A program made the position numbers and the translations under genes. Below are positions 1-64,000 of a stretch of 64,000 nucleotides of DNA, piece after piece. Source of the stretch: Sedimentisphaerales bacterium (GTDB taxonomy: Bacteria; Planctomycetota; Phycisphaerae; Sedimentisphaerales; SM23-30); NCBI GenBank assembly GCA_963663965.2, contig CAXXFK010000042.1:1-64000 (forward strand), in the 5' to 3' direction. Positions within the stretch are counted from its first letter, which is position 1. Each line of letters starts with the position of its first letter. The notes under the pieces were generated by a model, which saw nothing but the letters and a program-made list of their open reading frames with translations, made no database searches and had not been told where the DNA came from.

Positions 1-1061
1 CAAACCAGATTCTCAGCTGGATTCCAGGTGATGGCTTTGATCCCGATCCTTTGAGTACGGATGAACACCAGATATATATTGCAGTTGGGTCGAATGAGCC
101 GGATTTGCCTTCCATTCCAACGGCCACGGTCAAATCGGCAGTATTTGATCCCAACCTGCAATGGCTGTCGCAATACGTCTGGCGTGTGGATGAGATTATC
201 GACGGCACGCGGTATCCCGGCGATGTGTGGAGTTTCACGACGGGGTCACTGCCTGGGGCCGTTGGGCACTGGACACTGGATGACGATAGCGGTGTGGTTG
301 CGACGGATTCAACCGACAACCGTTTTGATGCCCTCTTAAACGATGGATCAGACTGGACGGCCGGTCTTTTTGATGGCGCGTTATTGTATTCCTTGGATGC
401 ATCGCCAACCCTTGCAGAACCCCATCTGATCAGTGTTGATGAATTGTCATTTAGTGCCTGGTTCAATCATGCAGAAACAAGCTCCCATCAGTTTTTTGGG
501 GCAGGCATCAATAACGGCAGCAACGAATGGTATATTTATCGGTATGGCGGTTACGGGCACATTCAAATTGATACGCCCAGCGACAGTTCCAACACCTGGT
601 ACACGGGGGTGACCCCCTCGGATAACCAGTGGCATCATTTGGTGGTCACTTTTGACCGAACAGCCCGGACAATCCGGCTGTATCTGGACGGAGTCCGGCG
701 GGCTCAAACGGTTAAATCAGCGATGGGGCCTAAAACCCTGTATCAGCTTGAATGGGGGGAGGGCATGAACGGCATCATGGATGATATTCAGATTTATGAT
801 AAGGTGCTGACTGCGCAGGATGTGGCGGGTTTGTATCTTTGCGGGGAAATACCGTCCTTGGCGGATATAAACGGCGATTGCATTGTGGATTTGACAGACC
901 TTTCGCAAATGGCGGTTGAGTGGCTTATGGATGTGAATCCGGCGTGTGATCCGCCGCTGGCCGGGGATATCAACGATGATTGTGTGGTGGATATGACGGA
1001 TTTGGCTCAACTCGCTGCTGACTGGCTGATATGTAGGCATATCAGCGGTAATTGTCCCTGA
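1..1061 (+). CDS. 5'-partial secreted protein: LamG/concanavalin A-like domain plus two C-terminal dockerin-like (EF-hand) repeats
   Basis: Frame is open from position 3 (NQILSWIPG...). YVWRVDE..GDVWSFTT linker, LamG motifs (GHWTLDD, QWHHLVVTFD, LYLDG, GIMDDIQIYDKVLT), and ADINGDCIVDLTDL / GDINDDCVVDMTDL repeats. Confidence 0.85.
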   Translation, partial: NQILSWIPGDGFDPDPLSTDEHQIYIAVGSNEPDLPSIPTATVKSAVFDPNLQWLSQYVWRVDEIIDGTRYPGDVWSFTTGSLPGAVGHWTLDDDSGVVATDSTDNRFDALLNDGSDWTAGLFDGALLYSLDASPTLAEPHLISVDELSFSAWFNHAETSSHQFFGAGINNGSNEWYIYRYGGYGHIQIDTPSDSSNTWYTGVTPSDNQWHHLVVTFDRTARTIRLYLDGVRRAQTVKSAMGPKTLYQLEWGEGMNGIMDDIQIYDKVLTAQDVAGLYLCGEIPSLADINGDCIVDLTDLSQMAVEWLMDVNPACDPPLAGDINDDCVVDMTDLAQLAADWLICRHISGNCP

Positions 1062-1289
1062 TGAAACATCTTACAAATAAATTTCATGAGTGGATCAGAA
1101 AAAACGATAAAGCTATAGACTTGTTTTCAGACTTATACGCCTGTTTTTATGGATAGCGCCGCTTCCCTGTGTTGCAGTTGTCAAGGAGGGAGTTTAACAG
1201 GAAATCTTGATGTTAACGATGGCTCAATAAACAGCAGTATCACTGATTATATTGATATAGAGAAAAATTTCAGAGAAAGAGTGAGTATT

Positions 1290-2618
1290 ATGAAAATAAT
1301 CGAATTACTTCGGATGATAACAATTGTCATGCTTTTAGGAATTGCTTGTCCGCTTCAGGCATATCCAGCCGATTTTATATTCAAAGACGACACCTTGATA
1401 GGTGGTAACTTCCAGAGCCATAATCAGAAAGTCGTCTATACGGCTAACGGCATATTTCGCACTGCCGAGGGCGGGCGTGTCTATCACAGTACCGACGGCG
1501 GCAGCAGCTTTAACATGATCTATAACGCCAACATCACCGATCTTAGGTCCCCGACCATTGAGGCGGATGAAGACAATAATGTTTATGTGATTTACCCTGA
1601 AGGCGAGTACCGTAGGACGCGATTTCTAAAGTTCAGTCCGTCCAACGACTATGCCGCACCGGTGGTCAACAAGGCCCATACGCAGGCCTTTAGCGCCGCA
1701 AAATTCGCCTCATTTTACGATCCGACCCGCTCGGTGATTTATCACGTAACCCAATGGGGCTACTTGTTTACCTTCGATATGGACGGCAATTTCGTTCGCG
1801 GCAAGCAGCTTTTTACAGACGGATCGACCGGTTCGGCTCCGTCCTATCCTCACCTGTTTGTTGATGTTGACGGCATCATTCACTATGGCCTGACGACTCA
1901 CGATGCCGCTGGAGCCATCCCTTATGAGACGATTCGCTACCTGAAGTCGCTCGATGGTGGCATAACTTGGAAGAAAATGGACGGCACGACGGTCTCGACT
2001 CCAGCCAGCTCTGATCCTGACAGTACCGGCTCGACACGGATCAATCCAGCCAATAAAACGGCTTACACGACCTGGCTGGCCAATATGCACGCCAAGAACG
2101 GCAAGGTGCATTTTGTCTGGTATGTGCGCAATTGTGAAGGGCAGCCGACGATTACACAGTATATGCATTATAAGCGATACGATATTGACACCGGCATCTG
2201 CGATGTCGACAGTTCGCCAAACGGCACCGCCGGTGGGGACCCCCAATGGAAAGGGCAGGATTTAGCACTGATGAATTATTCGGCGGCGTTCGCTTCCAAT
2301 CCAGACACCCAAGGCGGACCTCTTTTGGTGGTCGGACATGAAGGCATCCAGCGGCTCATTGCATTGATTAGTTATGACGATGGACAAACCTGGAACGACT
2401 ATGCTTATTCTCGCTGGTTTTCACAGTGTTATGATGTTGGATTAGCACGTGCGATAACGGCGCTGAGGATGGCTATCGTGCAGCCGGCAGGAGTCAGAAC
2501 GCCTCTTACCCCAGGATTTCAAACGAGTTTTCGATGCCGATTGAGGGCAGCAGCGGAAAACTACGGGGCTGGAAAGGACAGCTTTATGAAGGCGGCATAC
2601 GGGTACCGGCAGTGGTGA
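1290..2618 (+). CDS. Secreted BNR/Asp-box (sialidase-like beta-propeller) protein; probably C-terminally truncated and running out of frame into a sulfatase remnant after ~2460
   Basis: Signal peptide from ATG 1290; Asp-boxes STDGGSSF, SLDGGITW, SYDDGQTW. The last ~50 codons are an alternative frame of the sulfatase. Confidence 0.7.
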   Translation: MKIIELLRMITIVMLLGIACPLQAYPADFIFKDDTLIGGNFQSHNQKVVYTANGIFRTAEGGRVYHSTDGGSSFNMIYNANITDLRSPTIEADEDNNVYVIYPEGEYRRTRFLKFSPSNDYAAPVVNKAHTQAFSAAKFASFYDPTRSVIYHVTQWGYLFTFDMDGNFVRGKQLFTDGSTGSAPSYPHLFVDVDGIIHYGLTTHDAAGAIPYETIRYLKSLDGGITWKKMDGTTVSTPASSDPDSTGSTRINPANKTAYTTWLANMHAKNGKVHFVWYVRNCEGQPTITQYMHYKRYDIDTGICDVDSSPNGTAGGDPQWKGQDLALMNYSAAFASNPDTQGGPLLVVGHEGIQRLIALISYDDGQTWNDYAYSRWFSQCYDVGLARAITALRMAIVQPAGVRTPLTPGFQTSFRCRLRAAAENYGAGKDSFMKAAYGYRQW

Positions 2619-3001
2619 GCTATCCAAAATTGTTGAAATCGGGCAAGGTTGAACAGCCGGTTCATATTGTGGATTGGATGCCGACACTGTGTGCAGTTGC
2701 CGGTTGCAGATTACCGGACAATGTCCAGGTCGATGGACAAAATATATGGCCCTGTATCACTGGTCAGAAAACACGAGATGAGCCGAGAGTCTTGTATTGG
2801 AGGACTCCTGATCAGATGGCGCTGCGAAAGGGGGATTGGAAGCTTATTATTCATACCGCCATTGACTCCCAAGCCGAGTTGTATAATATTCAGGCCGATC
2901 CCTTTGAAAAGGACAATTTAGCTGATACGTATCCAGAACGGGTAAAGCAGTTACAGGCATTACTCAATCAAGAACGGAACCAAGACAGTAACAAAAGTTA
3001 G
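2450..3001 (+). pseudogene. C-terminal third of an arylsulfatase; catalytic N-terminus missing
   Basis: In-frame CDNG (SDNG motif) at 2450, then LRGWKGQLYEGGIRVP, HIVDWMPTL, DGQNIWP, RKGDWKLI, ELYNIQADPFEKDNLA. No CxPxR motif; in-frame stop at 2432. Confidence 0.85.
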
Positions 3002-3129
3002 AGGCTGTGATGTATCGCTTGATCAGCCCGCTTTGAAATTACAGAACATAAAATGGAAATGCATTTGAGTCTGTTTGCTTTCTACAAATACAGACAATAA
3101 AGTTAATGAAATACATAATTGGAGACAGT

Positions 3130-6100
3130 ATGAAGCAGAGAAAAAAAATTACTGCATTATGCCAGCTCAGCGTTTACCTGATGTTTTCAATCACCGTTCA
3201 ATCCCTTCATGCAGAAAAAGAAGGGTTTACTGAGGATGATTTAACTGGACCAGGTAATATGATGAGTCGTTATCTCTTGGATCAGTCTGACGCTGCTTGG
3301 CAGCAGTGGCAGTTAAATTTTGAAGACGTCAAAACACCAGAGGAAATCCAGGCTTATCAGGAACGGATGCGACCCCTTTTTTTGAAAAGTCTGGGTGATT
3401 TCCCAGAACGCACGCCGCTTAATGCGCAGGTGGTTGGTACACTGCAGCGGCCGGGATACCGAGTTGAAAAGATTCTTTTCGAAAGCCAGCCCCGGTTTCA
3501 TGTGACCGGATCACTGTTTATTCCCGATTCCGATAAATGGCCCGCTCCTTATCCAGGGGTATTGGTACCCTGTGGTCACACCGAGAACGGAAAAGCGTGG
3601 GATGAGTACCAGTCCATGGGGGCTCTGTTAGCGCTGAATGGCATGGTTGCGTTGGTTTACGATCCGGTGGATCAGGGCGAACGCATGCAAATAGTCAATA
3701 AGGACGGCATATACCCTTTTTGGGGCACACGAGGGCACACGATGGCTGGGATTGGCTGTATCCTGCTGGCTCGAAATACGGCCACCTATGAGATATGGGA
3801 CGGAATGCGTGCAATCGACTATCTGCAATCCCGGCCGGAGGTCGATCCTGAACGGATCGGCTGTACCGGCAACAGCGGCGGGGGCACACAAACCTCAATG
3901 TTGATGGCTTTGGATCCACGCATCAAAGCAGCGGCACCAAGTTGCTGGATCGAAACCAAAGCAAGACAGTTGCAAGGTCCAACAGGAGATGCAGAACAAA
4001 ATATTTATGCAGGACTCAAGAACGGACTAGAGCATGCGGACTTCATTATGATGTGTGCGCCTAGTCCGGTGCTGGTGTGTGCGGCTACCAAAGATTTCTT
4101 TGACATTAGGGCTACATGGGAGGCCTTTCGTTACGCCAAACGTCGCTTTACCACTATGGGACATGCGGAAAAAGTGGATATTCTCGAAAATGATGCCGGT
4201 CATAATTATAATCGAACCCAACGGGAAGGGGTGGCTCGTTGGATGGCACGATGGCTTCAAGATCGTGTGGTAACGATTAATGAACCTGAGCTTGATTTGT
4301 TTTCAGAAAAAGAGTTGCAGTGTACTCCACGAGGGCAGGTGATGCTGCTGGCCGGTGAACGGTCTATGTACGATATAAATAAGGAGATGGAAACACAGTA
4401 TGCCGGCTTGCGTGCAAAGCGACTCAAAGAAATGACATTGGAGGAGATACAGTCAAAAATTCGGAACATTGCGGTTATTCGCAAATTGGAACAACTGCCG
4501 CCTCCCAAAGTTGAAAAGCATCAGACAACGCAATCGGATGGTGGTAGTGTTTGCTATTATACTATTTGGCCGGAAGATGGTATCTGGCTGCCGGCGGTAT
4601 TGTACTGTCCCGCAACAGTTGAAAAGGATCCTATTTTGTTACTGCATGAAAATGGGAAAAAGGCTGTCGAGGAGGAATCGCTTCGTCGAATGAAAAGTGG
4701 TCAACCGGTACTGGCTGTCGACCTGCGGGGCACGGGTGAGACTGAACAGACGGCACAAACCAAATTTGGCAAACTAATAGGTTTGGACTGGGAGGATTAT
4801 TACAGGGGCTATGTATTGGGCCGATCGTATGTCGGTATGCGTGCTGAAGATATTTTGATCTGTGCCCGCTGGCTTGGGAGCCAGTATCAAACGGATGCTG
4901 TGGCGGTTGATGCGACCGGGCATATTGGTGTTCCTGCATTGCATGCGGCCGCTTTGGAACCCCATCTGATCAAAACGCTGCATCTTGATCAGACCTTAGC
5001 ATCCTGGCGTTCTGTCGTTTCTCAACGCCCCACCTACAATCAATTAATCAATACGATTCATGGCGCCCTGCGGGTTTATGACCTGCCGGATCTGGCGGCC
5101 TTACTGCAGGATCGGATCACGATCGAGCATCCTGTTGATGCTCAGCGCAATCCACTGCCACAATTACAGCAATCTTATACCGTTGTCCGGGATTCAAAAG
5201 AACCAACTTTCGATATTACTGATTATGGAGCGTTTGCCGGGGGCGAAAAATTATGTACTGCAGCGATTCAAAAGGCCATTGATGCGTGTCATCAGGCTGG
5301 CGGCGGACAGGTTATTGTGCCGAAGGGGACTTTCTTGTGCGGCGGCTTGATTCTCAAAAGCAATGTTAATTTGTATTTGGCCGAGGGGGCTCGACTTCTC
5401 GGTAGTGCAAATCTTGAGGATTATCCGATCAAGATTCCAGAATTTAAATCCCGGACCAACGATCTTTATGTCAACCGGAGCATTCTTTATGCTGAAAAAG
5501 CGAAAAATGTTTCGGTGACTGGCCCCGGGATAATCGACGGCAATGGGCGTGATCCAGCGTTTAGCCGCACCTATCCTCAGAAAAATCGACCGTTTGTGGC
5601 TCGTTTTGTTGAATGTCAAAATCTGACCATCCGGAATGTATCGATGTTGGAGTCGGCAAACTGGACCTGTCATCTGCTTGGTTGTGATCAGGTGACAGTT
5701 GATGGTCTAAAGATTCGCAACTCTGTTCGTGCTAACCGCGACGGACTTGATATTGACAGCAGTCGAAATGTGTCGGTGACCAATTGCCAAATATATTCCC
5801 AAGATGACGCGATTGTACTCAAGAGTACGTCTTACGAGCCGGCCAAGCAGATCCTGATAGAAAATTGTGAAGTCTCTTCTCATGCCTCCGGGATTAAAAT
5901 GGGAACCGAATCCAGCCGCGGTTTTGAAGATGTCATTATCCGCCACTGCAAGATACGGGATGTGCCAAATGTCTCAGGACTGGGTTTTATGATTGTCGAT
6001 GGAGGTTCAATCCGGAATATCCAGGTCAGTGACATTGTAATGGATCGTGTCAATGTGCCCATCTTCCTGCGTCTGGGTAAACGATCCCGTCCTGTTGCCG

Positions 6101-7029
6101 CGGGCGATCCGGTTCCGGGGGTTGGTATTGTCGAAGATGTTTCTTTTTCAAATATTACCGCAAAACATGCGGGATATCCCTGTAATATATCCGGCCTGCA
6201 TGAACGAAAAATTGACAGCATTTCATTCAAAAATATTTCACTGCAGTTTGATTACCAGGGCCAGACCGATCCGGTAGCTTATAATAAAGTTCCGTTCAAA
6301 GAACAGTCTTATCCCTACGGCAACCTCTATGGAGACAGTATTCCGGCATCGGCATTTTATTTTCGGAATGTATCCAATCTAAGCCTGCAAGATATCAATA
6401 TTGAAATAACCGGTCGAAACGAACGCGTACCATTTGTGCTGGACAGGATTAAGGATGCAAAGTTGCGTAATTGTAATATTGAAAGCTCAATCGATCTGGA
6501 ATCTTTTTTCTATATTAGGAATGCCGCAAATGTAAGCCTTCAGGGGCGTAATCGAAAAGACGGGCTTGCCTATGTGATTTATGAAAAAGACAACTGCTAC
6601 GATTTAAGTTTGAAAGAGATGCCGGGCGATGGAATGTTGGGTTACCGTGAAGTGGAATCTTTGCCGGATAAAACATACGAAGATGTTTCGGCTTACTCTC
6701 GCGTGAAATTCGAGGGGGATACCTACCGAGGAAAATCCTGTATAAAGCTGGATCAGAAAAACACTTTTACCCTTGATGCTAAAAAGGGAAGTCCGTGTCA
6801 GATTCTTTTTTTAGCTGCCTGTGAGCAGGACGAAGCTCAGAGAGTTGAGTTACTTATCAATCAAAAGCGATGCAACATCGAAGTTGATTCGGCGGAATGG
6901 AGATGGAGTTCCATTTATATTCTGGAGCCGCTTGAAACATCAACGGTGACCTTGGAACTGCTTGGCAAACTGCAATCCTGTGTTCGTATTGCCGAAGCGG
7001 CTCTGGTTCGTAAAGCGATAACGGATTAA
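3130..7029 (+). CDS. Fusion of acetylxylan-esterase-like alpha/beta hydrolase domains and a GH28 polygalacturonase
   Basis: Esterase motifs WDGMRAIDYL..RPEVD..RIGCTGNSGGG; GH28 motifs AIQKAIDAC..GGGQV.VP.G.F, NRDGLDID, QDDAIVLKS, GIKMGTES. GGAG RBS before ATG 3130. Confidence 0.85.
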   Translation: MKQRKKITALCQLSVYLMFSITVQSLHAEKEGFTEDDLTGPGNMMSRYLLDQSDAAWQQWQLNFEDVKTPEEIQAYQERMRPLFLKSLGDFPERTPLNAQVVGTLQRPGYRVEKILFESQPRFHVTGSLFIPDSDKWPAPYPGVLVPCGHTENGKAWDEYQSMGALLALNGMVALVYDPVDQGERMQIVNKDGIYPFWGTRGHTMAGIGCILLARNTATYEIWDGMRAIDYLQSRPEVDPERIGCTGNSGGGTQTSMLMALDPRIKAAAPSCWIETKARQLQGPTGDAEQNIYAGLKNGLEHADFIMMCAPSPVLVCAATKDFFDIRATWEAFRYAKRRFTTMGHAEKVDILENDAGHNYNRTQREGVARWMARWLQDRVVTINEPELDLFSEKELQCTPRGQVMLLAGERSMYDINKEMETQYAGLRAKRLKEMTLEEIQSKIRNIAVIRKLEQLPPPKVEKHQTTQSDGGSVCYYTIWPEDGIWLPAVLYCPATVEKDPILLLHENGKKAVEEESLRRMKSGQPVLAVDLRGTGETEQTAQTKFGKLIGLDWEDYYRGYVLGRSYVGMRAEDILICARWLGSQYQTDAVAVDATGHIGVPALHAAALEPHLIKTLHLDQTLASWRSVVSQRPTYNQLINTIHGALRVYDLPDLAALLQDRITIEHPVDAQRNPLPQLQQSYTVVRDSKEPTFDITDYGAFAGGEKLCTAAIQKAIDACHQAGGGQVIVPKGTFLCGGLILKSNVNLYLAEGARLLGSANLEDYPIKIPEFKSRTNDLYVNRSILYAEKAKNVSVTGPGIIDGNGRDPAFSRTYPQKNRPFVARFVECQNLTIRNVSMLESANWTCHLLGCDQVTVDGLKIRNSVRANRDGLDIDSSRNVSVTNCQIYSQDDAIVLKSTSYEPAKQILIENCEVSSHASGIKMGTESSRGFEDVIIRHCKIRDVPNVSGLGFMIVDGGSIRNIQVSDIVMDRVNVPIFLRLGKRSRPVAAGDPVPGVGIVEDVSFSNITAKHAGYPCNISGLHERKIDSISFKNISLQFDYQGQTDPVAYNKVPFKEQSYPYGNLYGDSIPASAFYFRNVSNLSLQDINIEITGRNERVPFVLDRIKDAKLRNCNIESSIDLESFFYIRNAANVSLQGRNRKDGLAYVIYEKDNCYDLSLKEMPGDGMLGYREVESLPDKTYEDVSAYSRVKFEGDTYRGKSCIKLDQKNTFTLDAKKGSPCQILFLAACEQDEAQRVELLINQKRCNIEVDSAEWRWSSIYILEPLETSTVTLELLGKLQSCVRIAEAALVRKAITD

Positions 7030-7063
7030 TAAAAACTCAAAAGGTAAGGAAAGGCACGTAGAA

Positions 7064-10000
7064 ATGTCAGTCAAACAACTTATATGGATTACAGCGATAA
7101 CCGCAAGCTTAAGTTTTCAATCTATTTTTGCGAGGGAGGCTTCAAATCTACAGATACCTGAGGAGATTATGCCGATCCAGGCGCCGTTTAGGATGCCGCA
7201 ATTGAAACGGCCACAGTTTCCGGACCGGACGTTTGATATTCGTGATTATGGAGCAGTTCAATGCAAGTGGGATGCGGATAAACAGCAGAAAAGTACCGAT
7301 GCGATTGGCAAGGCGATTGAAGCCTGCCACCAGGCCGGCGGCGGTAAAGTCCTGATCCCTGCAGGGGATTGGATAACCGGAGCGATCCATTTAAAAAGCC
7401 ATGTCAATCTGTATATTGCTGAAGGGGCGGTGGTTCATTTTAGTAATGACCTGAAGGATTATTTGCCGATGGTTCACATTCGTTCTGAAGGGGTGGAGTG
7501 TTATAATTACTCTCCTTTGATCTATGCCCCTCACGCTGAGAATATCGCCATTACCGGCAAGGGCACGTTCCACGGTCATGGCCGCTGGTGGTGGTCCTGG
7601 TTTAAAAAGAATTACCGCATGGACCGCAGCAAAGCCTCTAAGGTTGCCCTGAAAGATCGCCCGTTTGGCAAAGGGGCCGGTCTGGAGGGGATGCGGCCGT
7701 CCTTTATCATGCCCTGGAAGTCCAAGAACATCCTAATCGAAGGAATCACGCTGATCGAGTCTCCCATGTGGAACGTTCACCCTGTTTACAGCGAGAATAT
7801 CATTGTTCGTGGGATCACGATTCACAGCCTTGATTCCCCGAACGGCGATGGAATTAATCCCGACTCGTGTAAAAATGTCCTGATTGAATACAATCATCTT
7901 CAAACGGGTGATGACGCGGTTACGATCAAGTCCGGCTTAAATGAAGACGGACTTAATATTGGTATCCCCTGTGAAAATATCGTTGTCCGAAATTTTGTCG
8001 CGCGTGATGTGCGAACCGGCAGCGGAGGAATTGTTTTCGGCAGTGAAACCTCCGGTGGGATTCGCAATGTGTATGTCCATAACGCTCTATTTGAGGGCTG
8101 TGACCGGGGCATTCGTTTTAAGACAGCACGCGGTCGCGGCAATGTCGTTGAGAATATTTACATTCGTGATGTCCAAATGAACGACATCAAATATTCGGCC
8201 ATTAACATTAACTCCTACTATGAACGCAATGCAATCGGTAAATCCCCGCTGTTCCGGAATATGGTCATTCGTGATATTCAGGTCGACGGCGCCCGTATTG
8301 CGATTGAGGTGACGGGTTTGCCTGAAAAGTGGATAGAAAACATTAACATCAAAGATGCAGTTTTCAAAAATGTTGACGGCGGTGCTGATTTTCATCGGGT
8401 TAAAGAATTGTCGCTTGAAAATGTGACAATTGATTCAAAAGGACGTCCGATTGATCTTGAGGATGTATTTGCAGTGTCGATTAAAAATGTTGAACTAAAC
8501 GGAGAAAAGCAAGTCCCTCCCATTCAAATTCGTGGTTCAGAAAGTGGGGCAATTACTATTGAAGGATTAGCTCCTGAACAAGTTGAGTGTTCGAGTGAGA
8601 TCCGGAAAAATGGAATTAAAATTAGCGACGGTCTGGGAAGAGCCCCTTGGTCAAAGCAGGGTGTTGCAGGATTCAGGAAGGACTTAGCCAAGCAAGAGAG
8701 GCTTGAAAGTCAGCTGACTTCGAACATATCTATCGAGGATTCCGCCGATTTACTTGAATTTAGCGATAGTGCCGTCGGCCTTATTGCGGCCAAGTCTGCA
8801 AGGGGGACGTTGAAGGGGCAAACGTGCCAACTGAAAACACAAACCGACAACCAGCGAACCGGGGTGTCACTGGAAGTCAATGGACAGGTTTTACTAACTT
8901 CGCCGCCGGAAGGGCTTTGGTCGGTGGCGACCGGATGGGAAGATGACTGGCCTACTGACTGGGTACATGGATCGCCTGAGATGATCGAGCAGCAGGGGCC
9001 GTGGCTGGTGATGGACGGTTCGGTTCGGACTGATGAAGGCGACTGGAAAATTTGGGATGCTTATATTGCCGAAGGCCGCCTGATTCGCGGTGTGCGGCGA
9101 TGGACCTGGACGGGCAAAAGGCCTGCTAAAAAAGTGTCGCTGTCAGTGCGTTTTCAGTCGCCGGATTCCGGTGCCGCGAACTTTATGCCAGGGATTTGTT
9201 ACTACGGTAATCCCGCCGATAAGCCGCCGCGAGTGGCAAAATTCAGCGGCAAACCAGGTGAGGAACTGCTGTGTGAGGAACACCGGTTCGGGATGCCGTT
9301 TGCCTCACTGGAGTGGGATTTAAATCAGCAGTGTTACGGCGTAGCTCTGCACACCATGCCGTCGTTGACGCCGTTTGCCAACGTGGCCGATCAGTGGTGG
9401 TCTTTGGGGGGGATCGGTCGTGACAATGCGACGGAGTTGACATTATTAAGCGGTCCCTGTTCGCTGAACGGTCAGCGCAGCTTTGTCAAAGCCAATCAGG
9501 ACCGATCGCTGAAGTATCCGGATATGTGGATGGATGTGCCGCCAGGGGCGGTGATTGAAAAGACGTTCTACCTGGAGGCCTATCCGGTTGCCGCCAAAGG
9601 CAAGGGCTTCCAGCATTCAATCCGGTCGTCGGTCGAGCTGTTTCATCCGTACAGTACGGACGGTATGCCGACATTTGATGAAATCATTGAAGGCAAGTAC
9701 CGGTTTACGGTGTCCCGCTGGCATGAGGACACCGAGTCGGCGGGGATCCGCAAGTATCCGCATAACAATGACTATGTGATGGGTTGGGCCGGCCAGTCGG
9801 ATGCGCCGGGATATGCGCTTCTGGCACTATCTGAACGTTTGGGTGACCCGAAGGCCATGGAGATGGCCCAGCGGCTGATGGATCATCTGACGACTTCCCC
9901 GTTTAATGAAGACGGTTTTATGGTTCGTTACAATCCGGACAAGAATCAGTGGCATAGTCAGGATCCTATTTCACAGGGCCAGGCGATGGAAAGTTTTGGG

Positions 10001-10789
10001 CGGGCAATTCTGATCGGCCAAACCATGGATAAGATTGATACCTCAAAATGGGAAGCATTTTTGAAAAAGGCCTGTGATATTCACGCCGCTCGGATTTTGG
10101 ATTCAGCGTGGCGACCGCGGTCAACCAATCAAGGTTTTTTGGTTTCGCCTCTGTGCAAGGCTTATCGACTGTTTGGAAATGAGGTTTATAAACGGGCCGC
10201 GACCAAAGCTACCGAGCATTACGCCGCTCGTCACTTGGATATGACCGAACCGTACTGGGGTGGTACGCTGGACGCCCGCTGCGAGGACAAGGAAGGGGCC
10301 TGGGCGGGTTTTCAGGCATTTTTAGCCATGTACGAGATGACCAAAGAGAAAAAATATCTGGACTGGGCCGAACACGCGATGGATGTGACGCTCAGCTATA
10401 CCGTGGTGTGGGATATTGATATGCCGCCGGGGCGATTGCGGGATCACAACTTCAAATCTCGCGGCTGGACGGTGGTTTCAGCGCAGAATCAGCATCTGGA
10501 TGTTTACGGTGTGCTTTATACGCCGGAAATATACAGGATGGGACAGTATCTCGGACGGGAGGATTTGAAAAAGTTGGCGATTGTGATGTATCGCAGTTGT
10601 GGTCAGTTGATTGACCCGTTCGGCAGTCAGGGCGAACAGATTCAGCACACAAATTTTTCGCAGCGTGGAAACATGGATGATGTGACACGGATGCGGGGCG
10701 GTTACTCCGAGGGCTGGACGGTGTATTGGATTACGGCACACTTCCTCAATGCTGCTGCCCAGTTTCAGGAAATGGGCCTCCTGAAATAG
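7064..10789 (+). CDS. GH28 polygalacturonase fused to a ~650-aa uncharacterised C-terminal module (probable (alpha/alpha)6 barrel)
   Basis: NGDGINPDS, GDDAVTIKSG, GGIVFGSE and GIRFKT motifs. The C-terminal part is helical and Trp/Tyr-rich (YWGGTLDARCEDKEGAW). Confidence 0.8.
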   Translation: MSVKQLIWITAITASLSFQSIFAREASNLQIPEEIMPIQAPFRMPQLKRPQFPDRTFDIRDYGAVQCKWDADKQQKSTDAIGKAIEACHQAGGGKVLIPAGDWITGAIHLKSHVNLYIAEGAVVHFSNDLKDYLPMVHIRSEGVECYNYSPLIYAPHAENIAITGKGTFHGHGRWWWSWFKKNYRMDRSKASKVALKDRPFGKGAGLEGMRPSFIMPWKSKNILIEGITLIESPMWNVHPVYSENIIVRGITIHSLDSPNGDGINPDSCKNVLIEYNHLQTGDDAVTIKSGLNEDGLNIGIPCENIVVRNFVARDVRTGSGGIVFGSETSGGIRNVYVHNALFEGCDRGIRFKTARGRGNVVENIYIRDVQMNDIKYSAININSYYERNAIGKSPLFRNMVIRDIQVDGARIAIEVTGLPEKWIENINIKDAVFKNVDGGADFHRVKELSLENVTIDSKGRPIDLEDVFAVSIKNVELNGEKQVPPIQIRGSESGAITIEGLAPEQVECSSEIRKNGIKISDGLGRAPWSKQGVAGFRKDLAKQERLESQLTSNISIEDSADLLEFSDSAVGLIAAKSARGTLKGQTCQLKTQTDNQRTGVSLEVNGQVLLTSPPEGLWSVATGWEDDWPTDWVHGSPEMIEQQGPWLVMDGSVRTDEGDWKIWDAYIAEGRLIRGVRRWTWTGKRPAKKVSLSVRFQSPDSGAANFMPGICYYGNPADKPPRVAKFSGKPGEELLCEEHRFGMPFASLEWDLNQQCYGVALHTMPSLTPFANVADQWWSLGGIGRDNATELTLLSGPCSLNGQRSFVKANQDRSLKYPDMWMDVPPGAVIEKTFYLEAYPVAAKGKGFQHSIRSSVELFHPYSTDGMPTFDEIIEGKYRFTVSRWHEDTESAGIRKYPHNNDYVMGWAGQSDAPGYALLALSERLGDPKAMEMAQRLMDHLTTSPFNEDGFMVRYNPDKNQWHSQDPISQGQAMESFGRAILIGQTMDKIDTSKWEAFLKKACDIHAARILDSAWRPRSTNQGFLVSPLCKAYRLFGNEVYKRAATKATEHYAARHLDMTEPYWGGTLDARCEDKEGAWAGFQAFLAMYEMTKEKKYLDWAEHAMDVTLSYTVVWDIDMPPGRLRDHNFKSRGWTVVSAQNQHLDVYGVLYTPEIYRMGQYLGREDLKKLAIVMYRSCGQLIDPFGSQGEQIQHTNFSQRGNMDDVTRMRGGYSEGWTVYWITAHFLNAAAQFQEMGLLK

Positions 10790-10909
10790 ATGTTTGCTTC
10801 ACCGACAGAATCGCATTGTAAACTGTCTCTTGCAAGTCGATTTTGATCGAAATGCGTCAGTCAGTTTAAGCGGGTTTGGAAAATGTAATTGAATGAAAGA
10901 ATGTATATT

Positions 10910-11049
10910 ATGACGCGATTAATTCTACTGGGAATATTAGTTTCTGTCGGTGTTTGCAAGGCCGGTGTGGTGGAATATCCGCAGATGGTTGAGATCAAAG
11001 AAACGGATTCCGCTGCCAATATTATCGAAAAGTCCGCCAGTGTGCGGCC
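10910..11049 (+). pseudogene. N-terminal stub of a secreted glycoside hydrolase (resembles GH29 alpha-L-fucosidase N-termini), cut by a mobile-element end
   Basis: Signal peptide then IKETDSAANIIEKSASVRP; sequence switches to the IS-end repeat at 11050. Confidence 0.5.
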
Positions 11050-11210
11050 TTACAGTGCAAAAATTCATCCGCAGCTAACTTTATGTCCCTACGCCAGTTA
11101 GTTTTCAGAAAATCAGCCGAAATTGGAGCATAAACTCTCGACCATTGAGAGTGTAAACGCCGAGAAAATAACTTTAGAGTTGATCCGTCATTAAAATGAA
11201 TTCCCTAGGA
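11050..11210. mobile_element. Orphan copy of the terminal ~160 bp of the rve-integrase element
   Basis: Aligns with 11359-11456 joined to 13447-13507 (TTACAGTGCAAAAATTCATCC... versus TTACGGTGCAAAATTCATCC...). Confidence 0.8.
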
Positions 11211-11226
11211 CGGCTATAATATTGTA

Positions 11227-11355
11227 TCATAGTTCAGGAAAACCCAACAAAAATTTCCATATAGGAATAATACTTATTGAACGAGTATCAGATATAATTT
11301 TCTCTTCTTCAGTGCGAGTAATGATGAAACCTTCCTTCAGATTTTGTTCGGTCAT
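11227..11355 (-). pseudogene. C-terminal fragment of an AAA+ ATPase (DUF4143-type tail)
   Basis: Manual translation MTEQNLKEGFIITRTEEEKIISDTRSISIIPIWKFLLGFPEL* matches the typical G.IIT...E......I..IP.W.FLL ending. Confidence 0.55.
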
Positions 11356-11456
11356 GGTTTACGGTGCAAAATTCATCCGCAACTAACTTTATGTCCCTAC
11401 GATAATTAGTTTTCAGGAAATCAGCCGAAATTGGAGCGTTTACACTCGACCATTAA

Positions 11457-13442
11457 CCCAAGTTCCACAGTAGTCTGTTTTTTTGCGATTTTGAAAATTT
11501 TTTCGACAGCGTGATCGCCGATACCGTTCTATAAACGAGGTTGGTTTCTTCAAGTGGCGCCCCAAAAATCGCAAAATCAAATGTAGTGAAGACCTTGGGG
11601 GTTGTTTTGGTGATTTTTGGCCATAAAATAGGGGTATGTACATCAGGCCATGTTACAAGAATAAGAACGGCAAAAACCATGCCTATTGGGCTTTAGTGGA
11701 ATCATACCGCACAGCCCGCGGTCCTCGCCAGCGAGTTGTATCATATCTCGGCCAGTTAGCTGAGGATGAGCGTCTTGGCATAAAACAGGCCGCACTGGGT
11801 AACAAAAAAGAGCAATACAAGCAGCTTCATTTATTTGATGAGGATAATCAGCCTGAGCCGGAATGGGTGGAGGTTGATGTGGCCAATGTTACAGTTGAAA
11901 AAGAGCTGGACTTTGGTGGTCCCTGGCTGGCACTGCAGTTGATCCAGAAACTCAAGCTTGATGATTTATTTGAATCTATCATGCCTGCAGGCAGGGAACT
12001 TGTTCCCTGGTCGAAAATGGCTTTGGTTTTAACGATTTGCAGGCTATGTAACCCATCCAGTGAGCTTCATATTGCTGAGCATTACTATAGAAGTACTGCT
12101 ATGGCTGAACTTCTTGGAGTTCCGGCAGAAGCTGTTTATGATGAACGGCTATATCGGTCTCTGGATAAACTACTTCCTCATAAGGAAGATATTGAAAAGC
12201 ACCTGAAACATCAGCTAGGTGAGCTTTTCGGTCTGGAATACGATCTTTTACTATATGATGTTACCAGCACATACTTTGAAGGTCAGTGCTCTGGTAATCC
12301 TATGGCCCAAAGAGGCTATTCCAGAGATAAGCGTTCAGATTGTAAACAGGTATGTATCGGCCTTGTGGTCTCTAAATGCGGCATGCCTCTGGGGTATGAA
12401 GTATTTGAGGGTAACCGTCATGACAGTAAAACCTGGAAAGAGATCGTTCTGACCATGGAAGAGCGTTACGGCAAAGCTGACCGTATCTGGTGTGGTGATA
12501 GAGGAATGATGAGCAAAGATAACCTTGAATTCATGCAATCCGGTAACCGCCAGTATATTATTGGAGCCTCTAAGGCCACATTAAAGCGATTTGAACAGGA
12601 ATTACTCAAAGAAGACTGGAAGACTATCCGTGAGGGTCTGGAAGTAAAGATGTGCGGTTCTCCAGATGGCGATCATGAGACCTTTATCTTGTGCCGGAGT
12701 GAAGACCGTAGCAAGAAAGAAAAAGCAATGCACCAGAGATTTGAGAACAAGATAGAAGAATCTCTGGAAAAGCTGAAAAGCGGCTGTGAGAAGCGAAAAT
12801 ACAAGAAAGAAACTGTTGACCGGCGTGTCGGCAGTATAATGAGTAAAAACAGTCGTTCTGCCGGATTGTTTGAGGTTGAAGTCGTTGAATCTGATGGTGG
12901 AGTTACTATAAATTGGGTAAAAAATGAAAAATGGCGGGTATGGGCCGAACTCAATGAGGGTTGTTATCTGCTGAGAACGAATGTGTCAGACTGGTCTGCC
13001 GAGGATTTGTGGAAGGCATATATCCAGTTGACTGAAGCGGAAGCGGCCTTCAGGATTCACAAAAGTGACCTGAAGATAAGGCCCGTCTGGCATCAGAATC
13101 AGGATCGGGTGCTGGCTCATATACTTGTCTGCTTTTTGGCTTATGTTTTGTGGAAAACCCTGCACCAGATGGTGATTGCCGCAGGTCTGGGTGATGAGCC
13201 AAGACGGGTATTTGACGAATTGGGCAAGATCAGTCTTGTCGATGTGGTACTACCAACCCGAAAAGGGGTCAATATCCGCCGGAGATGCGTCCGCAAACCT
13301 GCCGACCATCAGGGTATTTTACTGTCCAGATTGAAGCTGAAAATGCCTCGGCATATAACGAGTTGAAGCGAAATGTAGTGAAGACTTTCGGCCCTGTCGC
13401 TATCAAAAACGGCGATTTAACCCCTTAACTGTGGAACTTGGG
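11457..13442 (+). mobile_element. Complete IS1634-family insertion sequence
   Basis: Perfect 14-bp IRs CCCAAGTTCCACAG / CTGTGGAACTTGGG, flanking TTAA duplication (11453-11456, 13443-13446), internal direct repeat AAATGTAGTGAAGAC at ~11579 and ~13371. Confidence 0.92.
11636..13366 (+). CDS. IS1634-family DDE transposase
   Basis: YWALVESYRTARGPRQRVV, YDVTSTYFEG, RGYSRDKRSDCKQV, DRGM, Y.QLTEAEAAFRIHKSDL.IRPVWHQ...RV.AHILVCFLAY. Confidence 0.95.
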   Translation: MYIRPCYKNKNGKNHAYWALVESYRTARGPRQRVVSYLGQLAEDERLGIKQAALGNKKEQYKQLHLFDEDNQPEPEWVEVDVANVTVEKELDFGGPWLALQLIQKLKLDDLFESIMPAGRELVPWSKMALVLTICRLCNPSSELHIAEHYYRSTAMAELLGVPAEAVYDERLYRSLDKLLPHKEDIEKHLKHQLGELFGLEYDLLLYDVTSTYFEGQCSGNPMAQRGYSRDKRSDCKQVCIGLVVSKCGMPLGYEVFEGNRHDSKTWKEIVLTMEERYGKADRIWCGDRGMMSKDNLEFMQSGNRQYIIGASKATLKRFEQELLKEDWKTIREGLEVKMCGSPDGDHETFILCRSEDRSKKEKAMHQRFENKIEESLEKLKSGCEKRKYKKETVDRRVGSIMSKNSRSAGLFEVEVVESDGGVTINWVKNEKWRVWAELNEGCYLLRTNVSDWSAEDLWKAYIQLTEAEAAFRIHKSDLKIRPVWHQNQDRVLAHILVCFLAYVLWKTLHQMVIAAGLGDEPRRVFDELGKISLVDVVLPTRKGVNIRRRCVRKPADHQGILLSRLKLKMPRHITS

Positions 13443-13555
13443 TTAAGAGTGAAAGCGACGAGAAAATAACCTTAGAATTGATCTACCATTGAAGTGAATT
13501 CCCCAGGCGCAGATCCCATCTGCAGCCAGGGAGGATCTATCAAAATGATAAAGAC

Positions 13556-14635
13556 TTAACCCGCCAATCGATGATACGATTTCAGCAATCCACCCAGTCG
13601 CTCTATGCACTGAATCTCTGAGATGCCATCCACCGGATGCTTTGGATCAATGATTCTTCCCAATGATTGATGAATTCTCTCGTGATGATAGTATTTTTCA
13701 TATTGGGTCAGAACATATTTCAGTTGCTCAACCGATGACAATAGCAGGTGATCTAAACATTCGGATTTGACGGATTTCACGAAGCGTTCCGCGTAGCAAT
13801 TTAAATCTGGACTTCGGGCCGGCAACTTCAGGGTCTGGACTCCTGAGCCTTTTAAGATCTCAACAAATCCCTCAGAGGCATACAACGGATCCCGATCATG
13901 GATTAGATAGCGTTTACCATTCAGGAAGCCCTGATCACTATCGGTTAAAATCCGGGCCACCTGACGCATATACGGGCCATCCGGCTGAGGCTTGATGGGT
14001 GCAAAACAGATTCTCCGGGAAGCCAGCTCTATCACAAAGAAAACCGTGCAACGGACCAGTTTAGTGCCCACGAGAAGCTCCATCGTGAAAAAGTCGCAGG
14101 CGGCCAATACCTCCCAATGACTTCTGATAAATTCATGCCAGGTGGATCGGACGGTTAAGTCCGGTTCAGGATCGAACCCATTTTCAATCAGAATGTTTTT
14201 GACGGTAGACTTACTGATATGATAACCCAGATACACGACCTGATCGGTAATCTTCTGATAACCCCAGCGGAGATTTTCTTGCTTCATTTGAATAACCAAC
14301 TGGATGATGTCCTGACTGATTTGTGGCCGACCTGGTTTGCCACGCTGCTTACTGCCATCATACTTTTCTGCGATCAGTTTATGATACCATCGCATTACCG
14401 TATCTGGCGTAAACAATACCGTGCATTGTTCCAGCATCTTTCGACTGAGTTGTTTAGCCTTAGCTGCCATTCTTATTCGTTGAGGATTGGTCAACAGAAT
14501 GCGTTTGTTCTGTTGCTCTTGTTGTTCAATCAAGACTTCCACCTGAGTTTTGAGATACTCAATCGCCTGATAGAGTTCTTTATTGATGCAGTAGGCAATA
14601 TACGTCGCAAGGGTGATCCATATCCGCTGTTTCAT
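13556..14635 (-). CDS. Integrase-core (rve) DDE transposase
   Basis: TPDTVMRW, PGRP, ENLRWGY, ACDFFT, LIHDRD, PARSPDLNCYAERFVKSVKSECLD, YHHERIHQSL. Confidence 0.92.
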   Translation of the reverse strand: MKQRIWITLATYIAYCINKELYQAIEYLKTQVEVLIEQQEQQNKRILLTNPQRIRMAAKAKQLSRKMLEQCTVLFTPDTVMRWYHKLIAEKYDGSKQRGKPGRPQISQDIIQLVIQMKQENLRWGYQKITDQVVYLGYHISKSTVKNILIENGFDPEPDLTVRSTWHEFIRSHWEVLAACDFFTMELLVGTKLVRCTVFFVIELASRRICFAPIKPQPDGPYMRQVARILTDSDQGFLNGKRYLIHDRDPLYASEGFVEILKGSGVQTLKLPARSPDLNCYAERFVKSVKSECLDHLLLSSVEQLKYVLTQYEKYYHHERIHQSLGRIIDPKHPVDGISEIQCIERLGGLLKSYHRLAG

Positions 14636-14763
14636 AGTCCCAAAAGTCTATCAAATCAGAAAAAAACTGCAATTAGGTTCATCCGAACGTTCTTTAAGTG
14701 TCTGCTTATAAGGAAATTATAGGATAATAATTTTTGCACCCTAAGACATAAGATCTAATGCAA

Positions 14764-15285
14764 TTATTCTTCAGAATCAGTGTGTTCTACTGCTTCGATT
14801 CGGAGTAGCACAACCTTTTCTTTTTTGTATGTGGAAATCAGAAATCGAATTGTTGTATGGTTTAGAATATCACCAAGGTCCATGTAGGCAGGCATATTAA
14901 TTTGTGGTTGACCACTTTGGTAGGTTTTTGTGACAGCTTTCCTGATCGTGCAGGATTTACAATGGATTGTCTGTCCACAACCTCCGGGATAATTTGAATA
15001 TTTACATTGGAATGCTTTTCCCGCAAGATTATTCTGAATATCTTTTTTATCTTTGGAAATAAATTTCATTCCTTGTGAATTGGCTCCAAGTACACAAACA
15101 TTTTGATCCACAACGAAAATTGGAATTTCCAGAGTATTCAGGAACGCCTCGAATGATTCGCCGAGATTGGTAACCATATTCGGGAAACAATCCGGGCAGA
15201 TTCCATGGCTGATTTGAATTTCCGGATTATCTGGTTCTTCGATAGTTCCTAAATAAATATGACAATAGAGTCTGTTGCATAACAC
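14764..15285 (-). CDS. Cys-rich PAS-like domain protein
   Basis: SHGICPDC, PIFVVD...V..AN and GCG....C..CTIR motifs; AT-rich. Confidence 0.6.
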   Translation of the reverse strand: MLCNRLYCHIYLGTIEEPDNPEIQISHGICPDCFPNMVTNLGESFEAFLNTLEIPIFVVDQNVCVLGANSQGMKFISKDKKDIQNNLAGKAFQCKYSNYPGGCGQTIHCKSCTIRKAVTKTYQSGQPQINMPAYMDLGDILNHTTIRFLISTYKKEKVVLLRIEAVEHTDSEE

Positions 15286-15359
15286 CCCATTAAATATTTG
15301 AATTAGGATCGCGGTTGATTAAAATCGTTGTTGAAGTCAAGCTGACGAAAGGAACACAC

Positions 15360-15770
15360 ATGGCGTACAATTTTCGCCCGATCAACCGCAATCAGGCGTA
15401 TCTGATCCCGCCCAGTCTGGAGGACTGGCTGGGAGAGGGGCATCTGGTCTGGTTTGTGCTGGAAGCGGTCGAGCAGATGGATTTAAAGGAATTTTACCGG
15501 CATTATCGCGAGGATGGCTGCGGCAACACCTCGTATCATCCCCAGTTGCTGGTGGCGTTGCTGCTCTATGCCTACTGTCACGGTGAGACCTCCAGCCGGC
15601 AGATTGAGCGATTGTGTCAGACCGATATCGCCTACCGGGCGATCACGGCCCAGCAATTTCCCGATCACAGCACGATTGCCCGGTTTCGCCAGAAGCACCA
15701 CACGGCGCTGAAAGGGTTGTTTCTGGAGGTTTTGAAGCTGTGTGCCCAGGCCTGGGCCGCACTCGTCTGA
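15360..15770 (+). pseudogene. IS1182-family transposase, N-terminal (DUF772) fragment
   Basis: LIPPSLEDWL, YHPQLLVALLLYAY, SSRQIER, PDHSTIARFR. Stops before the DDE domain; possible left end near 15304. Confidence 0.88.
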
Positions 15771-15859
15771 CCGAAAGATTTAAATTGGGGGGATTGCGCC
15801 GGTTAAAATTCCAGCGTCCGTCAGGATGCTTCTTTCCCCGCCCAGGGGAAACCGACACC

Positions 15860-16003
15860 CTAATATTCCCTTACCAGATTGGGACACCGCATCGCTACCC
15901 TCACAATCGCCCGTCTCACCTCCATTGTCTGGATCAACTCCACTATCGTCTCCGCCAGTTCCTGCCTGTCTAACGCCGACAGTGTAACCATTGCTTCTTT
16001 CAT
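15860..16003 (-). CDS. 47-aa hypothetical protein (phage/ICE-like micro-ORF)
   Basis: MKEAMVTLSALDRQELAETIVELIQ...CPNLVREY*; GGAGG RBS and ATGA overlap with the upstream ORF. Confidence 0.55.
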   Translation of the reverse strand: MKEAMVTLSALDRQELAETIVELIQTMEVRRAIVRVAMRCPNLVREY

Positions 16004-16170
16004 TTCAAGCACCTCCGTACCTTATCCATTCCACCGAGATCCTCGACCGTAACCAACAACCTCTTCCCATCCCAGTCAACCACCGCATACTCTATTCCAT
16101 CATCCACCTTTGCATAAACCCGGTTATATTGTATTCCGTTTTTCAGTAATCTCTCAATTTTCTCTCTCAT
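16000..16170 (-). CDS. 56-aa hypothetical protein
   Basis: MREKIERLLKNGIQYNRVYAKVDDGIEYAVVDWDGKRLLVTVEDLGG...; GGAGG RBS and ATGA overlaps on both sides. Confidence 0.55.
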   Translation of the reverse strand: MREKIERLLKNGIQYNRVYAKVDDGIEYAVVDWDGKRLLVTVEDLGGMDKVRRCLK

Positions 16171-16301
16171 AAAATCGCCTCCATCGCCTGATAGATCCGC
16201 TTTCGCATCGCAATGTCCGACTCATCCCAGCCGTCACACCACCGCCGGTAATCCAGCAGCGCTGCTTCAATGATTCCTCGATATTCCTCCGGTATTTTCA
16301 T
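16167..16301 (-). CDS. 44-aa hypothetical protein
   Basis: MKIPEEYRGIIEAALLDYRRW...; GGGAGG RBS; coupled to the next ORF. Confidence 0.5.
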   Translation of the reverse strand: MKIPEEYRGIIEAALLDYRRWCDGWDESDIAMRKRIYQAMEAIL

Positions 16302-16777
16302 TTTTGACCCTCCCGAACCATGCTCTGATTCGCTCAATGGGGTGCGAATCATACGCAATCCTCTCTCTCATATTTCTCTCATTCGTATCGCTTCAGTTCC
16401 TCATACTGCCGGGGATATTGACACCGCGCGCAGTTTTGATTAATCACATCGCCGGCAAAGGTTTTCACCACTTCGCCATCCACTAACACCACCGTATCGC
16501 TCACATCCGCCAACTTTATCCGAGATCGATTGTTACCTTTCTCGAAAATTGTCCGATAAATAATCGCAAACCTTGGATACCAGGTTTTTGATATTTTAAC
16601 TGAAGTGCTTATCGACATCAGGATATTACCTTGTGTTTTCTATTTCATTAACCATATAAAATTCATGATCTTATGATAACATACAATGTGTCTATGTCGT
16701 TGTTGTTACCAAGCTATAATTTTCCTCTACTGACTCATTGACTGAATTTCCAAGTTTATCGAAGCCACAAAATATCC

Positions 16778-16806
16778 TTGGTTGGGAAATACGAATTTGA
16801 TATAAT
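16778..16806 (+). promoter_or_regulatory. Putative sigma70 promoter for the metalloprotease gene
   Basis: TTGGTT-N17-TATAAT upstream of GAGGAG RBS and ATG 16899. Confidence 0.35.
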
Positions 16807-16898
16807 CATGTTATTGTATTAAGAGGAAATTTAGGTTTTTTTACGGTTAATAGAGGAAATCAGGTCAAAACCGCTCGTAAAAATGAGGAGCCAGGAAG

Positions 16899-19691
16899 AT
16901 GTTTAAACAATACTTATTCGGAATTCTCAGTACGGGATTATTGTTAATTAGTTATGCTGTTGAGGGGGCCATTATTGTTGATACAGGTACTCCCTCCAAT
17001 TCCCATGGTGTGGGCTTGGGTAATTCGGTAAGTGGTCAGGTTCCTTATGCTCATGCGGTTCGTGTGACGCTTAATCAGAACACAATCATCACGGAGATGA
17101 AGGCTTTTATGTCGGCTCGCTGGCCGGATTTACGCCTGCATGTGACGGTCTATCGGGATGGTTTTAACAGTCAGATACCAGATAAGGATGCGAGAATATG
17201 GGCTGCCCTATTCACTCCCAATCAAGCGCCGTTTGGCAAGGGGGATTGGTCAGGTGTGGAGAATCTTCATCTTTATTTGAAAGCAGGCATTTATTGGTTT
17301 TCATTTGAAAACTGGCCGGGTGACCGTTACTGGGAAAGCTTGCTGTGCCAGGCGCCCAGAGAGGCAGAGGCCAGGGCGTTCTATGATCCTGAAAATGGAC
17401 GCTGGCTCAGTGACAGTACAAGCTGGAATAGAATCGGTGTACGCATTTTAGGCGATATCGCCGCTCCACCGATCGCCGATCTGATTGCCTTGGAGGTGAT
17501 ACAATGTGTGCAGGACTGGACCAATAGTATTGATCTAATTGAAAATAAGCCAACCTTAATCCGTACTCATCTTCGCGCGAAAAGTTCCGGAATGACCCGG
17601 GTGGCGGCCCAGCTCAGGGGATTTCGTGATGAAACAGAGCTTCAGGGCTCCCCATTGGGCAGCGTCAATCCCGCTGGCTTTGTCGAAGTGGACTCCGATT
17701 CGCCAGAAAGGCGGGAGTTTATCAATTCCAGTCTGAATTTCCGTCTGCCTCCTGATTGGATAAAAGGAACTGTGAGATTGGAACTCGATGCGGGCGGAAC
17801 GGTCGACTTCAAGGAATATCAGGAGGCATCGGGTGGAACGAAAGGGGATGGCGCAGTAGAGGTTACTTTTAAAGAGGCAAAAAAATTTGATATTAAACTG
17901 GTTGCAGTCAAATGGCGTCAACCAACCGGAGAAGTGGTGGTTCCGACCAGAGAGGAACTGTATCGGGCCGCTGAAAATCTGATGGCAATCTACCCGGTTG
18001 GCCAGTATTCGGTTGCTTTCGATCTGCTCGACATTACCGATCTGGACTCATTGGTATTCCTGGACAGAAGACCAACAATGCGAATAATCAATTCAAAACT
18101 GGCGGCCAAGCGCGCCATGGATGGGGAGGCCGCCGCCGCTGGCACCGGCATACTTTACTTCGGCGCGTTCAAGGATATTAACTGGGGAGGACTGGCAAAC
18201 GGTATCCCAGGCACCGTCGCCTGTGGAGTGATATCGCCAAATTCAACCACGCTGCCCCATGAATTGGGACACTGCCTGGGAAGACATCATTCGGTGCATT
18301 CTTCCCTGTCCACCCCGGGACAGCCAAAAACAGGCCCCTGCGGATCGCGCGCTTCGGAACTGGCGCCGGATTATCCTTATATTGCGGAAATTAACAATGA
18401 AAAAAAAGCGCTGCTGGGCCCTATGAATGAAGGACCGGAAAAAATGATTTACGGTTACGACCCGGTCACCGGTTGGGTGGTCAGTCCGACGACTCATTTT
18501 GATCTCATGAGTTATTGCCAACCGCGATGGATATCCGGGTATACCTACGAAGGAATCAGTGCTGCGATCAACACGACATCATCTGCTTCTCCCGCCATGA
18601 GCCTGGAAGGAGAGCGGGTACTGATTCGTGGCATATTGAATTTTGATGAGGGGACCGGCAGCTTTGAGCCGTTGCTAAAACTAACGTCAGGTACGGTTCT
18701 TTTACCCGTTGCTGGTGATTATACCCTTGAGATGAGAAACGCAAATGGTCTGTTGACCGATTCAGTGGCGTTCGAACCGAGTATTGACCAGGAAAATGAC
18801 CTGCCAGGCGAACCGAATACCGGCTCATTTATATTTCCAGTTTTATACGACCCTGCAGTAGTTGAATATAGGATCGTTTATCACGAGAATGTTTTAATGA
18901 CAACTTCAGTCAGTGGCTTTTCACCTTCGGTTGAGGTGGTCTATCCTAATGGAAATGAACAGTTGCAAGGCGACCAGGCGATCATTATCTGGTCTGGTAG
19001 TGACGGGGATGAAGGAGATGTCTTAAAATATTCGGTGCAATACAGTTCCGACGGTGGAGCGAACTGGAATACGCTGGCCGTTGATTTGGAAACCACGGAA
19101 TATCAGGCCGATCTTCGGTATCTGGCTGGTGGAAGCGATTCCATTGTGCGGGTGATCGTAACAGATGGCTTTCAAAGCGCCAGTGACTGTAGTGATGCGC
19201 ACTTTACGGTTCGTAAAAATGCCCCGGAAGTGATGATATCATCTCCAGTGGAAGCTATTTATGCTTTCGATCAGGTCATTGTACTGGACGCAACCGGTTA
19301 TGACGTCGAAGATCGCGATCTGTCTGCTGAGTCATTCAACTGGTCTTCGGATGTCGATGGTGATCTGATTTCCGGCCCTTTTGGGCAGATAAAGGCAAGT
19401 GATCTGTCTGAAGGGTATCACGTTCTGACTGTTCAGGTTGCTGACAGTGATGGGCAGCAGGCCTCTGCCTCAGTACCAATCTGGGTATCCAGGATTGACG
19501 GGGATGTTAACGGTGATGGAACGGCTAATCTTGTTGATCTAACCAGGCTCGCCTACCAGTGGTTTACTGCTGAATGTCAAGAAGGCAACCAATGGTGTAA
19601 TGGATGTGATCTCGATCAAAACGGGCAAGTTGATCTACTGGATTTGTCGATAGTTATTGGAAGCTGGCTTGAGAGGGTTCATGCAGATTAA
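16899..19691 (+). CDS. Secreted zinc metalloprotease (metzincin/M66-like) with Ig-like domains and a C-terminal dockerin-like domain
   Basis: Signal peptide; HELGHCLGRHH zinc motif; Met-turn-like DLMSYC; YSSDGGANW; GDVNGDGTANLVDL and CDLDQNGQVDLLDL. Confidence 0.8.
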   Translation: MFKQYLFGILSTGLLLISYAVEGAIIVDTGTPSNSHGVGLGNSVSGQVPYAHAVRVTLNQNTIITEMKAFMSARWPDLRLHVTVYRDGFNSQIPDKDARIWAALFTPNQAPFGKGDWSGVENLHLYLKAGIYWFSFENWPGDRYWESLLCQAPREAEARAFYDPENGRWLSDSTSWNRIGVRILGDIAAPPIADLIALEVIQCVQDWTNSIDLIENKPTLIRTHLRAKSSGMTRVAAQLRGFRDETELQGSPLGSVNPAGFVEVDSDSPERREFINSSLNFRLPPDWIKGTVRLELDAGGTVDFKEYQEASGGTKGDGAVEVTFKEAKKFDIKLVAVKWRQPTGEVVVPTREELYRAAENLMAIYPVGQYSVAFDLLDITDLDSLVFLDRRPTMRIINSKLAAKRAMDGEAAAAGTGILYFGAFKDINWGGLANGIPGTVACGVISPNSTTLPHELGHCLGRHHSVHSSLSTPGQPKTGPCGSRASELAPDYPYIAEINNEKKALLGPMNEGPEKMIYGYDPVTGWVVSPTTHFDLMSYCQPRWISGYTYEGISAAINTTSSASPAMSLEGERVLIRGILNFDEGTGSFEPLLKLTSGTVLLPVAGDYTLEMRNANGLLTDSVAFEPSIDQENDLPGEPNTGSFIFPVLYDPAVVEYRIVYHENVLMTTSVSGFSPSVEVVYPNGNEQLQGDQAIIIWSGSDGDEGDVLKYSVQYSSDGGANWNTLAVDLETTEYQADLRYLAGGSDSIVRVIVTDGFQSASDCSDAHFTVRKNAPEVMISSPVEAIYAFDQVIVLDATGYDVEDRDLSAESFNWSSDVDGDLISGPFGQIKASDLSEGYHVLTVQVADSDGQQASASVPIWVSRIDGDVNGDGTANLVDLTRLAYQWFTAECQEGNQWCNGCDLDQNGQVDLLDLSIVIGSWLERVHAD

Positions 19692-19727
19692 TAGGAAGAT
19701 CAACGTAATATTTCTGATATAAGTTTT

Positions 19728-20072
19728 TTAATTCGCCAGCGCTTTTCGACACCGCCCGCTCTCACCAAACGCCGGTTTCTTGCTCATCTGGATGTCCAGC
19801 CACCGTTCCAACCGGCACGTTTCCCGATGCCTGCCACGGATATTGACCGCATCGTTCAGATCCATTCGGTTCGCGTCCTGTACCAACTGCCAGTCTTCAT
19901 CGCTTAATGCCTGTTCCGCTCTGACCTTTACCAAGATCGCTTCGTGCCGTTTAATCAACGCTCGATTCATCCGTTTGTTCTCCTCATCCAGATCGCTGTC
20001 CAGCGCCGCCTGCATAACTTCGTTGTCATCCTCTAACGCGAATAGTATCTGTGCTTTAATCTCTTTGTTCAT
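19728..20072 (-). CDS. Hypothetical helical protein (island backbone)
   Basis: 114-aa ORF with GGAGG RBS and a hairpin leader. Confidence 0.6.
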   Translation of the reverse strand: MNKEIKAQILFALEDDNEVMQAALDSDLDEENKRMNRALIKRHEAILVKVRAEQALSDEDWQLVQDANRMDLNDAVNIRGRHRETCRLERWLDIQMSKKPAFGESGRCRKALAN

Positions 20073-20089
20073 ATTCGTACCTCCAAAAA

Positions 20090-20131
20090 CCCGCGGTTCT
20101 CACCCGAGGGAACCGCCGGGGCTCGTTAAGC
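20090..20131 (-). repeat. Hairpin leader motif, copy 1
   Basis: CCCGCGGTTC-N11-GAACCGCCGGG-GCTCGTTAAG, immediately 5' of the minus-strand GGAGG RBS. Confidence 0.75.
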
Positions 20132-20143
20132 CCTATACTCTAT

Positions 20144-20263
20144 TCAACACCCCAACGCCTCCTCTCTAATCTCCACATCTACGTCACCCAAGATCTTATC
20201 GCAAAGCAAACAAACGCCCGCAATCTCCGCCTCTCTCGTCCCGCAAATCTCACAGTTTGACAT
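20144..20263 (-). CDS. 39-aa CxxC...CxxC zinc-ribbon microprotein, copy 1
   Basis: MSNCEICGTREAEIAGVCLLCDKILGDVDVEIREEALGC*; paralogue at 23898-24017. Confidence 0.7.
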   Translation of the reverse strand: MSNCEICGTREAEIAGVCLLCDKILGDVDVEIREEALGC

Positions 20264-20264
20264 T

Positions 20265-20459
20265 TCATACACCCTTTCTCATCGTATAACTCGCCGACTC
20301 AAACAAATTCTGCCAGATAACATCATCACTGGCTAAATCCTCCTCGACATATGATACCCACTCATCAAACTCACCCTGATTCTTCGGCTTTCGTTTCATA
20401 TACCGCTCGAATTCATCGACGCTAACGGTGATGACAATGTTGTTTCCTTTGATCTCCAT
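20265..20459 (-). CDS. 64-aa hypothetical protein (MEIK family), copy 1
   Basis: GGAGG RBS; paralogue of 24019-24210 (NIVITVS..FE.YMKRKPK.Q.EFDEW..YVE). Confidence 0.75.
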   Translation of the reverse strand: MEIKGNNIVITVSVDEFERYMKRKPKNQGEFDEWVSYVEEDLASDDVIWQNLFESASYTMRKGV

Positions 20460-20476
20460 CTTTTTTACCTCCAGAA

Positions 20477-20518
20477 CCCGCGGTTCACACTGGGAAGAAC
20501 CGCCGGGACTCGTTAAGG
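20477..20518 (-). repeat. Hairpin leader motif, copy 2
   Basis: CCCGCGGTTC-N10-GAACCGCCGGG-ACTCGTTAAG; same stem as copy 1, different loop. Confidence 0.75.
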
Positions 20519-20594
20519 CTTGTTTTTCTCTAAAAATCTGTGGTAATCAGTCACCCGCAGGGATATAGTATAGTAACAGAATGAATCGAATAAC

Positions 20595-20906
20595 ATGATA
20601 CTATCAGTGGTAGATCTGAACATGAAAGATACCCGAAAAACGATACCATTAAGTCAACTACGGGGTATTAACATCTATTTCGAAAACGATTTTTATCAGG
20701 CGGCTAAATTGGTATTAAAACTATGGGATGCCCGACGCGAACGATTTAACGAGCTGGGAAAAGCTCGGCCAACCATTACCGGGATGATTCAGATTTTTGC
20801 CGGCCTGACGGACGCATGCAACCCCAAGAAAGATTATGTTAAAGAGCGTGTTGTCAGCGACGAAATACCGCTAACGGGTGTTATCGAGTTCGACCATGAA
20901 CCCTGA
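20595..20906 (+). CDS. Hypothetical protein
   Basis: ORF track; 12 bp upstream of the next ORF. Start may be 20622. Confidence 0.5.
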   Translation: MILSVVDLNMKDTRKTIPLSQLRGINIYFENDFYQAAKLVLKLWDARRERFNELGKARPTITGMIQIFAGLTDACNPKKDYVKERVVSDEIPLTGVIEFDHEP

Positions 20907-20918
20907 CCTGAGTGCTTT

Positions 20919-21377
20919 ATGTCACAAATAGATGCAAAAAGGAAAATTGAAAAATATCGTGAACGCCGCCAAAAATTCGCTCGAAACGCTCTAAAACATT
21001 CCACACAATCCATACTGGGACGCGATTTCCGGTTTACCGATTCAGGAAATTCTACAAAAATGTCTGAGATACTTGGCGAATTTATCGAGCCATATATGGA
21101 GCATGTCGAAACACTCCAATCGTATAAGACCCTTTTGACGACAGCGATGGTTGCCTGGAACTGCTCGCTGTTACCCCAGAATGACCAAGCCGATTTTCTG
21201 AAAAATTCTCTGCTATCTCTACCTGAAAGTCAGAGAGCGATCGCGAGAAACATCATTATCGAAATGATCACCAGAAAACAACGCTTTTTTTCCCAGTACC
21301 GGCGTATGATTGTCAGTTACGAGGCCTCAGAAACCCTTAACGGTTGGCATCTTTCGGTGGCATCTACTTTAGAATAG
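20919..21377 (+). CDS. Hypothetical protein
   Basis: 152-aa ORF with protein-like KMSEIL.EFIEPY / AWN.SLLP / RKQRFF / HLSVAS segments. Confidence 0.65.
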   Translation: MSQIDAKRKIEKYRERRQKFARNALKHSTQSILGRDFRFTDSGNSTKMSEILGEFIEPYMEHVETLQSYKTLLTTAMVAWNCSLLPQNDQADFLKNSLLSLPESQRAIARNIIIEMITRKQRFFSQYRRMIVSYEASETLNGWHLSVASTLE

Positions 21378-21439
21378 GATGAAAATTACAATATTTTCTG
21401 CGGAGCTCGAACACCAATACCTCGTTTATAATACCGTTT

Positions 21440-22600
21440 ATGCCAGACACTCACGCCATCCTCCATATCGATATGGACGCCTTTTACGCCTCGGTTGAGG
21501 TCAGAGACAATCCCTCGCTGCAAGGTAAACCCGTACTGGTGGGCGGCACCGCGGCCCAGCGCGGTGTGGTGGCCGCCTGTTCTTATCCCGCCCGTACCTT
21601 CGGGATCCATTCGGCCATGCCCATGAGCCAGGCGTTGCGGTTGTGTCCGCACGCCATTGTGCTTCCGGTACGGATGGAGCGATATGTTGAAGTCTCCCGC
21701 CAGATCAATAATATCTTTCACAACTACACCCCGGTCGTAGAACCGCTTTCTCTGGATGAAGCCTTTCTGGATGTCACCGGTAGCCTGGCTTTGTTCGGCA
21801 CTGCCGAACAGATCGGCCGGATGATCAAATCCGAAATCAAAGACCAGATTGGTCTGACCGCTTCCGTCGGCGTAGCACCCAACAAGTTCCTGGCCAAACT
21901 GGCCTCTGACTTGGACAAACCGGATGGTTTTGTCACGATTACCGAGCAAAACAAACAGTCCATTCTCGATCCGTTACCTATTGGTAAAATCTGGGGAATC
22001 GGCAAGGTTACCGCCGGCAGCCTGAACCAGATTGGTATCCATACCGTCCGACAACTCCGAACTGCACCCCACGACCAACTGGTCACGGTTCTGGGTAGCC
22101 AGACCGATGCCATTCTTGAACTGGCCCGGGGAATCGATCACCGTCCGGTCGAATCGCACAGCGAAACTAAAAGCCTTTCCACCGAGGAGACCTTTGCAAC
22201 CGATATCGATGATTACGACCATCTCAAATCAATCCTGACCCATCAGGTGGAAGAGGTCTCGCAACGGATCCGGGCCGAAGGTTTCCAGTGCCGTACTATT
22301 ACCATCAAATTTCGCTATGAAAATTTCCGCACAATCACCCGTAGCGTCACACTCGACCAGCCCACACATATCACCAGTGTTCTATTACAAGCCGCCTTGA
22401 ACATCTTGAATCAGTGGCGCCAGCGCTCCCCGGGAGCATTGCGACTGCTGGGGTTCGGCGCTTCGAACCTGTCCCCGGCCGGTACCGGCCAGCAGTGGCT
22501 TTTTGCCGATCCCGAGGCAGAAAAACAGAAGAAACTGGATACTGCTTTCGATCAGATCCGGGAAAAGTATGGCAACGATTCGATTAGAAGGGGGTCGTGA
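21440..22600 (+). CDS. dinB: DNA polymerase IV (Y-family)
   Basis: ILHIDMDAFYASVE, GVVAACSYPAR.FGIHSAMP, EPLSLDEAFLD, SVGVAPNKFLAKLASDLDKPDG, little-finger domain. Confidence 0.96.
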   Translation: MPDTHAILHIDMDAFYASVEVRDNPSLQGKPVLVGGTAAQRGVVAACSYPARTFGIHSAMPMSQALRLCPHAIVLPVRMERYVEVSRQINNIFHNYTPVVEPLSLDEAFLDVTGSLALFGTAEQIGRMIKSEIKDQIGLTASVGVAPNKFLAKLASDLDKPDGFVTITEQNKQSILDPLPIGKIWGIGKVTAGSLNQIGIHTVRQLRTAPHDQLVTVLGSQTDAILELARGIDHRPVESHSETKSLSTEETFATDIDDYDHLKSILTHQVEEVSQRIRAEGFQCRTITIKFRYENFRTITRSVTLDQPTHITSVLLQAALNILNQWRQRSPGALRLLGFGASNLSPAGTGQQWLFADPEAEKQKKLDTAFDQIREKYGNDSIRRGS

Positions 22601-22658
22601 TGGCTTCCTGGTATAATCATCCGGTTAGTAAGGAGCGAACCGTGGCCTGTCGTCGATA

Positions 22659-23837
22659 TCAAAACGTTATACGGATAAACTGATCGTACAAAGGCGATTT
22701 TCCGACCGATACCATACTGTAATAAAATTCCTTTCGCTGAACTTCGCAGTCGAGCAAACGGAACATTTCCAGATGGCGTAGTAACCTGATTGCCAACAGG
22801 TTCCCCATATCTTTAATGACCAATTTCGCCTGGCTGATAGCCTCGCGAACTGCGGGAAGTATCGTTAGATCAAACAACTCTGATGGTTTCATACGCTTAT
22901 CGGCCATTACACTGATGCGATATAAAATATATCCGATCGTGGCCTGGATCCCTTCAAATTCCGGAAATCCATCGCAATAGCCCAGGTTGAATCTTTTAAA
23001 ATATGCCTCAAACAATCGGTAATAAAGTTCTCCAGCCAAATCGTCTGTTAATAATGGCTGGCATTGCTGGGGGATCACGAATCGTTTCCCTCGGTTGATG
23101 ATCAATCCGGCGAGTGAACAGACAAGTTTGAGTACATGTATTTCGCGAACATCCGCTTCATTGATGACTTTGTTGTACTTCAAAACATAATTGCGGGCAT
23201 CCTCGTCGATTTCCAATTGATCGAGCAGGATTTTGACATAGTGACGATTCAGGTTCCCTCGATCCGTAGCCATATCGGCCTTTGGATTATCCCTGATCAG
23301 CTTAAGAAACCGTCGCGCGTTTCTGAAAAAGACCACCTGATTGACCTGGGCAAACGTTAAGTCATGATTAAAACGAAGCGGACAGTCCTTCTCGTTCCAG
23401 TCGGCATCAATCAGTTGCGAGGCCTGATACGGGGATAAATCGCCCAGTTCTGGATTGGGCGTGTGGTTGTAATTGATAAGCTCAGTGATAGTTCCAATCG
23501 AATCGGTTAATGTTTCTTTTTCGTTTGACTCCATGACCCTGTCGGGAAAATAAGTCAGCAGTTTGACATACAGATCGTCCACCGTGATATCCTTGGTTCG
23601 GCTCAATACATGACTGATCGACTCTATCAACTGACCAAGTTCGACGGACGTCAGGTAAACCCTTCCGTTCAGTGTCAGCGATATTTTTCGTAATAGATCG
23701 GCATCTAATCCCCGGCACTCCCCGAGAATAATCTGCTGCTCATCCCGGGTCAGGGATATTTCGATTTGTCCATTTTGATCAAAACTCACTATAATAGTTC
23801 CTTGAATGCCAAGCGTTAACACTACAAGAACCATCAT
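22659..23837 (-). CDS. Hypothetical protein
   Basis: 392-aa ORF; no motif I can name; start uncertain. Confidence 0.7.
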   Translation of the reverse strand: MMVLVVLTLGIQGTIIVSFDQNGQIEISLTRDEQQIILGECRGLDADLLRKISLTLNGRVYLTSVELGQLIESISHVLSRTKDITVDDLYVKLLTYFPDRVMESNEKETLTDSIGTITELINYNHTPNPELGDLSPYQASQLIDADWNEKDCPLRFNHDLTFAQVNQVVFFRNARRFLKLIRDNPKADMATDRGNLNRHYVKILLDQLEIDEDARNYVLKYNKVINEADVREIHVLKLVCSLAGLIINRGKRFVIPQQCQPLLTDDLAGELYYRLFEAYFKRFNLGYCDGFPEFEGIQATIGYILYRISVMADKRMKPSELFDLTILPAVREAISQAKLVIKDMGNLLAIRLLRHLEMFRLLDCEVQRKEFYYSMVSVGKSPLYDQFIRITF

Positions 23838-23897
23838 TCTAAACCAAATTCAAACAATTGGCCAGTGGATTTCAAGGACTAAAACCGGCAGGGAATC

Positions 23898-24017
23898 CTA
23901 GCCCAACGCCTCCTCCCTCCGTTCCACCTCCGCATCGCCCAGGATCTTATCGCAGACACCGCAAACACAACCGACCTGCGCTTCCCGCCGCCCGCATAAC
24001 AGGCATTTTGTTACCAT
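23898..24017 (-). CDS. 39-aa CxxC...CxxC zinc-ribbon microprotein, copy 2
   Basis: MVTKCLLCGRREAQVGCVCGVCDKILGDAEVERREEALG*; conserved with copy 1. Confidence 0.7.
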   Translation of the reverse strand: MVTKCLLCGRREAQVGCVCGVCDKILGDAEVERREEALG

Positions 24018-24018
24018 C

Positions 24019-24210
24019 TCAATCACCCGGCATGGCGTCGCAGGCACACTCAAACAGTATCTGCCAGTCGATATGGCCGTTCATCAACCCTTTTTCCACA
24101 TAGCCAGCCCACTCATCGAATTCAGCCTGATCTTTCGGCTTTCGTTTCATGTATTGCTCGAAATCGCCGAGACTTACGGTGATCACTATGTTATGTTCTT
24201 TGATTTCCAT
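24019..24210 (-). CDS. 63-aa hypothetical protein (MEIK family), copy 2
   Basis: Paralogue of 20265-20459; GGAGG RBS; hairpin GCGGTTGGTT-N8-AACCAACCGC at 24239-24266 upstream. Confidence 0.75.
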   Translation of the reverse strand: MEIKEHNIVITVSLGDFEQYMKRKPKDQAEFDEWAGYVEKGLMNGHIDWQILFECACDAMPGD

Positions 24211-24354
24211 TTTTACCCTCCAAACCTTCCCGCCAGTGGCGGTTGGTTCACCTCAAAACCAACCGCTAACATTGATCCCAAATCTGTCTCGCCAGGTAAA
24301 ATTCAATAATTCGTGATTGATAGATTGTAAAGACGATGGCTGAAACTAAATATT

Positions 24355-27300
24355 TTATGGATAGGTATATAATCCAGCTTTCTTTTCATTTAAATATATG
24401 GTTGTAGTTTCACTGAAATTTCCAGCGTTAATCTGGAAATCAACAACATCTCCCTGATCAGTAATATCAGCTTTGGCAATTGAAATTTTAAACACACATT
24501 TTTCCAGATCAAATAGCGCGGCGGCCATCGATGAGTCACTGCCATTCGGTTTTTTATATTTGAAAGATTTTTTATTACCTAGCTGGAAAAAGTCGTCGGA
24601 CGATACTGTCAAACGATAATCTCCCCACCGAATTTCAATATCTTCATCGGACAGGTCCAAATCTAAATCTTTTAGTGCGATTGCACCCTGAATGGAAAGT
24701 TTGTCACTTTGAGATTTTTGGCTATTCACACTCAAATTACATTTATCCACTTTTAGTACATTCGAATATCCCATCAAGAAGTGGACAGGCATAGTTTTTT
24801 TACCATTGATTACATCAATAATACCACCGGAGCCCTGGACTTCACCGTCATAGGCAACTCCATTACCCCAATATCCATCGGTTTTGATTTCAACAGTAAC
24901 CGGGCTTGACAATCCTGTTAAATCCTGATTTTTCAGTATAATGTCTAAAATGTTTTTATTCAGATCAATTTTAAATTGTTCATTCTTGCTTGATCCAATG
25001 GTCATACGTCCCTTCTTCAATTGATAAGCCTGATAATTCTGTTGAAATCCTGTTGCCGTAATATCATCTTTTCCCCGTATAATAAATTCTATGTTTTCGT
25101 TTTCCAACGCTTCCGGTGCAATATCCAACCCTTCAATCCGGCAAGTTAAAGCGTCTTGACCGGCTTCTCTGGTTTTGCCAGGCTTAACGGTCATTTTACT
25201 TATAGTAAACGTATTCATCGATTGAAAGATATACAAATCGACAGTTGTATCAGGAGCGACCTTTTGTCCGGCGCCAATACTTTGATCTGCAACCTTCATA
25301 CCAGTAACATCTGGCCGATTAACGGGTATTCTCTCTCCAAGTATTAGATCTGACCGATCTAATTCTATTGCAGCTTGTTCCGGAGTTAAGCCGGTTAAAT
25401 CGGGCACTACGGATACGATATTATCAATAGTAATCTGCTTGGAAAATCTAAGTTGGCCGTAAACTGCGCTGACAGTAATAACTTGATCGCGCGAAACATC
25501 CTGAACCATCATCAATCCATTCGTATCAATAGTTACATAAGGCGTCGACAGTTGCCAGAGTACCTCTGAAGTAACATTATCCGAGGTTCCATCACTGAAA
25601 TTAAGAAAAGCCTTCAACATAATTTCGCTGTTTTCATCAACCGAGTCGCTGCCGGCTATATCAACTGATAGCGGTTTTCGGGTTTTTTCTTCAGTATTAC
25701 CTGAATTATCGGTTGCCAGAGACATGAATTCATAATCATGCCCAGTTTCGCCATCATATACCGCTGAGGTCAGTTGGGTTGCTTCCAGCCATGAGGCATA
25801 TTCCCCTCCATCTTTGGATACAAAGACATCATAATAATCGATCCCGCTTCCCATAGCGCCATCAAAACCGGACCAGGAAACCAGCCATTTGGTTTTATTA
25901 ACCCGATTAATAAATGAACTCACATCGATAGTTGTGCTGGGGGCACGTTTGTCCGAGTAACTTACACCAGTACCAACAAGCGCAATCATCAGTTGAGGGT
26001 GGAGTGGGTCATTGCTGCAGATTGTAACGGTACCATGCTTCAGACCGATACTGGTTGGAGCAAAAATGATTTCCAGTCCGATTTGTCCCTTGGGGCCAAT
26101 TTCAATGGGATATAGTTCTGTCTGGTTTAACGAAAAGCTGGGATCCCCCGTTATTTCAACATCGTTTATCAATGCCGACTCCAGCCCTTGATTGGAGATA
26201 ATCAAGTAAGCAGAAGTTGGACTGTCATTGCTTGGTTTGTCGCCAAAGTCAAGGACATCTTCCGCAATGGAGATGATAGGTTTTATTTGATCCGGGGGAG
26301 CAATAAGCGCATCGATAATATAAAGGATGTTCGAATCGGCAGAATCTAGCAGGTTGTCATTTATGCGATTAGAGGCGGTGCCATAATTTAGGTTTAAAAT
26401 ATAACTATCAGTGATATTGAAAATATAGGTGATATCGTAGATTTGAGAAATACTTCCTTCGGTAAGTAACGTTGATCGATCGGTATTATAAAGATGATAT
26501 GTAACCGTCTCATTCGAATCTATCAAATTGCTAATAAATCCAAGTTTTAAGGAAAGCTTGTCTCCTGTATTGGCATACAGTTCGATTTCAGCGTTTTGGG
26601 ATGTGTCTGATAAAAGAATAGCTCCTCTTTTGGCAGTTTTTTCGCTACTTTTCAATAATTCTAAATATTCATCTGGGAATGCCTTAATCATCATATCAAG
26701 AAATTCAGCCCATCCACTTTCAATTGCAAAATTGTACATACTGGGAACATTTTCCAGATAGGTTTTTACTTTTTTGATATTTTCAGGTTCACCATTCAAG
26801 GTACGATAATAAATGTTCGCACCATTTAAATGCTCTTTATTGGAACGGCACTCAACACAGTTATCATGCGCTTCAATGACATTTTGGGCATTAATCTTCA
26901 ATTCTTCCGGAACAATCCGGGAGTTATTTATCTGTCTCATTAATTCTTTTAAATCAATACAGTTTTCATTTGGGTCAAATAGAGAGAGTAAATGATATTT
27001 TCTTATCACACAAAAAGGAATTAAATCCTTATCGATGTGTCTGAGAACTTTATATCTATCTTCCAGTTTCATGTTTTTTAGTGTGTTAACAAAAAGTCTC
27101 AAACTATCAGTAATCGATTGAAAATTATTTGGGTTTACCATAATCAACGAAGTGTCTTGTATCATAGAAGTAAGAAATTTCCAATCACAACTTAATTTAT
27201 CATACAGCATATAAGCCGCACCTTCAGAAGTTAAATTTTTGTCTGCCAATTTTGATAAAAATGTATCAGGAATTGTAATTTTGGCATTTGAATAAGATTC

Positions 27301-29979
27301 CCATGTAACTAAGAAATCCACTTTTTGAGATTGTGCTATTTCATACAAAAACTCACATGATCCGTTTCGGCAGGCATTAAGGTATAAAACATTTATGTTG
27401 ACTGGAGATTGAGATAAGGCATCACCCAATTCATCTGGTGAAAAAAAATCATGAATGGGATCTTTTGCGTCATCAAATATTGTTTCAAGATTATTACCAT
27501 GTCCATTTAATACTAAAATATTATTTTTACTGGATATTCTTTGTTGGCAATAGTCGATAAATTCAACTAAGGATTCACCTTTCCCCATATTAATTTCACG
27601 ACCCTCATCTATTGGAGTAAAGATGGAACTTACAATATTAGGATTTTTATCGGAAACAATATCTGCTCTTCGAGTATCCGTCCATCGAGTAGTAAGTGAT
27701 CGATCTGAATCAATATCAGGTATGTCTACACTGTTAACTGTTCGATCCAATTGACAGAAAATACTGACGGGTTCTTGAGTTAGGTCGGAATTTTCCAATG
27801 CATTGACATGGTTCTTCATGATAACATCATCAGTTATTATCGACGATATGGTCTGTTCCCCTTTCACGGCAGCCATATAAACCATCATATTCCAAAGGTT
27901 ATCAATGCCATCATCCGGATCCGTTACGGAATTATTCTCATCGGTGTTCAGATTAAATGAAATATAACTACCATCATATCCAGGTTCACTATCACTTCCA
28001 GGTACAAGTTCGATATACTGGCCATTATTGTAATAATAAACACCTCCCTTGCCGCCTATATTTCCTACCCCTCCCTTACCTACCTTGCCAGGGGTATTAG
28101 AATTTCCTCCATTGCCAGCCTTTCCTGCATCACCACCTTTGGATGGAGTATTCGATGAACTTTTTCCTGCGTTACCACCTCGACCCGCATGACCACCATC
28201 TCCTCCCACTGCGCCATCACCACCATTTCCACCATCACCTCCATTGCCCCCATTACCACCGACGGTGATATCAATATTATTGGTATTATCACCAATAACT
28301 TCATCGCCAACGCCATCACCCATATCACCATTGTCTGTTTGCCCACCAACAGAATCTAATATATCCTGATCGATATTGTTCGCTTTTTCTATTCCATTGG
28401 CTCCTGAGCCGCCATTGCCTCCAATGCCGCCATAACCACCTTTGTCAACCATTCCATCGGAATCGTTTTTACAATTATATCCAATAACGGTTCCTCCAGC
28501 TCCTGCTAAACCACTGTGTCCGCCTGATCCGCCATTACCGCCATATCCTCCGGATTTAGTTATGCTGTTATCATAGGTTAAACTTATACCACTACCTCCA
28601 TTTCCACCATTGCCCCCATTCCCCCCTGCGCCGGCATCCCCTCCTTTAACGCTGCAAGTTGACTCTTCCAGATCGCAACCTTGCCATTTATCCGTAATTT
28701 TTTCCGCAATCATTTCTATGATCCCTCCCATACCTCCATGCCCGCCATGACCACCCAGTCCACCATGACCACCATTCTCAGCCTGAACAGGTTCCGTTAT
28801 CCCATAAAAATCAGACATGCTTGCATTTTGGCCATGGCTCCCATGACTGCCTTTGCCTCCAGCACCACCATCGCCTCCATTGGCATATAAATAACCGAAC
28901 TCAACTTCATCAGCAATCACTGAGATAGAACCGCCAGTACCTCCATTGCCGCCGGATAAACCATGGTTGCCATTATTGTTGATGAGATTATTCGTTAGAG
29001 AAGTTCCACTCCCACCATTGCCCCCATTATTACCATCTGCTGAAGCCAAAATGCTCACAAATGAACGGTTTTTCTTATACTGTTCAATTGCTTCAACATA
29101 AATGTTGCCTCCATTTCCACCTCTGCCACCAGTCAAGTATACGCCACTGGAGCTGAATCCCTTACCGCCATCTACATACAATCCTGATGCCTGAATGTGC
29201 CCGTTTACCGACATAATAGTAATATCGCCTCCATGCCCTCCATCTCCCGAATTGATTCCATCTCCTCCCCGGGCGTCAACACCTACCATAAACTCACCTT
29301 GAGAGCGAGAAAAAAACCGAAAAGTCCCTCCATTTTCTGCCAATCCTTTGGGCGAGTCTAGATCAAAATAAATATAGTGGATGGGCTGGGTGGCAATTTC
29401 AAGAGTTTGGCCATAGAAATTATACTTGTAGGTAGACTCAATAGGATGGCCCGCATAAACTTCGATAATGGCATTTTGGTCAGCATTTTCGGCTAATGTA
29501 AACACTGCCTGAATGGTATATTGGCAGTATATCCTGATATTGCCCGAGACAATAAAATTGTGAGTTATTACACCATCAACTCCTATAACTTCTTTATAAT
29601 GGTATTCTTTAAATTCATCGCTATTGGTTGGACCCTCAAGATAAATGTTAACCTGATGATCGAGACTATCTTGGGATATATTCTCCAACCTTAATACACC
29701 ATTTTTGCCATTACCTGTTTCTATTACCTCGCCAAATCGTATTTCAATATTCCCTCCATTCCCACCATTGACGGTCATACCGTTGCTTAAATCCTGATCC
29801 ATAGTTCCACCTTTAGCGGTACCAGCAATAGTACTGATTAAAGATTGAGCAGAACTTAACGATGAAAGTATTAAGATGGTGAAAAAACAAACAGATGTTA
29901 AATGAACCTTTATGTATTTCAAATAAGCATTGAATGAATCATTTTCGCTAGATGCTAGAATCGTGCTGGGAGAATTCAT
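24355..29979 (-). CDS. 1874-aa surface/secreted protein: Gly-rich GGxGG repeats, clostripain (C11) peptidase, ASH/Ig-like, FN3-like, Ig and PASTA domains
   Basis: GGNGGNGG repeats; C11 motifs WNMMVYMAA, ILVLNGHG, LYLNACRNGSCEFLYEI; LDFGD...SNDP Ig domain; SGIDYYDVFVSKDGG; VVPDLTGLT PASTA. Visibly AT-rich. Confidence 0.75.
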   Translation of the reverse strand: MNSPSTILASSENDSFNAYLKYIKVHLTSVCFFTILILSSLSSAQSLISTIAGTAKGGTMDQDLSNGMTVNGGNGGNIEIRFGEVIETGNGKNGVLRLENISQDSLDHQVNIYLEGPTNSDEFKEYHYKEVIGVDGVITHNFIVSGNIRIYCQYTIQAVFTLAENADQNAIIEVYAGHPIESTYKYNFYGQTLEIATQPIHYIYFDLDSPKGLAENGGTFRFFSRSQGEFMVGVDARGGDGINSGDGGHGGDITIMSVNGHIQASGLYVDGGKGFSSSGVYLTGGRGGNGGNIYVEAIEQYKKNRSFVSILASADGNNGGNGGSGTSLTNNLINNNGNHGLSGGNGGTGGSISVIADEVEFGYLYANGGDGGAGGKGSHGSHGQNASMSDFYGITEPVQAENGGHGGLGGHGGHGGMGGIIEMIAEKITDKWQGCDLEESTCSVKGGDAGAGGNGGNGGNGGSGISLTYDNSITKSGGYGGNGGSGGHSGLAGAGGTVIGYNCKNDSDGMVDKGGYGGIGGNGGSGANGIEKANNIDQDILDSVGGQTDNGDMGDGVGDEVIGDNTNNIDITVGGNGGNGGDGGNGGDGAVGGDGGHAGRGGNAGKSSSNTPSKGGDAGKAGNGGNSNTPGKVGKGGVGNIGGKGGVYYYNNGQYIELVPGSDSEPGYDGSYISFNLNTDENNSVTDPDDGIDNLWNMMVYMAAVKGEQTISSIITDDVIMKNHVNALENSDLTQEPVSIFCQLDRTVNSVDIPDIDSDRSLTTRWTDTRRADIVSDKNPNIVSSIFTPIDEGREINMGKGESLVEFIDYCQQRISSKNNILVLNGHGNNLETIFDDAKDPIHDFFSPDELGDALSQSPVNINVLYLNACRNGSCEFLYEIAQSQKVDFLVTWESYSNAKITIPDTFLSKLADKNLTSEGAAYMLYDKLSCDWKFLTSMIQDTSLIMVNPNNFQSITDSLRLFVNTLKNMKLEDRYKVLRHIDKDLIPFCVIRKYHLLSLFDPNENCIDLKELMRQINNSRIVPEELKINAQNVIEAHDNCVECRSNKEHLNGANIYYRTLNGEPENIKKVKTYLENVPSMYNFAIESGWAEFLDMMIKAFPDEYLELLKSSEKTAKRGAILLSDTSQNAEIELYANTGDKLSLKLGFISNLIDSNETVTYHLYNTDRSTLLTEGSISQIYDITYIFNITDSYILNLNYGTASNRINDNLLDSADSNILYIIDALIAPPDQIKPIISIAEDVLDFGDKPSNDSPTSAYLIISNQGLESALINDVEITGDPSFSLNQTELYPIEIGPKGQIGLEIIFAPTSIGLKHGTVTICSNDPLHPQLMIALVGTGVSYSDKRAPSTTIDVSSFINRVNKTKWLVSWSGFDGAMGSGIDYYDVFVSKDGGEYASWLEATQLTSAVYDGETGHDYEFMSLATDNSGNTEEKTRKPLSVDIAGSDSVDENSEIMLKAFLNFSDGTSDNVTSEVLWQLSTPYVTIDTNGLMMVQDVSRDQVITVSAVYGQLRFSKQITIDNIVSVVPDLTGLTPEQAAIELDRSDLILGERIPVNRPDVTGMKVADQSIGAGQKVAPDTTVDLYIFQSMNTFTISKMTVKPGKTREAGQDALTCRIEGLDIAPEALENENIEFIIRGKDDITATGFQQNYQAYQLKKGRMTIGSSKNEQFKIDLNKNILDIILKNQDLTGLSSPVTVEIKTDGYWGNGVAYDGEVQGSGGIIDVINGKKTMPVHFLMGYSNVLKVDKCNLSVNSQKSQSDKLSIQGAIALKDLDLDLSDEDIEIRWGDYRLTVSSDDFFQLGNKKSFKYKKPNGSDSSMAAALFDLEKCVFKISIAKADITDQGDVVDFQINAGNFSETTTIYLNEKKAGLYTYP

Positions 29980-30231
29980 GATTGCTCCTTTAATAAGTTA
30001 TATTAAGTTGTATCAAGATAGTCTAACCATCAATTAATACACCTTATCAATTGCTATCTTGCGCGATTTTATAAATTAATTTATGTTAACCCAATGCTAC
30101 CTATCATAAGAAGACAAAGATTGTATGTGCCTGCTATCAAAGAATTTAGGCATTACGAATCTCCAATTTAACAGAATCTTAACTTGGCACCATCTCGATC
30201 TCAGGTAATCTATAGATAATCCAACGATATC

Positions 30232-30441
30232 ATGGAGAATATTATGATTCACTATCGAACCATTTTGAATGCCGACAGTTTACTTAGCGAGGATGATAAA
30301 GGGATTTTGTTGCTGCTGCTCTATCATAAAATTGACCTGCCGGTCAGGAACAAGACCGGCTGGGAGTGCCACTACTGCGAGTTCACTGCGCCTGATCTGT
30401 ATACAATTGCGGAACACCTGCTCACCGAACACGAGTCTTAG
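30232..30441 (+). CDS. Small C2H2-type zinc-finger protein
   Basis: WECHYCEFTAPDLYTIAEHLLTEH. Confidence 0.55.
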   Translation: MENIMIHYRTILNADSLLSEDDKGILLLLLYHKIDLPVRNKTGWECHYCEFTAPDLYTIAEHLLTEHES

Positions 30442-30452
30442 CTACAAATCGC

Positions 30453-30859
30453 TTAACCCACGCTGCGATATTCCCGCACATCGTCCGACACAATCAAATG
30501 ATCCAGCACCTGAATGCCGATGATCTTACCAGCCTCTTTCAACTGCCGTGTCACCGCCCGATCTTCCCTGGAAGGAGTCAGGTTATTAGAAGGATGGTTG
30601 TGTACCACGATCATCGCGTTGGCGTTCCTCACAATCGCCGTGCGAAACAGTTCCCGCGGATGCACAACTGACATGTCAAAGTGCCCAGGCTGACGATTTC
30701 CCGGGCGATGACTGAATTGTTCGAATTCAAAAACAGCGCCAGAAACGCTTCCTTACCCAGTCCCTTCAAGTCCCGGCAGTAGGCCAAAACATCTTCCGGT
30801 CCCGATATTCTTTCGATTTCCGGATAGTCCTTAATCAACATCTCTGTCAGCATCTTCAT
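30453..30859 (-). pseudogene. radC: RadC-like JAB-domain protein with a 1-nt frameshift near 30675
   Basis: KEAFLALFLNS.N.VIAREIVSLGTL in one frame; SVVHPRELFR..HNHPS..PSRED..VLDHLIV in the other. Confidence 0.88.
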
Positions 30860-31272
30860 CCACCTCGCTGGTATTTCAACTGTTCCGGAACAGTTGCCGG
30901 AATCCGGCAGCCGGTGTCAACTCCGGCCGCAGTTCCCATGCGATAATCCTGTTCGATACTCTCAACCAGATGATACACTTTACCAAGCAATTCCTTGAAC
31001 CGATCCGGTTGACTGACCGCTTCATCAAATTTCATCCCGTGTTCCAGAACCAATTTAACGCACATCCCAAACCGCCATTGGTTGAACTTCCTAGCAAGTT
31101 TAGTAGGCGGTACTTCTTCGACAGTCTCCACTTTTGGATTGGCCCGTAGTTCGTCAATAAACTTGCTGGCCTGTTCTTTGCTCATCTGTTTGACCGCGTT
31201 TTTGTCAAACGATACGCCTTTATCCATACACAAGGCATAGATGCATTTTTGTTGTTTGTCGGTGCTATTCAT
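30856..31272 (-). CDS. Hypothetical protein (island backbone)
   Basis: GGAGG RBS before ATG 31272, hairpin at 31285-31319 directly upstream, ATGA overlap with radC. Confidence 0.65.
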   Translation of the reverse strand: MNSTDKQQKCIYALCMDKGVSFDKNAVKQMSKEQASKFIDELRANPKVETVEEVPPTKLARKFNQWRFGMCVKLVLEHGMKFDEAVSQPDRFKELLGKVYHLVESIEQDYRMGTAAGVDTGCRIPATVPEQLKYQRGG

Positions 31273-31464
31273 TGTTACCAACCTCCGTCCTTTTCGGACA
31301 ACCGGTGCCGAAAGGACGGGATTGATTTTGTTTTTTAGTATAAGCAAAGCAGTACATAGGAGTTAAGAATTTCTTCAGAAGTGAAACACTAGTTCGGCAC
31401 TAGGGTCAACGGATCAAATGAACTTTGCCTTTTTAGATAGAATTCATTTAATGTGGGGACTGTT

Positions 31465-31608
31465 TTATCTTGCCATACTATCAAGAATAGTTACTAAAGC
31501 GGATTTTTGTTCTAGCGATAATTTTTCCCAAGCCATAAGAATTGTCCGAAAATGTTCATCTTGATTCAGTAAAAAGGCAAGCTCCGAGACAAGGTTGTTT
31601 TGTTGCAT
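31465..31608 (-). CDS. Small hypothetical protein of the type found at integrated-element borders
   Basis: D.HF.TIL.AW.KL...KSAL..IL pattern, directly inside the tRNA-like remnant. Confidence 0.4.
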   Translation of the reverse strand: MQQNNLVSELAFLLNQDEHFRTILMAWEKLSLEQKSALVTILDSMAR

Positions 31609-31653
31609 TTTCGTAACTTCTTTATAATCAATTTGTTCTGAATTTGGGGGATT

Positions 31654-31678
31654 GGAGTTCGAGTCCCCTCTTTCACCC
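31654..31678 (+). other. tRNA 3'-end-like remnant (putative att site)
   Basis: GGAGTTCGAGTCCCCTCTTTCACCC resembles a T-loop, 3' T-stem and acceptor strand; no 5' half; sits at the island/core junction. Confidence 0.45.
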
Positions 31679-31732
31679 TTTTTTATGCGCATTGGGGTTG
31701 GTCAACAAGTTTTTAAGTCACCAGATAATTGC

Positions 31733-31761
31733 TTGACATCGGTTTTTGTATTCGGTTAATT
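31733..31761 (+). promoter_or_regulatory. Putative sigma70 promoter
   Basis: TTGACA-N17-TTAATT upstream of AAGGAG RBS and ATG 31810. Confidence 0.35.
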
Positions 31762-31809
31762 AGGAGTCCTGTTTCATCTATGTGCAAGTGACTTACTAAG
31801 GAGACCGCT

Positions 31810-32940
31810 ATGAATAATCCTATCTGGATGATGACGTCTGCATTTCCGGGATTGAAATTAGAGACTATTTTGGACCATGCCACCTCCATGGGAGTGCAGG
31901 GATTGGAATTATGCGTGTTCCGCCGAGCCGGGACCCGTACTGATCACATTGCCACGCATCTGGAATACGATCAGTTTGATCGGGACATGGCTCAAGGAAT
32001 CCTGGACCAGTTTGCTAGTCGGGGATTGCGTTTTTCCATTGGTGCGTATGAAAATCTGATTGGCGGTGATCCGGAACAGCGGTTGATTAACCAGAATCAT
32101 ATGCTGAAATTGATTCGTATGGCGCATCTGATGGGGGGTGATGCTAATGGTGTTCGGGTTGGAACATTTGTCGGTTATAACCATGAACTGAGCCATACCG
32201 AAGGCGGCTTCGAGAAGAACCTGCTGGAATACCAGAAAGTATTTACGCCGATCATTCGTTATGCCGAAGATCTGGGAGTTACCGTTGTATACGAAAACTG
32301 CCCGATGGAAGGCTGGCGATCTGCACGATTCAGCGCCACCTATAACAATCTGCCCTGTACCCTGGCCGCGCGTAAATTGATGTACGCCCTGATTCCCAGC
32401 AAGGCGCATGGCGAGACTTATGATCCTTCGCACGATGTCTGGCAGCATACCGATCCGGTTGACGTGTTGCGTAATAGCGATCCGGCCCGCATCAAGATGA
32501 TTCATATCAAAGCGACCCGTATGAGAAACTCAGTGGCCTCGGTTCATTGGGGCGGCATGTACCCGATGCAGCATGTCGATCCGGATCTGGCGGCCAAGGC
32601 CGGTGTGCCGGTACCGGCTCACGACTGGGATCGCCATCATTACGAAGCCATGCTGCCGGGATTCGGCGGCAGTGACAGTATGGACTGGCGGGCCTTTCTC
32701 AATCAACTGAAAGAAATGAAATTCGACGGTCCGTTCTGCATCGAAAACGAAGCCGAACTCTCTAAAGGCACTGGAAAGCTGGCCGCTATTCTACAGGGAT
32801 TTAATGGAGCCGTTCATTGCGTCATGCCATTGATCTGGCCTTTGACGGATAAAGGATACTGTTACGATTCTTCCAGCCAAAAACCGCTGGGCCCGGCTGC
32901 CGCCAAAGACATTCCGGTTGTTACCATGGCTGATTTGTAA
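31810..32940 (+). CDS. Sugar-phosphate isomerase/epimerase (xylose-isomerase-like TIM barrel)
   Basis: GLEL, YENCPMEGW, YDPSH, IHIK, PG.G..DW..F, FCIENE metal-ligand pattern. Confidence 0.88.
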   Translation: MNNPIWMMTSAFPGLKLETILDHATSMGVQGLELCVFRRAGTRTDHIATHLEYDQFDRDMAQGILDQFASRGLRFSIGAYENLIGGDPEQRLINQNHMLKLIRMAHLMGGDANGVRVGTFVGYNHELSHTEGGFEKNLLEYQKVFTPIIRYAEDLGVTVVYENCPMEGWRSARFSATYNNLPCTLAARKLMYALIPSKAHGETYDPSHDVWQHTDPVDVLRNSDPARIKMIHIKATRMRNSVASVHWGGMYPMQHVDPDLAAKAGVPVPAHDWDRHHYEAMLPGFGGSDSMDWRAFLNQLKEMKFDGPFCIENEAELSKGTGKLAAILQGFNGAVHCVMPLIWPLTDKGYCYDSSSQKPLGPAAAKDIPVVTMADL

Positions 32941-32998
32941 TCGAAACTACCTGTTTGAGTAATTAAAGCTATCCATTTAGACTCGATTGTCTGGACTT

Positions 32999-35473
32999 TC
33001 AGTCGAGTCTTTCAAATTCCAGACAGGTCAGAATGAAAGGACCAATGGCCTTGGGGTCATTGTCCCGGATCGGTTCACCGACATAATATTCATAAGAGCC
33101 ATCCCGATAGGGATTGCCTCCCAGGCCTGCTACTGAGCAGCAGTTGTGGATATCCACCCAGCCTCTGGCATCAACGGTAACCAGGGATTTCAGTATGCCG
33201 TCGTAACCTTTGCGAGCTACTTTGATGAAATTATTATCAAGGTAGCCTTTGCGGACAGCTTTGGCGATCGCATAAACAAACATGCAGGATGCGGTCGATT
33301 CCAGATAATTACCTTTTCGAGCACCCTGATCCAACACCTGATACCACAACCCGGTCTCAGTATCCTGGTATCGGGCCAGGGCATTGCTCATTTGCTTTAG
33401 AATATTAATGATGTCTCCTCGTTTTGGATGGTCGGTTGGCAGGTCATCCAGTACATCAACAATGGCCATGGCATACCAGCCCATGGCGCGGCCCCAGAAA
33501 TGGGGGGATTGTCCCGTATCGGGATTGGACCATTTCTGTTCGTGGCTTTCATCCCAGGCATGATAGAGCAAGCCGGTTTTGGAGTCGCGGGCGTGTTTGT
33601 TCATCAGGATGATCTGGTTGGCGACATCATCATATAGCGCCGGCTCATTGAACTGAGAGGCGTAATGCGCCAGGAACGGTGAGCCCATATACAGGCCGTC
33701 CAGCCACATCTGGTGCGGGTAGCGTTTTTTATGCCAGAAACCGCCTTCAGAAGTGCGGGGATGGTTTTTCATTTGCTGACGCAGAGTTATGATCGCCTGG
33801 CGATATTTTTCTTTTTTGGTCAGGTTGTACAATTCGAGCAACACGGAGCCAGGCTTGATCATGTCGATATTATATTGCTTGATATCGTAAGTCTGTATGG
33901 CGCCGTCATCATTGATCAGGGTGTCATAATAACCTTCGATATAGGCCAGTAGCGCCGGATCCTGATTGATTTTCCAGACATCCCACATGGCTTTGAATAC
34001 CAGACCATAGGTATAGGTCCATTTGGGTTTGTCGGAGAAGTCCAGGCTCCAATAGTCCGCATTGCGTTGCAGGACGGTCTGGGCCATCTTTGTGGACCAT
34101 AAGTCAGTAGAGGAATGATCTGAGCCGGCTGGCAATATCTGGAATCCTTCGACGGCTTCCGCCACGCCTTTTTCTGCTATCGAATCGAACGTACAGCCAG
34201 TTAATACTACATTCTGAATAGGGTTGTGAGCATAACCGCGCATATGCCAGGGGTATTTGCTTTTCAGACAATGGACATTGGTCATGAAGATGTTGCGGAC
34301 GGTTGGTTGAAATTTTCCAACATCACCTTCCTGATAATAGTAATTGATTTTAAGAGCGGCTTCTCGAACCTGTTTCATGGTGACGTTCCTCATAAATATA
34401 TTTTCGACGATGCCACCGCGAATGGAATTGGTTTTGATCCGCAAGCCCCGATCCAGGTTGGGGCTGTCCATCACACAATCTTCCACAAAGACGTTCCGGG
34501 CGCTGCCGGATATTTCGCTGCCGATGACCACTCCGCCGTGGCCGTCTTTCATGGTGCAGTTTCGGACGATGATATTTTCAGACGCGACATTCACCCGTCT
34601 GCCGTCCGCGTTGCGGCCGGATTTAATAGCAATGCAGTCATCGCCGGTATCGAAATAACAATCTTCAATTAAAATATCCTGACAAGATTCCGGGTCACAG
34701 CCATCATTGTTGGGCCCATGTCCTGCGACGGTGACATTGCGAATAGTAATATTGCGGCTTAGAACCGGATGAATATGCCACATAGGGCTGTTTTTTATGG
34801 TAACCCCTTCGATTAAGATATTCTGACAGCGATAGGGTTGGATCATGTTGGGACGCAGTTTATGGCCATTCCCATATTGCCGCTCGCTGACCGGAATGCC
34901 ATCTTCCGCTTGTTTGCATAATGCTGCTACGTCAGATTTCTGTGTCCATTTCCAGCGCCACCAGTTGGTATTGTTGGCATTGCCATCCAGAATGCCGCTG
35001 CCAGTGATGGCGATGTTTTCCTGTTCAAAGGCATAGATCAAGGGCGAAAAATTCCAGCATTCAGTGCCTTCAAACCGGGTATAGACCGGGGGCAGATAAT
35101 CGTCAGTGTTGGTAAAAAAGCTGATTAAGGCATCCTTGGTGATATGCAGATTGACATTGCTTTTTAAATGGATGGCTCCAGTGAGATAAATACCCTCCGG
35201 CACCACCACCCGGCCGCCACCGGCGGTATGGCAGGCTTCAATGGCTTTTTTAAAAGCCTCAGTACAATCCGTGTCGCCATTTCCTTTAGCACCATATTGG
35301 GTTACCAGGAAATCCTTATCTGGAAATCGGGGAGGAACGATCCGACGGGCTATCTCTGGCATTAAGGCCCAGCCTTCCGATTCGGTCATGGCCAGGCATT
35401 CTGATGATCCATTCAACCAGGCCGTCAGATAAGACACAATGAATGCAATTTTTACCGTTCTTGAAATATTCAT
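32999..35473 (-). CDS. GH28 polygalacturonase fused to GH105 unsaturated rhamnogalacturonyl hydrolase
   Basis: NNDGCDPES, GDDCIAIKSG, GHGGVVIGSE, GLRIKT; then EGGFWHKKRYPHQMWLDGLYM, FWGRAMGW, YLESTASCM. Confidence 0.92.
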   Translation of the reverse strand: MNISRTVKIAFIVSYLTAWLNGSSECLAMTESEGWALMPEIARRIVPPRFPDKDFLVTQYGAKGNGDTDCTEAFKKAIEACHTAGGGRVVVPEGIYLTGAIHLKSNVNLHITKDALISFFTNTDDYLPPVYTRFEGTECWNFSPLIYAFEQENIAITGSGILDGNANNTNWWRWKWTQKSDVAALCKQAEDGIPVSERQYGNGHKLRPNMIQPYRCQNILIEGVTIKNSPMWHIHPVLSRNITIRNVTVAGHGPNNDGCDPESCQDILIEDCYFDTGDDCIAIKSGRNADGRRVNVASENIIVRNCTMKDGHGGVVIGSEISGSARNVFVEDCVMDSPNLDRGLRIKTNSIRGGIVENIFMRNVTMKQVREAALKINYYYQEGDVGKFQPTVRNIFMTNVHCLKSKYPWHMRGYAHNPIQNVVLTGCTFDSIAEKGVAEAVEGFQILPAGSDHSSTDLWSTKMAQTVLQRNADYWSLDFSDKPKWTYTYGLVFKAMWDVWKINQDPALLAYIEGYYDTLINDDGAIQTYDIKQYNIDMIKPGSVLLELYNLTKKEKYRQAIITLRQQMKNHPRTSEGGFWHKKRYPHQMWLDGLYMGSPFLAHYASQFNEPALYDDVANQIILMNKHARDSKTGLLYHAWDESHEQKWSNPDTGQSPHFWGRAMGWYAMAIVDVLDDLPTDHPKRGDIINILKQMSNALARYQDTETGLWYQVLDQGARKGNYLESTASCMFVYAIAKAVRKGYLDNNFIKVARKGYDGILKSLVTVDARGWVDIHNCCSVAGLGGNPYRDGSYEYYVGEPIRDNDPKAIGPFILTCLEFERLD

Positions 35474-35563
35474 GCAACACCTCGCTAGTAAAGTAACAGT
35501 TCGAATTCTATTTTAGATTTTTATGTATTCTACCCGGATCATCTGGCTTGACAGGATACCACA

Positions 35564-37666
35564 TTATGGCATTCGTTTCAATCCTTCCCATTCAACGATC
35601 CAGTTGCCATTGTCGGGAAATCCCGGCGCATGGCCGGGCGGGGCGCCATCCCATCCCGCGGCCATCATGGCTACGGCGGTCAGCAGCCCACCATTGCCGG
35701 GCAGATAGAGTGGCAGATTTTCACGTTGATAATTATGGCCGTTAGGCCAGTACAGGTTCTTTTTTGATACGATAAAAAAGGCGTCTACTGCCAGTTCCCG
35801 TAATCCAGTACGAGCCGCGGTCATGGCCAGCATGGGATAATCCCACCCCCAGGTATCCGGCCAACTCCAGGTACGATAGGTGTCAAGGGCGGTCTGGCGC
35901 ATTACCGATTCATCCACTAACGGTGTTTTTGGCAGCAATCCCAGCGCAGCCAGCATGGAAGGATGGTCAGTGATGTTGGTGTATGGGGGCGGCTCGACAG
36001 CGCTATAGATCCCATTTTGAACTGGCAGTGATGATAAGTTGTCAATGATATGGTCCCAATCCTTTTGGCGGGCCAGACCCAAACGTTCACGCCATTGTTG
36101 CGCAGTATTAAGCCCCCACGACCAGTAACATAGTTCATAGGTTGGATTCCAGGTGATGGCGTATTTATAATTTTCCTGGGCGGGAATGACCGGCGGACCG
36201 AGGACGTACCGTTTTTGCTCCGCATCCCAATGGGAAAAATCGGCCATAAATTCAGCAGTTGAAAAAACGATATCCTGATATTGTTCTAATGTTGTTCGGG
36301 TTGGTTTCTCACGATAGATTAATTCGGCAAAATAAATCGGGTGCGGCTGCTGCCAGATTAATAATGGACCGATACCCGAAGGTGAATCTTCACCATTGGG
36401 ATTGGTCATTTTGGGCCAGCGTACACCCTGATATCCCTGGCGTCTGGCAATGGCGCGGGCGGCCGGCATAATGTCATGATACCATTCAATTCCTCGTTCG
36501 AGCATTTCCAACCGGTCCCAGAGAGCAAAATGGACACTATGCCACCAGTGCATTTCCAGATGGAATTTACCGAACCAGCTGTTACAGGTCAGGCCGGTTT
36601 CCTGAGGAGGATATTTCTGACCAGACTGGATGGCTGTCAAATATTGTGATAATACGATTCGACGCTCCAGTTCTTGCCAGCGGGGATCTTTGCTTTTGGA
36701 TAAATCAATCGCGCCACCGGTCATCCAGAATTGTTGCCAATGTTGAGAACAGAGGTTCTGGATATTCACTACCGGTTGGGCGGGCTGGTGAATAGTGTCC
36801 TCATTAAAAGAGATTGAACATTCAAAAATCGAATTTTGACTGTCTGGGATCAATTGATAATAATGATCTTCGATATATTTCAAATCGCTATTTTGATTTG
36901 CATTTAGCTGACAGTAATACTGTTTCTGATCCATGGTCCGTTCAAACAGAAATGAACCATCATTGTTTGAAACTAATCTGGTTTGATGTTTATCCGGTTT
37001 TGACCAATCTGCCGGATCGCGCCCCCAGGTACCGGCGGCGTAGGGAAATTTCAAGCTGATCAGGCAATCTCCAGTTCGGATCAGTTCCGATTCGATCCTG
37101 ATCGCAATCTGGTCGAGATAGGGATGTATACAGGTTTGCACCTTTACCTCTTTGCCATTGACTTTGAAATGACTGATGATCATTCCCTGCCAGAGATCGA
37201 GGATTTGATTAATATCAGTTAAATCTTCTGCTTCGGCTGGTTTACCATCGTTTTTTTTGAGTACTAAGCCGATCAATCCCAGGGTGATCTGGTGAGGATT
37301 GGCGCGCAAATAATCGCCGGCTGGTCCTTTTTGCTGAATATTATAGGGGACCGGCCGTCCGTAGGTATCTACATCGACAAACGTATCTTCCAATTTATAT
37401 TGGTTGGTGTTAGGAAAAGAATGCCAACCCCATTCAGCCATTGTGGTTAAAGGAATACCATCTTGATAGGCGGTTGGAAAGGATTGCAGGCCGGTGATAT
37501 CTACCGTATAGGCAAAGCGCCCGTTGCCAACGGAAAGTGGAGAGAACGAGTGAACTTTATCGATCTTGACTCGATGACGATTGACCAGGGCAAATCGATC
37601 GATGGCACCGTAAGTCAGCGTTGAAAGATAGTAGAGTGACAAACAGACACACACGATTTTTTTCAT
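35564..37666 (-). CDS. Six-hairpin glycosidase (family often labelled GH65-like)
   Basis: Signal peptide; PLSVGNG.FA, PPQETGLT.NSWFGKFHLEM, LGPP.IPAQE, WGWDYP, YLPGNGGLL. Confidence 0.75.
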   Translation of the reverse strand: MKKIVCVCLSLYYLSTLTYGAIDRFALVNRHRVKIDKVHSFSPLSVGNGRFAYTVDITGLQSFPTAYQDGIPLTTMAEWGWHSFPNTNQYKLEDTFVDVDTYGRPVPYNIQQKGPAGDYLRANPHQITLGLIGLVLKKNDGKPAEAEDLTDINQILDLWQGMIISHFKVNGKEVKVQTCIHPYLDQIAIRIESELIRTGDCLISLKFPYAAGTWGRDPADWSKPDKHQTRLVSNNDGSFLFERTMDQKQYYCQLNANQNSDLKYIEDHYYQLIPDSQNSIFECSISFNEDTIHQPAQPVVNIQNLCSQHWQQFWMTGGAIDLSKSKDPRWQELERRIVLSQYLTAIQSGQKYPPQETGLTCNSWFGKFHLEMHWWHSVHFALWDRLEMLERGIEWYHDIMPAARAIARRQGYQGVRWPKMTNPNGEDSPSGIGPLLIWQQPHPIYFAELIYREKPTRTTLEQYQDIVFSTAEFMADFSHWDAEQKRYVLGPPVIPAQENYKYAITWNPTYELCYWSWGLNTAQQWRERLGLARQKDWDHIIDNLSSLPVQNGIYSAVEPPPYTNITDHPSMLAALGLLPKTPLVDESVMRQTALDTYRTWSWPDTWGWDYPMLAMTAARTGLRELAVDAFFIVSKKNLYWPNGHNYQRENLPLYLPGNGGLLTAVAMMAAGWDGAPPGHAPGFPDNGNWIVEWEGLKRMP

Positions 37667-37777
37667 AGTATTCACCCATGAGTTTGCATACCAAGACTTA
37701 CATATCAACAGCAAAAAATGAAAAAGTGGTATTCAGTCCGGTACTGTTACAAGCTTATGTTAACTATATTAAAGGAC

Positions 37778-39319
37778 TTAATCTGAGTTCGCAACAAGAA
37801 TATATATCTTGCCTGACATTTTGTTACCATCGTTAACGGTGAAGGAAACCGTATCGATTCCAGTATAATCCCGGGTAGGCTGATATTTTATGGTATGCCC
37901 ATCAGCTTGTAGCTGGGCTGCACCTGAAGAGCAATCATCGATGGTATATTTCGCATCGGAATTAAATCCGTTGGTAAATTGATGTAAATCTATATTCAAA
38001 TATGAATTTTTTGGCGCGACAGCATGCCAGGATCCCAGCCAGTTCAGATAATCTTCCAGATTAGTATATCCGTTCTGATTTGTGTCTTGATTATGATCTG
38101 CTTGATTTGGATTTAATTCTGGAAAAGTTTTTTCCCAGAAATCAGGCATGCCATCCTGATCGGTATCTTGTGGAGTTTTACCGTTGTTCAGTGTGCCGGG
38201 ACCTTGAGTTGGGAGTTGAGATTCATCCGAAATAATTTTGCCTTCTTTACCCAGACTTTTAAGTTCGTTCAGCAGAAAATGGTCGACCTCATCGCGATTG
38301 GGTAAGGTGGCTCCGGCGCAAGACAGGATAACTTTGTATGCTGTTTCCGGATGATAAATGGTTTCGATGGGAGGATAGTCATAGGGTTGGGATTGCCATG
38401 ATACAATGCCATAATCCGCAGCAATAAGCGCCTGACCGTCCAGAGCTCCGTTTATGTTCGCATCGTAAAAATTCTGTTGGGCGAACAGATGGAAATTTTC
38501 GTTACCCCGACTGAAAGGGGGGCTCTGGCCGGATTCGGGACCGGCAATGTAGTAATTATTCAAAATATTGGCATGCGATTCGGCACTGGAATCGCCCAGA
38601 ATATAGCCGGCGGCCCGCCAGTTATAGATGATATTATTGATAAATTGATTGACACCTTTAACTTTTGGATTGCGTGTTTTGTTGTCAATATAGAGCGACC
38701 GCAGGATGCTGATACCACCCCAGTTTTGTATCAAGCCGCCACAGGAGTGAGTATCCAAACCCTGAGCGATTATGGAGTTCTGGATCGTGAAAAAACCATT
38801 TTCGCCACTGATAGAAAATGTTTCATCACGGCCCCATGATACTGAGACATGATCAAAGATCATTGGGCTGCCTTCAGCGATAGTAATGGCATCTTTACCT
38901 TTAGAACCATTTACTCCCATTCGAAATCGCATATAACGTACGATAGAGTGGTCTGCACTGGAAAAGGACAGACCATCGCCATAAATCGTAATTCCATCTC
39001 CGGGAGCGGTCTGGCCGGCGATCATGATATGATCAGCTACGACTATTCGGCTTTTGATGAGTATGATACCGCTGACATCAAAAACAACTATGCGATGGCT
39101 CTGGCTAACCGCATCCCGGAATGATCCCGGGCCGGAATCATTCAAATTGGTTACATGATAAACCGTTCCCCCGCGGCCGCCGGTAGCATTACAGCCAAAA
39201 CCTTCGGCTCCGGGAAAAGCCAGTGGGGCGGCGAAGGTGGGGTTTGTGAGTGAAAATAATGTCAGGGATGTCAGGAAACACGTCAATAACCAATGGTTTT
39301 TCGGGCCGGATGGTAACAT
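37778..39319 (-). CDS. Pectate lyase (PL1-type)
   Basis: AFPGAEGFG..ATGGRGG.V.HVTNLNDSGPGSFR, AGQTAPG, DHVSVSWGRDE, RNPK, DTDQDGMPD.WE. Confidence 0.9.
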   Translation of the reverse strand: MLPSGPKNHWLLTCFLTSLTLFSLTNPTFAAPLAFPGAEGFGCNATGGRGGTVYHVTNLNDSGPGSFRDAVSQSHRIVVFDVSGIILIKSRIVVADHIMIAGQTAPGDGITIYGDGLSFSSADHSIVRYMRFRMGVNGSKGKDAITIAEGSPMIFDHVSVSWGRDETFSISGENGFFTIQNSIIAQGLDTHSCGGLIQNWGGISILRSLYIDNKTRNPKVKGVNQFINNIIYNWRAAGYILGDSSAESHANILNNYYIAGPESGQSPPFSRGNENFHLFAQQNFYDANINGALDGQALIAADYGIVSWQSQPYDYPPIETIYHPETAYKVILSCAGATLPNRDEVDHFLLNELKSLGKEGKIISDESQLPTQGPGTLNNGKTPQDTDQDGMPDFWEKTFPELNPNQADHNQDTNQNGYTNLEDYLNWLGSWHAVAPKNSYLNIDLHQFTNGFNSDAKYTIDDCSSGAAQLQADGHTIKYQPTRDYTGIDTVSFTVNDGNKMSGKIYILVANSD

Positions 39320-39400
39320 TATTCATCTTCTTTCAGTCATGGGTGTTACGATTTATGACGCTCAGGTTGGGAATCAAGAATACGCATCGTTGCCGGGGCA

Positions 39401-41134
39401 TTACCATTGCAGGCGAATCAATGAAAGGCCCAGACGGGGCAAGTTAAAATTGAGTTCGGTACTACCGTTATTAACTTTAACTTTATCCGGGCCGGGCAGT
39501 TGCTGCAGTTCGGATGACTTGAGCAAAAGTTCGATTTGTTCGTGACTGGGTGGTTGCGGGGAACCCATTTTCAGCCAGGTTGTATAGGCATTACTAAATT
39601 GGTCGTCGATTCGGTAATGTGTGAGGCGGGCTTGTTTAATCTGGATGGGCAAGCGATTTATATCCAACACAATGTCAGCGGCCGGACCGGTTTCGCTGGA
39701 ATCGTGATAATGCCAGATTAAAATACTGACGGCCTGATCGCTACGAGTAGCGAACGCGTCAATATCTGGTTCGGAGCGAACACTGGATTTCATCAAGTCA
39801 TTGAGACTGTGGGCGGCTGTGCTGACAGCGGCAATCCGTTCGGTTTCGAGAAGACTGAACATGCGGAACGCGTTGAAAACAGGTTTAGGAACCTGGTTTG
39901 TGCTTAAACTTCGAAAACCGTCAAACCAGGGCTGATCGGGGAAGGTAAAAGCCCAGGTGACTCCGCCCATAATTCGAACGCCCCGGCGCTGTGCCAGTTC
40001 CTGTTTACGTAAGAAGGTGGCGGCGGTATAGACGGCGTATTGGGTGCCGTTGCGATAGCCATTTCCGGGATAAAGCCGAGCGGAACAGGCCGCGCAGCCA
40101 TCTGGATCGGATTCGCCAATGATGACCGGGATTCCTTCCAGTTCGGGATAAGAAGCGATAATTTCAAATCCGTGGTCCATGGTACGCAGATGGTTGCCGT
40201 GATTCATAATGACTTTGCCATCACGGTATTGGGTGCCGCCTTTGGTGTGAAACGCGATAAAATCAACTGGAGTACCTATATCGCCGGTCGCTTCATTTTT
40301 ACCGTGCAGGCAATGCTCTATGAATGCCCGTAACAGCCGGTCGGAACCGCCTCCATCCGGATTGGTGACGTGCGGACCACCCATACGAGCGCCGGGTAAG
40401 ACTTTTTTGATGGCAGTGGCGGTGTAATCATACAGTTTGATATATTCCTGCGGGGTACCACGCCAATAACCGATATTAGGTTCATTCCATAGTTCCCAGA
40501 GCCAACTTTCGGTTTCTTCCCGGCCGTAGCGTTCGACGCAATGCTGTGCCAACGCTTCAATTAACGCCTGCCATTTCTGATAATCTTTGGGTGGGTAAAA
40601 GGCACCGCCCTCGACCATGCCTTTGGGTTCACCACTGAAAACCTTTTTGGGGGTATAGTTTTCGGGGCGGCTGCTGAGGGCTTCGGGCATAAATCCCAGT
40701 TCGACCAGCGGTTTTAATCCGCGTTCATGCCAGGTGTCGAAAAGTTTATCGATGATGGTCCAGTCGTAAACTGGATTGCCGTTCTGGTCTTCGGTATAAA
40801 CATTGGTACTGCACCATTTAAGCGAGGTGGAACCATCGCCGCTGGTCAGGAGATGGTGGCAGCGAATATAAACCGGCTGGGGGCTCAATTGAGCAATTTC
40901 ATCCAGCAGCGCCAAGCCATCGGGAGAATAGGTGTAATTTGCCTCATCATATCCAATAAAACGCCAAACCGGTTCAACCGGTCCCATGGTACGGTCATAG
41001 TAGACTTGAATATTTACCGGTTCAATGGCTGAAGCTGAGATTGACCAAGTGACAATTGAGAAAAGGAGCAAAAGCAAAGAGCATTTAAGTCCCGATGATT
41101 TGATAATCATTCTGGATTGGGTTGGGTTGTTCAT
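39401..41134 (-). CDS. GH39 beta-xylosidase-like glycosidase
   Basis: P.VELGFMP, WELWNEPNI (acid/base), IIGESDP (nucleophile region), PKPVFN. Confidence 0.9.
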   Translation of the reverse strand: MNNPTQSRMIIKSSGLKCSLLLLLFSIVTWSISASAIEPVNIQVYYDRTMGPVEPVWRFIGYDEANYTYSPDGLALLDEIAQLSPQPVYIRCHHLLTSGDGSTSLKWCSTNVYTEDQNGNPVYDWTIIDKLFDTWHERGLKPLVELGFMPEALSSRPENYTPKKVFSGEPKGMVEGGAFYPPKDYQKWQALIEALAQHCVERYGREETESWLWELWNEPNIGYWRGTPQEYIKLYDYTATAIKKVLPGARMGGPHVTNPDGGGSDRLLRAFIEHCLHGKNEATGDIGTPVDFIAFHTKGGTQYRDGKVIMNHGNHLRTMDHGFEIIASYPELEGIPVIIGESDPDGCAACSARLYPGNGYRNGTQYAVYTAATFLRKQELAQRRGVRIMGGVTWAFTFPDQPWFDGFRSLSTNQVPKPVFNAFRMFSLLETERIAAVSTAAHSLNDLMKSSVRSEPDIDAFATRSDQAVSILIWHYHDSSETGPAADIVLDINRLPIQIKQARLTHYRIDDQFSNAYTTWLKMGSPQPPSHEQIELLLKSSELQQLPGPDKVKVNNGSTELNFNLPRLGLSLIRLQW

Positions 41135-41193
41135 ATTCGATCTCCTATTTAGAGCATTAGGTACTCTTTGTGTTATATGATATCGATTGGGAA

Positions 41194-41547
41194 TCAACCT
41201 CCTGCTTTTTTGACTGTCCATCCCTTCTTTTGCAAGGTTTCCACCAGTTTGTCCCGATGTTCACCCTGAATCTCGATGACTCCATCTTTGACGGTACCAC
41301 CGCAACCACAGCGGGCTTTTAATTCGCCGGCCAGTATTTTCAGTTCCTCAAGCCCCAGCGGAACACCGGTGATGAGGGTAACTCCTTTACCTTTTCGTCC
41401 TTTAGTCTGGCGACTGACGCGGACAATACCATCGCCGGCAGGTGGTGCTAACTGATTCTGGCACCGGCATTGGGCCAGAGGTTGATTGCAACCGGGGCAC
41501 ATCCGGCCATGTTCAGTTGAATAAACCAGTCCGTTTGATTTTTTCAT
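41194..41547 (-). CDS. yciH: SUI1-family translation initiation factor
   Basis: LVYST, GIVRV.RQTKGRKGKGVT, LK..CG.GG.VKDG.IEIQGEHR. Confidence 0.93.
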   Translation of the reverse strand: MKKSNGLVYSTEHGRMCPGCNQPLAQCRCQNQLAPPAGDGIVRVSRQTKGRKGKGVTLITGVPLGLEELKILAGELKARCGCGGTVKDGVIEIQGEHRDKLVETLQKKGWTVKKAGG

Positions 41548-41586
41548 ATTAGACCTGAAAATATTCTGGCAGTATGAACGAGAGTT

Positions 41587-42939
41587 TTACAGGTTATATT
41601 CTTTAATCTTACGATAAAGTGTCCGTTCGCCGATCCCGAGCATTTTGGCGGCCATTTCGCGGTTGCCATTGACCATTTCAAGGGTACGTTTGATGGCGGT
41701 TCGTTCCAGTTCGGTCAGATTGACTCCGGCCAGGTTACTCAGTTCGGTTTCAGTAGTATCGCTGGTCTGATAGATTTCGACCGGCAGGTCGGCGACATCG
41801 ATGATTTCTTTATCGGCCAGAACCACCATCATTTTTACGCTGTTGCGCAATTCGCGGACGTTGCCGGGCCAGTCATAATTTTTCAGGATGCGCATCGCCG
41901 TGGCGGAATAGCCTTTGACTTCGCGATTTTCGGTTTGGGCGAATTCGTGGAGAAAATGATCCAGCAGCATGGGGATATCTTCGCGTCTTTCGCGGAGTGG
42001 CGGGATCTCGATATTGACGCCGCGAATCCGGTAATAGAGATCCTGGCGGAAAGATTTTTCTTCGATCATCGTTTCCAGATCCTGGTTGGTAGCGCTGATA
42101 ATGCGGACATCGACTTTATGGCCGGTGGTACTGCCGACTGGGGTGACGATCTGATCTTCGAGCACGCGCAGCAGTTTGGCCTGCATGTTCATGGGCATGT
42201 CGCCAATTTCATCGAGGAAGAGAGTGCCGCCGTCGGCCATAGCGAAAAAGCCCTTACGGTCGGTCATGGCCCCGGTAAAGGCACCTTTGACATGGCCGAA
42301 GAGTTCACTTTCGAGGAGGGTGTCACTCAGGCCGGCACAGTTAACCGGTTGGAAGGGGCCGTTTTTTCGCGGGGAATTGTAATGGATGGCTTCGGCGAGC
42401 AGTTCTTTGCCGACTCCGCTTTCACCTTGAAGCAGGACGGTAACGGTTGAACTGGAAGCCCGGCGAAGCATATCCAGCACTTTGAGCATGCGTGATGAAT
42501 CGCCGATGACGCCGGCGAAGTCGAATTTTTCTTCCAGGCGCTGCTGCAGGCGATGGTTATCGCGTTGCAACTGGACTTTCTGGGCGGCGCGATTGACAGC
42601 GTCACGCAGGCGGCTCAGGTCGATGGGTTTTTCGATATAGTCATAGGCACCATCTCGAATAGCCTGTTTGCAGGTTTCGATAGAACTGTGCGCGGTGATC
42701 AGGATGACTTCGCAGGGGCGGTCGCTTTTGACGACTTCATCTAAAACGACGAGCCCGTCGACCGGGCCACCCAGACGCAGGTCAGTGACTACAACAAATG
42801 GATCGCCCAGCCGGAAGATATCCATGCCTTCTTCGCCGCTGGTGGCGATCGTGATTTCGTAATCTCGTTCCATGGCCTCGGCCAAGGCGTCGGCATGGGC
42901 TTCTTCATCTTCGATAATTAAAACAGGTATTTTGCTCAT
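41587..42939 (-). CDS. Sigma54-dependent response regulator (NtrC family)
   Basis: REC domain (EDE, TDLRL), [37 protein letters not shown], Fis-type HTH. Confidence 0.95.
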
Positions 42940-43047
42940 GACGGAACACTGTATCGATTCGCCGGGTAAATTGCAAGGAAAGACTGCCAAAATGACAGAA
43001 TTTTGGTAAAGTTGTGGTAAAAAATGAAGTTATGATCATGGAATTGG

Positions 43048-44139
43048 TCAGGGCATGGGTGCCACCACGGGCCAGTCCTCTTTCCAGACAATGGTTGAAA
43101 TCTGCAGATAGGAGCGTCCAAACTGGGCGTCGTAGGCGTGGCAGATGAGATAATCGGTGTTGTTATCATGGAAGACGGCCTGGTGTCCGACACCATGCCA
43201 TTTTTCAGTGGCGGCGGCAAGGATCTGAGTTCCGCCGCCAATAGCCATGTCGATACCGTTCTGATCAAGGTAGGGGCCGGTGAGGTCGTGGGAGCGTCCG
43301 ACGATAACGTTGTAGGTGCTGTTGACACCCCGACAGCAGAAATCGGCCGAGACAAAAAGATACCACCATTTGCCGTGTTTGATGATGAAAGGCGCTTCGA
43401 TAGCACCTTCAACCGGTGGGGTGACATGTTCGCTGCCGCGCGGCCGGGCGCAGAGGGTATAGAGGGTTGTGTTATCCGTGGAGAACATGCCGGTTTGGGG
43501 ATCAAGCTGACGCATTTTGATGCCGCCCCAGAAACTGCCCCAACAGAGCCAGACGGAATCTTTATCTTCGTATACCAGGTTGGCGTCAATCGCGTTGAAG
43601 TCATCCTGGCCGGCGGTAGAGCGGACTACCATGCCGTGATCGATCCATTTGTTGTCGGGGCTGTTCGGGTCAAGGGTGGTGTTGGTGGCGAGTCCGATGG
43701 CGGAGTTGTTGCGGCCGAAGGTTGAGATGGAGTAGTAGAGGTGGTATTGGCCGTTGAAATAGGAGATATCGGGGGCCCAGGAGCCGCGCGTGCCGGGGAT
43801 TTGCTCGGTACACCATGCGGGGAGTTGATCGAAGACGTAGCCGCAGCGCTGCCAGTTGATCATGTCTTTGGAGCAGCGGATTGGGATAATACCACCGCGA
43901 CGACCGCCTCCGCCAGTGCAAAACAGATAATAGGTGTCGCCTTCCTTGATCATGACCGGATCGTGTACGAAGGTATCGCCTTTGGGTTCGAAACGGATGG
44001 GTTCGTTTGGAATGGTCAGGGATTGACATCCGGCGAGATAGATGATCAGGATAAACGCAATGGCTGGCAGGAAAGCCGATTTAGAGAAGTCGCTGGAAGC
44101 AGGGGATCGATGGGGATGCTTTAATTTTGAGTTACGCAT
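43048..44139 (-). CDS. GH43 endo-1,5-alpha-L-arabinanase (lipoprotein)
   Basis: LAGC lipobox; VHDP, WAPD, NAIDAN, GSFWGGIK, IEAP, CCRG..STY, GH. Confidence 0.92.
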   Translation of the reverse strand: MRNSKLKHPHRSPASSDFSKSAFLPAIAFILIIYLAGCQSLTIPNEPIRFEPKGDTFVHDPVMIKEGDTYYLFCTGGGGRRGGIIPIRCSKDMINWQRCGYVFDQLPAWCTEQIPGTRGSWAPDISYFNGQYHLYYSISTFGRNNSAIGLATNTTLDPNSPDNKWIDHGMVVRSTAGQDDFNAIDANLVYEDKDSVWLCWGSFWGGIKMRQLDPQTGMFSTDNTTLYTLCARPRGSEHVTPPVEGAIEAPFIIKHGKWWYLFVSADFCCRGVNSTYNVIVGRSHDLTGPYLDQNGIDMAIGGGTQILAAATEKWHGVGHQAVFHDNNTDYLICHAYDAQFGRSYLQISTIVWKEDWPVVAPMP

Positions 44140-44332
44140 GCTAATAATCCTTTCCGTTACGATTGAAAATCAGTTTAGAGTTATAACGGGATAAACTCGC
44201 GATTTATTGTATGGATAATATCAGCCTGCATCCAGAGGTTGGGAGCGGCTATGTGCGCACGTGGATTGGTCCGACTTGAATTCTGGATCAAGACGGTAGC
44301 TAGAATGTATGGTTGTGGTAGTTGAGGTTACT

Positions 44333-45172
44333 TTATTTCTTATCCTCCTGGATGGGGATGTCGGCGGGTGGTTTGGTGGGGATGCCGAGGGCGTGGAGGG
44401 CTTCTTCGCCGTTCTGCTGGGAGAAGGTGTTGAGGGCTTCGTAGCGGTTACAGGCGTAACTGAAGACCTGGTCGTCAGTTACGCTGTGGTCTTTCATCAA
44501 TTCGGGGAGTCGGTCTTTGATGTATTCGGGGGCGAGTTTGGCTTCGCTGGGGTGTGTGGGGATTCTGGGTGGGTCGGGGATGTGGACGCGGGGTAAGTCG
44601 GGAAATGGGTACTCTGGGGGGTAGGCATTGGGTTCGTTTGGTTTTTGTTGTAATTGCAACTGTTGCAGTAGCTTAAGATTGGCCTGGAAGGTACGATTGA
44701 GGTGGGCTTCGTAGCGGGCCAGGCAGTTGAAGGCGGGGACTTCGAGGGTGAAGGCGGTGCCGACTTCGTTGTGGCGGGGCAGGTAGATACTCGAATGGGC
44801 GAAGGGCTGGTCGATGACGGTGTCTTTGCGAATTTCTTCGTTGGTGAGTCGGAGTTGATAGACGCGGGCATCGATCATTTCGGCTTCGATGCGGCCGATC
44901 CGTTCCAGTCGCCAGGCGGTGGAGACTATCTGGTCGGCGATGTGGCGCTGGAGATAGGTGGTGGGTTTGAGGTCTTGCAGCAATGCGGCGCGGAACTCGA
45001 GGTAAGTGAGTTCGGACTCGCCGGGGACAATGAGATGGGCGGGGTCCCGGCCACTGAGGCCGTGCTTGATGGCATTTTTCGATGAGATGGCCTTGCCTTC
45101 GGGGGTTTTGGGGCCGGTGGATTTCTGGGCGTTGCGACGGTTGGCTCTGAGTCTTCTTAGTGACGATGACAT
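44333..45172 (-). CDS. Uncharacterised RRNAQKSTGP-family protein (N-terminus related to the HGGxSTG motif)
   Basis: ANRRNAQKSTGPKTPEGKAISSKNAIKHGL, WRLERI.R.E, L.RYE..L.R, then QKPNEPN and a Pro-rich tail; AGGAGG RBS. Confidence 0.85.
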   Translation of the reverse strand: MSSSLRRLRANRRNAQKSTGPKTPEGKAISSKNAIKHGLSGRDPAHLIVPGESELTYLEFRAALLQDLKPTTYLQRHIADQIVSTAWRLERIGRIEAEMIDARVYQLRLTNEEIRKDTVIDQPFAHSSIYLPRHNEVGTAFTLEVPAFNCLARYEAHLNRTFQANLKLLQQLQLQQKPNEPNAYPPEYPFPDLPRVHIPDPPRIPTHPSEAKLAPEYIKDRLPELMKDHSVTDDQVFSYACNRYEALNTFSQQNGEEALHALGIPTKPPADIPIQEDKK

Positions 45173-45226
45173 GGTTGGTACCTCCTGTTAAAAATAGGTT
45201 AAAAGTTAAATCAGTCGAATCTTTGA

Positions 45227-45800
45227 TAAGTTTAAGTTTTGGTTGATGTTATGGTCATATTTTTTGTTGTTGGCTTCGTTTCGTTTTATGTTGGTATTCG
45301 CTGCGCTCATGTTAGTTTTATCTATCTCTTTTGCGAGATATCCTGTCGGTACGCCTCTACGAGGCGAGGGTTAAAAATTTCAATCTCATGATCGTTACCC
45401 AGGGTGGCGCTCGTCCCGTTATACGGGATTCGCTCTACCCTGGGCTGTTTTATGCCGGCCCGTTGGGCTGCTTTGGGTATCCGCCATTTGGCGGATGAAA
45501 TTATTATTTTCGTTAAGCTCATTTTGTGGTTGAGGTTATGGTCATTATTTTCATCATTGGGTTCGTTTCGTTTAGCATTAGTTTTCGCTGCGCTCATGTT
45601 GGTTTTATCTATCTCTTTTGCGAGATATCCTGCAGGTACGCCTCTGCGAGGCGTGGGTTAAAAATATACGTTTCGGATTCGGGTATTCCCGCCAATGAAT
45701 TGGCGGGCTAGGCGCTTTTGATCTCTCCGAGATATTATTTGTATCCGCCTTGAGGCGGATGTTGTTTTATTTTTTGGTAAGCCCAATTCATATTGGAGTT
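45227..45800. repeat. Left part of hairpin-rich tandem array (units 1-2)
   Basis: Core TTCGCTGCGCTCATG at 45297 and 45584; same modules as 49414-50870. Confidence 0.92.
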
Positions 45801-45804
45801 CACA

Positions 45805-45852
45805 AGGCGACGCATGCACCCACAAGCTGCGCTTGAAGGGTGGCACCCGGCA
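45805..45852. repeat. Solo REP-like palindrome
   Basis: CACCCACAAGCTGCGCTTGAAGGGTG followed by GCACCCGG. Confidence 0.5.
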
Positions 45853-46124
45853 CACAGCTTAACCCCCAAAAATGCGCAGAGAATCTCTGTAGGCGTGGCC
45901 GAGTGGGTGTGGGGCACACCGGGGGTTCGGGGGCTATTGGGGCGACTTTGGGATTATAGACTGGTGTTGTAATATAGTCAAATAAATAATATAGTATTGT
46001 GTAATAAAAACACAAATATATTTAAGTTTCGTTATGAATAAATATGGGACAAATGGGGCCGATGGGACGTATGTGAGTGTAAGATACTGAAATGTATGTT
46101 GTTATGGTGAATATGGTGGTGGGA

Positions 46125-46176
46125 TTGGGAATAATGGGAATAATGGGAATAATGGGAGTTATGGGAGTTATGGGAA
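46125..46176. repeat. 9-bp tandem repeat (ATGGGAATA / ATGGGAGTT, about 6 copies)
   Basis: ttgggaata atgggaata atgggaata atgggagtt atgggagtt atgggaact; a degenerate run also occurs at ~46045-46073. Confidence 0.85.
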
Positions 46177-46228
46177 CTTTGGGAGGAGATCTTTGGGGTA
46201 ATGTCTTTAAACTAGTATTCACTGTGAT

Positions 46229-46537
46229 TCATAAATGCTGGTCGCCGGGGTTCTCCGCGAACAGCCGGTAGCCGCTGCGGGTGATGGCGGTCAGGCGGTA
46301 GGTGGTTCCGGGCGGGCCGGCGGTGAACTGGCCGGCGGGGTCGGTGGTGACGGTGATGGTGCGAGACTCGCCGCCGTCAGGCGGGGCAATTTCCAGCCGG
46401 AGGGCGGCCTGGCCGACCGGTTCGCCGTACTGGTCCACAACGCGGTCGGTGCCCTCGGCCGGCCGGGGCAACAGGGTCAGGATGGTCAGGATCAATACGG
46501 CGGACAGTGAAAGGATGGTTCGTTGATGGTGCTGCAT
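46229..46537 (-). CDS. Small secreted protein or fragment with a carboxypeptidase-regulatory-like beta-sandwich
   Basis: Signal peptide; RVVDQYGEPV.QA...TTD..G.F pattern; GC-rich; AAGGAG RBS; ends abruptly at AT-rich sequence. Confidence 0.55.
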   Translation of the reverse strand: MQHHQRTILSLSAVLILTILTLLPRPAEGTDRVVDQYGEPVGQAALRLEIAPPDGGESRTITVTTDPAGQFTAGPPGTTYRLTAITRSGYRLFAENPGDQHL

Positions 46538-46720
46538 ATCGGGCTCCTTTGTTTTTAGGGCTTGCTGGAATTTTGCTTCATTGTTTGCGGAATTTCTATC
46601 AGGGTATTATTGCACTCTTTGTTATCACTGGTTTTATTGGTTCGTCTTTCTGATTTGTTGTCTTAATCCATCCACAAGTTTCACTGCGTTACGCTTGAAG
46701 TGTTATGTAAATTTTGGTCT

Positions 46721-47092
46721 TTATTCGAAACTAAATGAGAATAATTTATCTGTAATCAATAATAATACTGACCGACATTTTAATTCAAAACTATTTTCGT
46801 CATCATGCAAGACACAAAGATGTTCATCTTCCATTTCGTTATTAGAGTATTCAATAGTTAATGTTAATTCATTATATCTAAATTTTCCACAAAAGAAATC
46901 GCATCCTAAACAGCATATATACAAATGTTCTTCTTTATCATCCCTACTCAAACGAATAGCAAATCTTCTCCCTAATGATATAGTATAATGCCATAATTTT
47001 GCTTCTGACGCCTCCCATTGTCTTAATACAGGTGGTATTTGTTGGGGGGAAAAAGTAGAATCTACTTGTTTATGAACTCTGTCCCATTCCAT
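46721..47092 (-). CDS. Putative Rhs immunity protein
   Basis: Small AT-rich ORF overlapping the toxin stop codon. Confidence 0.65.
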   Translation of the reverse strand: MEWDRVHKQVDSTFSPQQIPPVLRQWEASEAKLWHYTISLGRRFAIRLSRDDKEEHLYICCLGCDFFCGKFRYNELTLTIEYSNNEMEDEHLCVLHDDENSFELKCRSVLLLITDKLFSFSFE

Positions 47093-48198
47093 TTCACATG
47101 ATCTCCATTTTTTATGAATTTTACTTTGTCCAAAAGATTTTCTTCGATCAAATAATTTAGTTCAGCATTCGTAATATTGCCACATGAAAAACCTTTAGAT
47201 CTATCTTTTAAAAATATCTGTACATCAAAGTTAGACACATCAAAAACAATCTCATCTGCATTTTTAACGGCCTCTTCAAATGATTTTCTAAAATAAAAAT
47301 CATTCCCCCATGCTCTCCCCCAATCAACTCTTGTCAGGCCAGCTTTTTGCCAACCACCTTCATAATATTTTATAACACCTCTTGGCAATCGATGAAGATC
47401 ATCATCAAGGCCTAATCCAATTATTCTCTTTTTATTGTTAGAAGTCAATCCGTATTTACTGTTTATCAAGTTTATTTCATTAACAAAATCATCTCCAATT
47501 TTAATCCATTCTTGTCGATTGATAGCAGGAAAATCGTCGATTGATCCACTAATATAATTTGTGCTCAATTTTGGAAATCTGGAATTTGTCCATTGTAAAG
47601 ACTGTAATTTGGCTCCTATCTTTTGAAATGCAATATTCTCAATAATACCGTAAGCAATATTACCACTCGCCATACCAACAACCGGAGCGTTACCACAAGA
47701 TAAATCAGCTTTATATTGACTGATCATTATTGATACATGTTCAGCTGATACATTTGTTAATGCCGCCATAAATGCCATCTCTTGAGTAGCATAATTATTT
47801 TTGCATTTATCGTATTCAATGAAAAAAGGCGTGGCGACAGTAGTAACAACTCCTTGAAATTTATTGATAGTCTCCGGCGGAGGGGTTTTAAAGAAATTAT
47901 CTACACTCTCAACAGTATTCGCCACATTAACAACAATTTGTGCTGCTCCAACTTTAATTACGGTCTCAACATTATCAGAGAATTGACTTGCTTTTCGTGT
48001 ACCTGGGCGAAATCCATATTTATTGAAATAAGAATCTTCAATTAATTCATAACGTTTCTGTTGCCTTTCCAACCCCAACAAATCCACCCCATTCACGCCC
48101 ATATAGGCGTTATAGAGGTTCAGGCCATCGGCGTATCCGGCCGGGTCTTCGCTGAGCCAGCGGCCGTGGACGGGGTCGTAGTCGCGGAAGTGGGTATG

Positions 48199-48291
48199 CG
48201 CCCATCGGGCGTTTCTATCGTGTCAGCATCAGGGCGGATATTAATCTGAAGATTCGTTGACAGACTATCACAAATGAATGAGGCAATGCCT
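48199..48291. mobile_element. 93-bp palindrome-ended insertion in the Rhs core
   Basis: Interrupts FTGK|HTHFRDY; ends carry CGCCCATCGGGCG and GAGGCAATGCCTC palindromes. Confidence 0.65.
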
Positions 48292-48438
48292 CTTACCCGT
48301 AAAGGGATCGCGAACCATGCCGCACCAGCCGAAGGGGATATATCGGGAACGGCCGATATTGTAGCCGGTATTGTCGGGGGTGTTTTCGGTGGTTCCATCT
48401 GCCGCAAAGGATTTGCACAGGCCGGTGGAATTGTATAC

Positions 48439-48540
48439 CCAATGGGTATGAATATTCCTGATCGCTCGCAAGCTAAGTTTTTACTCGTGTAGAACTAATG
48501 CACGGCCCAGCGGGCATTTTCAATGGTAAGCTGCAGAATT
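48439..48540. mobile_element. 102-bp insertion in the Rhs core
   Basis: Interrupts VEKL|VYNSTG; palindrome ATACCCAATGGGTAT at the junction. Confidence 0.6.
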
Positions 48541-48701
48541 GAGCTTTTCGACGAGCTGGCCTACGTTCGCACTGCCGGGTGTGGCATCGACCACGCCCAT
48601 CAGCGTGCCGCGGTCGTCGGTGATGGGCACATAGACCGTTTGCGGGGTGGTCTGGCCATTATAATTTTCGACCAGGGCCAGCCGGTTGATGCCTTCTTCA
48701 G

Positions 48702-48882
48702 AGAGCACCTGACAAAATAAGTTATCTACTCCGACCGGCTGCAAAAGTCACCCGCTGCGTTCTCGGGGCAAAACATCCTCGACAACCCATAGCAGGGTTG
48801 CCTGCGGGTGTTTTACCCCTGCGGCCTTGCCGGTAACTTTTTCGCTCGGTCTCGTTACGATAATTATTCAGTCAGGCACTCT
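48702..48882. mobile_element. 181-bp MITE in the Rhs core
   Basis: IRs AGAGCACCTGAC..AATAA / TTATT..GTCAGGCACTCT; removal restores RRYYTEEGIN. Confidence 0.75.
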
Positions 48883-49413
48883 TATAGTAGCGGCGTTTGA
48901 GCTTGTTTTGCAGCGCGGCCGGGGCCGAATCGGCATACCATTCCTCCACGAGCATGACCCCGTCGTAAACCAGTTCCTTGTCGTGGAATTCGCTGGAGGC
49001 CGGCAGACTGGCAGGATTGCCGCTACCGGTGGGCCATTTGTAATAATGGCCCACGCGCCGGCCGAAGGCGTCGTAGCGGTAATAGACTTCGACAGGGATG
49101 TCAGCATCTGGGCTGTCGCCATCCTGCGTCTTGTCGATGACCCGGGTACAGCGCGAATCGGGGAGATTGTCGTTCCACTGGTAGCGGTGGTGATAATCTT
49201 CGTCGATATGGCCGGTATTGGCGGCGCTATAGCCAAAATAGAGGTTGCCGGGGATCTGGTCCGGGACCATGTGGGTGATTTCAACAGAACACAGGCGGGC
49301 GTTTTGCGACCCGGCGCGAGAAAGAGTAAGCTTGCGGTCCGCGCCGACAAAAACGGTCTGTTCGCCGGCGAGGAGGGGTTCGGTCTGACTGGGCGATTTG
49401 ATATTTATTCATG

Positions 49414-50870
49414 TTGGGTTTCCCGTTAGATCGGGATTTTGCTGTGCTCAACGTTTTGTGTTGGTATTCGCTGCGCTCATGTTAGTTTTATCTATCTCTT
49501 TTGCGAGATAACCTGGCGGTACGCCTCTGCGAGGCGTGGGTTAAAATTTTAATTTCGGGTTTGGTACCCAGGGTGTCGCTCGTCCCGATGGATCGGGACT
49601 CGCTCTGCCCTGGGCTATTTTATGCCGGCCCGTTGGGCCGCTTTGGGTATCCGCCATTTGGCGGCTGTTCGTTTTATTTTTAGTTAAGCTCATTTTAACG
49701 CTGAGGTTAGAGTGACATTTTTTCATCATTGGGTTCGTTTTGAATTTGGTATTCGCTGCGCTCATGGTTAGTTTTATCTATCTCTTTTGCGAGATATCCT
49801 GTCGGTACGCCTCTGCGAGGCGTGGGTTAAAAGTTTCAAACTCGGGTTCGGGTATTCCCGCCAATGAATTGGCGGGCTATGCGCTTTTGATCTCTTCGAG
49901 ATATCATTTGTATCCGCCTTGAGGCGGATGAGTTTTTATTTTTTGTTAAGCTCATTTCGTTGGTGAGGTTAGGGTTATTATTTTCATCATTGGGTTTCCC
50001 GATAGATCGGGATTATGCTGTGCTCAACGTTTTGTATTGGTATTCGCTGCGCTCATGGTTGGTTTTATCTATCTCTTTTGCGAGATATCCTGGCGGTACG
50101 CCTCTGCGAGGCGTGGGTTAAAAATTTAATTTCGTGTTTGTTACCCAGGGTGGCGCTCGTCCCGATGGATCGGGACTCGCTCTGCCCTGGGCTATTTTAT
50201 ACTTGCCCGTTGGGCCGCTTTGGGTATCCGCCGTTCGGCGGATGTTTTTTTATTTTTTGTTAAGCTCATTTTAACGCTGAGGTTAGAGTGACATTTTTTC
50301 ATCATTGGGTTTCCCGATAGCTCGGGATTTTGCTGTGCTCAACGTTTTGTAATGGTATTCGCTGCGCTCATGGTGGTTTTATCTTTCGCCTTCGGTGCGA
50401 AATCCTGCAGGTACGCCTCTGCGAGGCGTGGATTAATCAAAGTAGCAAGCAGGAAGTAGCAAAGTTTTCCCGCCAATGAATTGGCGGGCTAGGCGCTTTT
50501 GATCTCTTCGAGATATTATTTGTATCCGTCCTCCTGAGGCGGACCTGCGGCCTTGAGGCGGATGAGTTTTTATTTTTTGTTAAGCTCATTTCGTTGGTGA
50601 GGTTAGGGTTATTATTTTCATCATTGGGTTTCCCGATAGATCGGGATTTCGCTGTGCTCAACGTTTTGTATTGGTATTCGCTGCGCTCATGGCTGGTTAA
50701 ACCAGGATGGGCAACCGGGGGTTGCCCATGCTACGTTATCTTTCGCCTTCGGTGCGAAATCCTGTCGGTACGCCTCTGCGAGGCGTGGAAAAAATTAAAA
50801 AACAATCGTTGACCGGCGGTCTTACGACCCCGGCTAGAAACGGTCGGCTCCTCCTGAGGCGGATCTTCGA
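49414..50870. repeat. Right part of hairpin-rich tandem array (units 3-7)
   Basis: Core TTCGCTGCGCTCATG at 49467, 49752, 50043, 50358, 50677 (periods 285, 291, 315, 319 bp). Confidence 0.95.
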
Positions 50871-51247
50871 CCTTCGGGCCTTTTACGTTTGGGTTGCCGG
50901 GTTGTGTTGTTTTTGCTGGCTTCCATTTCATTCGTACCTTATTAACAGTCAAAATAAATTGGCTGGTTGGGCCCGGTTCGTACGCTATCGCACCAAGCCA
51001 CTAAGATAAACAGCCATTTAGACAGGATAATCCCGATCCCGAGGGCTCGGGGTTTCGCTTTGCTCAATATCCGGGACTTTCAGCCGATCAACAGGATCAA
51101 AAGTTCGGGATCATTAAAATATCTTGTAAGATGTAGTCATTACTTTGCTTATAAAACATAAGAACAAAAAGCTTGCTAAGAAAACAAAGAAATGATGGAT
51201 TGTAGTACGAAAAGATATTACTTGTGATTTGGTAAAAAAGGTTCATT

Positions 51248-51613
51248 GTGGCAATAGAGATTCATTTTGTGGATGAGGCAAGTTACCTGGTTGCTGAGAT
51301 CAGCGGTCAATGGGAGCAAGTCGACGTGGAACAAGCGATTACGACCCTGCGCGATGAGGCCGAGCGGCGTGGTTATCGCCGGATATTACTTGATTTGAGT
51401 GAGTTTTTGCCGCCCAAGGATATGATGACTCGTTTCTATTCGGGTGAGTTTCTGGCCAGTCAACTTGGTTCTCCTTTCAGAATGGCAACACTCTGGAAAC
51501 CGGAGTATTACAACCGGTTCGCTGAAACAGTGGCCGTGAACCGCGGGGCCCATATTCTGACCTTTTTTGAAAGGGATAAGGCTTTGGAATGGCTGCTGGA
51601 AGATTCCCAATAG
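51248..51613 (+). CDS. STAS/SpoIIAA-like small protein
   Basis: RILLDL, FAETVAVNRG...F...KALEWL. Confidence 0.7.
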   Translation: MAIEIHFVDEASYLVAEISGQWEQVDVEQAITTLRDEAERRGYRRILLDLSEFLPPKDMMTRFYSGEFLASQLGSPFRMATLWKPEYYNRFAETVAVNRGAHILTFFERDKALEWLLEDSQ

Positions 51614-51617
51614 GGTA

Positions 51618-51657
51618 ATGCCCGTTATGCCCATGGTGTCTCATGGGAACGGGCATG
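51618..51657. terminator. Hairpin between convergent genes (possible bidirectional terminator)
   Basis: ATGCCCGTT..CCCATG-N6-CATGGG-AACGGGCAT. Confidence 0.45.
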
Positions 51658-51693
51658 CTGTCAGGGAAAAGTAATCTGAAAAGAGAATCGGAC

Positions 51694-53253
51694 TCAGGGC
51701 ATTGTTTTGAGCCAGTTGGCTGACAGGAGCGCCAGGTCGTTCATATCGACGATGCCGTTGCCATCGATATCACCGGGCAGGCCGACATGAATCGATACGG
51801 TGGTTTCGGTGCGGTTGCGGTTATGGCCGTCGCAATCGAGAATGGACTGATCGGTGACGACCAGCCGAAGGGTGTAGGCGCAAGGCTGCAGGCCGGTGGT
51901 ATCCCATTGAGCCAGGTAACCATTGTAGACCGGGGCGCTACTGGAAGCGATGTCCACCCAGCCGGGATAATCCCCGCCGGTGAATTGCAGGACCCAGCTG
52001 TCCAGGTTGGCGTCCAAGGCTGTCCCGATGATATCGACTAGTCCCTGAACATAATCGCATTCGGTGGGATTGAGAATCCAGGCAAGCGGGGAGGTGTTGT
52101 CAACGGTAATCACTTGAATGATATTGTCGGTATTATTGCACTGGTCGATCGCCTGCACCCAGATCTGATAGTCGCCATCGGGGATCGCGTAACCGATGGT
52201 ATTCCAATAAGCAAAGGGATCATTGACGCGTGACGAGGTGTAAGTCGGATAGGATGGATTCACCGGTTGCCACCAACCGGCGCCGATGGGCTGGTAATCG
52301 ACGGTATAATGATCGAAGCAGTGGTTATCCCAGACGGTGCCATCGAAGCAGATGGTCCGGCCGTAGATGCCGCCATCGACGGGAGTGTTGAGTATGAGCG
52401 AGGACCAGGAATGGTCGACCCAGACCGTGGTGATATCGGAAGCGGTCATGCTGCAGGGATTTTCGGCGGTGAGGCGGATATTATAGTAGCCTTGGGGCAG
52501 GGATGAGGTATCCAATGAGCCAAGATAGCAGTCGCAACCCACCGGGTAAATACTGGTTCGAAAGGTCGTCCAGGCGGCAGCGCCAACGGGTTGATATTCA
52601 AGGATATAACGCTGGAACGGGCCATCGGGATCCCAGGCGTAGCCATAGACAGCAATGGGGTCGCAGCCGCAGGCCTCAAACCCCGGAGAGGTGATGTCGG
52701 CTACGGGCGGGGTGGTGTCAATGTCGAAATGGAGGTCGTCGATGGTTTCGGCGGCGCCTGAACCGCCGTCGATTTCGAGTCTGACGATGCTGGCAGAGGG
52801 ATAGGTGACATTGACGAAGCGATGAACACCGTGCAGTTTGGTGCAATCGGAGATAGTAACGATTTGATTTACAATGAGGTTAGAGCGGGAGTCGTATCCT
52901 CGGATGGCATAGGTGCCGCAATAATAACCCAGGGTGAACGATATGTTATTCTGCTTTTTATCAAAGTCGATCCGAAGATATTCGGGTGAGAATTCGCATC
53001 CGGCCTTGGGTCGGGTGGTCAGGGCCTGGGATGGAGACGAAGTTCCGCCACGGTTAGTCATATCGATGAGATAAGTCTCGCCGGTACAATTGCCACCCGG
53101 GGCGGAAAAGGTGACGCCATAATACTGGCCGACCACAACGGTGCCGACGGGAAGTTCTTCGAAGGTGTAATTGGGGCATACGCCTGAAGTTATGGTTGTG
53201 AAAAGCAAGACTGAACCAATGGTTAAAAAGACATTAAGCTTACACCGTTTCAT
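51694..53253 (-). CDS. Secreted Cys-rich protein with three Ig-like repeats and a C-terminal dockerin-like motif
   Basis: Signal peptide; repeated D.T.P.A.I..P...G.A.D...W...W.T.....G.Y...L; GDIDGNGIVDMNDLALLSANWL. Confidence 0.75.
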   Translation of the reverse strand: MKRCKLNVFLTIGSVLLFTTITSGVCPNYTFEELPVGTVVVGQYYGVTFSAPGGNCTGETYLIDMTNRGGTSSPSQALTTRPKAGCEFSPEYLRIDFDKKQNNISFTLGYYCGTYAIRGYDSRSNLIVNQIVTISDCTKLHGVHRFVNVTYPSASIVRLEIDGGSGAAETIDDLHFDIDTTPPVADITSPGFEACGCDPIAVYGYAWDPDGPFQRYILEYQPVGAAAWTTFRTSIYPVGCDCYLGSLDTSSLPQGYYNIRLTAENPCSMTASDITTVWVDHSWSSLILNTPVDGGIYGRTICFDGTVWDNHCFDHYTVDYQPIGAGWWQPVNPSYPTYTSSRVNDPFAYWNTIGYAIPDGDYQIWVQAIDQCNNTDNIIQVITVDNTSPLAWILNPTECDYVQGLVDIIGTALDANLDSWVLQFTGGDYPGWVDIASSSAPVYNGYLAQWDTTGLQPCAYTLRLVVTDQSILDCDGHNRNRTETTVSIHVGLPGDIDGNGIVDMNDLALLSANWLKTMP

Positions 53254-53462
53254 GAAAGCCCCCTTTCATAAAGGCCACTCTTGCTGGGGAGTGCGCAGGG
53301 ATTAAAACACCGAATTGTGGAAGAATATCCTCACCGTGTCCTGTTATTTATAAAGGACACGGTTAAAGGATTTCACCAGTTACAGACACTAGAAATTTAT
53401 AGACCGCGTTTGCAGACTATTTCCAATCAATTTAAAAAAAACGATTTAAATTTTTTGGGTTA

Positions 53463-53644
53463 GGAACCGCGTATAAATAAATAACACCCTTATTTTTCAT
53501 CCCATTTTGCCGCCATCTTCAGCCGCTTCTCCATCGCGAAATCCTCGACATAGAATCGCACTGCCTGCGGTTTCGCTCAATCGGCGCGACTGAATCTGAC
53601 AACCATCTGTGCGATACATGTAGCATTTATTTATGCGCGGTTCC
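53463..53644. mobile_element. 182-bp MITE, copy 1
   Basis: IRs GGAACCGCGTATAAATAAAT / ATTTATTTATGCGCGGTTCC; TTA on both flanks. Confidence 0.85.
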
Positions 53645-53650
53645 TTACTT

Positions 53651-55363
53651 TTAATTTGCTTTCAGTTGGGGGGTATTTTTGTCGATCAGGATGGGCATTT
53701 CGCGCCAGTTGTGATCTTTGAGATAACCGATCTGTTCGACGCGCGGGCGGCGTTCGCGCAGGCGGACCGAGTTGACGTGGATCAGGTCGTTGTCGGATAA
53801 ATGGTTACGGCCGACACACTCCAGCCGGAAGGTGTATTTGCCCGGTTCGGGCCAGAAGTCCATCAGCTGGAAGTCGTCGACCTCGTTTTCGTCGCTGTAC
53901 AGGTCGATGGGATTGCCGATTTTGACGCCTTCGAGCGAGGCCTGGTAGATCCCGCTGTGGGGGGAGCGGCCCAGCACGACGACCAGCCGGTAAGGCTGCT
54001 TTCGCTGGACTTCGAAGGTCAGTTCGATCCAGGCATTGTCCCGGGAGATGGGTGTGAATTCGAGCAGAGGATCGGTGTCGAAATAGGTGTGCGTGTTGCG
54101 CATCCGGGTGCGTCCCTGGCCGTGATACTGGTCGGCCTGAAAGTCGCTGCCCCAGGCGCAAATTGGGTCGATCGAGGGCAGCTTGCGCTGTTCGGCCGTG
54201 GTGGTCTGGGTATAACGTTTAGAGGGGCCCAGTTGGTACCAGTAGGCGACGCTGCTGACATCATCCTGGCGCTGGCCGTACAGGCGTGAGAGGTTTTCCG
54301 GATTTTCGTCCCGGTTGGCGAATCCCATGGTTTCGATGGCCACTTTCAGGCTGGTATTAAACACGATGGGATCGGCGATATGCCAGCGGTAACAGGATGA
54401 CATCTGGCCGACATCGCGGTTTGGGTGGCTGAGGTAGGCGGTGCCAAAATAGGGGGTCAGGCAGGGTTTCTGGCCCCAGGCAGAAAGAAAATAGTCTTCG
54501 GTGCCTGTGCCCCAAACTGAAGGCGTTTCTTCAGAGTCGATGGTCATACGGATATCTCCTTCCCCGAACCAGTCCGGGCTGCGAGTCCGTACCGATAGCA
54601 GGGTGCCAACGTAGTAGCCCGTGCCTTCGGCGTCGAGGATGAGATATTCGTTGTCGGGCTGGTCGGGATTGCCCAGGACGGGATATTCCTGTCGGTATCG
54701 GGCGCAAAAATACATGGTATTGGCCGGGAGAGAATTTTTTTTGATCCAGTCAACCGAATGAAACAGGGCCCGCAGATTTTTGTCACTTTGATTGATGACC
54801 TCGATCCGCGCGGATTTGCGGAAGGGCATACGCCACCAACAATTATAGGAGTCGCCATCTTCGGTTACCACCGGCAGGCTCAGTACGGTGGTGCGTTTAC
54901 CGAAACCGGCGGCGAAAAAATCGCTCATGGGCACTTCGACGTCGGGATCGGGCCGGTCATCCCAATACATGCGGATGAGGATTTCCTGGGGATTGGCCCG
55001 TCCGCCCGGTTCGGCGCCGAACTGAAGCGACTGGAAATGATAGAGGGTCATCCAGATATGGGTGATCACACCCGGCCCGGTCAGGTCGGCGATGACGACG
55101 GTCTGGCCCGGCTCGACGACGTGATTGCAATCGACGTTGGCAGTGGGATCGGGCAGGTTGTCCAGGCCAAGGCGGACCGAACTGGCGGACATGCTGCGAC
55201 CATCTTCCCAGCGGGTGATATCATCCAGCAGGCCCTGGGCCTGGGTGGTTTGGGCAAGAAGAACGGCATGGATTGCCAGAATGGCAATGGTCAAGCCCAG
55301 GGATGGGTGTTGGGCCGGCAAGGTCAGTTTGCTTCGTGGTTGAATAGCTGTTATTTTTATCAT
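53651..55363 (-). CDS. GH172 (DUF2961) glycoside hydrolase with an extra C-terminal beta-sandwich
   Basis: GPGVITHIW, IRMYWD, YNCWWRMPF, WFGEGD, GTGTEDYF, YRWHIADP..F, DVSSVAYWYQ. Confidence 0.88.
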   Translation of the reverse strand: MIKITAIQPRSKLTLPAQHPSLGLTIAILAIHAVLLAQTTQAQGLLDDITRWEDGRSMSASSVRLGLDNLPDPTANVDCNHVVEPGQTVVIADLTGPGVITHIWMTLYHFQSLQFGAEPGGRANPQEILIRMYWDDRPDPDVEVPMSDFFAAGFGKRTTVLSLPVVTEDGDSYNCWWRMPFRKSARIEVINQSDKNLRALFHSVDWIKKNSLPANTMYFCARYRQEYPVLGNPDQPDNEYLILDAEGTGYYVGTLLSVRTRSPDWFGEGDIRMTIDSEETPSVWGTGTEDYFLSAWGQKPCLTPYFGTAYLSHPNRDVGQMSSCYRWHIADPIVFNTSLKVAIETMGFANRDENPENLSRLYGQRQDDVSSVAYWYQLGPSKRYTQTTTAEQRKLPSIDPICAWGSDFQADQYHGQGRTRMRNTHTYFDTDPLLEFTPISRDNAWIELTFEVQRKQPYRLVVVLGRSPHSGIYQASLEGVKIGNPIDLYSDENEVDDFQLMDFWPEPGKYTFRLECVGRNHLSDNDLIHVNSVRLRERRPRVEQIGYLKDHNWREMPILIDKNTPQLKAN

Positions 55364-55420
55364 ATGCGTTTTATCTCCATTTCTGACGGATTGTCAACTT
55401 GTTTAAGATAGCCGGACTTT

Positions 55421-57700
55421 TCAGACAGGGGGCCGGCCGGATTCTATGCCGATTTTGTTGAAGGATTGGAAGAGAAAGACCATGGCTGCCAATGCGATGA
55501 CGGCTAAAACCAATCCCCAGATCATGTTTCCATAGACAAAATTGCCCACGGAGAAAAGTGAGGCGTAAATGGCCACGCATCCGAGGAAGACGCACAGGAT
55601 CTGCATGGGGAGTTTCCAATCGCCGATAGCGTTGGTCCGGTCGATTTCTTCGCCGTCGGAGCGGGCGGCTTGAACGACTTTTTTCCAGCCCGGGCCACCC
55701 GGGTGACAGAGTTTATAGAAGCGACGCAGCGTCTGGGTATCGGCCGGGGGGGTTACCAGGGTGGTGATTATCCAGACGATCGTGACGATGAGGACGGCGA
55801 CGAGCAGTTGAACGGAGAATTTGAGTTCGTTGAGGCTGGGGTGATAGATATAGATTTTACCGTTATGGATCAGACCGCCAAATGCAAGTGCCATTTCATC
55901 ACACGTCAACGGCTGATCAATGCCGCTGTCCGTCCGTTGTCGATTCTGTTTATCACATTCCTGTTGTTTTTGCCGATCATAAAACTGCTGCAGGTCCTGC
56001 TGCCAGGGTTTGTCATCCAAGACTTTTAATCTGTTGGGTATGGACACTGCTGATTGAATTATTTTGACTTGATCATGTTTGGCATCGTAAGCGGCCCGGG
56101 CCGTGTCACGAGCTTCGATGCTTTGTTTGCGGGCCTGCCGCCAGTCGGTGGCCAGGCTTTCGAGCTCTGTTTCGGCGTTCTTGAGGGATTCCTGAAGTAT
56201 CAATTGAGAACCGGTGACGGCTTCGACAGTATCGGCATCATCGATCACGAATACTTTGTCCTGGACGGAAGGGTTATTGATATACCATTTGAGTGTGCCC
56301 TCGTTGCCGACCCCCATAACAATCCAGAAAGCCACGATGGTCGCGGTGAGCATGGCGACAATTTCGGTCCAGGCATTAATCCGCCACCAGAACCAGCGCA
56401 TCAGGTAGATGGCGCCGGTGCCGGCGCCAGAGAGGAGCAGGATTTCGAAAGCCTGATTGGCATCTTCCAGAAAGGTCAGGGAAAAGACCCCGGTGATCAG
56501 CATCAGCACCACGGTACAGAGGCGTCCTGCCGTGACCATTTCCTTTTCGCCGGCTGAGGGCCGGACAAAGCGTTTGTACCAGTCGTTGACGACGTAGGAG
56601 GAACCCCAGTTCAGGTGGGTGCCGATGGTGGACATGTAGGCGGCGATCAATGAAGCCACGACCAGCCCGAGCAGTCCCGGCCCCAGTTTGGAAATCATGA
56701 CCGCGTAGGCGATGTCATCCTGTAAATAGGTTGGGTCGATGCCGGGGAATTCGGATTTGATTTTGCTCAGTTCGGGGTAGCAGATGAGAGAGGCGAGGGC
56801 CACGATGATCCAGGGCCAGGGTCGCATGGCATAGTGCATGAAGTTGAAGAACAGGGTGGCGCCGATGGCATTTTTTTCATCTCTGGCCGAGAGCATGCGC
56901 TGGGCGATATAGCCGCCGCCGCCCGGCTCGGCGCCGGGGTACCAGACACTCCACCATTGCACGGCCACCGGGATCAGCAAGAGCGGCACCCAGGCCAGCC
57001 AGGTGGAGAAATCCGGCATCCAGCTTAACTTGCCCACGAGTGCCGGATTGGAGAGCAGGCCGCTGAGCCCACCGACTTCGGGCTGCCGGCAGGCGATAAT
57101 GGCGGCGTATACCGCCCCGAACATGGCGATACTATACTGAAAGAAGTCGGCCCAGATACAGCTTTTGATCCCGCCGGCGGTAGCATAAATCACCACTCCG
57201 ATCGATCCGCAGACTACCGCGACCCAGGGCTCGACGCCGAAAATAACCTGTCCAATTTTGATGGCGGCCAGCGTAACGGCGCCCATAATCAGGCAGTTAA
57301 AAAAGATACCCAGGTACAAAGACCGGAAGTAGCGAATAAAAGCCGCGCTCTTGCCGCTGTAACGCAGTTCGTAAAATTCCAGGTCGGTCATGACGTTGGA
57401 CCGGCGCCACAGCTGGGCGTAGATGAAGACGGTGACCATGCCGGTGATCAGAAAGGCCCACCAACCCCAGTTAGAGACTACGCCCCGGCAGCGGACCCAG
57501 GAGGTGACGAGGTTGGGTGAATCGCAGGAGAAGGTGCAGGCTACCATTGATACTCCCAGCAGCCACCAGGGCATGCTGCGGCCGCCCAGAAAGAACGACG
57601 CGGTATCACTGCCGGCCTTTCGCGACATGATCAGGCCGATCAAAATTACTGTCACCAGAAAAGCACCGATAATCAGCCAGTCAATCCAGATCAATGTCAT
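55421..57700 (-). CDS. Sodium:solute symporter (SSS) with a large soluble insertion
   Basis: FFLGGRSMPWW..G.SMVA.TF, GGGGYIAQRM, AAYMSTI.THLNWG, RWFWWRINAW. Confidence 0.92.
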   Translation of the reverse strand: MTLIWIDWLIIGAFLVTVILIGLIMSRKAGSDTASFFLGGRSMPWWLLGVSMVACTFSCDSPNLVTSWVRCRGVVSNWGWWAFLITGMVTVFIYAQLWRRSNVMTDLEFYELRYSGKSAAFIRYFRSLYLGIFFNCLIMGAVTLAAIKIGQVIFGVEPWVAVVCGSIGVVIYATAGGIKSCIWADFFQYSIAMFGAVYAAIIACRQPEVGGLSGLLSNPALVGKLSWMPDFSTWLAWVPLLLIPVAVQWWSVWYPGAEPGGGGYIAQRMLSARDEKNAIGATLFFNFMHYAMRPWPWIIVALASLICYPELSKIKSEFPGIDPTYLQDDIAYAVMISKLGPGLLGLVVASLIAAYMSTIGTHLNWGSSYVVNDWYKRFVRPSAGEKEMVTAGRLCTVVLMLITGVFSLTFLEDANQAFEILLLSGAGTGAIYLMRWFWWRINAWTEIVAMLTATIVAFWIVMGVGNEGTLKWYINNPSVQDKVFVIDDADTVEAVTGSQLILQESLKNAETELESLATDWRQARKQSIEARDTARAAYDAKHDQVKIIQSAVSIPNRLKVLDDKPWQQDLQQFYDRQKQQECDKQNRQRTDSGIDQPLTCDEMALAFGGLIHNGKIYIYHPSLNELKFSVQLLVAVLIVTIVWIITTLVTPPADTQTLRRFYKLCHPGGPGWKKVVQAARSDGEEIDRTNAIGDWKLPMQILCVFLGCVAIYASLFSVGNFVYGNMIWGLVLAVIALAAMVFLFQSFNKIGIESGRPPV

Positions 57701-57787
57701 GTCATCCCCTTGTTAAATATAAGCGAAAATAATCGGGTTAAAAAACTAAAAAAAATTCTGGAGTAATATTAGTAAGAAATCTTCTTA

Positions 57788-57965
57788 GGGACCGTAAATA
57801 AATAACACCTTCATTTCTCATCCCATCTTGCCGCCATCTTCAGCCGCTTCTCCATCGCGAAATCCTCGACATCGATTAGCACGGGCTGCGGTTTCGCTCA
57901 ATCGACGCGACAGAATCTGACGACAAGCTGTGCGATCAATGCAGCATTTATTTATATACGGACCC
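57788..57965. mobile_element. 178-bp MITE, copy 2 (same family and orientation as copy 1)
   Basis: IRs GGGACCGTA..ATAAAT / ATTTATTTATATACGGACCC; TTA flanks; interior closely similar to copy 1. Confidence 0.85.
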
Positions 57966-58040
57966 TTAGTGGCTACAGGCATCGCTAAAGTGATTTTTGA
58001 GTTTTTTCTAAACATATCTCTCTGCGCTGACAGCGCCGGA

Positions 58041-58928
58041 TTAGTCGGTAGCGCCGGACCGGCCCTGCAGTGGAACCTGTCGAGCGATACGGCGGTTCGA
58101 TATTCCTACAAATCGTCTTAAATTTTCACCATATATCTGATCGAGGGTCTCTTTTTTAATTTCGAAGTCCGCCAGTATCTGGCCGTCGATATCCAGCCAA
58201 TGTTTTACCCAGTCGATATTATAATTCCGGGTAAAGCTGTCGCTGCCGAACATGACGTTGTGGGCGACATCATAGCCGATCTGGAAGACCTTCGACAAGG
58301 CGTCGCGCCGGTACAATTCGGGGGTACCGGGTGAAATGTCAATAAACATTTCCGCGGTGGCTTCCTTTCGCTGACCACAGGCGTTCAGGAATTTTCCGTA
58401 TACCGCGATATGCTCATCACACCACGGCCAGGAGATATGGGCCAGCGCGAAACGAAGGTTGGGGATTTCGATGAAGGCTTCAAACGCGGCGGGCATGTTG
58501 TATTGGCTGCTGGCCTGGCCATCCCATAAAATTCCTGAATGGAAGAGAATGGGTTTGTTATGGGAAGCGATATAACGAAAAACATCCAATGCGATGGGAT
58601 TGGAGGGGTAAAAATAATTGCAAATGACTTTAAAACCACTGATCCTGGCCGCCAGGGCGTGATCGATCTGTTGGCGGGCATCGTTTTCAAGCGGATCGAT
58701 CCAGTAAAAGGGGAACAGCCCGGGATCCTCTTCACACCAGTTCAGCAGGTCGCGCAGTCTTTGCTCGTTGGAAAGCGAGAGCTCTGAGAGATGAAAACAC
58801 ACCGGAGGCTGGGAGATTACCAGACCGCCGCTGACGCCTGCCTGAGCGGCTTTTTTCAGAAACTGTTGTTTGGTATCACCGTTTAAATCGCCTGTGGGAG
58901 AAATGTGGATATGACCATCTAAAATCAT
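58041..58928 (-). CDS. Amidohydrolase (Amidohydro_2 TIM barrel)
   Basis: ILDGHIH, GFK, PILFHSG, LAH, MFGSD, GENL. Confidence 0.88.
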   Translation of the reverse strand: MILDGHIHISPTGDLNGDTKQQFLKKAAQAGVSGGLVISQPPVCFHLSELSLSNEQRLRDLLNWCEEDPGLFPFYWIDPLENDARQQIDHALAARISGFKVICNYFYPSNPIALDVFRYIASHNKPILFHSGILWDGQASSQYNMPAAFEAFIEIPNLRFALAHISWPWCDEHIAVYGKFLNACGQRKEATAEMFIDISPGTPELYRRDALSKVFQIGYDVAHNVMFGSDSFTRNYNIDWVKHWLDIDGQILADFEIKKETLDQIYGENLRRFVGISNRRIARQVPLQGRSGATD

Positions 58929-58942
58929 GTTTTATACTCCTT

Positions 58943-59491
58943 TCACCAATTGATTCCCTGGAGATGAATGGCGCCGGGAGGAAGTGACTTTTTCGTAAGT
59001 GGGTAGTACATGGCCATGTCATCATTTTTCCAGGCGGAAAAGCTTTCATCCGTTCCACCCGGACCGATTCTGATGATATCGGGGGCATTGACGGCTATCC
59101 AGCCGAGATTGGCGTAAATGTTTTGAATTTCGGCCTTGCAAAAGAGGAATCCGACATCGAATGCCTGGGCGGTTGCCTCTTCCATGGCCTTTGACAGGAG
59201 TATCCTGGATACTCCCCGGCCCCGGCCGGAAGGATGAACGCAAACATTGCCAATCCCCGCCACGCGATAGCTTTCGGTACCGATGAGGATTGGCCGGTTG
59301 ATAACGGCCAGATGGGCTAACAAGGTTGAGTCTTTGCGAATGATGACAGAATATTCAGGAACGGTTTGGTTCCAATACCGGGTTCTGGAAAAAACACCCC
59401 GGTCTTTGGGAAAGCAAAGACAAAGCAAATCTCTGATTTCATTGTCAAGATAATCTGTAATCTGGTTTTCGTGAATAATTTCTACCTGCAT
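58943..59491 (-). CDS. GNAT-family N-acetyltransferase
   Basis: GIGNVCVHPSGRGRGVS acetyl-CoA motif; Y..LGW. Confidence 0.88.
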   Translation of the reverse strand: MQVEIIHENQITDYLDNEIRDLLCLCFPKDRGVFSRTRYWNQTVPEYSVIIRKDSTLLAHLAVINRPILIGTESYRVAGIGNVCVHPSGRGRGVSRILLSKAMEEATAQAFDVGFLFCKAEIQNIYANLGWIAVNAPDIIRIGPGGTDESFSAWKNDDMAMYYPLTKKSLPPGAIHLQGINW

Positions 59492-60290
59492 GATTGACTC
59501 AATGTTCCCATTCGCAGTGGTTTTCGATTATTCATCTAATCCTGACTCGGCAATAGCGATTCCAATAGAGGATCACGCCGGCATTTGCCGCTCTGGAAAG
59601 AAAATTGACCATTCTATACAATGTTGACGCCAGCGTCAAAAGTCGATAATTTTGACAAAAAGCCGCGTTTTTCGTTTGTTATGGGCATTTTTTTTGCCAA
59701 TTTTATACTTTTGTCGCTGCCATCAATGTTATATTTGTAAGGGAATAATCTAACAAATCTAAATTGAACTATCAAGTCTCATCCGAACAGAATCGCATAT
59801 ATTTTATAAAAAAAGGGATAAACCAGCAATACCAGCACCCAAAAGGATTGCGATATGTTTTTCAAAAGGCCTGCGCAGGCGAATGGGTTTTATAACCTCA
59901 GCAATAACAGTTGATTAGAAAATTTCATGTTGTAATACGGGTTAATCGAGTCCATCTAGTGGTTTGATAATCCATCTCAGTAATGGTATGGTGACTTACA
60001 AGCGGGTAAGAGGTAAGCCAGACTGGTCGGACGTTGTTCCCGTCGTAATGCAGTGCGGTTAAACCTTTTTTTAAATAGCGGGTAAGATTATTGAAAAAAT
60101 GTTTGTTCGGTCTTGTGGGATATTATAAAGAAAAAACCACAATGCGGTAATTAAAGGGGATAAAAAAGGCTGGTATGGTGGTGATATGCGGTTAATATAG
60201 TAAGGTGTAGTGTCATATTGGAGTCCGGTTTCTGTCGTTGGGCTATGTGTCCGGCCGGATATTAATATTAGCTTGTTACGATGAGGTGTC

Positions 60291-62552
60291 ATGATGAGGC
60301 AAGCGCGTGTGGAGAGGTATCGTTTGGTATCAAAAGAGGCTGATGACTTATGGATTACCGGGCAAAAAGAAGCCTGTTTTGGATTGCTGGATGAGATGAT
60401 TGCCCTGGCCGAGGGAAATGGTGATGATGATTATCGATTATTCTTTGAATCGGAGAAATTGGGGTATCCGAAAAAAGATTTCGGTACTGCTCTGGAGTTA
60501 GTAAAACAGGCATTGGCATGGCAGGAGGAATATCTGGTTGAACCAGATTATTTTATCTTACGTGTGACCGGTTCTGTATATCTATCATTGGAAAATTATT
60601 CGGAAGCACTGAATTGTTATGAACGGGCACTGGCTGCGAATCCGAATGACTTTGGATCATGGTTCAATAAGAGTGTTATGTATTTGAGGCGGCAGGAACT
60701 TGATCGTTGTCTCGAATGTTGTGAACATGCGGAAAAGCTGGATTCCCAGGATGACCGGGACTGGCGAAATCTGGGTGGTATCTTTTTCCGAGCCGGACAA
60801 ATAGAGCGGTCTTTAACGTGTTGCAATCGGGCACTGGCGATGAACAGTGATCGCGCATTGAACTGGCGGGAAAAAGGGGCAATCTTACTGCAAAGCGGCC
60901 GGTTTGACGAGGCGATAGAGGCGTTAAACGGGGCGCTGGCCCTGGATAAGGAAGATTATCAGTCCTGGCGCTGCAAAGGCGTTTGTCTGATACACCAGAG
61001 GAAGTTCGCAGAAGCGCTGGCATGTTTAAACCAATCGTTGTCGATCAACGATGGCGATTTTATGGTCTGGAAAGATAAGGGTTGGGTATTGGGGCAACTG
61101 CGGCAACTCCGGGAAGCGCGGTTCTGTTTTGAAAAGACGGTGGCGCTTAATCCGAATGACTCAGAGAGTTTCAGTGAACTGGGCAAATTATCCTCGGCGC
61201 TGGGTGAGGGGGCAAAGGCGCTGGATTATTTTGACCGGGCGCTGGCAATCGATGGCCAGTTTGGCTGGGGATGGCACTGGAAGGGGGTGACGCTGTCAGA
61301 CCTGGGGCGGCATGGAGAGGCGACAGGTTGTTTTGACAAGGCGTTGAGCTATGAGCCGAATTATCAAAGCTGGTATCGCAAAGGGATTTCGAGCCACCTG
61401 ATGGAACAGTTAGATGTCGCGGTTACGTGTTTCCGCAAGGCGCTGGAACAGGATGATCGAGACAGTTTATTGTGGTATTTTCTGGGAGCGTCGTTATCGA
61501 AACTGGACCGGGATGACGAGGCGGTCGATTGTTTTGACCGGTCGCTGGATCTGGACCGGATGAATTATCTGAGCTGGCAACTTAAAGGGATTGCCCTGGG
61601 TAAACTGGGGGAGTATGATGAAAGCGAACTGTGCCTGCGGGAAGCCGTGCGTCTGCAACCAACCAATGCCAACAGCCAGCGGGAACTGGGAGCAATCTTG
61701 ATCATTAAGAAGCAGTATACCCCGGCGATTGAGGTTTTACGCGGGGCGAAAGACCTGAATCCGCAGGATGCGATGATCTGGATCAATCTCGGGTTGGCTG
61801 TGGCGATGACTGATCGGCATCAGGAAGCGGTTGGGTATTTTGAAAAAGGGCTGGCCCTGAAGCCGGAACCGGCCGGCTGGGTATTGATGGCATTATCGCT
61901 GTTTCAACTGGATCAGGCGGAGCAGGCGCTGGGGTATTTGAAAAAGGCGCGGCAGTTTATGCCGGAGGATTACCGGATCTGGTATCTGTGCGGTTGTTTG
62001 CAGTCCCTTAACAGTCAGACTCGAAACGCGATATCCAGTTTCGAGACGGCATTGCAATGGGGTGAGTCGGATCATCGGATCTGGCGTGAACTGGGATTTC
62101 TGCTGCTGATGGAGACCCAATTGGAGCGGGCGGCGGCATGTCTGCACCGGGCGCTGGATCTGAATGATCAGGATCCGTTCTGCTGGATATATTGCGGGAT
62201 ATTGTATACCGCAGTGATTGTGGAGGGAGAACCGGTCGCTACCCGGGCCGATGAGCCGGTATCGGAAACGGACGCGATAGCATGCGCGGACCGGGCGCTG
62301 GCGCTGAATGATGGTGATTTTCGACTGTGGCATTTGAAAGGGGAGATTCTGATGGTGTTCGAGCAAGAAGAGGCGGCTGAGGCCTGTTATCACAAGGCGG
62401 GTGCATTGAATCCGGATTACGATATCTGGAAAGCGGCCGATGGCCGGCCTGAGGTTGATAAAATAGAGCGGTTAAAAATGGCCCTGAAAGGGATGCTGGC
62501 CGAGTTGAAAGAAAATCTCTGGTCGCTGGCGCGACACATTTTATCTCATTAA
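60291..62552 (+). CDS. Tetratricopeptide-repeat protein
   Basis: Many 34-aa W..KG..L..LG....A...F..AL...P repeats. Confidence 0.9.
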   Translation: MMRQARVERYRLVSKEADDLWITGQKEACFGLLDEMIALAEGNGDDDYRLFFESEKLGYPKKDFGTALELVKQALAWQEEYLVEPDYFILRVTGSVYLSLENYSEALNCYERALAANPNDFGSWFNKSVMYLRRQELDRCLECCEHAEKLDSQDDRDWRNLGGIFFRAGQIERSLTCCNRALAMNSDRALNWREKGAILLQSGRFDEAIEALNGALALDKEDYQSWRCKGVCLIHQRKFAEALACLNQSLSINDGDFMVWKDKGWVLGQLRQLREARFCFEKTVALNPNDSESFSELGKLSSALGEGAKALDYFDRALAIDGQFGWGWHWKGVTLSDLGRHGEATGCFDKALSYEPNYQSWYRKGISSHLMEQLDVAVTCFRKALEQDDRDSLLWYFLGASLSKLDRDDEAVDCFDRSLDLDRMNYLSWQLKGIALGKLGEYDESELCLREAVRLQPTNANSQRELGAILIIKKQYTPAIEVLRGAKDLNPQDAMIWINLGLAVAMTDRHQEAVGYFEKGLALKPEPAGWVLMALSLFQLDQAEQALGYLKKARQFMPEDYRIWYLCGCLQSLNSQTRNAISSFETALQWGESDHRIWRELGFLLLMETQLERAAACLHRALDLNDQDPFCWIYCGILYTAVIVEGEPVATRADEPVSETDAIACADRALALNDGDFRLWHLKGEILMVFEQEEAAEACYHKAGALNPDYDIWKAADGRPEVDKIERLKMALKGMLAELKENLWSLARHILSH

Positions 62553-62685
62553 TCGATGACGGGATAATCTGGTATCCGTAGAATCGCTGATGGCCAGGCC
62601 AGACTATAAAAAAATGCTTCAAGGTGGCACATTCCGGAGAGTTCTGCGCTCAAACTCAGATATACGGTGATTGATCAAAACGGGA

Positions 62686-63654
62686 TTACGGCAAGTAGAT
62701 GAAAAACTTTGATTTGCCGGTTGGAATATCTGAAATGTTGAAAAGGAGTGGACCGACTTGAGTGGGGAGGTCTGTTTCGATTATATTCACACCCAGTTGT
62801 TGCAGGGCTTGATATTTTTGCTCGATGGCCCGTGTGTTTAAGGATTGACCGGCAGAGAGCTCTTTATCGATATTTCTTGAGGTGCCTGCCATGCAGCAGG
62901 CACCTTTGGCATGGATCATTGGTATCAGATCCTTATCTGCCGGTGGGGTGTGGCCGACAAATGCGATGATATTGCGCCAGGGGATCCCGGTGATGTCGAA
63001 CTGATTAAACTTCTGGCGGTCAGGGATCATGACTTCCATCATGATATTTTTGTTCAACCGATAACATGTTCTGGCATCATCGAAGTTGTAGACGATGACC
63101 ATGACCCAGGCTTCGGCCTGGTGTTCTTCGATTTTTTTTACCCGGACTTCGACTGGGACATCCTTCTGGTCCAGAACCAGAATGGTCTTGCCCTTTGCCC
63201 AGGTAATGACTTCATCAAGGGTGGGGATCTGGAAATCCGTGATATTGCCATCCGAATCTTTCAGGCGCAATGCTTTCAATTGGGGCAAGGTCATCTCGGC
63301 AACCAGGCCCCGGCCGGTCGTGGTTCGATCCAGGGTGGGGTCATGGTGGACGACGATCGCACCTTCTTTGGTATAGCGGGGATCAGTTTCCATGATGGCG
63401 AAGGTATGCTGAAGCGTGTTTTCAAAGGTCTCGATGCAGTTTTCGGGAAAGTGTGGCCTGGCGCCGCCGCGATGGGCGCTGATTAAACACAGGGACTGGC
63501 TGGTGGGATTGAACAGTTCTTGCAAACCCTGTGGCGTATGGGTATCGATTAGAAACAATGGAGATGTTCTGGAAGGATCGGCTTGATCATTCCGGGTTGG
63601 TTGACAGCCGGATAGTATCAAAACCGTTACGAGTATGATCATTATTGGTTTCAT
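62686..63654 (-). CDS. Glycerophosphodiester phosphodiesterase (lipoprotein)
   Basis: ILSGC lipobox from ATG 63654; SAHRGG, PENC, METD, HHDPTLDRTT, IETD. Confidence 0.9.
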   Translation of the reverse strand: MKPIMIILVTVLILSGCQPTRNDQADPSRTSPLFLIDTHTPQGLQELFNPTSQSLCLISAHRGGARPHFPENCIETFENTLQHTFAIMETDPRYTKEGAIVVHHDPTLDRTTTGRGLVAEMTLPQLKALRLKDSDGNITDFQIPTLDEVITWAKGKTILVLDQKDVPVEVRVKKIEEHQAEAWVMVIVYNFDDARTCYRLNKNIMMEVMIPDRQKFNQFDITGIPWRNIIAFVGHTPPADKDLIPMIHAKGACCMAGTSRNIDKELSAGQSLNTRAIEQKYQALQQLGVNIIETDLPTQVGPLLFNISDIPTGKSKFFIYLP

Positions 63655-63909
63655 AAATATTCCAGAGTCAATGTTGTTAAATATCCAAATATATTCGTAC
63701 TCTACATCGACATCCATATTATCGGAATAACGCTTATACCAGTCAAGATATTTAAGGGTCAAAAAACATTCAAGGCTGCAATGTGTCAGACCTTCTTCTG
63801 GATGAGGACATAAAAAACCGGGCTTTCGATGGAGATCGGAAAGCCCGGTTTTTTCTAATTTGCCAGGAAAACTATCCTGGTTTAATTCTCTAAGGTATCT
63901 AAAGGCCAT

Positions 63910-64000
63910 TTAGATGGTAAATTGGGAAACCAGTTCATGCAGGGTCTGGCTCATTCTGGAGAGTTCTACACTGGCAGTGGAGATTTTCCGGGTGTTCAGG
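63910..64000 (-). CDS. 3' end of a probable methyl-accepting chemotaxis protein; gene begins outside the window
   Basis: ...ISTASVELSRMSQTLHELVSQFTI* matches typical MCP C-termini. Confidence 0.6.
   Translation of the reverse strand, partial: LNTRKISTASVELSRMSQTLHELVSQFTI

Follow-up and report, generated by a model that had tools for sequence, protein, structure and literature searches.

The locus analysed here raises the question of what kind of system is formed by a gene without a Pfam name and the hairpin units lying next to it. The window, that is, the whole stretch of 64,000 nucleotides from a Sedimentisphaerales bacterium, includes this gene (hereafter gene A) and two arrays of such units. 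A first, sequence-only reading had described seven units, a recurrent 12-mer and a spaced box as parts of one split array; its observations were confirmed in the main, with corrections to the 12-mer, the ATCCGCC hairpin, the split array and the Rhs label. The features are the following:

44254..44332, minus strand: downstream end module of about 80 nt, with fixed spacing, a half box, a hairpin and a terminal TGCGCA
44333..45172, minus strand: gene A, 279 amino acids, with a helical core and a Pro-rich tail
44628..44639, plus strand: 12-mer inside gene A, at the end of its conserved domain
45227..45513, plus strand: unit 1, with box (45227), 18-nt spacer, 12-mer (45270), core (45297) and hairpin modules
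45514..45775, plus strand: unit 2, with box (45514), 12-mer (45557), core (45584) and hairpin modules
45776..45952, minus strand: terminal leader module, common to most cassette copies
45953..45981, minus strand: predicted sigma70-like promoter (TTGACT, 17 nt, TATAAT)
45982..46237, minus strand: AT-rich upstream arm and cassette upstream end, the latter a variant form of the repeated 26-nt REP-like motif
46238..48039, no strand assigned: flanking DNA, found also at the cassette on contig C3 (1,803 nt, 98.8%)
48887..49413, minus strand: Rhs-like fragment (labelled by eye), joined at the expected box position of unit 3
49414..50870, plus strand: gene-less array, units 3-7 (cores at 49467, 49752, 50043, 50358 and 50677)
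49685, 49947, 50261 and 50581: boxes of the gene-less array
50871..51213, plus strand: end module of the second array, closing the segment duplicated on contig C32

The seven cores lie where they had been placed and the boxes were confirmed, the box being absent from unit 3, and the first box stands 55 nt from the ATG. The ACGCC hairpin was found in all seven units, and the copy of the 12-mer inside the gene was likewise confirmed. The 12-mer had been attributed to every unit; it is exact in three of the seven (45270, 45557 and 49729), and in units 3, 5, 6 and 7 a short hairpin has been inserted into it. Similarly, the ATCCGCC hairpin, reported for all units, occurs in units 1-6 but not in unit 7. 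The notion of one split array had to be abandoned: the cassette of gene A ends at about 46237, and positions 48887-51213 (the Rhs-like piece plus units 3-7) form a separate segment, duplicated on C32 at 98%. As for the foreign Rhs fragment said to abut the motif, a junction does lie beside the motif, but the label had been given by eye and the ORF matched nothing in Pfam or NCBIfam.

As far as can be told, gene A and the arrays are not an assembly artefact, a possibility that had been raised for the array. Short-read contigs span three stretches (44000-44361, 45935-46272 and 48779-49459), and the summed short-read depth is 55-133 on the gene versus 1-4 on the unique outer flanks, the runs used possibly stemming from the assembly's own sample.

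Each copy of gene A sits in a cassette of 1-2.5 kb, composed of a REP-like end, a promoter, hairpin units, the gene and the 80-nt tail, with a single gene and no integrase, regulators or replication module of its own. The promoter is predicted to read through the units into gene A. The two ends of the cassette are unlike each other, with no terminal inverted repeats, and no target duplication was seen when the flanks of the copies were inspected by eye. The hairpin of the downstream end module shows compensatory changes between copies, and the 26-nt REP-like motif of the upstream end has 52 copies in the genome. A dif-like site was considered for the upstream end and rejected in view of these 52 copies; a separate, single dif-like match lies on contig C31. 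The termini are the REP-like 26-mer upstream and the 80-nt module downstream, and not the 12-mer, which had been proposed as a terminus or binding site.

The genome harbors 26 copies of gene A, all of them intact and mosaic: 4,747 out of 8,515 informative site pairs failed the four-gamete test, and a pN/pS of 0.12 points to purifying selection across the copies. This number of intact copies agrees with the earlier view of a selfish-looking multicopy system rather than an ordinary REP cluster.

The strict 12-mer occurs 176 times in 7.24 Mb, far above what 40 letter permutations gave (median 2, maximum 6), and the copy inside the gene is kept in 26/26 gene A copies. Of 258 motif copies, 114 have the box at a distance of exactly 18 nt. 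The box may resemble an IHF site. A tie of the 12-mer to gene A alone, as first suggested, did not hold: for 128 of the 176 strict copies the nearest gene A copy is over 7 kb away, many of them lying by a second gene family or in gene-less places. The expectation that the motif would accompany homologues was borne out across phyla, since it adjoins the gene in 68 out of 95 homologous loci and is followed by the box at equal spacing in 15 of these, although only 18 of the 127 motif copies near homologues carry a box. Its orientation is reversed in 24/95 loci. The motif lies near the large terminase gene (TerL) in one of 38 loci, solely in the Sedimentisphaerales source genome.

The window protein matched no sequence in Pfam, NCBIfam, PHROG or PDB, and the ESM Atlas returned unnamed clusters only, residues 1-110 having no usable named match. 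In the structure model, residues 1-180 form an entirely helical core and the Pro-rich C-terminal tail is modelled at low confidence. The homo-oligomer model scored 0.79 versus 0.01 for the best control, with contacts on both faces; the mark was reached by 20/30 solved pairs and 1/23 single chains, and in the runs at least 52% of the contacts agreed and pLDDT was at least 69. The N-terminal module appears to be shared with phage small terminases (TerS), and the layout of an N-terminal module, a central helical oligomerisation domain and a flexible C-terminus is TerS-like, as far as models go. Protein A may be a ring- or arc-forming DNA-binding protein.

In profile comparisons, HHalign gave 96.2% and 98.1%, the latter against a phage TerS-position family and over 42 columns only, and the order of helices is equal in the models of protein A and of a phage TerS. 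For two family members the best phage match comes from Bacillus phage vB_BboS-125; the matched gene, which immediately precedes TerL and portal there, has matches to three TerS PHROGs; 7 out of 119 family members weakly match three TerS PHROGs over the corresponding region. The window protein itself had no match among phage records and no similarity to the native TerS of the order, and none of the gene A copies in the source genome stands directly upstream of TerL. Foldseek and VIA with the model of protein A listed coiled coils only and no TerS; the phage TerS model had the same outcome in the PDB set. Among the ideas of the sequence-only reading, whose interpretation is partly supported as a whole, a small terminase is the best-surviving lead. 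The fold searches turned up neither a recombinase nor a nuclease. Tyrosine-recombinase-like catalysis, considered for the conserved R, H, W and Y residues, gained no support from the fold; an insertion sequence with a known transposase family was also discarded, given the blank sequence searches above and the all-helical model.

Three acidobacterial homologues, all in one genome, stand directly upstream of TerL. Acidobacteriota genomes contain up to 103 family matches, and a family gene lies within 6 of 19 distinct solo-TerL loci, three of the six coming from a genome chosen for having one. Moreover, a family gene adjoins TerL in two alphaproteobacteria-like viral contigs. Among 150 neighbour ORFs of homologues, one was a TerL, one an integrase and none a replication gene. 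The suggested link of the gene A family to DNA packaging is new here.

The second repeated gene (family B) has 15 starts, with motif and box in frame. It is homologous to the native TerS of the order (12 frames, E 3e-5 to 4e-4), whose proteins match TerS PHROGs over the N-terminus. On contig C30, a family B copy immediately precedes the only TerL. To judge from its sequence, family B arose by amplification of the small terminase native to the host. In the host order, TerL was found in 33/41 genomes, the portal in 15/21 and the major head gene in 32/41, each nearly always in single copy. The TerS-TerL pair occupies a locus of its own, separate from that of the portal, scaffold and major head genes; on C30 the two are 72 kb apart. 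This order-wide set is a candidate gene transfer agent. The TerL alignment to relatives ends at about residue 460 of 489, so the gene may be incomplete at that end. The six ORFs after the head gene had no PHROG match, and no tail gene was identified among them.

The TerL of the source genome was recognised only by reading the DNA: profiles PF17289 and PF03237 found none there, and an acidobacterial TerL profile missed it too. Those blank results therefore carry little weight, and neither does the lack of overlap between 19 TerL-positive and 15 family-positive genomes out of 201. HK97-type portal and capsid families gave no match in the source genome, the Mu portal search none anywhere (controls also blank), and TerS PHROGs only noise in the source genome, at E up to 1. 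With phrog_2 the source genome gave two weak matches, of which one looked by eye like a PhoH-like frame; the C30 gene was not listed.

The reading that we prefer, at roughly even odds (about 0.5), is that the cassettes combine a TerS-like protein with its own packaging site and bias the host packaging machine towards their own DNA. Since the protein is TerS-like and the host has kept virus-like packaging genes, directing that machine to cassette DNA may be how a cassette spreads. Protein A would bind the motif (12-mer plus box at the fixed 18-nt spacing, one site lying within the gene) and recruit a TerL; cutting and headful packaging would begin at cassette sites, and cassette DNA would be over-represented in particles. 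Incoming cassette DNA would then recombine with resident copies and flanking REP-like modules, giving mosaic copies, dragging flanking DNA along and occasionally seeding a new site, while gene-less arrays would be non-autonomous sites. Of this scheme, the analysis shows how many copies there are, that they are mosaic and under selection, where they end, that the motif accompanies them, and how homologues of TerS, TerL, portal and head genes are distributed; that the protein binds DNA and recruits TerL, that particles form and how new sites are reached is inferred. Packaging by itself leaves insertion at new sites unexplained. Also speaking against the scheme are the shortness of the TerS match, the blank phage and fold searches with the window protein, the rarity of TerL beside homologues and of the motif near TerL, the few boxes and the reversed motif orientations at homologous loci, and the missing tail-gene match after the head gene. 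More tentatively, and at somewhat below even odds, a very large unnamed class of bacterial selfish elements (TerS-like gene plus packaging site, nothing else) may drive on a domesticated gene-transfer machine, with the host terS turned into an element and the order carrying an undescribed gene transfer agent.

The same proteins might act inside the cell, protein A guiding the TerL nuclease to the motif and repair by ectopic recombination copying the cassette, with no particles involved. We consider this unlikely, even though it accounts for the mosaicism, for a truncated gene A copy on contig C11 that starts at the in-gene 12-mer and for the Rhs junction beside a motif, and fits the acidobacterial gene-plus-TerL cassettes, whose 31 neighbours include neither a portal nor a capsid gene. 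Portal and head genes are nevertheless kept in most genomes of the order, and the cassette ends away from the motif.

REP/BIME sequences are mosaic arrays of short hairpins, and REPtrons consist of a HUH Y1 transposase (RAYT) flanked by REPs. The cassette shares the mosaic hairpin arrays and the REP-like motif at one end, and this motif also flanks Y1-type transposase genes, which counts against packaging. The cassette could be non-autonomous and REPIN-like, relying on a Y1 (HUH) transposase of the host for its movement; gene A would then encode a DNA-binding passenger or helper, and its resemblance to terminases would be incidental. The 26-nt motif ends several HUH-type genes of about 320 residues at the same boundary (boundary and motif being common at one end only), copies in two other genomes likewise abut dispersed repeats, the units are composed of REP-like hairpins, and the missing target duplication also fits. 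Such a scenario is improbable in our judgement: it leaves unexplained the selection on all 26 genes, the link of motif and family across phyla and the TerS-derived second gene with the same motif; the abutting repeat varies between genomes, and PF01797 is matched, weakly, by only one of eight HUH-type genes. A REPtron proper was rejected, gene A lying outside the 11 PF01797 places of the genome and not being a HUH transposase; furthermore, across phyla it is motif and box that are conserved, not hairpins.

Extra TerS-like genes and scattered sites might instead serve the host, by tuning gene-transfer packaging or decoying phage terminases. The selection on all copies, the old, diverged ends with their kept hairpin, the spread of sites over the genome (114 islands of the motif, with a median gap of 33 kb) and the near absence of the family from viral contigs (4 loci) agree with this; patchy presence (8/40 relatives, mostly 1-3 copies) and bursts to 26-103 copies are more in line with a parasite than with a core function, and we regard a host-serving role as decidedly unlikely. 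A structured-RNA system, in which the promoter would drive a long hairpin-rich leader bound by the protein, is very improbable: promoter position and the single orientation of the units suit it, but an Rfam scan gave no family at the gathering cut-off (two sub-threshold matches only), the units are genome-specific and shuffled while relatives keep motif and box, and the motif is found on either strand.

Literature searches found no description of this cassette system, nor a gene transfer agent in print for the group of the host. In phages P22 and SPP1, the pac sites lie inside the terS genes. A phage TerS with its packaging site, represented in the passages cited by lambda TerS and cosB (PMC4856287), resembles the cassette in the N-terminal DNA-binding module, helical oligomerisation core and loose C-terminus (models, for the cassette), as well as in repeated short sites, a spaced AT-rich box and one site in the gene; the cassette gene differs in being solitary and multicopy, with ordinary host genes around it, and in a match of only about 42 residues. 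Phage-inducible chromosomal islands and other satellites are described, in the passages cited, as redirecting the terminase of a helper (PMC6739421, PMC9026076). The cassette would likewise supply a packaging-specificity protein and its own site, diverting the motor; it differs in its 1-2.5 kb, its one gene, its 26-103 dispersed copies per genome and its likely helper, a vertically kept host gene set and not a phage. Known gene transfer agents, as far as the cited text goes, lack the TerS DNA-binding domain and a packaging site, and their persistence and choice of DNA are presented there as open questions (PMC11841831). The host order resembles them in keeping the TerS-TerL and the portal-scaffold-head genes in single copy and at different loci, whereas its native TerS matches TerS families over its N-terminus and is itself amplified with sites.

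If the packaging reading is true, a function would be gained for a protein family that is among the larger ones without a name (51,653 clusters at the 50% identity level), and the cassette would be a kind of mobile element without transposase or integrase. An element cheating on unbiased packaging would be the parasite expected of gene transfer agents, and the exact start places of particle DNA would be predicted. The order-wide gene set, a candidate gene transfer agent in its own right, lies beyond the groups known to have such agents.

A minor observation concerns the flanking DNA at 46238..48039, which, besides its copy on C3, is present in part at the cassettes on C16 and C11, and is apparently co-transferred or co-converted DNA.

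Gene A is a repeat: a tblastn search of its own genome (7.24 Mb in 42 contigs, the window being the start of contig C42) retrieved 26 full-length copies with 93-100% identity, plus one tail fragment. All 26 copies, each of 837 nt, are free of stop codons, with a mean pS of 0.22 and a mean pN of 0.027, and 4,747 out of 8,515 informative site pairs fail the four-gamete test; the low pN compared with pS, the absence of stops, and these failures imply that every copy is under selection and mosaic. In two public runs, which may represent the assembly's own sample, contig depth adds up to 55-133 on gene A vs 1-4 on the unique flanks outside it, and three junctions are spanned by contigs from these runs. 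We regard it as nearly certain that the locus harbors a real multicopy cassette.

Along the gene strand, this cassette runs from a sharply defined upstream end through an AT-rich arm, a sigma70-like promoter, and a leader module to at least one hairpin unit, followed by gene A and a tail of 80 nt.

Cassette and related loci of the same genome
Window ~44254-46237, read on the gene strand: cassette, from the upstream end to the 80-nt tail
G000:C30:122209-124448 (L223): TerS-TerL locus
G000:C30:195449-205170 (L262:5449-15170): portal-scaffold-major head cluster

A 26-nt motif, of which the genome has 52 near copies, forms the upstream end. Some of these copies border eight HUH-type genes (labelled RAYT by eye), one of which was matched by PF01797, weakly; no target duplication was seen at cassette ends. 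The tail, at fixed spacing, has a hairpin with compensatory pairs (mean z -2.5; 16 of 26 copies score below -2, vs 4 of 26 control windows). Where cassettes have flanking DNA in common, it is mostly upstream (1,803, 463, and 107 nt), with one 85-nt match downstream. In the window sequence, the seven cores, the six boxes, the 12-mer (hereafter, the motif) inside gene A, and the 55-nt distance between the array and the ATG were found where the sequence-only reading had placed them. Two other claims needed correction: the motif, attributed to every unit, is exact in three and interrupted by a small hairpin in four, and what was described as one split array is not a single array, units 3-7 being part of a separate gene-less segment with a second copy on contig C32.

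The predicted structure of the gene A product is all-helical; its pLDDT exceeds 90 across much of residues 51-100 and 141-170, whereas the tail is loose. Fold searches with this model retrieved coiled coils only. In the oligomer prediction, four copies of residues 1-180 scored 0.79 vs 0.01 for the best control (contact agreement of at least 52%, pLDDT of at least 69), the mark being reached by approximately 20 of 30 solved pairs and 1 of 23 single chains, and the model has partners on both faces. Moreover, 7 out of 119 family members, among the 23 that matched any PHROG, weakly matched three small terminase (TerS) PHROGs. The best phage match of two members is the gene immediately preceding the large terminase (TerL) and portal genes of Bacillus phage vB_BboS-125, a gene that itself matches TerS PHROGs; profile comparison gave 98.1%, over 42 columns only, and beyond them the helices follow the same order. 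Solo TerL genes are scattered in four of five Acidobacteriota genomes (the fifth has a TerL of another type), and no portal or capsid gene was found among 31 neighbours of such loci. A gene A family member lies within 6 of 19 distinct loci, three of the six coming from a genome selected for having one; L119 is a bare two-gene cassette ahead of clpB. Many of these dispersed chromosomal genes (L116-L134) share an identical split point between ATPase and nuclease frames, with catalytic motifs kept.

Of the 176 strict motifs in the genome, 26 fall within gene A, 22 lie close to it, and 128 are distant; among 258 looser copies, 114 have a box at exactly 18 nt. Many of the distant copies are located in the tail of another repeated gene, family B, which has 15 N-terminal starts (some broken), a promoter similar to that of gene A, and the same modules. 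Its copy on C15 terminates in the 80-nt tail of gene A, and immediately after the one on C30 comes a 489-aa ORF matched by six TerL PHROGs (best 3e-12). Homologs of this TerL are present in 33 out of 41 genomes of the order (21 of the 22 high-quality ones), nearly always in single copy, and in relatives are often preceded by ABC-like, ParB-like, and 150-aa genes. TerS PHROGs were matched by six of the seven 150-aa proteins tested, and since their profile also matches 12 family B frames, family B is the host terS, which has been amplified and has gained the motif. The motif lies near TerL in only 1 of 38 loci, that of this genome. No similarity between gene A and the native TerS was found; judging from their sequences, two unrelated TerS-like genes share one putative site. 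About 15 family B copies are dispersed (e.g., L219:1594-2376), with motif and box in frame within a low-complexity tail. Two more native-TerS-like genes lie at C22:90757 and C24:4048, and in five metagenome loci (L226-L230) the conserved TerL has no TerS beside it and, by eye, is arranged back to back with a dnaA-like gene.

Portal, scaffold, and major head genes lie on C30, 72 kb from TerL. The portal is single in 15 out of 21 genomes, as is the major head protein in 32 out of 41 (60-75% identity); no tail gene was identified next to the cluster. Single copies, vertical spread, and split loci fit the gene transfer agent description in PMC11841831, according to which known agents have no TerS DNA-binding domain and no start site. 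The order-wide cluster, together with the separate TerS-TerL locus, is a candidate undescribed gene transfer agent. A tyrosine recombinase gene, by eye the host XerD, lies 1.3 kb beyond the cluster.

In pac phages, packaging sites lie within terS. In lambda, TerS sites are repeated around an IHF bend (PMC4856287). The cassette might act in the manner of a phage terS that brings its own site, taking TerL and heads from the host; this is the most likely reading, with a probability of about 0.5. Such a mechanism would account for the selection acting on every copy, the site within the gene, the constant mixing of copies, the one-sided carriage of flanks, and the gene-less arrays. Alone, it fails to account for new insertion sites, which might arise by recombination via the REP-like modules or through a Y1 transposase at the upstream end. 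In its proposed working, the cassette would resemble a satellite packaging switch; membership tests placed it outside satellites, insertion sequences, and REPtrons.

Cutting without particles is an improbable alternative. To movement driven by Y1 we assign the same low probability. A host function appears slightly less probable still, and an RNA system is very improbable.

The family comprises 967 homologs by word search and 51,653 representatives at E <=0.001, with no named member in either set. Removing seven loci of the same genome and two overlapping ones from 104 left 95, some of which share a genome; in 68 of them the motif was found near the gene (between 1.5 kb upstream and 1 kb downstream). 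It usually lies where the conserved domain ends (gene strand 46, opposite strand 24), and a box follows 18 of 127 copies vs 0.16% of random positions; close relatives show a motif-box-motif arrangement of ~90 bp. The family is patchy (8 of 40 relatives), with 36, 89, 8, 103, and 49 matches in the five Acidobacteriota genomes, and rare in viral contigs (4 loci) and plasmids (1). The neighbours of homologs are ordinary host genes, plus one TerL, one integrase, and one transposase (150 of 161 ORFs scanned). Literature searches covering the motif names, the connection to terminases, and gene transfer agents of this group yielded no description; two Acidobacteria genome papers, where they deal with terminase and repeats, mention terminases only as prophage markers (PMC3469429, PMC5900883).

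Nine genomes of one family (f41: G076, G105, G128, G147, G165, G181, G197, G213, and G243) carry a single-copy homolog without the N-terminal module, possibly a domesticated member. In L082-L084, homologs lie in elements with YqaJ and ERF recombination genes, DUF5681, TerL, and a ParB-methylase, L083 and L084 having a second, N-terminally short homolog (by eye). A subfamily in G042 (L213-L218) has a SEC-C-like cysteine motif at its end, and short tandem repeats come after it. In the window, some units carry 15-22 nt palindromes inside motifs and hairpin stems (e.g., 49420-49445 and 50529-50550), and 48434-48531 and 48702-48882 are further dispersed repeats, of which the 98-bp repeat has dozens of genomic copies. 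A low-GC pair (46721-48102), resembling an Rhs C-terminal domain and immunity gene and without matches in the protein-family search, is duplicated on C3 together with a cassette flank. Lastly, the neighbouring GH43 gene contains an 11-nt motif match (43998-44008), probably due to chance.
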